The notes beneath the pieces were generated by a model that did no database searches, was not told the DNA's origin, and worked only from the letters and a program-made list of their open reading frames with translations. A stretch of DNA of 63,442 nt, counting the filler, from Dimorphilus gyrociliatus (Eukaryota; Animalia; Annelida), in the NCBI GenBank assembly GCA_904063045.1. It is 6 parts of 6 records of this genome, joined end to end, with 100 filler letters (N's around TTAATTAATTAA, not from the genome) between each part and the next. Parts side by side here need not be neighbours in the genome. Positions count along the whole stretch, not along the records: positions 43,522 to 54,596 come from CAJFCJ010000268.1; 5 more parts are not named here. One strand, written 5' to 3'. Positions 1 to 63,442 of this stretch are shown here, piece by piece; the first letter of the stretch is position 1, and each line of letters starts with the position of its first letter. A program made the position numbers and the translations under genes.

Positions 1-479
1 ACATTTGTGAAACATTTTTAAAGAAAAAAACATATTTTTATGCATTAAATTCTGTTTTTAGAAGTTTTCTTGGAAATAACTTAGGTTATAAAAGTTTTAA
101 TGAGGAATCAAAGTATTACAGATATGATTCTTTAAATAACATCTAAGAGCCTTGTTTTTGAGAAAGCTAATTTTGCCCAAAGTTAATGTATGTTTGAAAA
201 GAAATTCAAAAGTGAGTAAATTAATGATAACATAGAGAAAAGATTGATATTTTCGAGAGAGGGAGAGAGAGAGATAATTATTTATCATTTCTTCTCCCTC
301 CCTATCCAAAGTTACATTTCCAAGCAAATTATGTTGTTGGGGTGAAAGAGCACATATTAAAAAAAATTCCATGGCAGGGCATCTTGTACAGTGGACATTT
401 ATTTTTTTGCGGCATTGTTGTAATTACTATACAACGCGCTCTTACAGCTGTTCATTATGTATTGTACAACTTTGGTTAT

Positions 480-730
480 ATTTTACATGCTTGAACTCTA
501 TTATTTTATGCAACTCATACATGTACCTCTTAAAACCTACGCAAGAAAATGCTATAACATTGGCCAAACACAGGTCTGATTAGTCAGCTTGAAGGCTCAT
601 TTTTAATTATCAGTAAAGGTTTGGCCAAGTTAGAATTCAATTAACTTGCCTAAGGTGTGGCCAAGTTTTAATTCAATTAGCCTACCTAAATGTTGAACCT
701 TGTAACATCCTGTTACTAAAGATAAATATG
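480..730. repeat. Dispersed repeat shared with 14285-14480, with an internal ~40-bp tandem duplication
   Basis: Stretches such as ctcttaaaacctacgcaagaaaatgctataacattggccaaacac and ctaaatgttgaaccttgtaacatcctgttactaaag align with ctcttaaaatctacaagagaaaatgcaatgacatttggtcaaacag and ctaaatgttggatcttctatcatcctgtactaaaag in contig 2. Confidence 0.6.
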
Positions 731-1478
731 AACTACACATTTCGGCAACTGTAAAGTGATGATTGGATATCAGAGGCAACCTCAAAGTATATAAATCCTC
801 ACTATTTTCATTCTAAGCATCTTCCATCTGGACCCAAGGACCTGGGAAGATAACCTGGAAACAACCTCCACTGGAACTATCCATCTACTCCTCAACATTG
901 GAAGACAGTTTAGTAATTTGGCAACCTGCTATTATGAACTATCTATTCTGCTATTATTGCGAATAAACCATTTTAATTTAAAAATTTTGTTTAAAGGTTT
1001 GAGTAGAACCAGTATTGTTATAAATTGCAAACGCATAAATTTGCCAGCAAGAGCAGTACAGTATATTCGTATTTTATTATTCAACTTTGCTAGGTCAAGC
1101 AAACCTTTTTAATTGCAAAAATCCAGCATATTAGGATCATTCTACCCAGTTTTCGGTGAAGATGATAGAAATTATATCTCAAAGAAGGTCAAAGTTGTGA
1201 AATATTATGTTCATCCTAAATTTTGACCGTAAAAATGATATTGCATTAGTTCTACTTTCGTCGAATGTCACATTCTCTGAAAGAATCTCTCCTATCTGCC
1301 AGAGAAAGATATCGACAATTATTCAAACACAATATGTTGTACTTCTGAATTTGGTTTAAAGGAGATAAGAGTTTGTTCTATTTTTTCCCAATCCCTTTCA
1401 TCATCTTAAGTCAACAAAAAAGCTAAGCCCAATTTTCTTATTTAAACATATTGATTTCTTAGTACATTACGAACTAAA

Positions 1479-3347
1479 ATGTTTTCCATTTTTTGTCTTT
1501 TTTACAGTGTCCATATTTCGTCACGTTTTGCTCTCGCAACTTCTCATTCTTTTTCGGACTGTCTTACAGATAACACGTCAATCATGGTACAATTTTCATT
1601 GAACGTCTTGTGTCTAAATTCAATTAAGGATAATCTCAAATTAATAAATCGATTGTATATCGAAAACAAATGGAATATATCTACTAAACTGGCTGATGAA
1701 ATATTTGAGTATTGCATGAAATATAAGAAATCATTTAATGATGATGAATTAAAATTTTTCAACAGTGATTTAATGCAATTAAGAAATATAACTATTCTTA
1801 AGAATAAATTTCAAAATGTAACAAATTTAGTCTACTTTCTAGAAAATCATCCAATAAAGAGTTTATCAATGGAACTCGCTACATTAGATTCAAAAAATCA
1901 TCATCTGCCATCTTCAATTGAAGAATTAATTATGATTAATTGCAAAATTTCCCATGAAAGTATTATAGAGAATTGTAGAAATTTGAAATATTTCACTTAT
2001 TTAGATTATTGGCCTGACAGTGAATTATTTCAAATTGTCTCTAATCTTTTACTACAATCTACAAAAACAATTGTAAAAATTCATCTTGAATCCGCAAAGT
2101 TTACTATGTCGGAATGTTCAAATTTAAAAGTTTTATTATTTGAATGTAAGCAATTAAAAGACGTTTCGTTCAATATTAAAATGAAGACAAACGATGGAAT
2201 TGAAGAAATTTTGAACGGTTTAAGAAACTGTCAAAGCGATTTAGAGAAAATTTGCATTGAGTACATAGATTTTAGAGGACTTAATTCAAAACGTTTTGGA
2301 GATTGTCTTATCCAATTTCATTCATTGTTGTACTTTGGATTTTTTAGCGAAAATAACAATAAATCCGGTTTTAATAGTATAATTTCAGGATTATCTTCTT
2401 CGTCTCATTGTTTAACAGTAATCAACTTATTCAACTATGAATTATGTGATAATAAATGTTCAAGTTTGGCGAATTTTTTGAAAACTTGCTCAAATTTGCA
2501 AGAGATTTACTTGGCTTCTTATGAGAGATTAAAAAATGGTGCCATAGATATATTCAATTCACTTCAATCTTCTGCTCATTCGCTTAAAGTAATGCATTTA
2601 AATTTCTACTGTGCAAGCGTCAGAGACGGTATTCAATACGGAAATCTTCTAGACAAATGCCACTGCTTGCAAGAAATTGATTTTAGATGTATGAATTGGT
2701 TACAATCTAGCTTTGAGCATATATTTCACTCTCTAAAATCCTCATCCAATTCCCTATTGAGAGTTAACATGGATAACTGTCTTACGATGACAGAGAAGAA
2801 CGATTCAATTAGAATTCTTTTAGAAAATCAAACAAAACTAGAAGAGTTAAGAGCCGGAGGAAATGACCTAATTATAAATATTGAAAATATATCAATACTC
2901 TCTGCAAAACAATTAAAAGTTGTTGATTTTTCACATATTCTATTCAAGAAAAAGGAATCAATAGCCTTAGATATGTTCTTCGAACAATGTTCAAACTTGG
3001 AGAAAGTTATCCTAGCTGGTAATTCTTTTGGAGAGGACGAATTCAAAGATATTTGCAAAGCGTTGACACTGTCTAAATTTTCTTTAAAACTATTAAATTT
3101 TCTCAATTGTAATCTTACAAAACAACAAATCTATTGTCTAGCAAAACTGTTAAATCAATGCCAAACTATGGAAAATATCGAATTATCTCACAATTCGAAT
3201 ATTAATGAAATATTCAACGAATTAAAAGCAACCTTTAAATATCTGTCATTCTCATTAAAAGAGCTGACAGTTTCTTTCAGCGATTTATCAAGAGATCAAG
3301 AAAACTGGTTGGAGGAAAATATGACAAACTGTCAATGTATATATTAA
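1479..3347 (+). CDS. Single-exon RNI-like (ribonuclease-inhibitor class) LRR protein; likely start ATG 1584 (MVQFSL...)
   Basis: 622-codon ORF with repeated L.....CxxLxxIxL and G...I...L..SS..LxxLxL units. A ttacag acceptor just upstream of 1584 suggests a 5' UTR intron. Confidence 0.8.
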   Translation: MFSIFCLFYSVHISSRFALATSHSFSDCLTDNTSIMVQFSLNVLCLNSIKDNLKLINRLYIENKWNISTKLADEIFEYCMKYKKSFNDDELKFFNSDLMQLRNITILKNKFQNVTNLVYFLENHPIKSLSMELATLDSKNHHLPSSIEELIMINCKISHESIIENCRNLKYFTYLDYWPDSELFQIVSNLLLQSTKTIVKIHLESAKFTMSECSNLKVLLFECKQLKDVSFNIKMKTNDGIEEILNGLRNCQSDLEKICIEYIDFRGLNSKRFGDCLIQFHSLLYFGFFSENNNKSGFNSIISGLSSSSHCLTVINLFNYELCDNKCSSLANFLKTCSNLQEIYLASYERLKNGAIDIFNSLQSSAHSLKVMHLNFYCASVRDGIQYGNLLDKCHCLQEIDFRCMNWLQSSFEHIFHSLKSSSNSLLRVNMDNCLTMTEKNDSIRILLENQTKLEELRAGGNDLIINIENISILSAKQLKVVDFSHILFKKKESIALDMFFEQCSNLEKVILAGNSFGEDEFKDICKALTLSKFSLKLLNFLNCNLTKQQIYCLAKLLNQCQTMENIELSHNSNINEIFNELKATFKYLSFSLKELTVSFSDLSRDQENWLEENMTNCQCIY

Positions 3348-3567
3348 GGAAACAAATCCAATCGATTCATACAAAAATCTGTTCAAGATAATAAAGACTT
3401 TAACAGACTTTTACAATCCTCTTTAAATGATTTCATTATAATAAACAATATAATTAATTGAATTGAAAAATTATTTATATAAAGAATATGTTAAATACTG
3501 ATTCTACAACTCCAGATTGTCCGAAATATGTTGATAGAAAAGATAAAAGAAAGATGTATAGAATTAC

Positions 3568-3870
3568 CTAGTACAAACATAGAAACTTTTGTCTAAATGT
3601 TCTCTTTGTATTGTTTTTAACTTATGAATGGAAACTTCCAACTGCAACAAATTTGTCATTCTTAAATTATAAAACATAATTATATATAATCCAATTGATA
3701 GAACAAGAATGGATATTATCAATATCAATACTGTATTACCACTTGTTGACCCAATTAAAATCTTAATATTTTCTTGAGAGCATAGATATCTCTCATCAAT
3801 AAAGTATTTATCATTAATGATCCTTCTATGTATTTTTTCTTTATAGATTTTCTCCTTTTTTTAAAATCAA
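3568..3870 (-). CDS. Possible internal exon of a membrane protein (one TM segment)
   Basis: Stop-free frame LILKKEKIYKEKIHRR...NTVLILIISILVLSIGLYIIMFYNLR...FYVCT bounded by a cag acceptor and a gtaatt donor. Confidence 0.25.
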
Positions 3871-4189
3871 CTGGTATGAAAGTTTTTTTTGACAGATACT
3901 TAAAATGGAAAATGAATATTTAAACTTATGTTTTATTCTTTATCAGATATCTAAAGGAAAACATTCGCCATTTTAAAGAAACTTAAAGATATGAATAGAC
4001 TTGACACTACTGAAATTGTTGAAGACGCCTTAGAGTCTGTTAAATCTATTGTAGAAGACGACGAAAATATGGAAATAGTTGCAAAACCAAAAGTTTTATC
4101 AGCTCTCAATGGGGTAATCAAAAGCAGGTTAAAGTACTCTGTAAACAGTTGGAGAAATTCGGGTTTAAAGCATGGATGGATATTGGATA

Positions 4190-4430
4190 GCTGAGTGGTG
4201 GTGATAGCTTATTCCAGAAAATAGACGACGGAATTAGGCCATCTCATATTATTCTGAGTTGTATATATACATTTAAATATGCAAAGCAAATTGTTGCTTC
4301 AAAATAATCTCTCAATCAATCTTGGAAAACCACTTATTCTGTTGTTAATGGAAGAATTATCTTGGCCACCTGGCGGTCCTTTAGGTCCAATTTTATCTGA
4401 ATATCTATATATTTCATTTATTGTGGAAAA
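4190..4430 (+). mobile_element. Decayed reverse-transcriptase remnant, Penelope-like
   Basis: Fragments DSLFQKI, TTYSVVNGRII and GGPLGPILSEYL occur in the order of RT motifs SLFT, F.FNG and MG.PLGP.LA; stops and frameshifts are present. Confidence 0.35.
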
Positions 4431-6305
4431 ATGATGGAAAATGAGGATATATACTTAATAAATATAGTTTTCTTCTCCATGTTGAATTTGCATTAAATTC
4501 TTAATTTGTTAAATATTAAATGCTACTTTGCACAGTTTCCATTATCTATAATAAAAAATCATTAGGATATATAAGGATTGTATAGATACAATCTAGAAAT
4601 TTTTTTATTGATCACTAATAATAATTTTGTTACAGAAATGCTTTGTTCTAACAATACGATTGTTCACAATTTGAATTGTGCCAACTAGGCCAATGCATAT
4701 GTAATATAGAACTTGGTCAAGAAATTTGGGATAATAGTAAGAACAAGAAGACTTTTTTATATAAATATTCTATTCAAATACAAAAATCTATGGTTTAAAT
4801 AGGCAAGAATCTAATTTATTAATTATCTATGAGCAGAATGAATTCATTTTAATCAGGTGGGTCTAGACTAGAAGTCAGGAGTTGGGAAAAAGCTAGAAGA
4901 GAAATAAATACGGCACATATTCGTAAAAAGATTTTATTTCCTTCTTAATAAGCACAGAGCGATTTTTAATGAACCAGGAGGAAATCTGCACATGTTGCGT
5001 TTCTCTATATTATTCAATTATTTTTTTCATTTTAGAGAATCTGAATTAAACAAGTGAACACTTAATATATATTATAGAAATGATAGATATAAATATATAT
5101 GGTAGAAACGTCCGAGTAGATGTTGCCTGCCAAAATCAACCCCTTTTATAGGCAAAAGATAAGATGTTACATCCTTATTCTAATATGTCAAATATGTTTG
5201 CGATAGACATATTTCAGAAATGTTGTACGTCTTTTTAAATGTTATTTCAATTTATCATCAGAGGAAGGAACAGAATTATATGTCATCCAGGAATTCATAT
5301 TCACTCAGTGAGGAGAAAAGCATTTTTACAACTGAAATTCACCGGAGCTTTACCATTTTCTTCTGGCTTTTTATATTTAGGATAGCATCCAGGACCGTTC
5401 AACACATCAACAATGTTGATTAGTTTCATTCCTGTATCAGAAACAGTATTTTAGAGAAGATAAATAATATAACAATTCAAATACAAACCTACATCTACAA
5501 AAGGAGTAGATAGGAAGAACAGAGAGCAAGCTTGAAAAAAACACAATGTTCAATGCCTATAGAAGAAATTTAAAAAACTGTACAATGACAATAAAAGTGA
5601 TTAACATTGTGGAAAATCGATATTCTCATAAAAAATCTTCTTCAATCATTTTAAATTTTCCTTTATAATTTATATTTGCCGTTTGATTTATTATATTAGA
5701 ATTATCAGTGTGATATTTCCAAATAATAGAATTTGTTTCATGAATTCAATATGGTCATAAAAACGTAAGTAATTTACATTCATACTAAAAAAATTTTCAA
5801 AATCAATAAAACATAATGTTGAGACAATTTAGGCTCTTTTACAAAGTAAACTCTCTACTCAAATTATGAGCCTTGGGATATCTCGTTTTGTAATAAAAAA
5901 TTACTAACAATTTCGTTTAAATTTTATTTGTAACCTCTATTGTTTCTCTCATACCTTCCCCTGTCACCTTTTACTCCCTATATACTAGTTCGTTTCTCAA
6001 TGTCCTGTAACTGGGTTCTTGACACTACTCACTTTCTTGTATGGTGGTGGTACATCAGCTCTACACCACAACACCTTTGACGTGCTGTCAAGTCAAAGTG
6101 ACCTATGATTATACGAAGCTGACTTGTCCGCCTTTATCCCAACACACGCATGTTACAATTACTCATCAACATGGCTAACTTTGTTTTTGTTCAGTTCTAT
6201 TTAGTTAGACAAGTATCTTAGAGTATTACATAATTAACAGTTTGGTTGAACTCAGTTCTGTTCAGCAGTTAAGAATAAAGTTTCTACAGTTGCACAAAAA
6301 GTAGA

Positions 6306-7622
6306 TTACCAGTAAAAGACATTTCCTTTCCTAAAAGAACAATTCTTAAAAATTTCATCTAACATTTCACTTTCATTTTTATTCAAATGACAATAATTGA
6401 AATTAGCCTTCTTCAAAGAGTTTGATGATTGTCGAAGTGCTATGCAAATATCATAGAGCAAATCTCCCACTAATAAATTGATTCCAAAAGTAAATGTTTC
6501 TATTTTAAAACAGTTTTTAAGCAATTTTGCTAAATGTTCACATTGTTCAGTGTTTATGTAGAGGTCAGCAAAATTAAGAGTCTTTAAAGTTTTTGCTGAT
6601 TTTTGAAGACCTTCACAAATATCCAAAAATCCACAATGCATGTCCTGCAAACCACTTAAATCTATTTCTTCTATATTAAAACAATTTGTAAGCATATCTC
6701 CCAATTTTTTACTTTGTTCTTTGTTCAAGCCACAGTCACACAAATCAAGACTTCTTAAAGTGTTCCTTGACTGTTTTAGTCCTTCAAAGATATTAAAAAA
6801 TTGAAATGCTATATCGGGATTTCCTCCTAAATCTATTTTTTCCACTTTTAAACAAGTTGAAAGCAAATTGCCTAACTTTTCACCTTGTTGTTCATTTAAA
6901 CCACAAAACAGCAAACTAAGTGTTTTCAAAGTGTTTGATGATTTTTGAAGTCCTTCACAAATATCAAAAAAACCAGTTTTCATCTTACTATTAAATGCTA
7001 AATCTACTGTTTCTATATTTGAACAATTATTTAGCAAGTTTCCCAAATTCTTACATTGTTTTTCACTCAAATCACATTTATATAAATCAAGACTCTTTAA
7101 AGCGTTTGATGATTGTTGAAGTCCTATACAGATATCAAAAAATCCATTTTCCATCTCTTTACAATATGCTAAAAAAAAAATCCAATGTTTCTATAGTAGA
7201 ACAAATCTTAAGCAAATTTCCTAACTTTTTACATTGTATTTCGTTTAAATCACATCTACAATATTCAAGACTCTTTAAACTGGTTGATGATTGCTGAAGT
7301 CCTTCACAAATATTTAAAAATCCATATGACATTAAAGAATTATTTCCTAAGTCTATTTCTTCTATCTTAGAACATTTTGAGAGCAATTCCCTAACTTTCT
7401 ACATTGCTCTTCATTTAACTTACAATATGAGAAACTGACATGCTTTAAAGTGTTTGCTGATTGTTGAAGTCCTTCCAAAACATAAAGAAATCCGTTTTTA
7501 ATGCTATTATTTAATGCCATGGCTATTTTTTCTGCATTAGTACAATATATGAGCAATTTTCCCAACTTTTCACTAGGCCTTATATTTAGCAAACAATTTG
7601 AGAAAACAGTGCTCTTTTGCAA
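6306..7622 (-). pseudogene. RNI-like LRR gene broken by two homopolymer frameshifts (~7375, ~7170); may be intact in vivo
   Basis: ORFs 7362-7622, 7159-7386 and 6306-7154 form one repeat series (GFFDICEGLQQSSNTLKSL.L..C.LN.EQ..KLG.LL..C..IE.IDL) when a T is added at aat(t)tg and the T-run in gattttttttttagc is shortened. Confidence 0.7.
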
Positions 7623-7899
7623 TTAAAATTTGAACATGAAAATTATAATATAACTGAACTGAAGATCATAAGCTCCAGCACAAAAGTTTTAATGAAGAGC
7701 TTAAAATCTTAAAATCACCCTTAAAACCACAGTTATAACCATAAACCCATAAATTATAACCACTTTATAGCCTGAAACTTGCATTTGTGAAGACTTAAAA
7801 AAAAGACTGGAAAATAATTTTCAAAGATAAGCAAATACTTTAAGGAGTCTTAATTTTATAAATTGTAGGTTAAATGAAGCAGGTAAAAAGCTAGAGCAG

Positions 7900-8331
7900 T
7901 TGCTTTCAAAATGTTTTAAAATAGAAACAGTAGATTTAAGAGATAATCCTAACATGGAAAATGGATTTTTGGATATTTGTGAAGAAATTTCAAAAATCAT
8001 CAAACAATTGAAAAGTCTTAATTTCTCATATTGTGACAAAAACAAAGAAGAAAGTAAGAAGTTAAAGAATTTGCTGTCAATTTGTTTTAGAATGGAAGAA
8101 CTAAATATAAACCAGAACTCTGATATAACAGATAGATTTTTTAATATTTATGAAGATCTTCAGAAATTATCAGACACTTTAAAGGTTATTATTTTCTCAT
8201 ATTGTTACTTAAATCAAGAGCATGGCAGAAAGTTAGAAAGTTTGCTTTCCAATTGCTGTAATTTAGAAGAAATAAAATTAGAAGGTAATCTTTTCAAAGA
8301 AAACAGAGTATTGAAAGGGATGTTGAATTGA
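7900..8331 (+). pseudogene. RNI-like LRR gene fragment, divergent from 6306-7622
   Basis: Same repeat consensus (NPNMENGFLDICE, SDTLKVIIFSYCYLNQEHGRKL); truncated. Confidence 0.6.
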
Positions 8332-8904
8332 GGCAAGATGAATATATAAGGAGTTGTTTAATATTTTTCAAATTTTACAAGAATTTTATTTTGGAACATT
8401 TTCTGTCTGAACCAGTAAATTAAATGCCCAAAGGGGTTTTACATGAAATGGAGGATGCAGAAGTGAAAAATTGCAATTTATTCAAATGAATCCAACGTTA
8501 AGCTACAGTATAAAGTGAAAAGTATAATGTGAAAAGAATCTTGTTAAATGGAAGGTTGGCTTAGAGTAAATCACCAAAAAATGGGCCATTTTCTCGCATA
8601 ATTGAAACTATATTATTGTTAACTTTTCGACCAGTCGTAATGCGTGACATTTAATGCTTGAAATGAATGTTATTAATAAAAAAAGGATTCAACTGTACTT
8701 GGGATCAAATGTCCCAGTGGATGTCATATTTGCCATTCAATAGTTAAAAATCTCAATATCATTGATTTCAAAACATTGGGTGAAGGGTACATCTCTCAAA
8801 ATTCAATCCTGACACCGTCATGAAAACCACTGTTTTTACCATAAACCTTTATTTTGACACCATTTCGTAACCTTAAACATTCACCTGTAATGAATAAAAA
8901 AAGA

Positions 8905-9409
8905 ATGAAAATGGATTCTTTAATATTTGTGAAGGACTTCAACAATCATCAAACACATTAAGAAGTCTTCATATTTGTAGTTGCAATTTGAATGGAGAGC
9001 AATGTAAAATGTTGGGGAATTTGCTTAAAAATTGTTCTAATATAGAAATATTTGATTTAGCATATAATATACAGATGAAAAATGGATTTTTTGATATTTC
9101 TGAAGGACTTAAAAAATCATCCAAACTTTAAAAAATTATATTTTCGCAATTCGTATTTTGAATACTGAACAAAGTGAATATAAAGCAAAATTGCTTAAAA
9201 TCTGTTGTAAAATAGAAACATTTACTTTTGGGTACAATTTAATAATAGGGCATGGACTTTATGATATTTGTATAGGACTTCAACGATCATAAAAAACTTT
9301 GAAGAAAGCAGATTTCAAGCATTGTCATTTAAATGAAAATGAAAGTGAAATGTTAGATGAACTTTTTTACAATTCTTCTTTTAGAAGAGGAAATGTCTAT
9401 TTCTGGTAA
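8905..9409 (+). pseudogene. Decayed 3' half of an RNI-like LRR paralog; inverted copy of the 6306-7154 end
   Basis: Ends NSSFRRGNVYFW* versus NCSFRKGNVFYW* in the minus-strand copy. The 3' flanks also align (atactct[t/a]agatacttgtctaa). Contains stops and frameshifts. Confidence 0.7.
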
Positions 9410-9699
9410 TCTATTTTTTTGTTGAGCAACTTTAGGAACTTTATTCTCAACTACTAAACTCAGTTCTTCCATACTGCTCTCTTGGTAATAATACTCTTAG
9501 ATACTTGTCTAAATAAAACCTCAATTTCCTCAACATGTATTAGTACTTAAGAGAAATTTGTCTGAAATTATTAAAATACACTAATTGCCAACAAATTTTT
9601 AAATTTCAAATTAAAATCCAAATGTAACAAATTATTTAATTTTTATAGAGTAGTAATTATATTTATTATAGAGTAACATTAGGGTAAATACTGAAATCA

Positions 9700-10310
9700 G
9701 CTTTGAATTGATTCTTTGAAACACCGTGACATTACATAACAACCTGTTGTAATGAATTGTACAATGTCATGTTGCGATCTTAGTAACTTTTTTGATAGAA
9801 TAAGAAAATCCACCATTCATCAAAATATCTTTGCCGATTTGACTGCTTCTTGGAATGATAGCGCAGAATGAAATTTGTTGTATTGTAATTGTTGGAATTA
9901 CTGCTTCTTCAGAATTTGTCGTTTCCAACCATTTACGAACTCACTAAAGTACTGACAAAATTAGAACCTTTCAAGTTCGTCCACAAATAGTCTTAATGAA
10001 TATAATTTCGGTAGAATTAATCAACAAAATACTGTGTATTTTATGCAAAGAATATGTATTGAGTAAATGAGTTTCTAGTTCGAAACAAGCAAGTTTGAAC
10101 AAGCAGGTGATGGTTAAAGAACTGAACTGACAAGCAAAATCCTTTTAAAGATTTGCAATTTTGTCAAAGGCTTACAAAGATGAAATGTGACGGTCTCATA
10201 ATTCACATGCAACAAAAGCATCAAAGACTGTTGTATGACAAATCTAAAATATAATCTTGAGATTAGCACCGCATGTTCAATATATGCTACCACAAAAACA
10301 AGTCTGTCTC
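9700..10310 (-). mobile_element. Phantom-type MULE remnant: PHD, linker, FLYWCH
   Basis: Minus-strand frames give ICHTTVFDAFVACEL*DRH (PHD-like) and IIPRSSQIGKDILMNGGFSYSIKKVTKIAT*HCT (FLYWCH-like, compare 47340 ORF). Confidence 0.55.
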
Positions 10311-10569
10311 CTCAGCTTCTAGTAAGTACTAAGTAAGATGTAACAATTTTGACATCCATCTTTTCAATGTTCTTTGTTCCTTTGTCAATCCATAACGGCT
10401 CCATCTGTTATGGTCAAAGAGACTATTTCTTACAAAATAGAATTCTTTCTAAAGTTCTATCATTCTAATTCCTACTAAATAGAATTATTCTAAAGTTCCT
10501 TTGTACCTAAAGTCTAAATATTGAAAAGAATAAAAAAATTATATTATATATCTATTTCAACTATGAAAA

Positions 10570-11160
10570 TAGACTTTAGGAAAAAATTTCTATAATTTCT
10601 AGTGCAATAATTTATCTCTTCTTAAATTTATCTCAAGTCTCAAATATTGTTCTTTATAGGTTTACATAAATTTTCTTCTGATATCTTTTTTATTTTCTTT
10701 TACACAGATTCTTTTGAAACAGTTGTACAAAATCTTATGCCCATTTTAATTCATTAAGAAATTTGGAAAAAGATTTTGCACTTCCAATATTTATGGAATC
10801 CTTCAACCTCATTTTTAGTTCTGATACTTAAATCAAACACTGACCAAGAGTAGCATTGATTATCCAAGTTTTTTCCTTAAAACAAAATAAATCTGATAAT
10901 TTTTTCATTGTATTTAAATGAACTTATATTTTGTTAAATTTCTGATAAAAATATTTATCATTTACTCTGAGTAAGGCTGAGTATGTTTTTCTTTTTTTTG
11001 GAAGAAAGTAGAGCAAAGAGCAGTGGAACTTGTTTTAGTTCATCATTCTTCTTTAGGAAGCTATGAAATGAAAATAATTGCTTAAATAGAGGATTGACAA
11101 CCTTAAAGGTGCCATCCATATAGCATATTTTGAAAGATACTGGTATTTCCATTTGTTTAG
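10570..11160 (-). mobile_element. Phantom-type MULE transposase catalytic-core remnant
   Basis: YMDGTFKVVNPLFKQLFSFHSFLKKNDELKQVPLLFAL, then WSVFDLSIRTKNEVEGFH (RTNN..EG.H motif), then a C-terminal IFET*DKF segment. Confidence 0.75.
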
Positions 11161-11323
11161 TAGTAGCAAATATTAAAATTTGTTCATTATTTACTTAAAA
11201 TCATTTTAAGAAAACTATCTGATAAAGAAGTGTGATGTGACGGAAAAAACAAGGTTTTTGGTTCCTCTGGTTGATTTTTTTGTCTGTGATAATTCACCAC
11301 TTGTTTACAGCTACTCATACTGG

Positions 11324-11423
11324 NNNNNNNNNNNNNNNNNNNNNNNNNNNNNNNNNNNNNNNNNNNNTTAATTAATTAANNNNNNNNNNNNNNNNNNNNN
11401 NNNNNNNNNNNNNNNNNNNNNNN
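11324..11423. other. Artificial contig spacer 1 (44N-TTAATTAATTAA-44N)
   Basis: Identical 100-bp structure occurs five times; TTAATTAATTAA gives stops in all six frames. Confidence 0.97.
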
Positions 11424-12200
11424 TAAACTATATTTTTTAATAAAAACAATTAAAATTTAATTTCTTAAAATAAAATTGAAAGTTTAAACTGGTAGTATTT
11501 TACCTCATAGATTCCATTTTCTAATAGTTGAAATTTTTTCTAATATTAATGATTTGTAAAAATTTATCCAGTAATTTTGTCGACTTATTTTGGCAACTTC
11601 AATATTTCCAAAAGTGTTTTTATCAATTTTTTATCAATTGTCTGTTTATCTAGTTCAAAGATTTTGTACTGTTAATAAATCAGTAGGAAAACTAAAATTC
11701 TGCTCAACAAACAATGTAAAAGAAAGGTAAATGAAAAATTTTAAAAAAAGATAGATTTTCAAATCCATGTAAAAAAGAAAGTGTCACTTGGCAACAAAAA
11801 TTAAAACCTATGTTGGTTTATTTTCAAGTCTATCTTTTACTTGTTTTTATTGCTATTGCTTTAATTACTTTTTTGGGAGTTGTATTCAAATTGGACTACA
11901 AAAGAAATACTGGAATTTCAGCAGCATAGTGTAAACACTTCTTTTAAACCTCTAACAATAAATACTAATTTATCAATGATTGAAAAATTTTTTATCTAAT
12001 TGAAAAGATGACAAATGCTGACAAGAATATTTGCTTAGTTACCAGTTTTCACAAAATGTAAGTTTTTTTTTTTCTCTCTTAATGAATCATTTTATATGCA
12101 TATAAAATCAGCCCAAAATATTATAAACTGGGTGTTACTGTAACTGAACTGGTTTGGTTATTCAACTTATCAGGAATATTAGATATAATTACTATAAAAA

Positions 12201-14136
12201 TTATGAAAAAAATCCCAGACACAAGATTATTATAAAGAAGATAGTGAAAAATGTTTTCAGATTCTTTGAAATATACCAATTGATATCATTTTGATTTTCA
12301 GCAGTAACAAGTATGTTTAAAAAAGCATTATTTTTGAATATATCAAAACTCTCATTAATACCATTTATAACATTTCTATTTTCACTGAAATCCAATTCCT
12401 GTAAATTATCAGTTTGTTTTGATGTAGATGGGAGACAAGGTGTTTTCATGGGATTATAAGTTTGTAAATCATACAAACCAATGTTTGCAAACTGTTTTTT
12501 AATATGTTCAAACTCTTCAGGGTTCTTAGAAGTTTGAAAGTTTTTAAAATAAACATTTTCAAAAGCAGTGATAACATCGCTTACAATTGTGGTTGATTCT
12601 TCCTTTTTTTCCCAAGCAGCAGTTAAATGAGCAATTAATGGATTTTTACATAGAGGAAGCAGACCAGGCATTTTATCATTTAAAAAATTATGTAATTGTA
12701 TACTTTTCAAGTTTTCTCTGTCAGTTTTCTTTTGATCTCTATTCATTTTTTCAATGTCAGCAGTTTTATTAAAAATTTTTGAAAGAAACCAGGAATTGAG
12801 TCATAACTAAAGCCTTTTATTTCCAATATAATATCATATATGTTTTTTAATTCTTCCAATTTTGAATTTCTGATCAAAACAACTATTGCTAGTGAAGTAT
12901 GTTTTTCCAGTAAATGCCTTGCCATACATCAATATCCTTTGAGAATTTGTTAATTCATTCAGAAATTCAATCACGTGTGTTAATTGAGTATCTTTTTTTG
13001 AAATAGGCTTATTATAAACAATTTCAATTGGTGTTACAATGTTATAGAATTTATCCAATGTTGTTTCTCCATTATGATGGGGAAATTTTGAAAGTGTTGA
13101 ATATTTTTGTGAATGATTTTCTTGAACAAGTTTTTTAAGACTGTCAAAAGAATTTGAAATGGTTTCTCCTAATGTTGTAAAACTTTCGGTCTCCATTGAA
13201 TACAAAATTGTTATTATATTTTCAGGCGCTGAATATGAAATACTAGAGTCAAACATAATGTTGGGATCATCTTCATTTTTAGGTAAAACATTTTCTGATT
13301 TAAGACGATTTATAAATTCTGAACTGCCTAGTAGAAAACTCTAAAAGAGTTGAAAATGTCTGAAACACTTCTGACAAGGGGAACTTCTATACCATTCAAT
13401 TGATTAAATTGAACATTTGAAGACAATTTATCACTTTGTTTAACAATAGTTGGTTGTTGATATGGTTCTGAGCAATTCATTTTTGTTTTTGAATGATGTT
13501 CTACCTTCAGATTGATATTTTTTGGCAGAGGTTGAACAATATTGTCAAAAGAAAGTTTTTCTTCCAGTTGTTGTTTCTGTTTTTCAAGTTCCAGTTGTAG
13601 TTGTTCATTTTGCTGTTGTAGTAGTTTATTTTTTTGGTATTGCTGTTGCAGTTGTTGTTTCAATTTTCTTGTAATTGGTTCAGCTGTAGTTTTTGTTCAG
13701 CTTGATGTTGTTTTAGAGATATTTGTAGTTGCCTCAATTCTTGTTCTTGTTCTTGTTGAAGTTTTTCCAATGTTTGATATTGTAGCTTTTGCTGTTGCTG
13801 TTGCTGTTGCTGTTTGTAGAATTTTTGTTCATATTCCAATAATTGTTGTTTGGTTAAAGTGTAATCTTCATCAACAAGTGGCAATGCTAAATGTTTTTGA
13901 AATGAATATTGCATTTAATTTTTTGGCAAACTGCCAACAAGATTTTTATCTAGAAAATGCTTTTTTCTACATTGTGGACAAGTTATTTGCCATGGTTCAC
14001 TGTGCAAATTATTCAAACAATTGAAACAAAAAGTATGTTAAAAAGGCAGTATTCTTGGATCATTCTCTATCCATAATTCCAAATTAATAGCTCATTCCAG
14101 CTTTTTGTCACTTGTAAAGTAGCCATTAGCAGCCAT
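12201..14136 (-). pseudogene. RING + Q-rich coiled-coil + NACHT + LRR (NLR-like) pseudogene
   Basis: ATG 14136 is in frame with ORF 13914: MAANGYFTSDKKLE*AINLELWIENDPRILPF*HTFCFNCL...ITCPQCRKKH...SLPKN* (decayed C3HC4 RING). It is followed by a polyQ coil, Walker A GKAFTGKT, IVVLIR...EIKGFS, LCKNPLI and LQELDFSENRNV. Confidence 0.7.
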
Positions 14137-14284
14137 TCTTTAAGTTGCTGACGTTCTATAGAAAATCTAAAACCATAAGATATAACCATATATTATGTTG
14201 TAAATGGTTATGTTTATAAAGGTCAAGTTTATAAAGAGTGTTTATCATGATTTAGGTCTAATTTCTAAATTGTACACTTTTTTG

Positions 14285-14480
14285 TGACATTTTAAATGCT
14301 TAAACTCTGCTGTTACCTACAATTTATAACTCTTAAAATCTACAAGAGAAAATGCAATGACATTTGGTCAAACAGATATCCTAGTTAGTCATCTTCAAGG
14401 TTAATCTTTCATGACCAGTTAAGGTTTGGCCCTACTAAATGTTGGATCTTCTATCATCCTGTACTAAAAGTAAATTTAGT
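14285..14480. repeat. Second copy of the 480-730 dispersed repeat
   Basis: Direct alignment with contig 1 (see 480-730). Confidence 0.6.
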
Positions 14481-14783
14481 GTACATATACTTTCATCAGC
14501 TATACTCTACAATAGTTAAGTAGAATTGAACCAGTATTGCACTGTGCTAATTGTACTGATGGAGATAAGCAGTTTTGATCTAGTTTCGAGTACAGCAGGG
14601 CATATACAATGCGTGACAACAAATTCTACTAGGGTTAGGTTTGTTTGGGGGTTAGGGTTTTAGCACCGTGGAGAAGCACTCTATATTTTCCCCTGAGTGA
14701 TACTCTTAGATAATTTTTTTATTTCAAAAAACATTAGCTTCAAATTGACATTTGATAAGTTTGTGAAAAGTACATAGTAGTGT

Positions 14784-15647
14784 TCAGAAGTAGAATAATG
14801 TATGAATTGTGTCAATCATAACTGGAACTTGAATTGTTTTACCCAAAGCTTTACTCTCATCTACTATTCTACTCTTTACTGTTAATATGAAATTTTCAAT
14901 ATCTAATTCATTGTTTGATTGTAGAATGTCTAGAAAAGCTTTTAGGAACAGAGATCCTTTTTCATCACTTTGACACTCTTTACCTAAACAGAGAATTGGT
15001 GAGAATTACCAAAATGATGAGAATATTCAACAATAAAAACATACCAGCTCTCGTACTGAACATCACCAAAATGTTCTTCATTGTGCCCATTTGATTAATC
15101 TTTTTTAGAATCTCGTTATCGCCTTGTTCGTGTTCTGCAAGTGTACAGATGATAGAGAGAGAATGAAGGAGAAAAATTTATATCTATTGGAATGCAAACC
15201 TTTCCTGTTGCCGATCGCAAAAATACATTTAAGTGAAGTAAAGTGTTGAGTAGTAAAACTTAGAATATTTTGAAGAAATGTTGAATTAGTAAGCCAATTA
15301 TCAGACATTAAAAATATATAGACTGGTTTGCCAATTAGATATTCCAATTTTTTGATAATTTCCAAAATTCTACTCTGTAAATCTATTTTACTCAACAAAT
15401 CATTTTCAAAAACAACCAAATAGTTGAGTTCTTCAAATTTATCTTTTAAATGAGTAATTCTCTTCTCCCGATTATAATTCATATCCATACCAAAAATCAC
15501 TAAACCATGAAAGGATTTGGTATTTCGATACCTAGAAGATGGACTCAAGAAATGATTTTTTTGTTTGTCATCATTTTTATGTTCCATATTAAAATTATTA
15601 ATGAATTTATGAGAAGTAGAAGAAATGAAGGTTTGACAATCATTCAT
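14784..15647 (-). CDS. Spliced caspase-family protein lacking catalytic His/Cys (pseudo-caspase A); exons 15200-15647, 15045-15134, 14784-14983
   Basis: GT-AG introns of 65 and 61 nt keep the frame. The p20-like part has YIFLMSDN (for LSHG) and KCIFAIGNRK (for QACRG). The p10-like part reads KNILVMFSTRAG...KGSLFLKAFLDIL...DIENFILTVK...IQVPVMIDTIHTLFYF*. Confidence 0.8.
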
Positions 15648-15759
15648 GTTTGATTCTTTGTGTATTTTCACAATGACTGAATCAACCTAGTAACTAAACC
15701 AGGCTAAATATTACACCTGGTGCTGATTTACTAACATTAAAATATATTAGTCAATTACA

Positions 15760-16243
15760 ATGGGCTCTTTGGTAAGTCCGTATTTATTTTATGCAACTGT
15801 AATCTTAAATCTAGTCATTATTTATAAAGGATGATGCTGCCAATGATGCTATCTTAGTTTTTGTTGATAATTCAACATATGACAAACTTTTGGATCTCCG
15901 TAATCAACAAGAAAGAATAGCACAGTTTAGCAGGAAATTTGCTGACAGAGGTTTCAGAATTTACACCCTAAATAATCTGGATTCTTTAACTATTCAAACC
16001 AGAATTGAAGAGATAGATACAAGCAGAGTCAAAAGATTAGTCATCTATATGCGATGTTACACAGTTTGTAATGAACTTTGTCTGTCTAACTTTGACCCAA
16101 ATGCTGGAAGGAATCAACCAGGTCAAATCGCACTTGATCGTATATTAAGCTTTTTCCCCAATCTATCTCTGAACACTTCAATTTTATGTATTTTGGAAGT
16201 TTATACAACAAGTTTGTATAATTTCTTACATATCTCTTTTCCA

Positions 16244-16279
<36 letters not shown>

Positions 16280-16695
16280 GTTTCAGTTTATCTACAATGA
16301 TAGGACATGTAATATTCTGATTTGCAGTTTTGCAAGGTCAACCACTTGTGGATATTCGTAATCCAATTGTTGTTAATCCCTTTCATAATGTCCATTTAAA
16401 TGGAGATGGAAATTATTCAGACCCAACAAGGGAAAATCTCTTTTGGATTAAATGCCTTATTTCTGGTAAGTGTTGCTTTGTTTGTTTATTATAAGTGAAA
16501 GTTAAAAAAAAAAAAACAGGAGGGCAAGTTGATGAACCAATCCTTGAAGCTTTTGCAACCAACCAACATTTTCCAATGAACCAGTACTTGGATATTGATC
16601 TAAGGAATTTAAAGACTGAAATTTATAGAAGAAATAGTTCAGCTTGTATTATAATCTGTGATAAACTTGACGGAAATTTCCCCATTCATATCTAA
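15760..16695 (+). CDS. Spliced caspase/paracaspase-fold protein lacking catalytic residues (pseudo-caspase B); exons 15760-15771, 15830-16211, 16328-16465, 16520-16695
   Basis: GT-AG introns of 58, 116 and 54 nt keep the frame. AILVFVDNSTY...RKFADRGFRIYTLNNL...RLVIYMRCY (for FYYAGHG)...IALDRIL...ILCILEVY (for ILDACR), plus a p10-like tail. Intron 2 contains a (TC)n tract. Confidence 0.65.
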
Positions 16696-17449
16696 TCTAC
16701 TAATCCTTTAATCTTGTTTGTTTTTTTTTATCAACTTATACAAGTCATTTCTCTTTCAAATAAAACACTCATATCTTGTTTTAATTATAGCTAAACAGAA
16801 CGTTATATACTAACGTTCCGTTCACATTAGATGATATGAGTGAATGTGTGTTAGTGTGTGAGCGTCAGTGTCTGATAACGACGTGGCATGAACGTGGCAT
16901 GAATGTGGCAATACAGATGAGCACAGTCAAACACCCAATTAAGTGACACTAACAAAGTATAAAAGGGAGTGAATGTAATAGAACGGTGTGAGAGACCAAA
17001 AGAATATCAAATAAAATTTATACGAAATCCTTAGGAATTTCGTGCTATAAGCGAAAAACAAAATCTTATAAAATAGCTATTAGAATTTTGATTAAGAAAA
17101 TTGGATTTCGAGAAAAGACAAAGAATGGAATGCTGGTTATAACAAGGTTATAAAAAAAAAAACAAACAAGTCTGGTCCTTGTTCCATGCTGTTATATTAA
17201 ATAATATCATTTAGGTGTATCTATATAGGCTAAATATGAGAAAGGGTTAGAAGAAATTAATTTTTTTCAGTCTGTGCCGTATGGTACACACAACTATCAA
17301 ACTATCACTTAAAGTAGGAAGGTAGAATGCTTTAGTGAATACCAAACCCCTATGATTTTTTGCTATAGATCTCTCATGAGATATAAAAATTTGCCATTTA
17401 ATGTTAGGTTTACTATTCAACGAGTTCCACTCATAAATTCAGCACCAAA

Positions 17450-17910
17450 ATTAATATAATACCATCCAGTTGATGATATTCTTGAACTTACACCTCCATC
17501 AATTAAACTGACACCAGTCAGTGAAACAATCAGGGGAACTGGAATTAGTTGTTATGCCATAAAGAAATCAGACCCTGAACCAATGAAGAAAACATTGTTT
17601 CTTTCAAGCATAAAATCTGACCAAGATATTTCAAACCTACCTTCACCGCTTACAGCTACTGTTTGATAAACGAACTCAGTGAAAGATTGAGGAGAGGGGA
17701 GGAGACAGAGCCCTTAGTGAATAGATCCCTTCCAATCAATGGTAGTATTGTTGGCAATCATTCTTATTAGGAAATGTTCCATTCTGACCTCTAACAAGGC
17801 TGATTAGATGTGTTGATCTCATCCTTTGAGCATTCAACAGCATCATCTGATGAAAATCAAAGATAAAGTTCCTACAGGTCAATCAACCTGTTGTGGTTCA
17901 ACACATACAG
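17450..17910 (-). pseudogene. Decayed extracellular-protein exons with chitin-binding type-2 (CBM14)-like and CUB-like pieces
   Basis: GQNGTFPNKNDCQQYYH*LEG and VCVEPQQVD* (Cys codons turned to stops); FEISWSDFMLE...SLIDGG. Confidence 0.3.
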
Positions 17911-18410
17911 AATATTTGTAAAATCTGAGTATTTTCCAGTATGGCCAAAATATTCCTTATAACAATCATTAAAACTTGTATGAAAATTACAATTTATGGT
18001 TTTAGTTAAAAAGTTGGTATTACAATACTTTTAAAACTTATTTTCCCACTGTTCAGTGTATTATGTTAGCAAATAAGCCTAACAAACCAATCAGTTAATG
18101 ATTCTAATTTAAAGAGATAATGTTAATAAAATAAAGGCGCCTTAATAAATCCTAATTTATTGATATCTGAAAGAAGGATAGATTTGAATTTGGCCTAAAA
18201 TAGAAAAAGTAGAGACCTCTGGAAAGGAACCTATTCACTTCAAAAGATGGAAATGAATAAGTCTTGTAAGATGTTTGATTGGTTAACATTAATTTACAAT
18301 TTCTAGCTTTTGCCAAACTATTAGTCCATTTGCAATTTGTTAATAAAGGTTTATAAGTATTGATTTAAAGGAAAAATTAATTAATTAGTTCTTAAATTCA
18401 AAAAAAAAAT

Positions 18411-18550
18411 ATGGTAGAAGGATTATATAACATTTGTAAAGGACTTGAACATTCAATAAACACTTTGAGGAGTCTTGGTTTTGTCTGACTGTTGTTTCTT
18501 TGAAAATACAAAGGAAAAATTTGGATAGCTTAGTTAAAATGTGTTCTAAA
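18411..18550 (+). pseudogene. Single decayed RNI-like LRR unit
   Basis: MVEGLYNICKGLEHSINTLRSLGF matches the contig 1 LRR consensus. Confidence 0.45.
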
Positions 18551-19683
18551 AAAATAAAACAGTATTTTTTATGGGGAGGGATATGTCATAGTTTGATCTG
18601 TTGACATTTAAAAGGAACCTCAAGAATTATCAAAAATTTGATATTTTATTATTTTTATGATAATTTCATTTTAATAATGAAGACAGGATAACATTGAAAA
18701 ATTCATTAATTCTTTTGAACTGGAAATGTATGTTTTTTTTTACCAGTTTTTATTTAAATTGCTTTATACAAAATATAGTATTCTTGGAGATTTTTAGAGT
18801 GCAATTTTCATGTGTTAATTAAGACACTCTATTTTCTATGATGAATTGTAAGATATAGAATAAATTTTTTTGTAAAGAAGTAAACATTTGTTTTGTTTAT
18901 TTCACTTGAAAAATTCTTTGATTCCTTTTTTTTTTAGCTATAAAAGTCTGAATATGTTAAAAAAGAGCACAACAAAATTTCCTTAAAAATTTAATCATTT
19001 TTGCCAAATATAAACAATTCTATAATATAAATTATTAATTAAAAATCTTTCTGCAGAAAAAAGTATTTTAAATATAAATGGGCCTACTTAAAGCACTAAA
19101 ACTACAGACAATGTTTAAATGATCGATTAGGCTTGTTGGTAGTTACTGTATGAATAATGCAATTAAAAACCTGGGTAATTGACATTGCTCAGCTATTAAC
19201 AGCTGCAGCCTGACCACCTTCAGCAGAAATATTATTGTTTCAGTTCTCCTTATTCATATTAAATAGTAATTGAAACCTTATTAATATTTTTAAACACATC
19301 TATTACAAATAGAATATACAATATGAAGTTGGTTGTAACATTAGTCATCAGACTCTTGAACCCTTGAAAATCAATACAAATGGAAAAATCGAAATATCAT
19401 AACTTTCATCCTGGTTAGAAAGTTAATAATTAAAAGATCTTTTATAAATTTTTCAATTACATTAATATAGTAATTAAATTCGAATTTACATAAAGAGAAA
19501 GAATATTCTAATATGTGAAATATGTATTGGAATTTTGTAGTTGAAAATAATTCAAGATTATTCTGATGTCCAGAAAACATAACATTTTAAAATGTGCAAA
19601 AGACTGCTGCTCATTCTGTCACAAAAAAAAACCAAATAAAAGATTGGAGATTAAAGAATTCATCTTCACAAAAAAATGTTACA

Positions 19684-21036
19684 TTAATATTTGAAAAAGA
19701 TAAAAATTTCTTTGTGCAACATATCCATATTTGATGAATAAACAATTGAGAATGATTGACAATTGTTAATATCACAATTGCACTGATATGTACAAGTATC
19801 AAGCATATCTCTCTCAGTAAAATATCCATCAACTGCATGTAAAAGTTTACAATCATTGATAAACTCTCTAAAATCCACTTTGAAAGAAGAGATTAGGTCA
19901 AAAACTCCCATCTTACAAGCATTTTCAATGTTTACTCCTTGGATTGTTAGCTGAAATGATGAAATTTGAAAATTTGAAATATCTGTTGTAGCTTTTTTAT
20001 GTTTGTTACAATCTTGAGTGAGTACATTAGTTTTGTATAAATAGTTAGTTTCATTGTAAAATATCGTATTTATTGTAAAATTGCCATCTAAGTAAAAACC
20101 AAAAACATCAACTTCGCATATAATCAGTGCCTGACTGTTGGTATTAAAAATTTTAGTTGTTGATAAATAACGACCAACTGTTGATTTTGGACATCTAATT
20201 GTTGTATAGAGTGGTAACGGTCCATCATAAAGACCACACTTTAATGATGTTTGCGGTGTAGGAGTCTCGTCATTAGTGGAAACAGCTACACGAAGATTTT
20301 TTAATCTGTCGCTGATAATTTCTCCTCTTCCAATTATTGTTACTGCATAGACAACACTCATTTTCTCTAAATCAACCTTCCACCATGGTTCAATCTCATC
20401 TTCTGAATGAATACAATAGAGACCATTTTGTTCAAACAATGAACAAACTTCATCATCAACAGCGTTTGAAGCTTTTGCATGAGAGTTATACTGACTACTC
20501 ACTGATGCTATCTTATCCTTAGCAATATTATTCAAATTCCACATTTCAACCTGACATAAAGTTAGTTTACCATATTCATTTCTATAAATTATAATTGAAC
20601 TGGCATAATGAGGTTTTTCAGTATAGTGCATTGTTACAGTTCTAGAATGTAACACACCACCAGAAATTGTTGAAAATTGTTGATATTTACTAAAATCTGT
20701 TACAGAGATATCTTTTGTTAGTTGAGTACCAATAATTATATTTTGCAAAGCCTCAGGATGAGTTGCTCTATTTAAAATCCGTATTGTTTTTATAATATAG
20801 GATTTGTCGAGTAGAATTAAATACCATGGTTTATTTTCTATGAGAGAATGACTACATCTTCCAAAATTTTGGTATACAGGATTAAATTCTCCATTAACAG
20901 CCAAATGGACTAAACTAGTTTCGTATAAACTAGATATGTTTGTTGATTGTTTATATGCCAAATTTACATGCATAAATTGAGTTGAATGTAATCCAATTGG
21001 AAAATAGAAAAAAATCCAAATTATATCTTTCAACAT
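19684..21036 (-). CDS. Secreted protein with two F-type lectin (fucolectin / F5-8 type C-like) domains
   Basis: Signal-like MLKDIIWIFFYFPIGLHS. Domain motifs NLA.K...SS.Y, ASNAVD, C.HS...PWW.VDL, GRGEIISDRL and L.ICEV.VF; Cys-rich C-terminal region. Confidence 0.8.
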   Translation of the reverse strand: MLKDIIWIFFYFPIGLHSTQFMHVNLAYKQSTNISSLYETSLVHLAVNGEFNPVYQNFGRCSHSLIENKPWYLILLDKSYIIKTIRILNRATHPEALQNIIIGTQLTKDISVTDFSKYQQFSTISGGVLHSRTVTMHYTEKPHYASSIIIYRNEYGKLTLCQVEMWNLNNIAKDKIASVSSQYNSHAKASNAVDDEVCSLFEQNGLYCIHSEDEIEPWWKVDLEKMSVVYAVTIIGRGEIISDRLKNLRVAVSTNDETPTPQTSLKCGLYDGPLPLYTTIRCPKSTVGRYLSTTKIFNTNSQALIICEVDVFGFYLDGNFTINTIFYNETNYLYKTNVLTQDCNKHKKATTDISNFQISSFQLTIQGVNIENACKMGVFDLISSFKVDFREFINDCKLLHAVDGYFTERDMLDTCTYQCNCDINNCQSFSIVYSSNMDMLHKEIFIFFKY

Positions 21037-21904
21037 TGTTTTTTCAATTGTTTGTGACAATCTGAAAACAACGACTTACAATTTTCAATTAAGCATTAAA
21101 TATTTAAAGAAAACTCTCTATTGAAAAAGTTTATTCATTCATTATTAAAATCTATAGACATTTTATTGTTTATCAACAATAAATGTGCTTATAAAAGGAA
21201 AAAAATCTCATATCTTTTTCAAATGCTCTATTTTAAATAGATCCTTAAATTTTTTAACATATTGAACTGGAATAAGTACAAAATATTAAATATGGAAATA
21301 ATGATACCAAGCAGTAGTTGTGAAAAAAGCATTTCAAAATGGCGACCGAACAAATGAATAAGAATATAAGATTTTTTTTATGTGAGAAATGTTGAACAAA
21401 ACATTTTCTCTCTCTGGGAGCAAGTTATAATTCAAGTAGACCTTAATAAAATTTCAGCCATTTTGAATATATACCAATTGACTGTTTAAAATATAAACTC
21501 AAAGTGAAACAAAATCTCAAAAATTTCCGAATAGTTTAAGTCCCACTGATGTAGTCCTATAATTAACACTAAATTCATTATATTCAATTTTGAGATTTTT
21601 TTTAATACGCATGCGCATTAAATGAGCATGTTTTAGTTTTTCGTTTTCCATTGACTTCTGATAAAGTTCTCTGAAAAATCTAGAAAAAGGAAAAGAATTT
21701 GCAACTGAAAATTTCTACAATTACAACACGTCTAGACACATCTGTTTCAAGTGATTGTGCAATATTTTGTGTTTAGTTCATAATATGGTTGTTAGCCAAT
21801 AAAAAACTTTGTAGGCTTAATTTTTAAAATAGATTACGCAACAAAACTATATAAGAAAGAGATATAATTCTTACATTTATAAGATGATTGAAAAGAATTG
21901 AAAT

Positions 21905-24232
21905 ATGGATATTTCTGATCCAGTACTAGAAAAGGATTGTTCACTCTATCGCTATTCAAAAAATTATAAAGGAATCCGTACCGGAAATACAATTAGTATT
22001 AAATTTCTTAAAAGACATTTTAGAGCATTTAAGGTAAAAATTTACAAAAATATTGAATTTGATTCAATTCTTGGTGAGAAACAAGCAAGAAATGTCTACA
22101 AAAATCAGATATTTGAAATAGATTATGGAAATTTGGAAGGAAAATTTTGTATATCCAACTCAGATTGGCAAATACCATTTAGAGGATATTCAACAAATAA
22201 GAAATATAGATGGAGATTACAACAGCAAATTATAGAAGCCAACAGAGCTAAATGGTTAAATGATGAAAGCTATACTGTATCATTCATTGACAACATTATT
22301 GATGATCATCATATTGATGAGTCAACAGCAATTAGAGAAAAAGTTGCGTTATATTGCAATTGAAATGGCTTTGTTAAAAAGTCAAGGCAAACTTCAAGAT
22401 TGAAGGATTTAAGTGTTGATAAGAATATTGAAATAGAAAGTAATAGTAGTAGGCCTATTTCAGTTCAATATATATATTCTAAAGAAACTCCTTGCAAATC
22501 CAGTCTACAAATTCAAAAGAAATTTTCGGAAAATAAATCTACAAAATCATTAACAATGAAAGGGAAATCACACAAAAGTGTTGTGAAAAGTGAGCATTGG
22601 TATGAGGATACAACATTACCAATTGAATTTAATGATAAAGATGAAGAACCTATTGAACACAGTAATTCTATAACACTAAATGACTTTTTAAAAGTGAACC
22701 CAAAGAAAAAATGTGTTAAAGGAAGGAGAGGAAAATTATGGAAAGATTTTTCATTAACTAAATTAGATAAACAGGATGAGGAAGAGATCATTGATTTGGA
22801 GAAAGAGTCTAAAACATATTTTCAACCTTCCAAATGTGATTCCAATGAAAATCAGGATATAAATTTTCAATTTTCAATTCCACCATCTTCATCCGGGAAT
22901 CTATCATCTCTTTTATTGGATTGTTTAGAAGAGAATATTGATATTATAGCTTCAAAATCAAATCCTGTTTGGTATTTGCTTGATTTTTCACACATTCTAT
23001 TTGAAAAGAGTAAAGAATCAGGAATTGAGAGAAATCTACCAAAACATCTAAGATTTCTATTTTTAACAACTTTTGAAAATGAAACCAATGGCAATATTTC
23101 AATGAAAATGAAACTATTCACAAACTGTCATGTAAATGATGGTTTGTCAAGGTTTGAAAAGTTTACAAACAATATAAAAGAAGCTTTGATTGTAGTTGTA
23201 AATTATATTTTTCAATGGTTGAAAACTGGTAAAACATTTGAAAATAAAAAATTAAGAAACATATCAAAGAATTCTAGGGAAAGAGAAAGAGAATTGTTGG
23301 CAAACTGTTACGAAGATATTATGAATTTTCAAAAATCTCACTATGTTGATGACATTCATTTATTATATTTAAGAAAATTATGGAAAGAAGAGAGGAAAGA
23401 AATGATAGAACCAGAAAATGCACTAATCAAAGTTTACAATTGGCAAATTGACTGTTCAATTTGTTTTGAACAATTTGACATTTCAAAGGGATTTTCATTA
23501 ACATGTTCTCATTGGTTCTGTTGTGACTGTTGGAAAAAATATTTATCAGCGTTTAATCATCATTTTACAAATTGTCCAACGGAAGGATGCAACATTAGAG
23601 TTTCCTTGACTATATATCTAGTTTGTCTGGATTTTAAAATGTTCATTAACTCGGAAAGTAGATTAATGGAACAAAAAATGCAAAATGATTCTTGGATGTA
23701 TTGTCGTAATTTGAAATGTAAAAGAGTTTTATCTGTAAGAAAAGGATACGAATCTATGATACTATGCCAATGTTCTGATAGCTGGTGCCACAACTGCAAT
23801 AAACAATCCCACTGGCCTTCAACTTGTGAACAATACCAATATTACTCTAGTATGAAGTCATCAATTGAAGAAATTAGGGCTGGTGACAAACTTGTTGAAA
23901 ATGAGTTTGCCATTGGCATAAAAGTAAAAAATTGTCCAAATTGTAGAATTAAAATTGAAAAAATTGATGGTTGCAATCAAATATCTTGTTTTTGCTGTCA
24001 AATATTTTGTTGGCAGTGTTCCAACGAATGGTCGAGAAAATGTAGAAGACAAAAAAAAGTGGAAACTGTTTTACTATTCAGCAATAATTGTTCAAGTGAT
24101 ATAAACTATGATAACCTGAAACAGATTGATGATCTGACAGAAAAGTCTCAAGTTTCCAGTATAACAAAAAATGTATCATACATTTCTAAGATGTGGGTAA
24201 GACAGCAAAAAAGGCCTAGCACAAGTTTATGA
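21905..24232 (+). pseudogene. Intronless Ariadne-like RBR (RING1-IBR-RING2) E3 ligase with one in-frame TGA at 22361-22363
   Basis: ORFs 21905 and 22400 share a frame. CSICFE...CSHWFCCDCW...CPTEGC; CRNLKC...CQCSDSWCHNCNKQSHWPSTC; CPNCRIKIEKIDGCNQISCFCCQIFCWQC. Confidence 0.75.
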
Positions 24233-24239
24233 CACCACA

Positions 24240-25005
24240 GATGAGCAGAGTAAAGTACCCAGTTAAATGAAGCTAGCAAGGTATAAAAGAGTGTGAGTAT
24301 GTCAGAACAGTGTGAGAAAATAATGAATACTTTAAATATAATTGAGATGGAATTGTCTACCATTCTGTGATACAAGCAAAAAATAAATCTTGTAAAGTCT
24401 AAAATATAAACTGGCCCAGAGCATAACAATGGCAAAGAATCCAGAGAAAACGAATGTAGTGAAAAAACTAAAAACAATGAATAGGGGTATGGGTCACACC
24501 AAGAGAGGCTTTGACGATGGATGTTAAAAACAAAAGGACTGATAAAGTTGAGATGCTTCAGGGCAGAGAAACTGCTGGATGAATGGGAAGAATCCTTCAC
24601 TGGAAGAATGAGTATCAGAAACCAGAAGAAGAACAAGAAATATCTAACAATGGTAGGGAATGATTACTCACCTCAAGTTGACAACCCACAAGGAATGGGT
24701 TTGAGCGATGAAATAAGGAAGGTAGATGTTGATGCAGATATCAGAAACATATAAATAGGAGCAGTGGAATGTATGTTGGAGAAAAATGGATTGAGAAGAG
24801 GCAGCTGCTCCAGTGAGAGAAGTACCTCCTCAGGAAACAGAAAAAAGAGTATGTATGAAAGCGCAGATTATAGAAATGATGCAGAAATGGCAAAAAAGCG
24901 GGCAGAGAATGGAAGAGAGATAAACATTATGCCAAAGATGCAACACCAAGCAAAGAAAGGAAGCATAAGTGTTTTTGATACTATGGTAAATGCATATCAA
25001 CTTTG
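24240..25005 (+). mobile_element. Purine-rich decayed ORF, possibly gag/pol remnant of the downstream BEL element
   Basis: One long frame with scattered stops and a composition like the integrase region; no diagnostic motif recognised. Confidence 0.25.
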
Positions 25006-25008
25006 CTA

Positions 25009-25400
25009 GTGAATTAGGAATTGACTCAAGTATGTCAAGAAATCAACATTTATTTTCATCATGGCTAAAAACTCCAACCAAAATGTTGATTAACATTGCA
25101 TTTACAACAATAATTATTATTGGAACCTCATTTATATTATGGCTTGCATATAAAAGAAGAAGTAACAAACTTACTTGGAAAAGATTTTGGATGAAAGAAA
25201 CGGAATTCAAATCAAAAGAAACTCACGCTTCAGAGCAAAGATCTTTAGTAGAGGAATTTCCTCCTTCAGCAGACTACGAAGATGCAAATTCGATAAACTC
25301 CGAGCTACCAAATTCGGAAGTCAGGAGAAAAAGAAATGATTTCAAATTAGATTTTTCAGATAGCGAATCCGAATCCATAAAATCACTATTGAAAGAGTGA
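25009..25400 (+). CDS. Terminal-exon-like segment encoding a TM helix plus acidic cytoplasmic tail
   Basis: tttgctag acceptor; MLINIAFTTIIIIGTSFILWLAYKRR (TM plus basic stop-transfer) followed by a Ser/Glu-rich tail. Confidence 0.35.
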
Positions 25401-25519
25401 AGAATAAATTGATAAAATTAAAAGATTTTTCGTTAAAGGACAATTGGTTCAGGTTGGAAGATGTCGCAGAGACAGAAAGTGTCCAAACAGTCCTCTTGGG
25501 GAAGGTGACCTTGCCATGG

Positions 25520-26853
25520 GAACAAGAAATGGGATAAATTTACAGCAGTAATTAATGGGAGAATAGCAAATGAACAGAAAATTATACCTTCCACAGTAAT
25601 AGAAAAATTAAAATTGACCAGAAATGAATGGGGACATTTGGAAGTTGTTTTAAGAGATAAACGAACAAGAACTCTATTGCATAAAAATATGAGTGTAGCG
25701 AGAGTACTCATGAAATACGTACATTTAAGAACTGGTCATTCTGGACCTAATGCCATGCGTCATAGATTGAGGCGTTTGTTCTGGACAGTTGGGGAGGTGG
25801 CGTTAGCAAACGATGTTTATGATAAGTGCCAGGAGTGCGAAGAGTGGAGGAAAAATAAGAAGTTCCAATATGATGGAAACCAACCATGTAAGGACCAAAT
25901 TATGGGTGAACCGATTCCCTTCGAATCAAGCGGAATAGATGTGTTCAGACCGTTCAAGAATAAAAATGGTGAAAAAAGGAATGTCCTTATAGGAGTGTGC
26001 TTAAAAACGAAAGCCGTTGCACTTGAGCTAATGGAATCTCTTAACAAGAACAGTGTTCAGTTAGCTCTACTAAGGATGAGATATTTAAGAGGACCGATAA
26101 CAAATATTAGATCGGACAATGCAGCAACCTTTGTCCAAGCTTTGAAACACTTTAATGGGAACTGGAAATTTACAAGCCCTGGAGCTCCATATCAAGGAGG
26201 CTTGTGGGAACGTTCAATAAGAACGGTAAAATGGATATTACGTCCTTATTTAAAGAACTGTTTTAAAGAAGAAATTTGGAGAAGTCTACTCGCAGTTGCT
26301 GAGGAAGCGGTCTCCACAAAACCTCTTACCGCGCTCCTGAAAGATCCAGATCAAGAAGTTCTAAGCCAGAAAACTCTTACCAAGTACTATAGAGACTTGA
26401 TGGCAAACTGGCAAAACTCTAAGAAAGCCAGAGATAACTGGAAGAAGATTTGCTTCAAATGGAATAGAGAAATGTTGGAAGAAGTTCTGAGAGAAGTCAG
26501 GGAAGATAAAAAAGGAGAAAGGCCTTATATTGGGCAAAAAGTATTAGTTACGAATGACAGAAATAGGGCTGAATTTAAGAAAGCAAAGATATCTCACTTA
26601 ATTAAGTCTGATGATGAGAAGATTAGAAATGTTTTACTAAAAATGTCAGATGAAAAGGAGATGCGGAGGAGCTTGAGAGACTTGATTCCAATTAAATAAT
26701 AACTTAGTCTTATTGCATTATTATTTTTATATATTTGTGTGTATGTTGGTGAAGACTCAGTTACCTTTCGTCCTTCCTTGGCTGGGAATGTTAAAGAAGT
26801 TACGCTAAGTAATGTTTGTGATACCCGGCAGAGGGCCGTTGTATCCTTTAAAA
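25520..26853 (+). mobile_element. BEL/Pao LTR retrotransposon 3' part: intact integrase frame (to 26699), PPT and start of 3' LTR (26789)
   Basis: HHCC zinc finger (HLRTGH...CQEC), catalytic SGID / RSDNA / GGLWERSI, C-terminal IGQKVLV; GGCTGGGAA followed by TGTTAAAG. RT and RNase H are absent. Confidence 0.85.
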
Positions 26854-26953
26854 NNNNNNNNNNNNNNNNNNNNNNNNNNNNNNNNNNNNNNNNNNNNTTA
26901 ATTAATTAANNNNNNNNNNNNNNNNNNNNNNNNNNNNNNNNNNNNNNNNNNNN
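26854..26953. other. Artificial contig spacer 2
   Basis: 44N-TTAATTAATTAA-44N. Confidence 0.97.
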
Positions 26954-28141
26954 AAAAGGAAGACGAATTAAAACCACAAGAAAGAGTTTCATTTGACCAG
27001 ACCAATGAAATTGAAGAGTTCTATTCTGAAAAAGATAAAAAGGAAGACGAATTAAAACCACAAGAAAGAGTTTCGTTTGATCAAGTCCAAAGATCCTTGA
27101 CAGATAAAATTACAGAACTAGAACAAAAAATAGACTTTAATAGATCCTATGGACAACAGATTGATATAGGTGATGATGTTATGTATTCAAATACAGAACA
27201 TAGAACTGTTGAAGAAGAAAAGTATACTGATTATGATGATATACAAACCAAGTTTAATATAGACTCAGCAATTGAATTCCTATTAGATGTATGTAGCGAA
27301 CAGAATAACAAAAAAACATTACTATAGAAAACTGTACTAAGCTGCAAATATATAAAGATACACTAGCAGGTGATACTCTATGTTATATAAAATATTTATA
27401 ACCTAAAATTCTATATTTTGATACTCTAACTCTTAAAAAGAGTGAGTTACTGAGTATTTGCAAACTGGAAAATTTAGAATCTTTAAGTTTTTTTGACTGT
27501 GAATTTGAAAATGATTCGTTATTGGAAATTAAAAATCTAAAAAACTTAAAGACTTTAGAAATTGAAAATTACGATAATTAAATAGAGAAAGTATAGAAGC
27601 TATGTTTGAATTAGAAACTCTTAATGAACTCTACCTAGCCAACTGTTGTTTAAAGGCAGGATTACTGGTTGGAATAAATAAAATCGCCAATCTATTAGTT
27701 TTAGATATAAAAGGCAATAAAGATTTAACTATAGAAGATTTTAAAGCTATTTACAAGCTAGATAGTCTACATTTTTTTCATTATCTAACTGTGATGTTAA
27801 TTATGATAAGTTAGATGGCATTGAAAATTTGATTAATTTGAATATGTTAGATCTTTCTGGAAATCATAAACTGGATGATAAGTGTCTAAAAGTTATATTT
27901 AATATGAAAGAATTATCTAGATTGTCATTATCCAGATTGTAGTTTGTCAAGTGCTGATTTGGAAGGTCTTAACAATTTAGATAAATTAGAAAGACTTGTT
28001 CTAGACAAGAATAAAGATATAGATTCTAGTATAAAAGAAGAAATGGAGAAACTTAAACGTATTAGTTATTTGGGATTGACCAAGTGTTCAAAAATAACAC
28101 ACATTGAAATTACTAAGCTATCCAGTAAAGTAAAAGAGTAG
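26954..28141 (+). pseudogene. 5'-partial microsporidian-type LRR protein with N-terminal 28-aa repeats, several frameshifts
   Basis: KEDELKPQERVSFDQ occurs twice 84 nt apart. It is followed by LRR units (LETLNELYLANCCL, LNMLDLSGNHKL, LERLVLDKNKDI) across ORFs 27097, 27602 and 27944. Confidence 0.6.
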
Positions 28142-28752
28142 AAAATAGGCGATATTCTGATTGTTTTACAAGTTTAGAAACTGATTTTAGTCAATTCTAA
28201 TAAAAACAATAAATTTTTTTCAAAATTAAATCATTTTCTTTTTTACAAATAAATATTTAATAAATAGAAATTTTAAATTTCCTGGTTTTTAGAAAATAAG
28301 TTTTAATAAATTCTTTTCAAGGTTTTAATTAAGTCTCTTTTAAAGTAAAGATTTAATAAATTAGCTTTAGTGTACTAATCATCAGAAACAGGTCTTTTTC
28401 TTTTATACTTAAAGCTGGATGTACTTCTACACATAAACGTCCAAAAGTATATGAAGAAACCTAATTCAACCTCACAACATGAACCTTACAGGATTCATAA
28501 ATATAAGGATCGGTGTTTCTCCACCATTACCATTGTATAATGTAAAGTCCAATATAAGACTTCTTTTATTCTTAAACATTCCCGGTGTTTCACTTTCTTT
28601 AACAAATTCAAATTTTATTTTATAATTAGTCAAGAATGTTATCAAATCCTGTTTATCTTCTTCTCTTATAATGTATTCGTTTTATTAATAGTGGTATTTC
28701 TGGGTGCTCTAGGAATAAATTTAGACAAAGAGAGAGTATGCTAATATCCGCG

Positions 28753-29842
28753 TTAATATAAAAACATATCAATAGATTCAATATCATAATCTTCGGCCGG
28801 AAAAGTTACAAGTCCTTTAAATCTTGATTTTAAAGTCTCAGGTGTATGAGAAACTATGTCCCAAGAACGAGATAAAGCTATTAGACCAGTTTTTACAGAT
28901 TTTATGTAATTACTGGCTTTTATAAAATCTATTATTGGGTAGTAAGGATTTATCTTTTTATAGAAGGTGTCAAATTGACGTACAAAGTTTCCTGATCTTC
29001 CGGATAATCTTCTTTCAGAGTAATCCAAATACGGTTTATAATTTTCAAAGTTTATTGCGTATATAACATCAAATCTATCATTTTTAGGAACATCATCTAT
29101 CGATTTAAAGCAATTAATATTAATTTTAACTTCTTTCTTATAAAAATCCATTATTTGTTTAGAGAGACTTAAAAGTTCTGGATAGGTTACATCAATTATA
29201 CAACTTGGCTCAACAAGTGTAATGTGAACATCTTTTATACCGAGTTCTGCAAGTTTTATAATAAAAATGAATTCTTGTAAAACCACCCACAGCACCTAAA
29301 CTCATCATTTTTACTGTTTTATCTGTTGATTCTCTTTTAATATGTTTAAGTATTATATTTTCCATTCTAGTACGTGTATTACCTTCTATAAGCCGACAAT
29401 GTTTATCGAGAACAGTTTCAGATAAGTTGTTGCAGTTTAAAGAGAAGATTTCTTTAACTATCGTGCTAAAATCGGGCAAATTCTTCAACAAATCATTTGG
29501 AGTAAATCTTTTCCCAAATTTTATAGGCTTATAAGGATCCACTCTCCAATCTGATGAACTATCTGACGAATTATTTGATGAACTAATTGAAGAACTATTT
29601 AACGAGTCTCCACTAGAGCTGTCAGTACTAAAAAGTTCCAAGCGTACATTTTTGTGTATTTCAATTATTTTGTTAGCTCGATTGTATATAAACTCTGTAT
29701 CTGGAGTTAATGGTTCTCGCTCCGACTCTAGACTAATGAACATTTGTCCCGTACATAGCACAATCTTAAAAAAATAAAGAAATGAACTAAATAGACCCAA
29801 ATTATAACCAATATTTGTACTAAATAATAATTTAAAGTTCAT
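28753..29842 (-). CDS. Putative secreted protein with SAM-methyltransferase-like motifs; one +1 frameshift at ~29280 (T-run); paralog of 34809-36122
   Basis: aaaccctaatATG start; signal-like FLYFFKIVLC. Removing one T gives KMMSLGAVGGLQEFIFIIKLAELGIKDVHITLVEP...RFDVIYAIN. Confidence 0.6.
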
Positions 29843-30414
29843 ATTAGGGTTTAAAATCAATGCTCTTAAATATATTTCTAAAATTGATATATCACTTTCT
29901 TGATCATTAAAATAAGAGATTTTTCAAATAATGTTAAATTTTCACTTTTTTTTAGTTTATATTAAAGTCATTCCTTTTAAAGTATTCAAAGTAAAACATT
30001 TTATAAATGATTTTAAAAGAACAAATAGATTTTTTAGATTCTCCAAAAATAGAAACAAACATTCCTTTTTTGAAATCCCATTTTTCTAATTATGAAATAT
30101 TGACTGTATTTAATTCAGATTCTTTTTATGATTCTATATCCTACTGATAAATAATATATATTTAAATATAAAGCTTAGACTTAAAGAAAAAACAATTATA
30201 AAAATCCAACTAAGATTTTCTTACATTTCACCTAAAATTTAATAAACACCCGTGAAGTAACATTTTAATGAATAATTCTAATATTAATTTTCATTGAATT
30301 GTATAAAATTTTAGTCTAATAAACGTAATATTTTATTATTTTGAGACTTTTTAAATCTTTTCTAATTGATTTACAATTTTTAATTATAAATTGTTTATGA
30401 AAAGAAATACAGTC

Positions 30415-30597
30415 TAATATTGTTTTAACCTATTAAAAAGTATTAGATGTTATTTAAAATGCTTGTTTTATACATATCTAATATTTTTTTAACCTATTAA
30501 AAAGTATTAGATGTTATTTAAAATGCTTGTTTTATACATATCTAATATTTTTTTAACCTATTAAAAGTATTAGATGTTATTTAAAATGCTTGTTTTA
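30415..30597. repeat. Tandem repeat, ~64-bp unit x ~3
   Basis: aacctattaaaaagtattagatgttatttaaaatgcttgttttatacatatctaatattttttt repeated with no spacers. Confidence 0.9.
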
Positions 30598-31776
30598 CTA
30601 TTTTAAAGACTAAGAATTTTCATAGGTCTTTTAAAATTTTATAGAAATCTAGTTTTAGTAATTACGATAAAATTATCAAAAAGAAAATTAAAAATACGTC
30701 TGTGAATTCATTTTTAAGGCTTATTTTATTGTTTTTCTTCCATTTTCAATTCTTTTCTATTATTTCTATTTTTGAATTAAAATATACAACAAAGTAAAAT
30801 TCATCCGCTAATCTTTTTTATTAGGTTATTAAACATAATAATCTACTTAAATTTTAGTTTAAATACGCTACACTAGAAAAAAAAGTTAAAGAAAATCTAT
30901 ATATAAGAAAATCTATAGAGAGAAGAAATAAACATTTAGAAGAACTAACTCTAAAGATAAATGAATTGTCGATTAAATCTCTGATACTTCAAATTTTAGA
31001 AGAGAAAAGCTTAACGAAGTTAATAAAACAGAAATTAAAAAAGACGAAAGACATTTAATTAAAATGTTTACTAAAAAAAACTTAAAGCTTCTCGTCGATG
31101 TTCATCTTTACTAGAAATTTGAAAGGACTAGAAAGTATTTATGAAAATTTGGACAATTTATATAAAAAGTTCAATTTTGTAAAACTATAGGTAATTAAAA
31201 ATAAAACAGAAGAAATAATAAGTTCTATTGTACATCTAGAAGGCTTGTTTGAAGTAGAAAAAGGTATTATCAAATGTAAATAATGTTGATATTTACATTA
31301 ATATATATTTGGTATGTGATGTTTAATTTGAAAGTAACGATTTTAAAATTGGATTAAAATGTGGCCATTTTATTCACGCTTTTGAATGCTTAGAAGGTCT
31401 TTCTCCTTTATTTTTATGGATTGATAACTTTTTTATTAAATGTCCTACTTTTTCAAAGGATGATATAACAATCCGTAACATCATATCGCCTATAGGTTTA
31501 GCCAAAAACGTATAGCATCATCTTTTTAAATAATCAGACGTATTATCATATTTAAGATTTCCTCCAGGCTACATAAGGAAACTCGACGCTGATAAGCAAT
31601 TTAAATATGATTCTAATTCTGGTATCCTATTTTTAAATTGGTTATAAACGCGAAAACAATGTTAAAACAAATTACATTATAAAATTAGCGAAAGGTTAAT
31701 TAGACTTCTCTTCCCTACTCTATAGATTTGTAAAGAGAGTAATCTGGTAATTAAAGAAATACCAGACAATGTCACA

Positions 31777-32109
31777 ATGAAAAGGTTATTTTATATAGTA
31801 AATTTAATAACTTTCGAAGTAGTAGATTTTACGGTTTCTTTGAAGTATTTAGAAAGTAATGAGTCTGCGGGATTAAAAGATTCAAAAAAGTTGTTTGATT
31901 TGGTGTTTTTTATCGAAGAAAAATATCCTATTAATTTTGGTGATTACGGATTTTATATGAAAACTGATGATTTAAAAGATATAGATTGTTTAGTTGAGAG
32001 TATAAAGAGTTCCTTTTCATCTAACAATGGTGAAATTGATGATGATAATAACTATTATACGATTACATTAAATACTGATAAGCCAGTATGTGAGGAAACT
32101 GATATTTAA
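31777..32109 (+). CDS. Hypothetical protein
   Basis: 110-codon ORF in very AT-rich DNA; no recognisable motif. Confidence 0.3.
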   Translation: MKRLFYIVNLITFEVVDFTVSLKYLESNESAGLKDSKKLFDLVFFIEEKYPINFGDYGFYMKTDDLKDIDCLVESIKSSFSSNNGEIDDDNNYYTITLNTDKPVCEETDI

Positions 32110-32783
32110 AATTTATTAACTTTTTATTACATAAGAAATAAACATATAATTATTTATCGTTATCTCTTATTCCTGATTACTCAACAAATATTATTTTTAT
32201 TCTAAAAAGCAAAGTTAGTCTTTAATAGAATAATTAAACCTATTTTCTTAAAAATGCGTTAGAGACACCTTCCCCGTGTTTCTTAATTAGAACAGCTTTT
32301 ATTCTAATATTCGTTCTTCTTGGTAATTTTTTATTCTTATTAATTTACAGGAAAAAAAAGCTATGAAAAAATAATCGAACATGAATAAAAGACTCTAAAA
32401 TAGTATTATATTATATTAAATAACTTAGTCTGAATTTTTAAGATCATCAAAAAAGAAAAGGACGGTGTTTTCATGTACATTATCCAAAAAAGTTTGGATA
32501 TATTAAATTTTCTATAAAAATAAAACTTTAGGGTCCTTTGACGTAAAATTATAATGTACTTTTTTAGGTAGAACGTTTTACAGCCATGTTATAATATAAT
32601 GTGCTTCTTAATGTTTTTTTACAAAAGCTTTACAAATTTAAACACTTTGTATCCCGTTTTTTATACCAATTCATGTTTTATCATAGCCATATATAGTACT
32701 ATAGTAGATGAAAAAAAAGTGTATGTTAGCTTCTAGTTAAATTGGTAGAAGTTAAGCATTCATGGATATACAGTAGAATTAAT

Positions 32784-33778
32784 GGTAGGGGTGTAAAATT
32801 TGGGATGTTTGGGAAATTTTGGGATTTTACAAAAAAAAATAATTAATAATAAGTTTTAATAGAAGAATGAGTTTAGTTTCTAAACCTAGGTTTTTATATT
32901 TGCATTTAAAACAAAATTCAGCTATATATAATTCTAGATTCACTCTTTGGTGCAAATATCTGCTCCTTAAAGTTCTTTTCAACCTTGACCAGAGATTTTC
33001 GATGTTCTGAGTATGAGCTCCAGTAATAGGGTCAAAAAAATTTCTATTGTGGTTCACATGCTCATGGTGATATGGTTCATCTCCCGCAAAAAAGTGCATA
33101 TAAGATGACCATTCATCACTTATAACTAATGAATTATCATCGATTGCATCTTTTATGACATTTTTTAGTGTGGGTATAGCCCTATTTTCGATGGTTTTCA
33201 AATAAAATCTACCTGTATTGCGCTCGATTGCGCCCATAACCATTTCTGCTCAACCAATCTACCTCTATTAAACTTCCTGGCGCTACGACTGTCTCATCTA
33301 TCTCTACTCCCCATAGGAACCTAACCTTTCAGGTATTTTGTCCATCTCAGCTTTGATTACAGTTCTTATTAATTTATAGTACTTAAGAACTGTTTTTCGA
33401 TCAATGTTTGTTTTATATACAACATCAATAACCTTTACTTCATATAGAAACAGGGTAACGATTTTGATAAAATCGCATATAGGTTATACCTATTTTTATA
33501 AAACCACATTTTTTTTTATAACCAACTTTTTTTTACATTTATTACAAATAAAAAAAACACCATCAGATCTTTGCTTATCTTTCTCATTGAAAGCTGAGAA
33601 TCACATGTAGTACACACAGCCCCTCTGGATACTATTCCTTTTTCAACAAGAAAATAATGTAAGTCATCTGCGGTGACTCTATCATTATTAAGAAACCATC
33701 CATTGTTGTTCATAAGGGTCAATTATTTTTTTGTAAAATCCAAAATTTTCCAAACATCCCAAATTTTACACTATCACC
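32784..33778 (-). mobile_element. Merlin (IS1016/ISXO2-like) DNA transposon with ~55-bp TIRs and frameshifted transposase (ATG 33713 to 32827)
   Basis: TIR ggt....gtgtaaaatttgggatgtttgg[g/a]aaatttt...ttttacaaaaaaa at both ends. Motifs VEIDET, RRKFNRGR, SDEWSSY, VNH..NF.DP.TGAHTQNIENLW. No TSD evident. Confidence 0.85.
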
Positions 33779-33849
33779 CAACAAACAATCATACTTCTAT
33801 GATTATGTTTGTGAGATACTTTGTGGTAAAGCTCTTTACACATGTTAAC

Positions 33850-34240
33850 CTTTAAATGACTATCCTTTTCAGTTTATTCACTACAAATAGGCCGTGATAT
33901 AGCAGCAGGTATTAGAAGTAAGAGATTGAACCCCTGTCTAAAACTAAATTGGTAAATACAAATAAGTGTAGAGGCATTGAACTTTGAGTAAATACATCGA
34001 GAACATTAGTAGAAACACCTTGTTTTCTACACAAATCAATTTAAACTTATAAACATTTATTAATTATGGTTATGCTGACATAGGTTCGAATATTGCACCA
34101 GAAGTATTTCATGGCTATTATAGAAATACAGCATTGAGGTATCATTTCATTAAGTGGTATATCAAACCATAAAATTGTTACTCGTGTATTCAACGGAGAT
34201 CTATTTGTGAGTTTATTAAAAAAATTTATCGACAAATAGG
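33850..34240 (-). mobile_element. Decayed LTR-retrotransposon integrase remnant
   Basis: AMKYFWCNIRTYV...INKCL (zinc-finger region), LDVFTQ and LDRGS fragments in the expected order. Confidence 0.3.
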
Positions 34241-34808
34241 CCTTTCTTGTAAGGTCATTGCTTATAACGGACGATTTCAGGATTCATTAGAGTGGCTCAG
34301 TATTATAAATTGTTGGCAATTATGGAATTGAAATAGAATGTTTTTTTAGCATACTCGGCCGTTATGAATCAAGCCCAAAACGTTTTGCTAATTCTTAAGC
34401 ATATTTAAATAAAACCAGGACTAAAATTAAAAACAACCTTTCTCGCAAAATATTGAAATTGCAGTGGAATGATGCATGCTGGGCTAAAGTTATTATCGAT
34501 CATTTTAGGATAGAGTCTACGCAGTACTTTACAGTGTGAATGCAAACTATTCCTTCGAGTGAAATATACATTTTTTTAGAGCTCCTTTAGCGGATGTTCT
34601 TATTTACATATTTCTATGAAAAAGCTACAATAAAATTTTAGAGTCGCTTATTCTTTACTAAACCAAAATTATATACAAATAAGGAATATAACTTAGTAAG
34701 CCATTTTCTTATAAAAAACTGTAATAAATAAAAATTCATTTTATTAAAAAATTCATAAGTCGGGTCTTTTTAATTTCATAATAAATGAATTAAAAGTCAC
34801 TATAAATC

Positions 34809-36122
34809 TTATAAATAAGAAATACCATCAAATGGAAATCCAACTTCCAAACATAGATTTGCAAGAAGATATGAGGTTCCCTTGTTCGTTCTGGTATGAA
34901 TAGCATTATATGATTTACTGCTATCAATATCTGAAGCATCTCCTTTGAAGTTTTCAGTTATTTTGAAATTAAGGAAGAGATCTTTTTCAGATTGTGAATG
35001 TTTGTAATTTTTACTTTTAAAAAATTCAAAATCAATTCTATATGACTTTAAAGCGTCTTCTAAAGTTTTCTTACTTTTTTCATCCAAGTTGTATTCATTT
35101 ATTAAGAGCTTCTTTTTTGAAAAAGCTTTAAATATTTCTCTACAAAGATTAAAAACAGCTATATCTAAATCTATATATAAAAGTTCAACAACATCCATTT
35201 TATAATCATCATAGGCTCTATTTATTATTTCATAAAACTCTGATTCAAGAAGATTAAGTGTTAGGCCGGATACTAAACTAAATTCTGAGAAATGTATAAA
35301 TCCTTCTTCCATTGGCTTTATATAATAACTAGCTTTCTCTGAATTTATTGGTAAGAAGTAAGGAAATATACGCATTCTTGGTGGTTCGAAGAATTTTCTT
35401 TTGCCATGAAGAAATTCAAGTGCATATTTGGTAGTATCTAAAAGAGAATTTATATGATATCGTCCAATATTATATATAATATCATATTTCTGATTTTCAG
35501 AAATTTTACTGTGGTCTTCTAATCGATAATATTCAGTAGTACTCAACTCAAATGGGTTATCGTAGTAGTTGTTTATTCTATCTAGTAAAAGTTCCAGTTC
35601 ATCATGCCTAGACTCAGTATGTGGTGCTGTGTCTGCAATATCTAAGTGTATTTTTTTTACGCCTGCCTTTATAAGCTTTAAAAAAAGAACAAGTTCTTCT
35701 AAACATTCAACTGCACCCATAGATAAAATTCTTACCGGTCCTGTTTCATATTTCTTTTTGATATAATTAACAATTAGGTCTTCTGTCTTGTGACGATAAT
35801 TGGCTAAAGAATCAGACTGGTTTTCATGTAAAGCCAAAAAGGTTATTCTTTCTAGATCACCACTTTCGTATTTGTCTATTAGAGATAAAGGAGTTAAATC
35901 ATCATTAAACTCAAGCTCTTCTAAACAAATGTTGTCTTCGGGTGGGATTACAGCTGTATTAGTTGACGGATTGTAGATAAGTTTACACCTAATAAACCTG
36001 GATTTTCGAACAGGGGGCGTACTTTCTTCTTGAGAGCAAAAAACTATAGAAAAAAAGTAAAGCATAGTTTTAAGTAGAGCTAATTTTTGGTCTCGCTTAT
36101 AAAATAATATTTTAAAGTTCAT
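34809..36122 (-). CDS. Putative secreted protein with SAM-methyltransferase-like motifs
   Basis: gaccctatATG start; signal-like MLYFFSIVFC; VRILSMGAVECLEELVLFLKLIKAGVKKIHLDIADT...KYDIIYNIG; intact 437-codon ORF. Confidence 0.7.
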   Translation of the reverse strand: MNFKILFYKRDQKLALLKTMLYFFSIVFCSQEESTPPVRKSRFIRCKLIYNPSTNTAVIPPEDNICLEELEFNDDLTPLSLIDKYESGDLERITFLALHENQSDSLANYRHKTEDLIVNYIKKKYETGPVRILSMGAVECLEELVLFLKLIKAGVKKIHLDIADTAPHTESRHDELELLLDRINNYYDNPFELSTTEYYRLEDHSKISENQKYDIIYNIGRYHINSLLDTTKYALEFLHGKRKFFEPPRMRIFPYFLPINSEKASYYIKPMEEGFIHFSEFSLVSGLTLNLLESEFYEIINRAYDDYKMDVVELLYIDLDIAVFNLCREIFKAFSKKKLLINEYNLDEKSKKTLEDALKSYRIDFEFFKSKNYKHSQSEKDLFLNFKITENFKGDASDIDSSKSYNAIHTRTNKGTSYLLANLCLEVGFPFDGISYL

Positions 36123-36699
36123 ATAGGGTCGAAAGAACAGCTCTATTTATACTTAATTCCAAATTTTGACAGTTATCTACTCTTATAAAATGAATTAGAA
36201 TGTTGCAAAATTAAAGAGAAGTTATGAAATTTGAACTTTGGTTGACAGCTTTCATTGCCTTTTTATAGAAACAATAAATAGTTAATTAGAAATACATTTT
36301 TTCAAAAACCAAGTATTGTTTATTTTTAATTATAAATAGAAATAATAGAAAGTTAGGTATTAAACTTTTTTTTAATAATATTCTATTTTAAAATTCAAAT
36401 TAAACTATAAAAAACATTCATTTTTTCAATATAAAGATAGAAATTTTAAAATTTCAAAAAAAATTATTAAATAATAAAAAGTAAAAGTAAGAAAAACACG
36501 AATATAATCTCTTTCTTTAATATATATTTATTTAAGTTTTATTTATAATATAATATCTTTAAACGTCATATATATTCAATTATATATAAAATGTAATTTA
36601 TTTAAAGTTTTTGGGGTTGTTTGAACTTTAAACATCTCTATACATGCTTTTAGCGTAATTAAGTTCTATATTTTAAAAGCCGTTTTGTAGAAACTATTT

Positions 36700-37564
36700 A
36701 TTGAAAAAAAAAACTTCTGCATACTTCAATTAAAATAGAACTGAATCCTTCATTGATGGTATTAAATAAATATCTTGTTTGGAGATATAGGTCTTATACA
36801 AATACCACAGGCTGTCTCTCATAATTCTATTTTCATTTCCAAAGCATCTTTTTTGGTTGAATAAAGAGCTCTAATGTAATTATATGTACTATATTAATGA
36901 ATTTAAATACACCTTCACGATCAAGCTTCTAGTGTATAAGCTTTAAGTTCATAGCAAAATCAGGATAAAATGGATGAGTATCGCTTCTTAATATACTTCC
37001 TACCCTTTATTATTTTCTAGGATACCAGAAAGTGTGTTATTTTTTTGTTTAGAATGTGATATAATGTGAAGTTTTTGTTAAACAGCTTCTTTAATAGTTT
37101 CTATTCCTCAAAAGTGTTCTTTATATCATTATGAATATTTTTTAATAATAAAATCTTCTTTTTTTTTTTTAAATATGCATGTCTCGTTCACTAAGAGTTT
37201 TAAAATTTTGATCAAGATGATAATGATATACACCTTCAAGTGTTTTTTATAACCCAAATTGTATTTTTAGAAATATGATATTCCATTTGTACATCTTTCT
37301 AATTAGATGATAACATAAGACGATATAGTATTCTTAGTATTTTATCAAAATCTATATTAAAATATAAAAAGCTTGCTTTGTTATAACTTTTCTCTTTACA
37401 TCTAAAGATTATTTTAGTACCAGTAAAAATCCTAATTGGGATAGGTTTATTTTATTGTCACAGAAGCAATTTTTAGACATTAATAGAATATAATTATCAA
37501 CAAAAAAAACAATTAGTCCATTATTAAATCTAAAATACGAATCATCTATACTAAAATTATCCAT
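36700..37564 (-). pseudogene. Frameshifted microsporidian-type gene of unknown function
   Basis: gccccttaATG start (MDNFSIDDSYFRFNNGLIVFFVDNY...), followed by coding-like sequence broken by frameshifts. Confidence 0.3.
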
Positions 37565-38976
37565 TAAGGGGCAAAAAAATAAAAAAGCTGTTTCCTTTAA
37601 ACTTTTGAAATTAAATCTAAATAATGTCTAATATATTACTTTTTAGGAAATTAATACAACGAATAATTTTATAAATCAAATGATGATAGATTTATATTTC
37701 AAAATTTATAATTCTTTTTTTTTGTATATTTTTATTATTTAAATCAATTCTTATAAAAATGAATGATTTTATAAATATAAATAAGTTTTTAGAAAGACTG
37801 CTTTATGGATTACTATTAAAATTTTTGATATAAATTCTTATTCTTTTACTTATAGATAAATATTTTAACATAAAAACAGATGGATTGCTAAGAAAACTTT
37901 AAGTTAATATTGAATGATTCTATTTTTATTATAAATACTGTATTTTAACATAAAAAAGCTACTAGAAGAGTTTCTTAATATTATTAATTTATTATTTATC
38001 ATAAAAGAAAGATGTAAATAGAAAATATATAAAATTATATCAAAAATTCTAAGTTATACTATTTTTAATAGGAATAAGTTTGGTCTAAAATAAAGAGAAA
38101 ATATATAAAACTATAAAGACTCTAAAAAATTAAAATATCGAATTGTTTTTACTTAAAAATAAATTAGAATAGTACCTAAATTTGAATTTCAACAAAACTA
38201 TTCTTTGTTTTACTCTGGCTAGAAAAGTATAGACTAGTATAAAAAATACACTAAAGAAGTTCTAAACTAATAATAATACGAATTAAGATAATCAAAAAAA
38301 AAATAGATAATACACACTTTAAAATAAAAGTGTTTAAAGTTATTATAAAGTCTTCTGTAAAAAGATATAAAAATGTTTTAGTATATTTTACAGATGTACA
38401 TTATAAATAAAACGCACCTAATAATTTATAAATAAATTATAAGTAAAGCTTTTTAAGTATAGGTTAGTAATCATTTAGTATGTTTGTTCTTTAAGACACT
38501 CTAACTTCGAATTTTCCATATTCTTAACTTTCTCATACAATTTATATTGTACTAATTTATAATATATCTGCTAAATTTATCATTCCGTGATAAATTAAAA
38601 AAGTTCTTATTTTATTCAATTTATTACGAAAACTATAGCTTATAACCTTCATTAACCAACTGATCTGTTAAATTTATTATAAAATGATAAATTAAAATTT
38701 TAATTTAAAAAAATAAAAATCTGATTATTGAACTCCCATCACTGATTCTGTCAACTGATTTAAAGCAGAGGTCAGTTGATTTGAAACTTTAAATAAACAA
38801 AATTTAAAATAAATTGAAATTCTATAAAAGTGTTAACAAATTTGATTTTAATTAAAAATTCAATTTAATTAAATTCTTTTGTTTTTAACTTTCTAAAAAT
38901 TTATTTCAAACATATTTTTCTATACAAGGTAGATTGGATATGTATTTTTTTAAATTTTTTTAAAGTACCCTATTTA

Positions 38977-39705
38977 ATGAATATTTTTAATATAATATAC
39001 AATGTTTATACTACTTCTACAGATATTCAACTAAACGCTCCACATGTTTCACTAATAGGTTTTCTATTGTTTATTTTTACCTGCTTGTTTGGAATTGCTT
39101 ATAAAAAGATAAGCTTTTATACAATAATTACACTTATTTTGTTAGTAAATAGAGAGAGAATGATTAGCTTGTTGTTGACTTTAGAAATTACACTGGTAAA
39201 AGATTATGTTACAGAGGCTGGGAAGACCATTCCAGGTACTATTTTTTTATTTTCACCTTTTGTTTATATCGTTTCTTATATAGTATCAAATAATTTAGGT
39301 TCTGTTGTTTATATCATATCTTCTATTTGTCTATTTTACTATATGAAAGTATATAGTGAATTTATACTGAAATTGGACGTTATACCTAGTTTTATATCTT
39401 ATGATTTAGCACGTCTTGTTATTTCAAATGTTTTGGGTGCTTTTATTGGGATTTTTGTAGAAACTATAAGAGACTTTGTATATATTTTGATATTTAGTAG
39501 TGTAGGTTCTGTTTGTTTGTTTATTTTATTGAATTGTGTAGATAAAAATGCCTTAAGTATACCTTTAGATTTGACTCAAAAACAGTTCTTTGAAATTGTA
39601 GAGAAAAGAAGAATTGTAAACTTGGTTTTAGCTACAATGATTATTGGTATCGTTTTGCAGTCTGTTGTTTGTAGTAGAAGAAGCAATAAAAAAAATAAAA
39701 AGTGA
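38977..39705 (+). CDS. Multi-pass membrane protein, DUF4203/TMEM198-like
   Basis: taccctatttaATG start; ~6 hydrophobic segments; CLFG.AYKK near the N-terminus, FSSVGS, and GIVLQ followed by a basic tail. Confidence 0.6.
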   Translation: MNIFNIIYNVYTTSTDIQLNAPHVSLIGFLLFIFTCLFGIAYKKISFYTIITLILLVNRERMISLLLTLEITLVKDYVTEAGKTIPGTIFLFSPFVYIVSYIVSNNLGSVVYIISSICLFYYMKVYSEFILKLDVIPSFISYDLARLVISNVLGAFIGIFVETIRDFVYILIFSSVGSVCLFILLNCVDKNALSIPLDLTQKQFFEIVEKRRIVNLVLATMIIGIVLQSVVCSRRSNKKNKK

Positions 39706-40638
39706 ATTAAATCAATAAAATATTATTGATTCACTTGTTTTTATTTTTAGGATTTTAAAATAGATATGATACTTGAATAAGCACGTGATTTTTTAAGTAT
39801 ATTGTTAGTCTTAAAATTTTTATGGTGATTTGTATAAATAAAGTTTATTTTGATTAGAGTATGATAATTCTATATATATAGGAAACTTATATTAGGCTTT
39901 AAAGTTGTTGAATGGGATTCTTTTAATACGTGAAAGAATCATTTATAAATATGTTTATTTAAAAACAATAATAAGTCTTTTAGTCAATCAAAATTATAAA
40001 AACTATGGAGATTTGATTTTTGTAGCTTTTAAAACGCATTTATGAATTAATATTAAATTGGTATCAAACAATGCTTGCTTCTCAAAAAATGAATCTTTTA
40101 TAAAAAAGTGATTTCCCTCTTTTAAGATAAACAGTCCTTGATGTAAAATTTATTAATATCTCTAGTTTTTGAATAATACCTGAATCATTTTAATTAATTT
40201 CTAACGTTTTGAATATGTTTTAATCTTCTAGGTCTATAAATATCAAGTAATTTTACCCTATTATAACTTTTTAATTCAGTAGTGATAATAGCTTAGTATT
40301 GTTCTACATATTTTATAATTATTTATTATTCATTATTTTAATAAATAAACACATCCAATAAACTTTATTATAGTGATGTTATACTCATCGTAAATCTAGA
40401 TCTAAAGTGTTTTCATACAAAATTTGTATATTATTAAAATTGTATATCAAGTGATAATTCAGAATAGCACTTATGTATGATGATTTCTTTATTATTAGAT
40501 TATACCAGATATATTATAATTATCTAGTACAAAAACAAGAAACTGAACTAAATACGAATAATTTTAATCTTCATAACTAGAAAAAGTCGAGCTTATATAA
40601 TATATTTGAATAAGACAGCAAAAGAAAATAAATAGGAT

Positions 40639-41673
40639 CTGGTGTACTTAATGCCCAATTGGGGATTAAATATACCAGTTCACTTTTTTTTATTTTAACC
40701 CTTAATATGACTTTTTATAAAGATTCTTATATAAATTTGCTTTTTGGAAATAATAATGAAATTTTACTTTTTTTTAGAAGAAAAGGAGTCGTATATCTCA
40801 GATGACATGTCCCACCTGTGAATCATTAATAATACTCAAACCAACAACTAAGATAAGTGATGGTGAAACACGGAGGTGTAATGAAGTTAATTGTAGTGAT
40901 TATACAACTTCAAAAAGTGTTAGAATTGGGTCTTTTATGGAAGGGATAAGACTCGATATGGAAACCATTTTAGAAATAATATATAGGTTTTACAAAGAAG
41001 AACGTATAACAAAGACACTGATTGATATTTCAGTTAGCAAAAAAACATTAATAAAAATCTACTAAAAAATCTGGAAAAAAATTAATGAGTATTTATCGAA
41101 AGCCCAATAAAATTGGGAGGAAATGGAATCATATGTCAAATTGAGGAAAGTCTGTTTTGTTATAAGGTCAAGAATAATGTTAGAAGAAGGTCAAAGAAGG
41201 TGTGTGTTTGGGATAGTGGACACTAGCTTTCTCCCAGGAAAAGGTTATATGAAGATAGTATCAGATAGAAAGGCCAAAACACTATTATCTATTATTTATA
41301 ATGCATGTTTACGAGATACAATAATACATAGTGATAAATGGCCTTCATACCAGATTATATCTAGAGATATTGGTATAGAGCATTCGACTGTGAACCATAA
41401 CTTGTTTTTTGTAGATCCTATAACAGGAACACATACACAGAATATCGAGCTATATTGGAATAAAAATAAAAGAAAAATTAAAGAAATGGTGGATGATGAC
41501 AAAAAGCACTCACAGTCTTATTTAAATGGGTAGTTGTGGAATAATAATAATAGAGGAAATTGTTTTGATAAGATGTTAGATTTATTAAAAATAAATTTAT
41601 TCAAAAAAAATCAATTTTTGTATAAATCTATGTAAAATAGGTGTTTTTGAAACTTGGGCATTAAATACACCAG
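40639..41673 (+). mobile_element. Second Merlin (ISXO2-like) element with 20-bp TIRs and frameshifted transposase (ATG 40707)
   Basis: ctggtgtacttaatgcccaa (40639) versus ttgggcattaaatacaccag (41654-41673), 19/20 inverted match. CPTC...C...C zinc finger, HSDKWPSY, VNH..FFVDP.TGTHTQNIE. Confidence 0.8.
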
Positions 41674-41959
41674 TCCAAAAATATCATAAGTAAAAGTTGT
41701 AGAAAGATGATGCATTTAATATCACATTGTAATATATATGGTTGCAATTGGCTATTTCGAACAATAAAATGTAATAATATGAAAGCATTTATACGTAAAA
41801 TGTCGTATTTCGACAATATTAATCATCTTTAAAAACATGATTTTTATAAGATAGTAATGGAGTATTAAAACACCACCAACCCAGATTTATAGTAAATATA
41901 ACATCACAAAAAATTTATATAACAGCATCTAAAAAATTATTCGCAGACGCAATGATGAC

Positions 41960-42330
41960 TTCTCAGAAAAAAGGGGAGATAAGAGAATTGTTCATATTAA
42001 TGAAAGTGCAATTGGTAAAACAGAAAAACAATAAAGGAAGGCCGATATAGCATATATTGATAGTAGATAGTTTCTGTAGGGTTACAAAAAAATGTTTCTT
42101 TGAGCCAGTCACATAAATAGATGAATAAACACTATCTAAAAGAATCATACGAAATGTAGAAGAGTATTTGGTTATTATTACTGACGAGCAGAAAGGCTAT
42201 AATGAAATAAATTTACTTGAATATGGTCATTTTATTATTAAATACAAAGAGTATTTGTAAACTCTAAAAGCGGAGAAAACATAGTCAGAACATAGGAAGC
42301 CAATTTAAATGGCTAAAATAATATTTAAAA
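41960..42330 (+). mobile_element. Third, highly decayed Merlin transposase
   Basis: IVHINESAIGK-RKNNKGR, IITDEQKGY and SGE-HSQNIGSQFKWLK recoverable across frameshifts. Confidence 0.6.
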
Positions 42331-42509
42331 CAAGATATAGTGATATAAAGTCGTATATCAAAGGGAATTTATTTCCAAAAACAGAAAACCCTTTGCTAAA
42401 AATTTTGATTCAAATGAAAATTGATAAAAAATTATTTTAAACCTAAAAAAGCTTTAATTTTTATAGGAGCACATATAGTTGTACCCCAAATATCCTTTTA
42501 TTAACAAAA

Positions 42510-43421
42510 TTAATGCTTTAAATTTTCTTCACCAGATTTCATTTTTTGCTGCAAACGAGCTCTTCTTTTTTCATCTTTGTAGTATGTAATAGGGAAACCA
42601 TCATACCTGCCCAATTCATCCATTCTTTCAAGGAACTGAATATCTTCTTGACTTAATAAACAGTCTAGCAGCACGGCTATCTTTTTTAAGTTTTTCATCT
42701 TTTCTAGTTTCGATATCAAGCCAGGTTTTAATCGAGAATCAATTATATGAAGTTCTTCTATATTTGATCGACAAATGCTTTCAATATCATCAGAATTGAG
42801 TGCAAACTTGACTAATTCAAGATATTTGAGATTTTCTAGCCTATCTATCAACTTGATCGATCCTTCTTCTAAACCAATCCCTCCGAACTCCAGATACTCT
42901 AAACTAGTTAAGCTTATCAATATATTTAAATCATCAACAGACAAATTTTTACTGTAATTCATTTCAAGCCTTTTTAGTTCTTTAAGATTTTTTAATTCTC
43001 TCAACAAATTCGAACTTTCTACACAACAAAATAGATTGATTTCTTGTAATTTTGAAAAACAATTGATTGCACGAAAATCTTTGATATTAAAATTTCGAAT
43101 TCCAAACAAATTCAACTCTTTTAAGTTTATCGGATGCCCTTTAAGACATTCTAATATACCACTGTCTAAATTGCAGTGCCCAAGGGACAATTTTTCCAGA
43201 GATTCAAGCTTAGCAATAGTTTAAGATGATAGCAGTCTATATCGTTTCCATCTAAGACCAAAGATTTTAAATTTTTTAAATTTTCTAGTAATTCAAAATT
43301 TTGTCTTGATGGAAAACATTTTATTAGATCTAAATGCTCTAAAGACATCATACTCGATAGATTTTGATAATCTTTTCTGTTCAGTTTATTATTAAATGCT
43401 AAATTTAGTTCCTTCAAATTT
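42510..43421 (-). pseudogene. 5'-partial microsporidian-type LRR protein with one frameshift (~43200)
   Basis: LRR units LKELNLAFNNKL, LEHLDLIKC, LKELNLFGIRNF, LEYLEFGGIGL across ORFs 43166-43417 and 42510-43190. Confidence 0.7.
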
Positions 43422-43521
43422 NNNNNNNNNNNNNNNNNNNNNNNNNNNNNNNNNNNNNNNNNNNNTTAATTAATTAANNNNNNNNNNNNNNNNNNNNNNN
43501 NNNNNNNNNNNNNNNNNNNNN
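43422..43521. other. Artificial contig spacer 3
   Basis: 44N-TTAATTAATTAA-44N. Confidence 0.97.
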
Positions 43522-44534
43522 ACTACTTGTGGACGAATTTGAAAGGTTCTATTTGTGTGATACTTTGGTGCATTGATAAATGATTGGAAAGGACGAATAC
43601 TGTTCTGAAGAAGGAGAAATTCCTACAATTACAATACAACAAAGTACAATTTTGTTCAATAATTTATGAAATTGATATCAATCATCCAAGGAGTTACATT
43701 ATAGAGGGGAGTAGGAATCTTGTCAAAATTTTCTTTTTAGCATCTTTTGATAAATATTGAATTCATAATATTCAAAAAACACTATTTGAAAACAGACCTA
43801 ATCCTCAGTCTAGGCCTAGCATACTCTAAAAGTAATCAAAGTGCTAATTTTCCAAAATCACTAGAAATATTGTTCCTACCCCTGCAACGAGTCACATGTG
43901 ATAAGGAGAAGTGGAAAATGAAGAAAACTGAAAGTGAGAAAATGTTTTAAAAAGATATTTTGTGTGCAGTTTTTATTGAATCTAAACAATTTATGCTGTA
44001 TATATAAGAGAGAGGTTGAAATGTGAACAGAGAGTGACAAGCATCTCTCACAAAATAATAAAAACAAACAGAAAAATACTTTTACAATAGATTTAAGTGT
44101 TTTAAAAAGTAAGAAAACTACTTTTTTATACTAACTGCCAAGCTACAACTTTTTCAACAGCTATACATGATTGTTACAATTGTGCTATTGCAATACCATT
44201 AGACTGTAAAATAGAAATGGATATCTAAAGTCCAAGTATTGATAATTCACTATATCTAAGTGCACAAAAATTCTAAAAATATGTTTGTTAAAAGGCTGCG
44301 TTGGTCTTTAAAATGGTGGAAAATGCCAAATTATTAAAAATTCCATTGTTTAGTGGTAATAATTGAATAATGAATTACAGAGCAATCGAACAATTTCTGT
44401 CATTATTGAAAAGTTTTTATACACATTTAAATTGCCTCATGAATTAAATTATTAATTCAAAATGTAAATTAATCAATGAAAACATATCAAAAATCCTTTA
44501 GAATATTGGTTCAGTTATAAACATCACTGGTTGT

Positions 44535-44740
44535 ACTTTGTTGTTTTGAAATTGGAGGAATTTCTGGTTTCTTACAACTGTAAGCATTCTTTCCAATCAT
44601 TTGCCAATTTGCCAAAGTACTCACACAAATAGAACCTTTAGAATTCGTCCACAAATAGTCTTAGCAAATGTAATTTTGGTAGAAATTAATCAGCAAAACA
44701 CAAGTATTTCATTTAAAGAATATGTATTGAGTAAAATGAG
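44535..44740 (-). mobile_element. Phantom PHD-FLYWCH linker repeat (R), minus orientation, abutting the GT stop; second copy 51221-51426
   Basis: gttcgtccacaaatagtctt...gaatatgtattgagtaaa[a]tgag matches 9960-10071 in contig 1. Confidence 0.75.
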
Positions 44741-44755
44741 CAATTACCTACAGTA

Positions 44756-45961
44756 TTACATACATAAAATTTCTTTATATAATGTTTCTACAGCTTTGAT
44801 TGAATGTTCTAATGAGAAACCCTTTACTGCATATTCAGCACAGTAGGCACGTCTAGCTGCTTTATCGCTGTGTTTAAGTTCTTCCATAATGGCATCAGCC
44901 AGTTCTAAATCATCTTCTACTTGAACCAGACGACCTACTTTGCTATCAATAAAATCTGGTAAACCACCTTGGTTAGTACCCACTACAGGTGTGCCACAAG
45001 CAAGGGCTTCAATTGCTACTAGACCAAATGGTTCTGTACGAGAAGGCACAACACTTACATCTGCAATATTGTACATTTTAACTAATGTCTCTTGATTAAC
45101 GTGACCTAAGAAGTATACATGTTCAAGGTCTAAATCTTCTTTCATACGCTTTAACACACCATAGAGTTCACCATTACCTGCAATAATTGTCATTACTTTA
45201 CCACAGGTTGATTTTTCGTAACGTTTTGCTGCTTTTAGCAATACATCCACACCTTTAAAGTGTGTTAATTTTCCTGCAAAAGCTACGATACAATCTGTTT
45301 TGACTGTAACATCAAATTCATTTAAAACAGTTTCTTTACTTAAGTCCAGAGGATGGAATAAGGATTCATCATAACCATTTAATAAAATCATACGTTTATT
45401 GCTCGGCACTTTATACAGTTGTGCTGTTTCAGCATCTACTTGTTTAGAGATGGTAATAATCATCTTAGCATTAGCCACCCCTTCTATAGCAAAACTATGG
45501 TATCTGTCATCTTTTACAAAGCCTTTTAAATCCGTACCATGGGCAGTAATAACATATGGCACACCTGTTAACATAGCAGCATAAGGTGTAATCCATAAAT
45601 GCTGTGCATGGATAATATCTGGTTTAAAAGTATCTACTTCCTCTTGAACCACTTCTATATATTTATCCATGTAAGTCTTCATTTGATCATCTGATAATTC
45701 ATAATAAGTTGTATTACTTCTTGGATGGGTTGTAAAACATGGAAAATTGAAATCCACTTCAGGCTTTACTGTATTTGGTCCCTTAAACTTAATGACTCTT
45801 GATTCAAATCCTTTATATGTCTTGTCTTCGTGTTCTGGATAAATGATTTTAACCTTATGGCCAAAACTTACTAAAGCCTTTGCCAAATTTTTGGTGTACA
45901 CGCCACTACCAGTCCCCTCCAATGGAAAATGATTAACTAACAAAATCTTCACACTCATCAT
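44756..45961 (-). CDS. Bacterial-type GT4 (GT-B fold) glycosyltransferase, BshA/MshA-like superfamily; intact
   Basis: 401 codons, no introns. N-terminal KILLVNHFPLEGTGSGVY, DIIHAQH, ITAHGTDL, FAGKLTHFKGVD, and the retaining-GT E-x7-E motif EPFGLVAIEALACGTPVVGTNQGG. Confidence 0.93.
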   Translation of the reverse strand: MMSVKILLVNHFPLEGTGSGVYTKNLAKALVSFGHKVKIIYPEHEDKTYKGFESRVIKFKGPNTVKPEVDFNFPCFTTHPRSNTTYYELSDDQMKTYMDKYIEVVQEEVDTFKPDIIHAQHLWITPYAAMLTGVPYVITAHGTDLKGFVKDDRYHSFAIEGVANAKMIITISKQVDAETAQLYKVPSNKRMILLNGYDESLFHPLDLSKETVLNEFDVTVKTDCIVAFAGKLTHFKGVDVLLKAAKRYEKSTCGKVMTIIAGNGELYGVLKRMKEDLDLEHVYFLGHVNQETLVKMYNIADVSVVPSRTEPFGLVAIEALACGTPVVGTNQGGLPDFIDSKVGRLVQVEDDLELADAIMEELKHSDKAARRAYCAEYAVKGFSLEHSIKAVETLYKEILCM

Positions 45962-46016
45962 CCCTTACTTGTAATTTATGAGAAATTTCTTGCTATAACA
46001 ATAGAAACTTGTTATA
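45952..46016 (-). promoter_or_regulatory. Shine-Dalgarno-like AAGGGA 8 nt before an in-frame GTG (45952); upstream 8-bp inverted repeat TATAACAA-N7-TTGTTATA (45994-46016)
   Basis: Minus strand reads ...AAGTAAGGGATGATGAGTGTGAAGATT; the palindrome is perfect on inspection. Confidence 0.45.
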
Positions 46017-46350
46017 AAAGTAGTCAGCATAAATATGCTACAAAGTAAATTTTGATAGTCCAAATATTAAAAGTCTTTTTCTTTGCACACATACATTTGT
46101 CAACTATAATCTCACAATAGAGAAGTAGTATTGAGCCAGGATTGTACTATTCAAAAGAGTTTTGTGGCATTGTGTGGTAATTATATAAGATTTGTTAAAG
46201 ATTTTTCAAAAATCATTAAACTAGGATAAAAGTTGTTCCCCTGCTAGCTGACTGTTGCTGAACATTTGTTTCTTTTGCTCCTAACACTGCATAGCCAGAA
46301 TGTTGTCTTTTTTCTTTTTTCTTTTAAAGAAAAAAATATGTGCTACAATA
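46016..46350 (-). mobile_element. Decayed Phantom transposase remnant pointing into the GT start (FLYWCH to DGTF)
   Basis: KTTFWLCSVRSKRNKCSATV (compare TTTIWVCSVRSKKKRCVARI at 47340), LNTTS.L, KRLLIFG, and YAD--TF with a 2-nt deletion. Repeated at ~52700-53030. Confidence 0.6.
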
Positions 46351-46470
46351 TGGAAAAATCTTTTACTGGAGGAGAAACCTGTGTATATCTGTATGATCAG
46401 AATCAGAATCAAGTTTTTTTCTTTCAAATTATTATCATAACTCCATATATCATATATTTTCTTCAGGGTC

Positions 46471-46539
46471 AGGTGCAAACGTACCTGGGTGCGAATGTAC
46501 CCAAGGCAGGTGTGAACATACCCAGGTACATTCCCACCC
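46471..46539. repeat. Cluster of ~16-bp GGTG(C/T)(G/A)AA..TACC motifs (3 direct + 1 inverted); foldback-type MULE terminal repeats; copy at 53155-53223
   Basis: aggtgcaaacgtacct, gggtgcgaatgtaccc, aggtgtgaacataccc, then aggtacattcccaccc (inverted). Sits between two divergent Phantom transposase genes. Confidence 0.65.
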
Positions 46540-46987
46540 TCTTTCCTCTTTCTTTTATTTATTGATTTTTCATCAAATGGTTTTGTTAATAATAGATATA
46601 TATGTATATACTCAGACTGTAAAAAGTAATATTTTATCAATGTGAAGTATTATTTAAAAATATTAAATATTGTTGAAAAGTGAAATGGCAGGAAGTTCAA
46701 TAGTGAAGGTGGTTGAAATAAACTTTCACTTTGGACAGCATATACTTTCAAAGGTAAGCTGTATGTCCTGAATAAATTTGGACAAAGTGCTTCTTTGTAG
46801 ATTTTGAACAGGTAAATATTTAAAGCTTTTTAACTAGATTTTTGATGCAAAATATTACAATTTAATATATTTTCTTTAATAACAAATTATTTCAATATTT
46901 GCTATAAACAAAATTTCAGCCATTTTGAATATTTGGAAAGGACAGTGATTTTTTAATAATCAAGTGAATTTGTTCTGTTGAAACAAC

Positions 46988-48050
46988 ATGGTTTCAAAGT
47001 GCAACAATTGTGATTCAAAAATTTATGGAAGGCAAAAATATTTGAAATGCTGCCTTTGTGAGAATCTTATCCATAGAAAATGTTCAGGTACATCAGTTTT
47101 CAATTATGATTTAGGCAACTATCTTTTCTTAACACATTGACACAGAAACACCTAGCATACCTGTTTGCACAAGATGTAACAAAAGAAAATGTACTGTTAG
47201 CCTTAAGAAGTTAACAAATCTGGAAATTGATCAATACAAAGAAAGTAATAAGGACTTCAATGATAACAGAAGTGATCCTGCTGAGGTTAAAGATTCAACA
47301 TTTGATTATGAAAGTCCTCGGCAATCAGAAAACCAATCAATGGATGTAGAAGGAACTGATGAAAATACAGAAGATGAAAATGACTCAATCAGGAGGAATG
47401 ATTTTGAGATTGTACAAGGAGGAAGCAGAAAAGGACATGACATTTTATTGAATGATGGATATTCTTTTGTTGTTAAACATAAAACACTTACAACAACAAT
47501 TTGGGTATGCAGTGTGAGAAGTAAGAAAAAAAGATGTGTAGCTAGAATAAGACAAAATGGAAGTATATTTATTAAAGGCAATCTGGAACATAATCACAAC
47601 AGAAAACCTAATTTGGAAGTAGATGTTAAAGTAAAAACTGATGTAAAAACTATTTGCAAAAGTGATAACAAAGCATCTGGAAGAAGCATTGCTGAAAAAT
47701 TTCTATTATCATATGAACCTAATGCTAAATGTCTTCCTGATATCAATTACTTAAAAAGGATGGCAAACTCAAACAGACAAAAATTCAGGCCAGTTGAACC
47801 AAAAGTGTATAATTTCAACTTGAACACAACTTTTTTACCTGATGAATTTCTCCAGAAAGACATTTGTGAAAATGGAGAAAGAATCTTAATTTTTGCAACA
47901 AACCATCAGCTGAACTTATTATCCAAATCCAACTACTGGTATATTGATGGTACTTTCCAAATTGTTAAGGATCCATTCTGGTTACTTTTCAATTTTGATG
48001 GCTATTCTACCTTCCAAATCAATGTATTGTGGCTTCATTTGAATTGTTGA
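46988..48050 (+). mobile_element. Spliced PHD-FLYWCH-MULE (Phantom-type) transposase, truncated just after DGTF; exons 46988-47087 and 47146-48050
   Basis: A 58-nt GT-AG intron joins MVSKCNNC...CCLC...IHRKCS to ETPSIPVCTRC (C4HC3) in frame with ORF 47340 (FLYWCH; IFATNHQLNLLSK...WYIDGTFQIVKDPF). Confidence 0.85.
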
Positions 48051-48290
48051 ATTCAATTTTTCAGGTGTATCAAAGTTGTTACATCTGTTCCAATACCATA
48101 TTGTGAACACTCACTGTTTGTTTGTTTTAATTAATTCATTATGGGTGTGTTATTATGGTTGTATTTAAATATACTTTGTGAATAAAATTGTAATTATTTT
48201 ATCATATTATTAGTTGATTCTTTTAGATTTAGATATATAAAACTAGGTCATCATCCATTGATTGGAAGAGTTTTGTCTTAAAAAATACTT

Positions 48291-48485
48291 TTATATATGC
48301 CCCATATTGGCTTCAATAATGTTGAAGTCTGGGCAGTTAGCTGGCCATGAATGCAATGTTTCAACTTTCTTTCTCTTTAGGTATTCCTTTGCTCTGGCTG
48401 CTGTATGACAGCTGGGCCCATCGTGTTGGAAAATTTTCCCTCTATAATAATTGAATGCAAATATAGGCAAAAAGTCCCCAGCCAC
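48291..48485 (-). mobile_element. Tc1/mariner DDE remnant
   Basis: IFQHDGPSCHTA...SWPANCPDFNIIE. Confidence 0.75.
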
Positions 48486-48788
48486 CTTGTAAAATTTTTT
48501 GTTTTGATATTAAGCTATGCTGAATAGCTACTTTGAATTGGTAATAATAATGATTAATATGTATAAACTAATGTCCTTTACGAAAAATGATCAAAAAATT
48601 GTTTTTCTTTTATAAAATCCTGTTTTAGTAAATACATCTCGAAAAAAGGGGTTAGTTAAAAATGAGTCACCATCTATTTAATCAAAAAAAGGGGGTTAAG
48701 CTGCATAAATCAAATAGGAAAGTATTTTATTATAATTATATCTTTGGTTTTTCAAAAAAATAATGGTCATTGATAAAAAATTTGTTAT

Positions 48789-50042
48789 TTGGTTGTTGAA
48801 AAATGCCAAGAAGGGCTATCATTGAACAAAATTACCAAAATGTTTACAATTTCTAGCTTCAGTGCCCAATATATCTGGAAAATGTTTCAATTGCATCATA
48901 CAATTGAAGATTTGAAAGTTGGCCTATCATTAATTTTTAAACAACTACTCATTTCATCAAATTCATTACAAAAGATCAATTTATGTTATTGTGATTTAGG
49001 CAAGAACAACTGTGAAACTCTATCAAATCTGCTTTCAAACTGTTCAAAAATTGAAAAAGTTAATTTAAGTTGGAATCCAAATGTTGAACACTTTTTACCT
49101 AAAATTTGCCAAGCACTTTTAATATCGTCAATTGGACTCAAAGCTATAAACTTTTGCAATTGTAATTTGGATGGGAATAGTATTAAGAATGTTGCAGATT
49201 TATTAAAGAAATGTTGTTCTTTACAAAAAGTTGACTTTTCATTGAATAAAGATTTAAAAGACAGCTTGCCTACTATTTTGGATGGACTCTACAATTGTTG
49301 TAATACTCTAGCAGAAATTTATTTAAAAAGTTGTCTTTTAAATGGAAGTATGGCCAGAGAAATTGGTAATTTTTTAAATAACTGCCATAAAATTGAAAAG
49401 ATCAATTTATCATTTAATGACAATATGGAAAATGGATTTTTTTATATATGTAAACATCTACACAACTCTTCAAATACTCTAAAAGAAAATACAACAATAT
49501 CAGAACAAATATTAAGGAATATTGCTGACACATTAAAATCAGTGAAACAGCTGATAAAGATTGATTTCAAAGGCTGCAATTTAGAAGAGGAACAATGTAG
49601 AAAGATTGGAAAGCTTTTCTAAAGTTGCTCTAAAATAGACACAATCAACTTGGCATGGAATGTTCAGATGGGAGAAGGATTATTTAACATTTGTAAAGGA
49701 CTCATCCAATCGTCAAGCTGTTTAAAAGAGATAAATTTCGGCTGTTGTAATTTAAACAATGGGCAATGTAGACATATTGGAAACCTTTTTAAAGAATGCG
49801 CCAAGCTAGAGACAATCTACCTGACAGGAAATCATACAACAGGCAATGGACTATTCTATATTTGTGCACAACTTCTTCATTTGTCAAATACTTTAAAATG
49901 CCTCAACTTTACAGAATGTAATTTGAGCGAAGACCAGTCTAAAATAATAATTAACTTGTTTAAACACTGTTCAAAACTTAAAAGAATTTCTCTGGAACGG
50001 ATATGGCATTGCGGAAGTGATCTTTTTGAACTAAGCAAATAG
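48789..50042 (+). pseudogene. RNI-like LRR gene remnant, fused in frame at its 5' end to a Tc1-like HTH fragment
   Basis: QEGLSLNKITKMFTISSFSAQYIWKMF...TIEDL, then LRR units of the contig 1 family (NDNMENGFFYICKHLHNSSNTLK); frameshift near 49620. Confidence 0.7.
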
Positions 50043-50115
50043 GTTGTTTAATTACACTGCTCTTAAATATTTTAATTATTCTTCTAATATTCCTGGTGAT
50101 TGTTTAAAATAGTTT

Positions 50116-50340
50116 AGAACTAGAAACTCATTTACTCAATAGATATTCTTTAAACAAAATACTGGCATTTTGTTGATTAATTTCTACTGAAATTACATTT
50201 CTTAAGACTACTTGTGGACGAATTTGAAAGGTTCTATTTGTGTGAGTACTTTGGTGCATTGATAAATGATTGGAAAGGACGAATACTGTTCTGAAGAAGG
50301 AGAAATTCCTACAATTACAATACAACAAAGTACAATTTTG
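50116..50340 (+). mobile_element. Phantom linker repeat (R), plus orientation; partial copy 43522-43655
   Basis: aactagaaactcatttactcaata...cttgtggacgaatttgaaaggttct...acaattacaatacaacaaa is the reverse complement of 9860-10080. Confidence 0.8.
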
Positions 50341-51441
50341 TTCAATAATTTATGAAATTGATATCAATCATCCAAGGAGTTACATTATAGAGGGGAGTAG
50401 GAATCTTGTCAAAATTTTCTTTTTAGCATCTTTTGATAAATATTGAATTCATAATATTCAAAAAACACTATTTGAAAACAGACCTAATCCTCAGTCTAGG
50501 CCTAGCATACTCTAAAAGTAATCAAAGTGCTAATTTTCCAAAATCACTAGAAATATTGTTCCTACCCCTGCAACGAGTCACATGTGATAAGGAGAAGTGG
50601 AAAATGAAGAAAACTGAAAGTGAGAAAATGTTTTAAAAAGATATTTTGTGTGCAGTTTTTATTGAATCTAAACAATTTATGCTGTATATATAAGAGAGAG
50701 GTTGAAATGTGAACAGAGAGTGACAAGCATCTCTCACAAAATAATAAAAACAAACAGAAAAATACTTTTACAATAGATTTAAGTGTTTTAAAAAGTAAGA
50801 AAACTACTTTTTTATACTAACTGCCAAGCTACAACTTTTTCAACAGCTATACATGATTGTTACAATTGTGCTATTGCAATACCATTAGACTGTAAAATAG
50901 AAATGGATATCTAAAGTCCAAGTATTGATAATTCACTATATCTAAGTGCACAAAAATTCTAAAAATATGTTTGTTAAAAGGCTGCGTTGGTCTTTAAAAT
51001 GGTGGAAAATGCCAAATTATTAAAAATTCCATTGTTTAGTGGTAATAATTGAATAATGAATTACAGAGCAATCGAACAATTTCTGTCATTATTGAAAAGT
51101 TTTTATACACATTTAAATTGCCTCATGAATTAAATTATTAATTCAAAATGTAAATTAATCAATGAAAACATATCAAAAATCCTTTAGAATATTGGTTCAG
51201 TTATAAACATCACTGGTTGTACTTTGTTGTTTTGAAATTGGAGGAATTTCTGGTTTCTTACAACTGTAAGCATTCTTTCCAATCATTTGCCAATTTGCCA
51301 AAGTACTCACACAAATAGAACCTTTAGAATTCGTCCACAAATAGTCTTAGCAAATGTAATTTTGGTAGAAATTAATCAGCAAAACACAAGTATTTCATTT
51401 AAAGAATATGTATTGAGTAAAATGAGCAATTACCTACAGTA

Positions 51442-52646
51442 TTACATACATAAAATTTCTTTATATAATGTTTCTACAGCTTTGATTGAATGTTCTAATG
51501 AGAAACCCTTTACTGCATATTCAGCACAGTAGGCACGTCTAGCTGCTTTATCGCTGTGTTTAAGTTCTTCCATAATGGCATCAGCCAGTTCTAAATCATC
51601 TTCTACTTGAACCAGACGACCTACTTTGCTATCAATAAAATCTGGTAAACCACCTTGGTTAGTACCCACTACAGGTGTGCCACAAGCAAGGGCTTCAATT
51701 GCTACTAGACCAAATGGTTCTGTACGAGAAGGCACAACACTTACATCTGCAATATTGTACATTTTAACTAATGTCTCTTGATTAACGTGACCTAAGAAGT
51801 ATACATGTTCAAGGTCTAAATCTTCTTTCATACGCTTTAACACACCATAGAGTTCACCATTACCTGCAATAATTGTCATTACTTTACCACAGGTTGATTT
51901 TTCGTAACGTTTTGCTGCTTTTAGCAATACATCCACACCTTTAAAGTGTGTTAATTTTCCTGCAAAAGCTACGATACAATCTGTTTTGACTGTAACATCA
52001 AATTCATTTAAAACAGTTTCTTTACTTAAGTCCAGAGGATGGAATAAGGATTCATCATAACCATTTAATAAAATCATACGTTTATTGCTCGGCACTTTAT
52101 ACAGTTGTGCTGTTTCAGCATCTACTTGTTTAGAGATGGTAATAATCATCTTAGCATTAGCCACCCCTTCTATAGCAAAACTATGGTATCTGTCATCTTT
52201 TACAAAGCCTTTTAAATCCGTACCATGGGCAGTAATAACATATGGCACACCTGTTAACATAGCAGCATAAGGTGTAATCCATAAATGCTGTGCATGGATA
52301 ATATCTGGTTTAAAAGTATCTACTTCCTCTTGAACCACTTCTATATATTTATCCATGTAAGTCTTCATTTGATCATCTGATAATTCATAATAAGTTGTAT
52401 TACTTCTTGGATGGGTTGTAAAACATGGAAAATTGAAATCCACTTCAGGCTTTACTGTATTTGGTCCCTTAAACTTAATGACTCTTGATTCAAATCCTTT
52501 ATATGTCTTGTCTTCGTGTTCTGGATAAATGATTTTAACCTTATGGCCAAAACTTACTAAAGCCTTTGCCAAATTTTTGGTGTACACGCCACTACCAGTC
52601 CCTCCAATGGAAAATGATTAACTAACAAAATCTTCACACTCATCAT
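51442..52646 (-). pseudogene. Second copy of the GT4 gene with a 1-bp deletion in a C4 run at ~52600 (possibly a consensus error)
   Basis: The translated part matches copy 1; agtcccctcc (45911) versus agtccctcc (52597). Confidence 0.85.
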
Positions 52647-53671
52647 CCCTTACTTGTAATTTATGAGAAATTTCTTGCTATAACAATAGAAACTTGTTAT
52701 AAAGTAGTCAGCATAAATTTTGGTACAAAGAAAATTTTGATAGTCCAAATATTACAAGTCTTTTTCTTTGCACACATACATTTGTCAACTATAATCTCAC
52801 AATAGAGAAGTAGTATTGAGCCAGGATTGTACTATTCAAAAGAGTTTTGTGGCATTGTGTGGTAATTATATAAGATTGTTAAAGATTTTTCAAAAATCAT
52901 TAAACTAGGATAAAAGTTGTTCCCCTGCTAGCTGACTGTTGCTGAACATTTGTTTCTTTTGCTCCTAACACTGCATAGCCAGAATGTTGTCTTTTTTCTT
53001 TTTTCTTTTAAAGAAAAAATATGTGCTACAATATGGAAAAATCTTTTACTGGAGGAGAAACCTGTGTATATCTGTATGATCAGAATCAGAATCAAGTTTT
53101 TTTTCTTTCAAATTATTATCATAACTCCATATATCATATATTTTCTTCAGGGTCAGGTGCAAACGTACCTGGGTGCGAATGTACCCAAGGCAGGTGTGAA
53201 CATACCCAGGTACATTCCCACCCTCTTTCCTCTTTCTTTTATTTATTGATTTTTCATCAAATGGTTTTGTTAATAATAGATATATATGTATATACTCAGA
53301 CTGTAAAAAGTAATATTTTATCAATGTGAAGTATTATTTAAAAATATTAAATATTGTTGAAAAGTGAAATGGCAGGAAGTTCAATAGTGAAGGTGGTTGA
53401 AATAAACTTTCACTTTGGACAGCATATACTTTCAAAGGTAAGCTGTATGTCCTGAATAAATTTGGACAAAGTGCTTCTTTGTAGATTTTGAACAGGTAAA
53501 TATTTAAAGCTTTTTAACTAGATTTTTGATGCAAAATATTACAATTTAATATATTTTCTTTAATAACAAATTATTTCAATATTTGCTATAAACAAAATTT
53601 CAGCCATTTTGAATATTTGGAAAGGACAGTGATTTTTTAATAATCAAGTGAATTTGTTCTGTTGAAACAAC

Positions 53672-54596
53672 ATGGTTTCAAAGTGGCAACAATTGTGATT
53701 CAAAATTTATGGAAGGCAAAAATATTTGAAATGCTGCCTTTGTGAGAATCTTATCCATAGAAAATGTTCAGGTACATCAGTTTTCAAATATGATTTAGGC
53801 AACTATCTTTTCTTAACACATTGACACAGAAACACCTAGCATACCTGTTTGCACAAGATGTAACAAAAGAAAATGTACTGTTAGCCTTAAGAAGTTAACA
53901 AATCTGGAAATTGATCAATACAAAGAAAGTAATAAGGACTTCAATGATAACAGAAGTGATCCTGCTGAGGTTAAAGATTCAACATTTGATTATGAAAGTC
54001 CTCGGCAATCAGAAAACCAATCAATGGATGTAGAAGGAACTGATGAAAATACAGAAGATGAAAATGACTCAATCAGGAGAATGATTTTGAGATTGTACAA
54101 GGAGGAAGCAGAAAAGGACATGACATTTTATTGAATGATGGATATTCTTTTGTTGTTAAACATAAAACACTTACAACAACAATTTGGGTATGCAGTGTGA
54201 GAAGTAAGAAAAAAAGATGTGTAGCTAGAATAAGACAAAATGGAAGTATATTTATTAAAGGCAATCTGGAACATAATCACAACAGAAAACCTAATTTGGA
54301 AGTAGATGTTAAAGTAAAAACTGATGAAAAACTATTTGCAAAATGATAACAAAGCATCTGGAAGAAGCATTGCTGAAAAATTTCTATTATCATATGAACC
54401 TAATGCTAAATGTCTTCCTGATATCAATTACTTAAAAAGGAGCAAACTCAAACAGACAAAAATTCAGGCCAGTTGAACCAAAAGTGTATAATTTCAACTT
54501 GAACACAACTTTTTTACCTGATGAATTTCTCCAGAAAGACATTTGTGAAAATGGAGAAAGAATCTTAATTTTTGCAACAAACCATCAGCTGAACTT
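53672..54596 (+). mobile_element. Second copy of the PHD-FLYWCH-MULE gene, with several small indels, cut by the contig end
   Basis: Aligns to 46988-47910. Confidence 0.85.
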
Positions 54597-54696
54597 NNNN
54601 NNNNNNNNNNNNNNNNNNNNNNNNNNNNNNNNNNNNNNNNTTAATTAATTAANNNNNNNNNNNNNNNNNNNNNNNNNNNNNNNNNNNNNNNNNNNN
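54597..54696. other. Artificial contig spacer 4
   Basis: 44N-TTAATTAATTAA-44N. Confidence 0.97.
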
Positions 54697-55666
54697 AAAT
54701 CAGATAATCCCATTTTAGAAGCCGAGTTAAACAAACAAGAGCTTAGCATGTTGCAGTAGTATGCTGCATCCATTTTTACATCGATGAATTTGATTTCTCC
54801 AACACCATGATACGAAAAACACCCCCATACCATTACAGATCCTCCTCCGAATTTTAAGGTACCTCGAACATTTTTAGAATTAATCGGTTCTCCTCTAGTT
54901 TTCCATATCTTTACATTTCCATCTGAATTTAATAAATTAAATTTACATTCATCGCTAAAAATCATTGTTTTAACTCTACTTTCAGGCATTTTTATCCACC
55001 TCTTACTAGCTTCAAAACGGTTTACTATGTGCCTTGGTTAAGAAGTGGTTTTTTTATCGGTGAAGCCGATATAAAGTCTAACTTATTTAGGTAATTTTTG
55101 ACTGTCATATGTGAGCAGTCTATACCTTGTTTTTCTTTCAACTTTTCTACTAACTTTCTGCAAGATATAGTGTTATCATTTTTTACTTCCTTATATAGAA
55201 GTTCTATATTTTGACCTGTAAGTTTTTGAGGTCTTCCATTTCCTCCCATATGCCCTATTGTTTTATATTCTTCTGCCTTTTTTATGATTTTCTCTACAGA
55301 TGAATAAGGAATCCCTAAAATTGTAGAAATTTTCCTAAGAGAAATCCCTGAATTTTTCATCCCTATTATTTCTCCTTTCTTCTCATTAGAGTAGTGTACC
55401 CCCATGTTGGGTATAGTTGCTATTTTATTTTTATACCAAAGTGGAGGGAAAGTAGATTTCAATAAGTGACCACTTTTTTTTTTACAGTCTTAAAGACATT
55501 TTTTATTAAAACAATTAAAAAATAGATAATCAGGAAAATTTAAAATATAGAAAAGCTTTAGTGATTAATTATGAAATATTTGTTATATACTTATTCAGAA
55601 TAAAACAACCTAATTGTTTATTAATCGACAAAAATATGGGTGACCACTTTTTTTTTTTACACACTG
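54697..55666 (-). mobile_element. Tc1-family transposon, left end plus transposase (ATG 55405, one frameshift ~55035), cut by the gap
   Basis: TA|CAGTGTGTAAAAAAAAAAAAGTGGTCACCC terminus; HTH G.SLRKIS..LGIP; KKPLL; IFSDECKF; GGGSVMVWGCFS. Confidence 0.88.
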
Positions 55667-55841
55667 TATATATTATATTTATATTTTATATGATATTTTA
55701 AATTTTTTTACCTAACCTAAAAAAATAAATATAAAAATTAAAAAATTAAAAAATTAAAAAATTAAAAAAATATTTTAAAAAATAAATAAAAATTAAAAAA
55801 TAAAATCATATATTATAAAAATTATATAAAAAAATTTATTT

Positions 55842-56570
55842 CTATCTAATAATTAATATTGGTATAAAAACAATTAGAATAATTAAAATACTAACAAAAA
55901 GAAATGAAAAATAAAAAAATCTTTTTAAAAATCCAATTCCTTTAGCAGCTGTTAAAGCACATCCTAATTCTACTAAAGCTTTATCTGTCATTACTTCAGA
56001 ATAATCAATACTAGTACAAATACGATCTACTTTTTCACCTGATGAATATACCATTTCATCCATAGTATCTATTAATTCTGTAATACAATTTATATCTTTT
56101 ATAATTTTATTAATTTCATTATTTCTTCTCTTTGATTTTCTTATAAACCTACTATTATTATTAAATAGTTTTAATGTATTATATTCTCTATTACTTGTAT
56201 TATTTAATTCTTTAAATATATTTAATTGTTCATTTAGTATTTCTTTTTGTTTATCTGTAAAATTTAATTTTTGTATTTTTATTTCATTTATATCTTTTTT
56301 TATTTCATTTAATAAAACATTCAAATGTTGTTGTTTTAAATAATTTTTATTTTTTAATTCATTTTTTATTTCTTTTATTAAATTTTTACTTTTATTTTTA
56401 AACATTTGAGATAAAATATTCATTTTTGTTTTTAATCTTTTTTCTTTTCTTGTTGATTGTAAACTTGTTAATCTTATTTTACAAAATTTGGTATATTTTT
56501 TTATATATTGTTTTAAAGTGTTGTGTTCAATTCTTAAATGTTTTAATTTTTTTAAAAAAGTTTCATTCAT
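55842..56570 (-). CDS. Syntaxin-like (Qa-type) t-SNARE with C-terminal TM anchor
   Basis: RNNEINKIIKDINCITELIDTMDEMVYSSGEKVDRI aligns without gaps to the syntaxin H3 pattern; hydrophobic C-terminal tail. Confidence 0.7.
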   Translation of the reverse strand: MNETFLKKLKHLRIEHNTLKQYIKKYTKFCKIRLTSLQSTRKEKRLKTKMNILSQMFKNKSKNLIKEIKNELKNKNYLKQQHLNVLLNEIKKDINEIKIQKLNFTDKQKEILNEQLNIFKELNNTSNREYNTLKLFNNNSRFIRKSKRRNNEINKIIKDINCITELIDTMDEMVYSSGEKVDRICTSIDYSEVMTDKALVELGCALTAAKGIGFLKRFFYFSFLFVSILIILIVFIPILIIR

Positions 56571-56574
56571 TTTT

Positions 56575-56981
56575 ATAATTAATTTATATTTGTAATTTAT
56601 TGTTTTATATATATTCTTTATGTTTTGTAATTAATTAGAATTTGTAATTTATTGTTTTATAATAAATCAATAGTATTTAATATTTTATATATATTCTTCT
56701 TTATTGTTTTATATTGTTTTATAATTAATCAATAGTATTTAATATTTGTATTTAATATTTGTATGTATATTGTTTTATAATTAATCAGTAGTATTTAATA
56801 TTTTATATATATTCTTCTTTATTGTTTTATATTGTTTTATATTGTTTTATAATTAATCAGTAGTATTTAATATTTTTATATTGTTTTATAATAAATCAAT
56901 AGTATTTAATATTTTATATATATTCTTCTTTATTGTTTTATATTGTTTTATAATAAAACAATAGTATTTAATATTTTATAT
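56575..56981. repeat. AT-rich minisatellite, left of the retrotransposon
   Basis: Recurrent tattgttttataat[a/t]aatca[a/g]tagtatttaatattttatat units. Confidence 0.85.
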
Positions 56982-58051
56982 TGGAAATGTTGAGAAAATT
57001 AGAAGATAATAAAGAAAATTGCATCAGAAGAGCAGCAATCTTAGAAACTTTACAGAATGAATTAGAAACAATATCATATTATGACACATACCTCCAAGAA
57101 AAATATAAAACCAACATGAAAATCACAAAAGAAATATTAATAAGAGTTCAAAAAGACTCATTATACAGCAACATAGAAACCAAAACAAGACACCAAAAGC
57201 TGTATGATGCAAGGAAAAATGAACAAGTCGATATAGAAGGATCATCTATATGGCTAAAAAACGGAAACAATAGACCACAGGACGAAGCAAGATTATGTTA
57301 TATACAAGATAGAAATCTATTTGGAAAGAAAGTAGGAAAGTGCCCACATTGCAAAGAAAAATTCAAAACAGTGGACCATTTAGCAACACAATGCGAAAGA
57401 ATGTTATACCATGACTATATGAGAAGACACAATGAAATAGTAAGATGCATACATCTACTACTATGTAACAAATACGGAATCATTAAGAACAAAAGAATCA
57501 GATCCCACTCAGTACAAGAAACAGTATCTAACCAAGAAGTAACAATCAATGTTGACACCAGAGCATACACAAATATAAAGATACAAGCAAACAAACCAGA
57601 CATCATAGTCTTTGACAAAAGAAATAAACAAATCACAATTATTGAAGTAGGAATCACGAGCCAAAACCAGTTAAAAACTGTAGAAGTAGAGAAAAGAAGA
57701 AAGTATGAAATATTAGCAAACCACTTAGGGCAGATCCATAAGATGAAAGCAAGAATCATACCTTGGGTCATGACTTGGACGGAATAGTAACTAAATATCA
57801 TAAATACTATCTAAAGGAAATAGGAATAAACAAAACCATTGAAGCTTACATGCAATCCTTAACAATTAAGAAGACCCTAGAGAGCATCCCGATGGAATAC
57901 AAATCAGGGGAAGAAGACATTTTTAAAGCAGAGCAAATAAGTCTAGATATTACGAAAGAAGAAGAAAGCAGAGAGAAGAAGGAGAAAGAAAGTGTCAAAG
58001 TGTCTTAAAGGAAGATAACCAGATAAGAACTAACCCATAATTAAAAACTTT
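56982..58051 (+). mobile_element. 5'-truncated non-LTR retrotransposon with CCHC finger and restriction-like endonuclease (R2/R4/NeSL type); one frameshift ~57778
   Basis: CPHCKEKFKTVDHLATQC, RRHNEIV, KPDIIVFD...IIEVGITS...KRRKY; much higher GC than the flanks. Confidence 0.85.
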
Positions 58052-58430
58052 TATTTAATATTTTATATATTGTTTTATAATAAATCAATAGTATTTAATA
58101 TTTGTATTTAATATTTGTATTTAATATTTGTATGTATATTGTTTTATAATTAATCAGTAGTATTTAATATTTTATATATATTCTTCTTTATTGTTTTATA
58201 TTGTTTTATATTGTTTTATATTGTTTTATAATTAATCAGTAGTATTTTATATATTCTATATTGTTTTATAATAAATCAATAGTATTTAATATTTTATATT
58301 TATACATTCTTTATTGTTTTATATTGTTTTATAATTAATCAATACTATTTAGTATTTTATATATATTCTTCTTTATTGTTTTATATTGTTTTATAATAAA
58401 TCAATAGTATTTAATATTCTTTATGTTTTA
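58052..58430. repeat. Continuation of the same minisatellite, right of the retrotransposon
   Basis: Same units as 56575-56981. Confidence 0.85.
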
Positions 58431-58820
58431 TATAAAAAAATCTAATATAAAAGAAATTATCATAAATATTACAAATGGTATATAATTTTCTATTAACCAC
58501 ATTCCTCTAATAAATTCTGGTCCATATCCTCTACTTTGTCTATTATATAATTGTTTTAAATCTTGTTTAATATAAAAATATATATTTACTATTAAATGTA
58601 AAATTAATATAATTGAATGAGTTATTATTTTTCTTAATTCTAATTTTTTATTTTTATATTTAATAATTAATACATAATTAGGTATTGGTATTAAAAATAT
58701 ACCTACTAATAAATAAATTAATACAGATTTAATATATTTAGCTTTAGTATAATTTAATACTGTTGTTATAAGATTTAATAATAAAATAAATGTTAAACTA
58801 AAAGTTGTATTACTTATCAT
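58428..58820 (-). CDS. Small hypothetical membrane protein (~4 TM)
   Basis: 130-codon ORF in extremely AT-rich DNA; hydrophobic segments; acctaATG start. Confidence 0.45.
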   Translation of the reverse strand: MISNTTFSLTFILLLNLITTVLNYTKAKYIKSVLIYLLVGIFLIPIPNYVLIIKYKNKKLELRKIITHSIILILHLIVNIYFYIKQDLKQLYNRQSRGYGPEFIRGMWLIENYIPFVIFMIISFILDFFI

Positions 58821-58849
58821 TAGGTTGATAAATCTATTTTTTATATAAT

Positions 58850-59475
58850 TTTATAAATATTCTAAATCATTATTTTTTTATTTTATGTTTTTTTAAATGA
58901 TGTTTTTTATTTAATTCTATATTTTATTTTCTTTTAATTATTCTTAATCATTATTTTTTTATTTAATTATTCTATATAAATATTCTATAAATCACTTTTT
59001 AAATATTTGTATTATTTTTCTATAAATCACTATTTTTAAATTATTCTAAATCATTATTTTTTTATTTTATGTTTTTTTAAATGATATTTGTATTATTTTT
59101 CTATAAATCACTATTTTTAAATTATTCTATATAAATATTCTAAATCATTTTTAAATTATCTATAAATCACTATTAAATTATATTTAATTATTCTATATAA
59201 ATATTCTATAAATCACTTTTTAAATATTTGTATTATTTTATTTTTTAAATTATTCTATATAAATATTCTATAAATCACTATTTTTAAATTATTCTAAATC
59301 ATTATTTTTTTATTTTTTAAATCATTATTATTATTATTTTATTATTCTATATAAATATTCTAAATCATTTTTAAATTATCTATAAATCACTATTAAATCA
59401 TTATTTAATTCTATAAATCACTATTAAATCATTTTTAAATTATCTATAAATCACTATTAAATCATTATTTAATTC
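58850..59475. repeat. Second AT-rich minisatellite family
   Basis: Recurrent ttctataaatcactatt / attattctatataaatattcta units. Confidence 0.8.
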
Positions 59476-60215
59476 TATAAATATTCTATAGTATTTGCTA
59501 TTCCATATTCAATTTCACTAAAAACATCAAATTTTATAAAATCTTGTCCTTCTATTATAGATTTAATATAAAATCTAATCATAGGATCGTAATGTTTAAT
59601 TAATAAAATTATTTTACTTTTATATTCTCTACTAAAATTGTATGTATTAAATAATAAATATAATATTGATTTTCTATCTAATTCATAAATATTCTCTAGT
59701 AAAATATTAAATATATTATTTTTAAAATCTAAAAATTCATTATTTTTTTCATCTCTTAAATTATAAAATACATTAATTAAAGATATAGAATCTTTAATAT
59801 AATTTAATATTTTTCTATCAGAATTTAAAATTAGTATTTTTGTAGTTAATTCTTTAAGTTCTTTATTTTTTAATAATCTTCTTATTTTATGTACTTTTAT
59901 TTTTATTTTGAATTTTAGAATAGCTTTTAGAATAACTAAATTTGTATTTTTATCACTGAATATATAATTTTTAATATGTTCTTCTATCATTTCTTTTAAT
60001 TTACTAAAATTACTATTTTCTATAAATTTTGTATTTTCTAATAAAAATCTAATAATTCTAGTTTTTGCTTCTGATTCTCCTCTAAAGAAAGTATCTTCTA
60101 TTGCACTAAAAATTAAATTATTATTATTTGTTTTATAAGAATCTATATTTAAACTTTTTAGTTTATTAGATATAAATTTATACGTATCTTTATTTCCTAT
60201 TTTATTAACAAACAT
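59475..60215 (-). CDS. Hypothetical helical protein, probably extending further 5' past a frameshift
   Basis: 246-codon ORF; the frame stays open ~28 codons upstream of 60215 (KLNLSLSKVLDLIYEFILHTELSSHFIF). Confidence 0.5.
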   Translation of the reverse strand: MFVNKIGNKDTYKFISNKLKSLNIDSYKTNNNNLIFSAIEDTFFRGESEAKTRIIRFLLENTKFIENSNFSKLKEMIEEHIKNYIFSDKNTNLVILKAILKFKIKIKVHKIRRLLKNKELKELTTKILILNSDRKILNYIKDSISLINVFYNLRDEKNNEFLDFKNNIFNILLENIYELDRKSILYLLFNTYNFSREYKSKIILLIKHYDPMIRFYIKSIIEGQDFIKFDVFSEIEYGIANTIEYL

Positions 60216-60418
60216 AAAAATAAAATGACTAGAAAGTTCAGTATGTAAAATAAATTCATAAATTAAATCTAAAACTTTTGAAGAGATAAATTCAATTTTT
60301 AAAGAATCTTCATAGATTTTAGAAATTCTACAAATTTGTTTGAAATTTATATTATTATTGTTTTATCATTTGTATTATTGTTTTTATTACTATTATAAAT
60401 GTTTGTATTATCATTTGT

Positions 60419-60518
60419 NNNNNNNNNNNNNNNNNNNNNNNNNNNNNNNNNNNNNNNNNNNNTTAATTAATTAANNNNNNNNNNNNNNNNNNNNNNNNNN
60501 NNNNNNNNNNNNNNNNNN
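60419..60518. other. Artificial contig spacer 5
   Basis: 44N-TTAATTAATTAA-44N. Confidence 0.97.
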
Positions 60519-60749
60519 TCCATACTTTTGATAATAAAAAGATACTATAAATTAGCTTGTAGTTTGCATAATTACTCATTCAAGATTTAGAAAAGATGAC
60601 ATAATGATTGTTTAGGTTAATTAGATTGAAATCTTCCTAAAACATAAACCTGATAAAGTAAACGGCCCCCACTTTTGATTTCTCCAGCATCTCATCTTCC
60701 TTTTCGTCCATTGCTAATTCTTTCGCCATCTTCGGCTCAGAAAGTGAGA

Positions 60750-60885
60750 AGATGACAAGAAAATACTTGACGATGGTAAAAAGAGACTTAGCATCCACAA
60801 CTGAAGGAGAAAGAAAGCTACAGATTGGAGACAAAGTACTCATATCCGATAAAATGGAGGCAAGACAAAGATGAGTGAATGGGAA
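60750..60885 (+). mobile_element. BEL/Pao integrase C-terminal remnant
   Basis: EGERKLQIGDKVLISDK resembles KGERPYIGQKVLVTNDR of the 25614 ORF. Confidence 0.4.
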
Positions 60886-60970
60886 AAACGTCTTTAATTA
60901 AATTAAAGAAATAAAAAGGCCATTCATACTGACAAAGACAATAATTTCATTTTACTTGGGCAAACGAGGT

Positions 60971-61176
60971 TTTTGAATAAAGTAGGAAAAGAACTTTATT
61001 TTAATAGTTACCGTGAAACATATATCTTAACGATATATATTACGACGGTAAAGACAATTCAGCTACTGAACGTACACCAAGGGCCACCTGGCGGGATTCT
61101 TAGGACGTAACGTTTAAAAGATACATCGGCCCTCTGCCGGCTATTACGAACGTTATTTATCGTAACTTATTCAACA
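60971..61176 (-). mobile_element. 206-bp solo LTR of the BEL family seen in contig 2, with 5-bp TSD GAGGT
   Basis: gaggt at 60966-60970 and 61177-61181; terminal IR TGTTGAATAA...TTATTCAA(A)A; first 64 bp match 26789-26852 at 54/64 positions. Confidence 0.85.
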
Positions 61177-61289
61177 GAGGTGATATTAAAATTTCCATTT
61201 ACTTAGAGTCTACTTTCAGTTTCAGTTCCTGTTTGCCTTTTTAACAGGCTTAAAAACCTGTTTTTGTGCAATCTTTTTATATTTTTAAG

Positions 61290-61490
61290 AAAACTGCTCT
61301 ATAGCTGTAAATACTGTATATGATTTTCTAGAACAAAGCCTATTGGATTTCGCCTTGAGAAAAGTTTCAAAATATGAGCCTAACAGATTGAATACTGTGA
61401 TTAGTATAGCAACGTTGGTATCGTTGAACACAACACAGGAAGATTCTATTCAACGATTCCATGTTCACAACCTTGGATGTATTATATTGA
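61290..61490 (+). CDS. Probable exon of unknown family, homologous to 63227-63442
   Basis: Open frame FLEQSLLDFALRKVSKYEPNRLNTVISIATLVSLNTTQEDSIQRF between ag and gt sites. Confidence 0.45.
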
Positions 61491-61573
61491 ATACTTTAAT
61501 TTCTATTACTATTCAGTGAAAACCTTGCCTCATTGTTAAAAATGACCAAATGATATTTGACGTCAACAACCGG

Positions 61574-62400
61574 TTAATGTATAGACTTGTCCAAGATAAC
61601 CTTCTCTATCCTCGACAAGAGAGTCGTCCACATTTGATTTTTCCGACAATTGTGAAAGAAAGGCTTTGCTAAATACATGACAGCCTTTTCAAAACCTCCC
61701 ATACACAGGATGATTGCTTGGGTGACCATCTTAGTCTTTTTATTTGTTTCCCTTGGCAGTCCCTCTGCATCATTCTGCTTTTCTGTTTCTGCTCTTTGCG
61801 ACTCAGCAGTTATCTTTTGATTCATCTTCCTTACTCCTTTCCTTTAAGTTTTACTTATTCATTGTCATCACTTGTCAGCTCTTTCAATCTGTTAAATAAA
61901 CTGATTGAATGACTGATTCTCCAGTTGAGTGGTGACCCTCACACCTTTGACTTTCGTTGTCTGTTACTTGTTCTTCAGCCATTTTTCTCATCAGGTGGCG
62001 CCCAGTGATCTCCGAGCGTTAACTTCCTCCCATAAATTCTTTCCATCTCATTGTTGCTATTTATTGAGCTGATGAAGCTGTTCCGATAACTCAGGCAACC
62101 TCTTTTCTTAGCAAGTTCTCATCCTAACTGATTTTTCAACTCTTGGCTGGCGACCTTTCCGAATTTTTCTCAAAAGTTTGGTAATTTTGACTCTTTCGCT
62201 AACCAGCTACAATTTTCAAGTAAACTCATCCTGCCATTTTGCCAACAATTTCTGACATGTATATCATCTCAAAATTTACTTGATCAACGCTAAATCTTGC
62301 TACAGACATGGTTCGTTTGATATGGCTTATGCTCTTATTTGTCTTCATTAGTTTCTCAATTACGGAATTACGGCCAATTTTATTGCATCCAATTCTTGTT
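61574..62400 (-). mobile_element. Decayed purine-rich ORF, possibly retroelement gag
   Basis: Coding-like frames with many stops; no diagnostic motif. Confidence 0.2.
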
Positions 62401-63226
62401 CCATTGTTAGGTGAAAGGGAGAAGAGCTAAAATATATATTTCTATTGAATTTTATACATATCCTGTTCTACTTACATATTTAACACACATTGAGGAATAT
62501 GGATTAATAAACCAGTCTATGCACCTATTTATATCTGAAGCGGTTTGGCATTTTCCGATTACGAAATATAGAAGAATGTATTGGCAGTTACTGTTTCATT
62601 CCATTCGGTGAGTATGTCCCTTTATGTTAGACTTTAGCTTTGGTGCTTTTCCACGATATTGAAGAGAGTTCATGGTAAATTTTCAATTCTTAATCATCCG
62701 GATAATTCTCTTGTTTTTAATTCTTAACTATTAATGAATAGTGTGCAAATAATCGCAATAATCTAAAGTTAATTAAGACAATTTCGCAAGAAGGATAGTA
62801 AAGTTATGATTGCTGTTCAACATGCGAAATTAGCCTATATTACTGGCATTAGATGAGTCATAGGTCAACGCGATAGGTCACATGATCACAACAAACAGTA
62901 TAATGTCACTGCTGGACAGTTAAACAAGTCTTTCTTTTTTATTGAAATGCAATGTAAAACCATCTTTAATCTCGATTTTCAAACAGCAACCAAAGGTATG
63001 CTACTGAAAAACCTCGTTCAATATATACGACATCCGCTATGAACTTGACATCATCTATAAAAGTGAATCAAGTCTCTTTCGCTTATGAAGAAACAAGTAA
63101 TTTTTGTTTTTTTTTGTTCTAAATAGAAATTCGAGAAAAGATAAGGTTTTACTCCAAATTGGCAGCAATTTAACAGAATTCCTAACCAAAATACCATATT
63201 ATACTAATTCATAAATATCTCTTTAG

Positions 63227-63442
63227 CTTTTCAAATCTATATATTCATCTTGTCAATTTTTCAGAAGAAAGCCCAAAGGATTTCCTCTTCAGAGAAGTAT
63301 TGAAATATGGACCTGACGTATTGAATACTCCAACCTGTATAGCAAAGTTGCAATTCTTGAAAACGACACGCAAAGACTTTATTCAAAAATATTATCAAGA
63401 TGTTGAAACATCCAACAATGAATATAAATCACAAACTAGAAA
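63227..63442 (+). CDS. Probable exon of unknown family, open to the window end
   Basis: FSEESPKDFLFREVLKYGPDVLNTPTCIAKLQFLKTTRKDFIQKY after a ctttag acceptor. Confidence 0.45.

Follow-up and report, generated by a model that had tools for sequence, protein, structure and literature searches.

The closest described counterparts of the gene considered here are the family GT4 glycosyltransferases of Clostridia, more precisely of Acidaminobacteraceae-like bacteria, where the gene is always the second of an operon and starts with GTG. Among solved structures, the best relative is a trypanosomatid 'sucrose-phosphate synthase-like protein' (LmjF.16.0950; PDB 9dcm, 8vrf, 8uag; E 3e-33), a GT4 enzyme that is likewise thought to have reached a eukaryote from bacteria; a search of the literature on these solved structures under the name 'sucrose-phosphate synthase-like' yielded no publication. 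In animals, the UDP-glycosyltransferases of spider mites are also sugar-transferase genes of bacterial origin; they belong to the GT1 family and are long established, intron-containing, expanded and functionally tested. Pack-MULEs carry foreign coding sequence beside sequences of Mutator-like elements (MULEs), and the Wolbachia-derived inserts of arthropods and nematodes are intronless bacterial DNA in animal chromosomes, often non-functional and located in repeat-rich regions. Most claimed transfers from bacteria to animals are either so ancient that donor and mechanism have been lost, or are contamination.

Here we describe a GT4 gene (the window GT) found in a window of 63,442 nucleotides, the whole stretch of DNA that was analysed, which joins six parts of the genome assembly of the annelid Dimorphilus gyrociliatus; the gene lies in the part at positions 43,522 to 54,596. 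It shares family, length and motifs with the Clostridia enzymes, but it stands alone among annelid repeats, has ATG codons at its start and displays an approximately five-fold higher ratio of nonsynonymous to synonymous changes (N/S). Its match to LmjF.16.0950 mainly concerns the C-terminal nucleotide-sugar domain, and whereas the window gene appears young, the trypanosomatid protein is a distant and old relative that exceeds it by about 60 residues, is conserved throughout Leishmania and has a high predicted expression. In contrast to the spider mite genes, the window GT is an intronless gene for a predicted GT4 enzyme, with 87% DNA identity to living bacteria. Unlike the cargo of Pack-MULEs, it is not enclosed by MULE terminal inverted repeats (TIRs), lacks a target-site duplication and comprises a whole bacterial gene rather than fragments of host genes. 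Like the Wolbachia inserts, it would be a young piece of bacterial DNA, free of introns, that lies in an animal chromosome, but its donor appears to be of the free-living, anaerobic Clostridia type rather than a germline endosymbiont, and a single gene rather than a large tract is involved. The main text of the metazoan compendium of horizontal gene transfer mentions neither Dimorphilus nor Dinophilus.

Results

A GT4 gene of bacterial origin

The window GT is encoded by an intact, intronless open reading frame (Table 1). Two Pfam domains exceed their gathering thresholds, Glycos_transf_1 (E 2e-36; 125 bits versus a cut-off of 26) and Glyco_transf_4 (E 5e-19; 69 bits versus 28.5), and all motifs of GT4 enzymes, which adopt the GT-B fold, are present, namely EGTGSG at residue 15 for the N-terminal glycine-rich loop, HGTD at 141, GKLTHFKG at 230 as the G(K/R)xxxxKG motif and the EX7E motif EPFGLVAIE at 310. 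The gene retains 158 of the 160 columns that are conserved in at least 95% of 118 homologues, and its product is predicted to be a complete retaining GT-B (GT4) enzyme. Exact look-ups of the protein from three alternative starts returned no record.

Phylogenetically, the gene belongs to a clade of four members that has an SH-aLRT support of 100% and is itself nested in a Clostridia family, and all relatives that carry a source name or were examined at locus level are bacterial. Two of the three other proteins in the clade are confirmed on bacterial contigs. The nearest relatives are MBN2897988.1 and a gene on JGI contig Ga0400167_137553, and the contigs of the nearest proteins carry dapB, tyrS, two-component and PFOR genes alongside. 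Identity between the window GT and the nearest members amounts to 81-92% for amino acids and 87% for nucleotides; no member of the cluster is closer than 92%. The gene order unk411-GT-cNMP581-GalU, which encodes a GT-A-like protein, the GT4, a GT-A-like protein with a cNMP-binding domain and GalU, recurs without exception among the bacterial relatives inspected at locus level, whose identities span 59% to 92%. The GT is of bacterial origin, and its source is best explained by an uncultured member of the Clostridia with affinity to Acidaminobacter and Helicovermis. The first-pass annotation, made from the sequence alone, had proposed a bacterial origin and a recent or selected transfer for an intronless frame of 401 codons with GT4 hallmarks, possibly with a new glycosylation activity for the host. 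Our results support the frame, the origin and the recent date, with the minus strand as an addition, whereas the case for selection and for a new activity is weakened.

Because the operon includes GalU, the gene context points to an uncharacterised, UDP-glucose-type GT4 subfamily distinct from BshA and MshA, and the product is probably a UDP-glucose-dependent glucosyltransferase. The assignment to BshA/MshA-like enzymes made in the first-pass annotation is not upheld: against the equivalog cut-offs of NCBIfam, the protein scores 106.9 bits for BshA (TIGR03999; cut-off 273.7) and 115.9 bits for MshA (TIGR03449; cut-off 462.5), the latter match being confined to residues 88-399.

At its N terminus the window GT has two in-frame ATG codons, which precede the bacterial GTG start, where its sisters read GTG ACG. 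The GTG-to-ATG change that created the first ATG is found in the window GT alone among 10 sequences, whereas at the second position ATG also occurs in two of the four outgroups compared. Without both codons, the next methionine would be residue 94. The GTG-to-ATG change provides a start that a eukaryote could use, but is no more than suggestive.

A one-gene segment with exact boundaries

The bacterial-derived segment aligns to two bacterial loci (L001 and L002) at 87% nucleotide identity, without gaps and with sharp edges, and its protein is 92% identical to that encoded on the bacterial contigs. Matches from annelid loci cover just 1 base of it. The foreign edges at 15 nt past the stop codon and 55 nt before the ATG agree with those first proposed, as does the view that the foreign DNA is little more than a ribosome-binding site and a coding sequence. 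The same annotation had found no other bacterial gene nearby. This is correct for the seven neighbouring genes of the L001 locus, searches with which (tblastn) detected nothing beyond the final 27 codons of the upstream gene; these codons correspond to residues 385-411 of the upstream L001 protein (GT-A-like, 411 aa in the donor; 85% identity, E 5e-9) and overlap the start of the GT. From the operon, the window retains only the GT4 gene and this short remnant, and the two partner glycosyltransferases that flank the GT are absent; therefore, its native acceptor is probably absent as well.

In the assembled contig, host DNA is linked to the segment on both sides. Repeat R directly adjoins one junction, annelid repeats begin 66 bp beyond the other, and the same two junctions occur twice in the contig. 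No microhomology was found at either junction.

Table 1. Features of the analysed piece (positions along the whole window)
Feature	Position	Strand	Basis
Direct repeat, copy A	43561-47917		repeat search, alignment
Direct repeat, copy B	50247-54596		repeat search, alignment
Bacterial-derived segment, copy A, 1,276 bp (GT4 gene, 55 nt upstream, 15 nt downstream)	44741-46016	minus	blastn
Bacterial-derived segment, copy B, junctions as in copy A	51427-52701	minus	blastn, ORF list
Intact intronless GT4 ORF, 401 codons	44756-45961	minus	ORF list, Pfam, motifs, start-codon comparison
Last 27 codons of upstream operon gene, overlapping GT start	45936-46016	minus	tblastn
Repeat R, right arm of 205-bp inverted repeat	44531-44741		inverted-repeat search, arm alignment
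Other inverted-repeat arms of R	43522-43665, 50097-50351, 51217-51427		inverted-repeat search
Mosaic of short annelid repeat fragments beside 5' junction	46082-46299		blastn, 87-90% identity to D. gyrociliatus loci L016, L017, L021
Decayed FLYWCH remnant, pointing at GT	46297-46223	minus	tblastn with P0130, 80% aa identity, E 2e-8
Truncated Phantom-type MULE	46460-48005	plus	Pfam, phmmer, tblastn, blastn
MULE left TIR	~46466-46610		element ends defined in L016/L017
MULE PHD-like block	46988-47092	plus	tblastn
MULE FLYWCH-to-DGTF block	47142-48005	plus	tblastn
Tc1/mariner-type transposase fragment	48291-48485	minus	Pfam DDE_3, E 2.4e-4, below curated cut-off
NLR-type LRR coding remnant (two same-frame ORFs, one stop between)	48789-50042	plus	ORFs, tblastn

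The flanks are annelid DNA

The sequences on either side of the segment are annelid; the PHD-like/FLYWCH/MULE and LRR neighbours had already been called animal. Four D. gyrociliatus loci contain counterparts of the MULE, of repeat R and of smaller repeats at 75-91% identity and with similar GC content, but neither a copy of the GT nor a near-identical copy of the flanks. These identities fall short of about 100%, and the piece may belong to D. gyrociliatus or to a very close relative. Repeat R, which had been said to begin at the 3' side of the gene, indeed ends exactly at the 3' junction of the segment. It is 80-88% identical to two places in locus L016, where it continues for at least another 30 bp, and both of these copies lie outside the MULE and in direct orientation. 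R is missing from the remaining three annelid loci, among them L017 with its full MULE copy. Around the inverted repeat formed by R in the window, no target-site duplication was detected under either reading.

The FLYWCH remnant noted earlier on the 5' side of the GT is present, and the larger neighbouring element combines FLYWCH and MULE transposase sequences with TIRs, as in Phantom-type MULEs; FLYWCH is reportedly the defining mark of Phantom. Its coding blocks are separated by a 49-bp intron-like gap, FLYWCH is recognised in its ORF (Pfam E 5e-7), and the sequence breaks off at residue 324 of an 833-aa transposase. The fragment is 82% identical in amino acids (phmmer) to CAD5126279.1 and CAD5126542.1 of D. 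gyrociliatus, which carry FLYWCH and MULE domains, and its DNA is 78% identical to that species over 1,377 bp. The full element measures 2.75 kb with 129-bp TIRs, and its two copies in D. gyrociliatus are 99.5% identical, so this family has been active recently. According to the genome paper, the DNA transposons of D. gyrociliatus are Mariner and MULE. The LRR region is matched by a D. gyrociliatus NACHT-LRR model (P0126; tblastn E down to 6e-46). Word-based searches retrieved no homologue of either the LRR ORF or the FLYWCH ORF, the FLYWCH/MULE relatives having come from exhaustive phmmer searches, and an exact look-up of the FLYWCH ORF gave no record.

A direct repeat with a second GT copy

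A direct repeat with a unit of 6,685 bp makes up the whole piece, which spans 1.66 units. The two copies are 99.6% identical and differ mostly by 1-bp indels and by a small cluster of substitutions at 46033-46070. Within the bacterial segment, copy B has no substitution relative to copy A, every substitution being common to both, and carries a 1-bp deletion near its 5' end (around 52599) that shortens a CCCC run to three C and leaves an ORF starting at GTG 52587. The duplication is present in the assembly. Since the differences are mostly 1-bp indels, it could partly be an effect of assembly; a unit that is circular or present in many copies is also conceivable. Missed-adapter artefacts of PacBio sequencing produce inverted, not direct, duplications. 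The direct repeat, the second GT copy with its deletion and the amino-acid excess described below had all been overlooked in the first-pass annotation.

Raised N/S on the window lineage

The window branch has accumulated 23 amino-acid changes compared with 2 on the sister stem (p 2e-5), whereas synonymous changes are balanced (34 versus 30). Likewise, its 11 N : 19 S changes differ from the 14 N : 124 S of the sister clade (p 8e-4). The N/S ratio of the window lineage is hence raised to about five times the bacterial ratio, at about 0.4-0.6 as counted or roughly 0.13-0.18 per site, which is still well under neutral. Relaxed constraint is the best reading of this pattern. The gene had been called pristine, and this applies to its ORF and conserved columns but not to its lineage, given the excess of amino-acid changes. 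Overall dN/dS between the window GT and its sisters is 0.055, a low value that can be explained by divergence within an unsampled bacterial donor lineage. A bias from G:C to A:T had been expected among the window-branch changes; the polarised counts show none, and the argument was dropped.

Eukaryotic gene features and presence in sequencing runs

The GT ORF has no intron, several ATG codons lie upstream of it, and neither AATAAA nor ATTAAA occurs within 350 nt after its stop codon. A single TATA-like hexamer is located at 46187, which carries no weight by itself.

Of the words sampled from 44300-46500, a fraction of 0.88-1.00 is present in each of four samples from a single study. In a run from a different study with a different organism label, which an RNA-kind search returned and whose library type is not given, the fraction is 1.00 for the GT words and 0.81 for the GT together with its flanks. 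A 2024 run under the same species label holds 0.02 of the words only. The genome assembly was built from error-prone PacBio CLR reads of whole worms from non-axenic cultures and was filtered in four rounds of BlobTools.

Discussion

We favour, with a probability of roughly 0.6, the reading that bacterial DNA genuinely entered a transposon graveyard of a dinophilid annelid, Dimorphilus gyrociliatus or a very close relative, in the evolutionarily recent past, and that the insert was later duplicated and evolved under relaxed constraint. We envision a scenario whereby a 1.28-kb fragment was cut from a Clostridia chromosome, taking with it the second of three glycosyltransferase genes in an operon that also encodes GalU. 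This fragment would have been joined into a copy of the host repeat R, with end-joining at a repaired break as the likeliest route, at a site composed of MULE, mariner and NLR-LRR fragments, and the surrounding 6.7-kb block would then have been duplicated in tandem at least once. We read the GT as a recent insert under relaxed constraint rather than as a proven domesticated gene, and as one that presumably lacks a function, because its two partner transferases were lost and because its amino acids change about five times faster relative to synonymous sites; that it is still intact would mainly reflect its youth. Three observations count against a non-functional gene, namely the 158 of 160 conserved columns, the dN/dS of 0.055 and the window-specific GTG-to-ATG change.

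Might the gene instead be expressed and kept by selection, adding a new glucosyl transfer to a glycan, a lipid or a small molecule, with its dose possibly raised by tandem amplification? We consider this unlikely. The intact ORF of copy A with its conserved columns and hallmark motifs, an N/S ratio that is raised yet well below neutral, two in-frame ATG codons where otherwise translation would have to await residue 94, and the GT words in the run from the RNA-kind search would all fit such a gene. Its closest relative of solved structure, the SPS-like protein of Leishmania, was acquired laterally and is said to have been retained, with high predicted expression. Conversely, both partner transferases found in every examined relative of the donor are gone, the gene sits in a transposon graveyard without intron or nearby polyadenylation signal and behind several upstream ATGs, copy B is frameshifted, and the low dN/dS may have been inherited from an unsampled bacterial lineage. 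A bolder form, in which a fresh Clostridia glucosyltransferase gained AUGs, became transcribed from the neighbouring transposon sequences and was amplified in a multi-copy 6.7-kb tandem array, seems to us less likely still. If this were true, the GT would be among the youngest functional bacteria-to-animal transfers known and would be housed in an animal genome that is among the most compact and conservative; to our knowledge it would also be the first such functional transfer in an annelid.

Alternatively, chimeric reads or misassembly may have joined a segment of a culture bacterium to worm repeats, or the contig may not derive from worm chromosomes. The junctions are those of an assembled contig, this contig is short (11 kb), the assembly is an error-prone one of whole worms from non-axenic cultures, and the 2024 run of the same species label has almost none of the words. 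A chimera would not, however, excise exactly one gene and join it at both ends to worm repeats, twice and with identical junctions; k-mers including flank words recur across several samples and also in another study, and the contig, if it stems from that assembly, survived four rounds of filtering. The excess of amino-acid changes is unlike a gene in the conserved operon of a living bacterium and, since both copies moreover share every substitution, the segment does not look like a living contaminant. We thus regard an artefact as improbable. Capture by a transposon is somewhat more improbable, although it had been the mechanism first suggested, with a Phantom-type MULE taking up the GT as Pack-MULE-style cargo and transposition or replication generating the copies. 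The FLYWCH remnant lies in GT orientation about 210 bp off the 5' side of the gene, the truncated MULE about 445 bp off the same side, and the MULE family was recently active. Yet the GT is located outside the left TIR of this MULE, no other MULE TIR exists in the unit, a target-site duplication is missing under both readings of the inverted repeat, whose arms are repeat R and not MULE TIRs, and the copies form a tandem segmental repeat rather than dispersed insertions.

If the insertion is young and genuine, as we favour, then it can be studied almost as it occurred, because the donor is recognisable at 87% DNA identity, its operon is known, the breakpoints are base-exact and the recipient repeat is defined. 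The case opens up the question of how bacterial DNA reaches and joins an animal germline, and of the first phase thereafter, with relaxed constraint, gain of AUG codons and segmental duplication. Junction PCR, RNA-seq and population comparisons would be easy, since the annelid that probably hosts the gene is cultured in the laboratory and has a genome of 74 Mb. A corollary is that decontamination at the level of contigs leaves such inserts standing, and that annotation can overlook them. If the GT is used, it would provide an animal with a new sugar-transfer activity; if it is not, it would be a clean example of the raw material of innovation.

Results

The part under study (43522-54596; N absent, G+C about 31%) amounts to 1.66 units of a direct repeat 6,685 bp long, a feature absent from the first-pass annotation. 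The two aligned copies (A, 43561-47917; B, 50247-54596) are 99.6% identical and differ by about 12 1-bp indels, a substitution cluster at 46033-46070 and one further substitution at 47104. Because the whole unit is repeated, the glycosyltransferase gene (GT) and both its junctions are present twice. The 401-codon GT4 reading frame described earlier is confirmed, lies on the minus strand, and matches Pfam Glycos_transf_1 (E 2e-36) and Glyco_transf_4 (E 5e-19). In copy B, one such indel (about 52599) turns a run of four C into three and shifts the GT frame near its 5' end. The cluster (46033-46070 versus 52718-52755) consists of four substitutions and one indel within 38 bp, just beyond the 5' junction of the bacterial segment, and the remaining 4.3 kb of the copies differ almost only by 1-bp indels. 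It could be a true copy difference or a polishing artefact. According to the genome paper, the D. gyrociliatus assembly was built from PacBio RS II reads with PBcR, Quiver and Pilon following four BlobTools rounds; this chemistry would fit the indel-type differences.

Coordinates of features in the window and in related D. gyrociliatus loci (L016, L017)
Feature	Position	Strand	Details	Source
GT ORF	44756-45961	minus	401 codons, no stop inside	ORF listing
Bacterial-homologous DNA, copy A	44741-46016		1,276 bp, 87% identity, gapless	blastn to bacterial loci
Bacterial-homologous DNA, copy B	51427-52701			blastn to bacterial loci
FLYWCH remnant	46297-46223	minus	oriented toward GT	
MULE left TIR in window	~46466-46610		GT ~445 bp outside	
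Tc1/mariner-type fragment	48291-48485			
FLYWCH-MULE (Phantom-type) copy	L017:9378-12127			
FLYWCH-MULE (Phantom-type) copy	L016:12366-15119			

In a collection of 5.8 billion clusters, the closest proteins are 92% identical to the window GT, followed by a group at 81-83% that includes a Clostridia MAG and by many relatives at 60-67%, Helicovermis profundi and Acidaminobacter among them. The proteins at 92% are encoded on bacterial contigs (379 kb and 28 kb) beside dapB, tyrS, a two-component system and PFOR, and other members of their protein cluster have the same bacterial gene setting. A maximum-likelihood tree of 37 proteins groups the window GT with its three nearest proteins (P0001-P0003, the first two confirmed on bacterial contigs) at 100% SH-aLRT support and nests this clade in a 12-member clade (99%) inside a Clostridia family, which bears out the proposed bacterial origin. 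The end branch measures 0.10 for the window GT versus at most 0.007 for its sisters, the nearest bacterial genes.

Every bacterial relative examined at locus level (59-92% identity) shows the order 411-aa protein, GT4, 581-aa cNMP-binding protein, with a 289-aa protein after the 581-aa gene wherever the contig extends far enough. The latter is GalU (393 bits versus a cut-off of 327), and the 411-aa and 581-aa partners resemble GT-A-fold transferases, as atlas leads only. The window retains the last 27 codons of the 411-aa gene (85% identical), and no remnant of the 581-aa and 289-aa genes was found in the piece. At the 5' junction (46016), identity climbs from the background level to about 90% over a few bases; bacterial homology ends about 15 nt past the GT stop. 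In Acidaminobacteraceae-like Clostridia, the uncharacterised four-gene operon is conserved (L001:8785-13855; also L004, L005, L007, L008, L009, L012 and L018): a GT-A-like 411-aa protein of no Pfam family, GT4, a GT-A-like 581-aa protein with a C-terminal cyclic-nucleotide-binding domain, and GalU. Its possible role is a cyclic-nucleotide-regulated glucoside or glycan pathway.

Although the GT4 family holds, the suggested BshA/MshA-like identity does not, since both equivalog cut-offs are missed several-fold. The best solved relative is a trypanosomatid 'sucrose-phosphate synthase-like protein' (E 3e-33); the Leishmania protein of that name has been described as a lateral acquisition. Because the conserved neighbour is GalU, the donor sugar is most likely UDP-glucose.

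Word-based homologue searches with the flank ORFs gave no match. Exhaustive phmmer with the FLYWCH ORF (47340-48050) found two proteins at 82% and two at 42-43% identity, all from D. gyrociliatus GCA_904063045.1. Against four loci of that assembly (G+C 29-32%, measured for two), the window MULE shows 78% identity across 1,377 bp, the 205-bp inverted-repeat arms (repeat R) 80-88% and several short repeats at 46082-46299 87-90%, identities at the level of repeat families rather than of the same locus; within the GT segment such matches cover a single base. Later searches covered the sequence on either side of 46300-46336 and of the identical copy-B letters (about 52983-53020), places within the repeat mosaic between GT and MULE TIR. 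The alignment of the window MULE to an 833-aa transposase stops at residue 324 and falls into two blocks, with an intron-like gap of 49 bp between them. The LRR ORFs find their counterpart in the LRR array of a NACHT-LRR gene model from an annelid (E down to 6e-46). At 48789-50042, LRR ORFs of 277 and 130 aa share a frame with a lone stop (49620-49622) between them, so this NLR-type remnant is nearly open over about 1.25 kb. The flanks are thus annelid, in line with the animal neighbours first described; the LRR remnant is less decayed than was implied. The genome paper lists Mariner and MULE as the DNA transposons of D. gyrociliatus and mentions neither a glycosyltransferase nor horizontal transfer.

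Compared with its sisters, the window GT has dN 0.041, dS 0.74 and dN/dS 0.055, which implies that the true donor is unsampled and that most divergence arose under bacterial-type constraint. Polarised with four outgroups, amino-acid changes number 23 on the window branch versus 2 on the sister stem (p 2e-5), with synonymous changes balanced (34 and 30). When agreement of five sisters is required, nonsynonymous to synonymous counts are 11:19 on the window branch, 1:12 on the sister stem and 14:124 in the sister clade (p 8e-4); N/S is thus raised about five-fold on the window lineage, still under the value expected at neutrality. By a simple mixture estimate, neutral divergence since leaving the bacterium would be, as a rough number, 1-2%. 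In other respects the protein is sound: of 160 columns with at least 95% conservation across 118 homologues it keeps 158, and its glycine-rich loop, HGTD, GKLTHFKG and EX7E motifs are present.

Before the GTG annotated as the start, the five sisters have GTG ACG AGT and the window has ATG ATG AGT. Of ten sequences, only the window carries the first ATG, and the second also occurs in two of four outgroups compared; without both, the first Met would be residue 94. These codons would suit eukaryotic translation but do not prove it. GT is intronless, neither AATAAA nor ATTAAA occurs in the 350 nt past its stop, and several upstream ATGs are closed by an in-frame TAA 6 nt ahead of the start.

Discussion

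Might the junctions be an artefact of assembly, or the gene belong to a bacterial contaminant? Four indirect lines of evidence bear on this. One operon gene is cut out with worm repeats on both sides, and identical two-sided junctions in two copies are, judged from the assembled sequence, not what random chimeric reads would yield. Other copies of repeat R run at least 30 bp further than the one cut off exactly at 44741, indicating that a host repeat is interrupted by the bacterial DNA. In four samples of one study, 0.88-1.00 of the 31-mers sampled from 44300-46500 are present; another run, of a different study and organism label, contains every GT word and 0.81 of the words for GT and flanks together, above the 0.58 expected from GT alone, so flank words are present there too. 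The substitution pattern, moreover, does not fit a gene still living in its operon. On the opposing side, a 2024 run filed under the same species contains 0.02 of the words, a figure that may depend on its library type. Bacteria-to-animal transfer is thus supported at the level of assembly, phylogeny and substitution pattern. Two runs (X1 and X3) listed at 1 million letters contain 0.89-1.00 of the 2.2-kb stretch, the meaning of the size column being uncertain; if it denotes data size, the 6.7-kb unit would be very abundant there, a lead towards a multi-copy array or an extrachromosomal form.

How might the gene have entered? Capture by the neighbouring MULE (Pack-MULE), as the first-pass annotation proposed, is not supported, because GT lies outside the left TIR, the unit has no second TIR, the inverted-repeat arms beside GT are repeat R rather than MULE TIRs, and a target-site duplication is absent under either reading of these arms. 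We envision instead that a break in repeat-rich DNA took up the bacterial segment through end joining, which would fit better, and that a tandem segmental duplication of the unit followed. The annelid MULE itself spans 2.75 kb, and its TIRs (93% complementary) measure about 129 bp; two of its copies are 99.5% identical, a sign of recent or ongoing transposition in a genome noted for its few transposons. At L016:10001-19028, an annotated gene (CAD5126542.1, 2,396 aa) joins NACHT, a long LRR array, FLYWCH and MULE, and looks like a chimeric annotation of an NLR-type gene model fused with an inserted MULE.

In the donor bacterium, GT would, from its gene neighbourhood, act jointly with two other transferases. 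Only this one reached the worm, and its native acceptor is therefore probably missing there. On present evidence, a young insert that is drifting is more likely than one with a function in the host. The main text of a 2026 compendium of metazoan horizontal transfer mentions neither Dimorphilus nor Dinophilus. The case belongs to the known class of bacteria-to-animal transfers, and is distinctive in being young, in having breakpoints exact to the base and in the tractability of its host.
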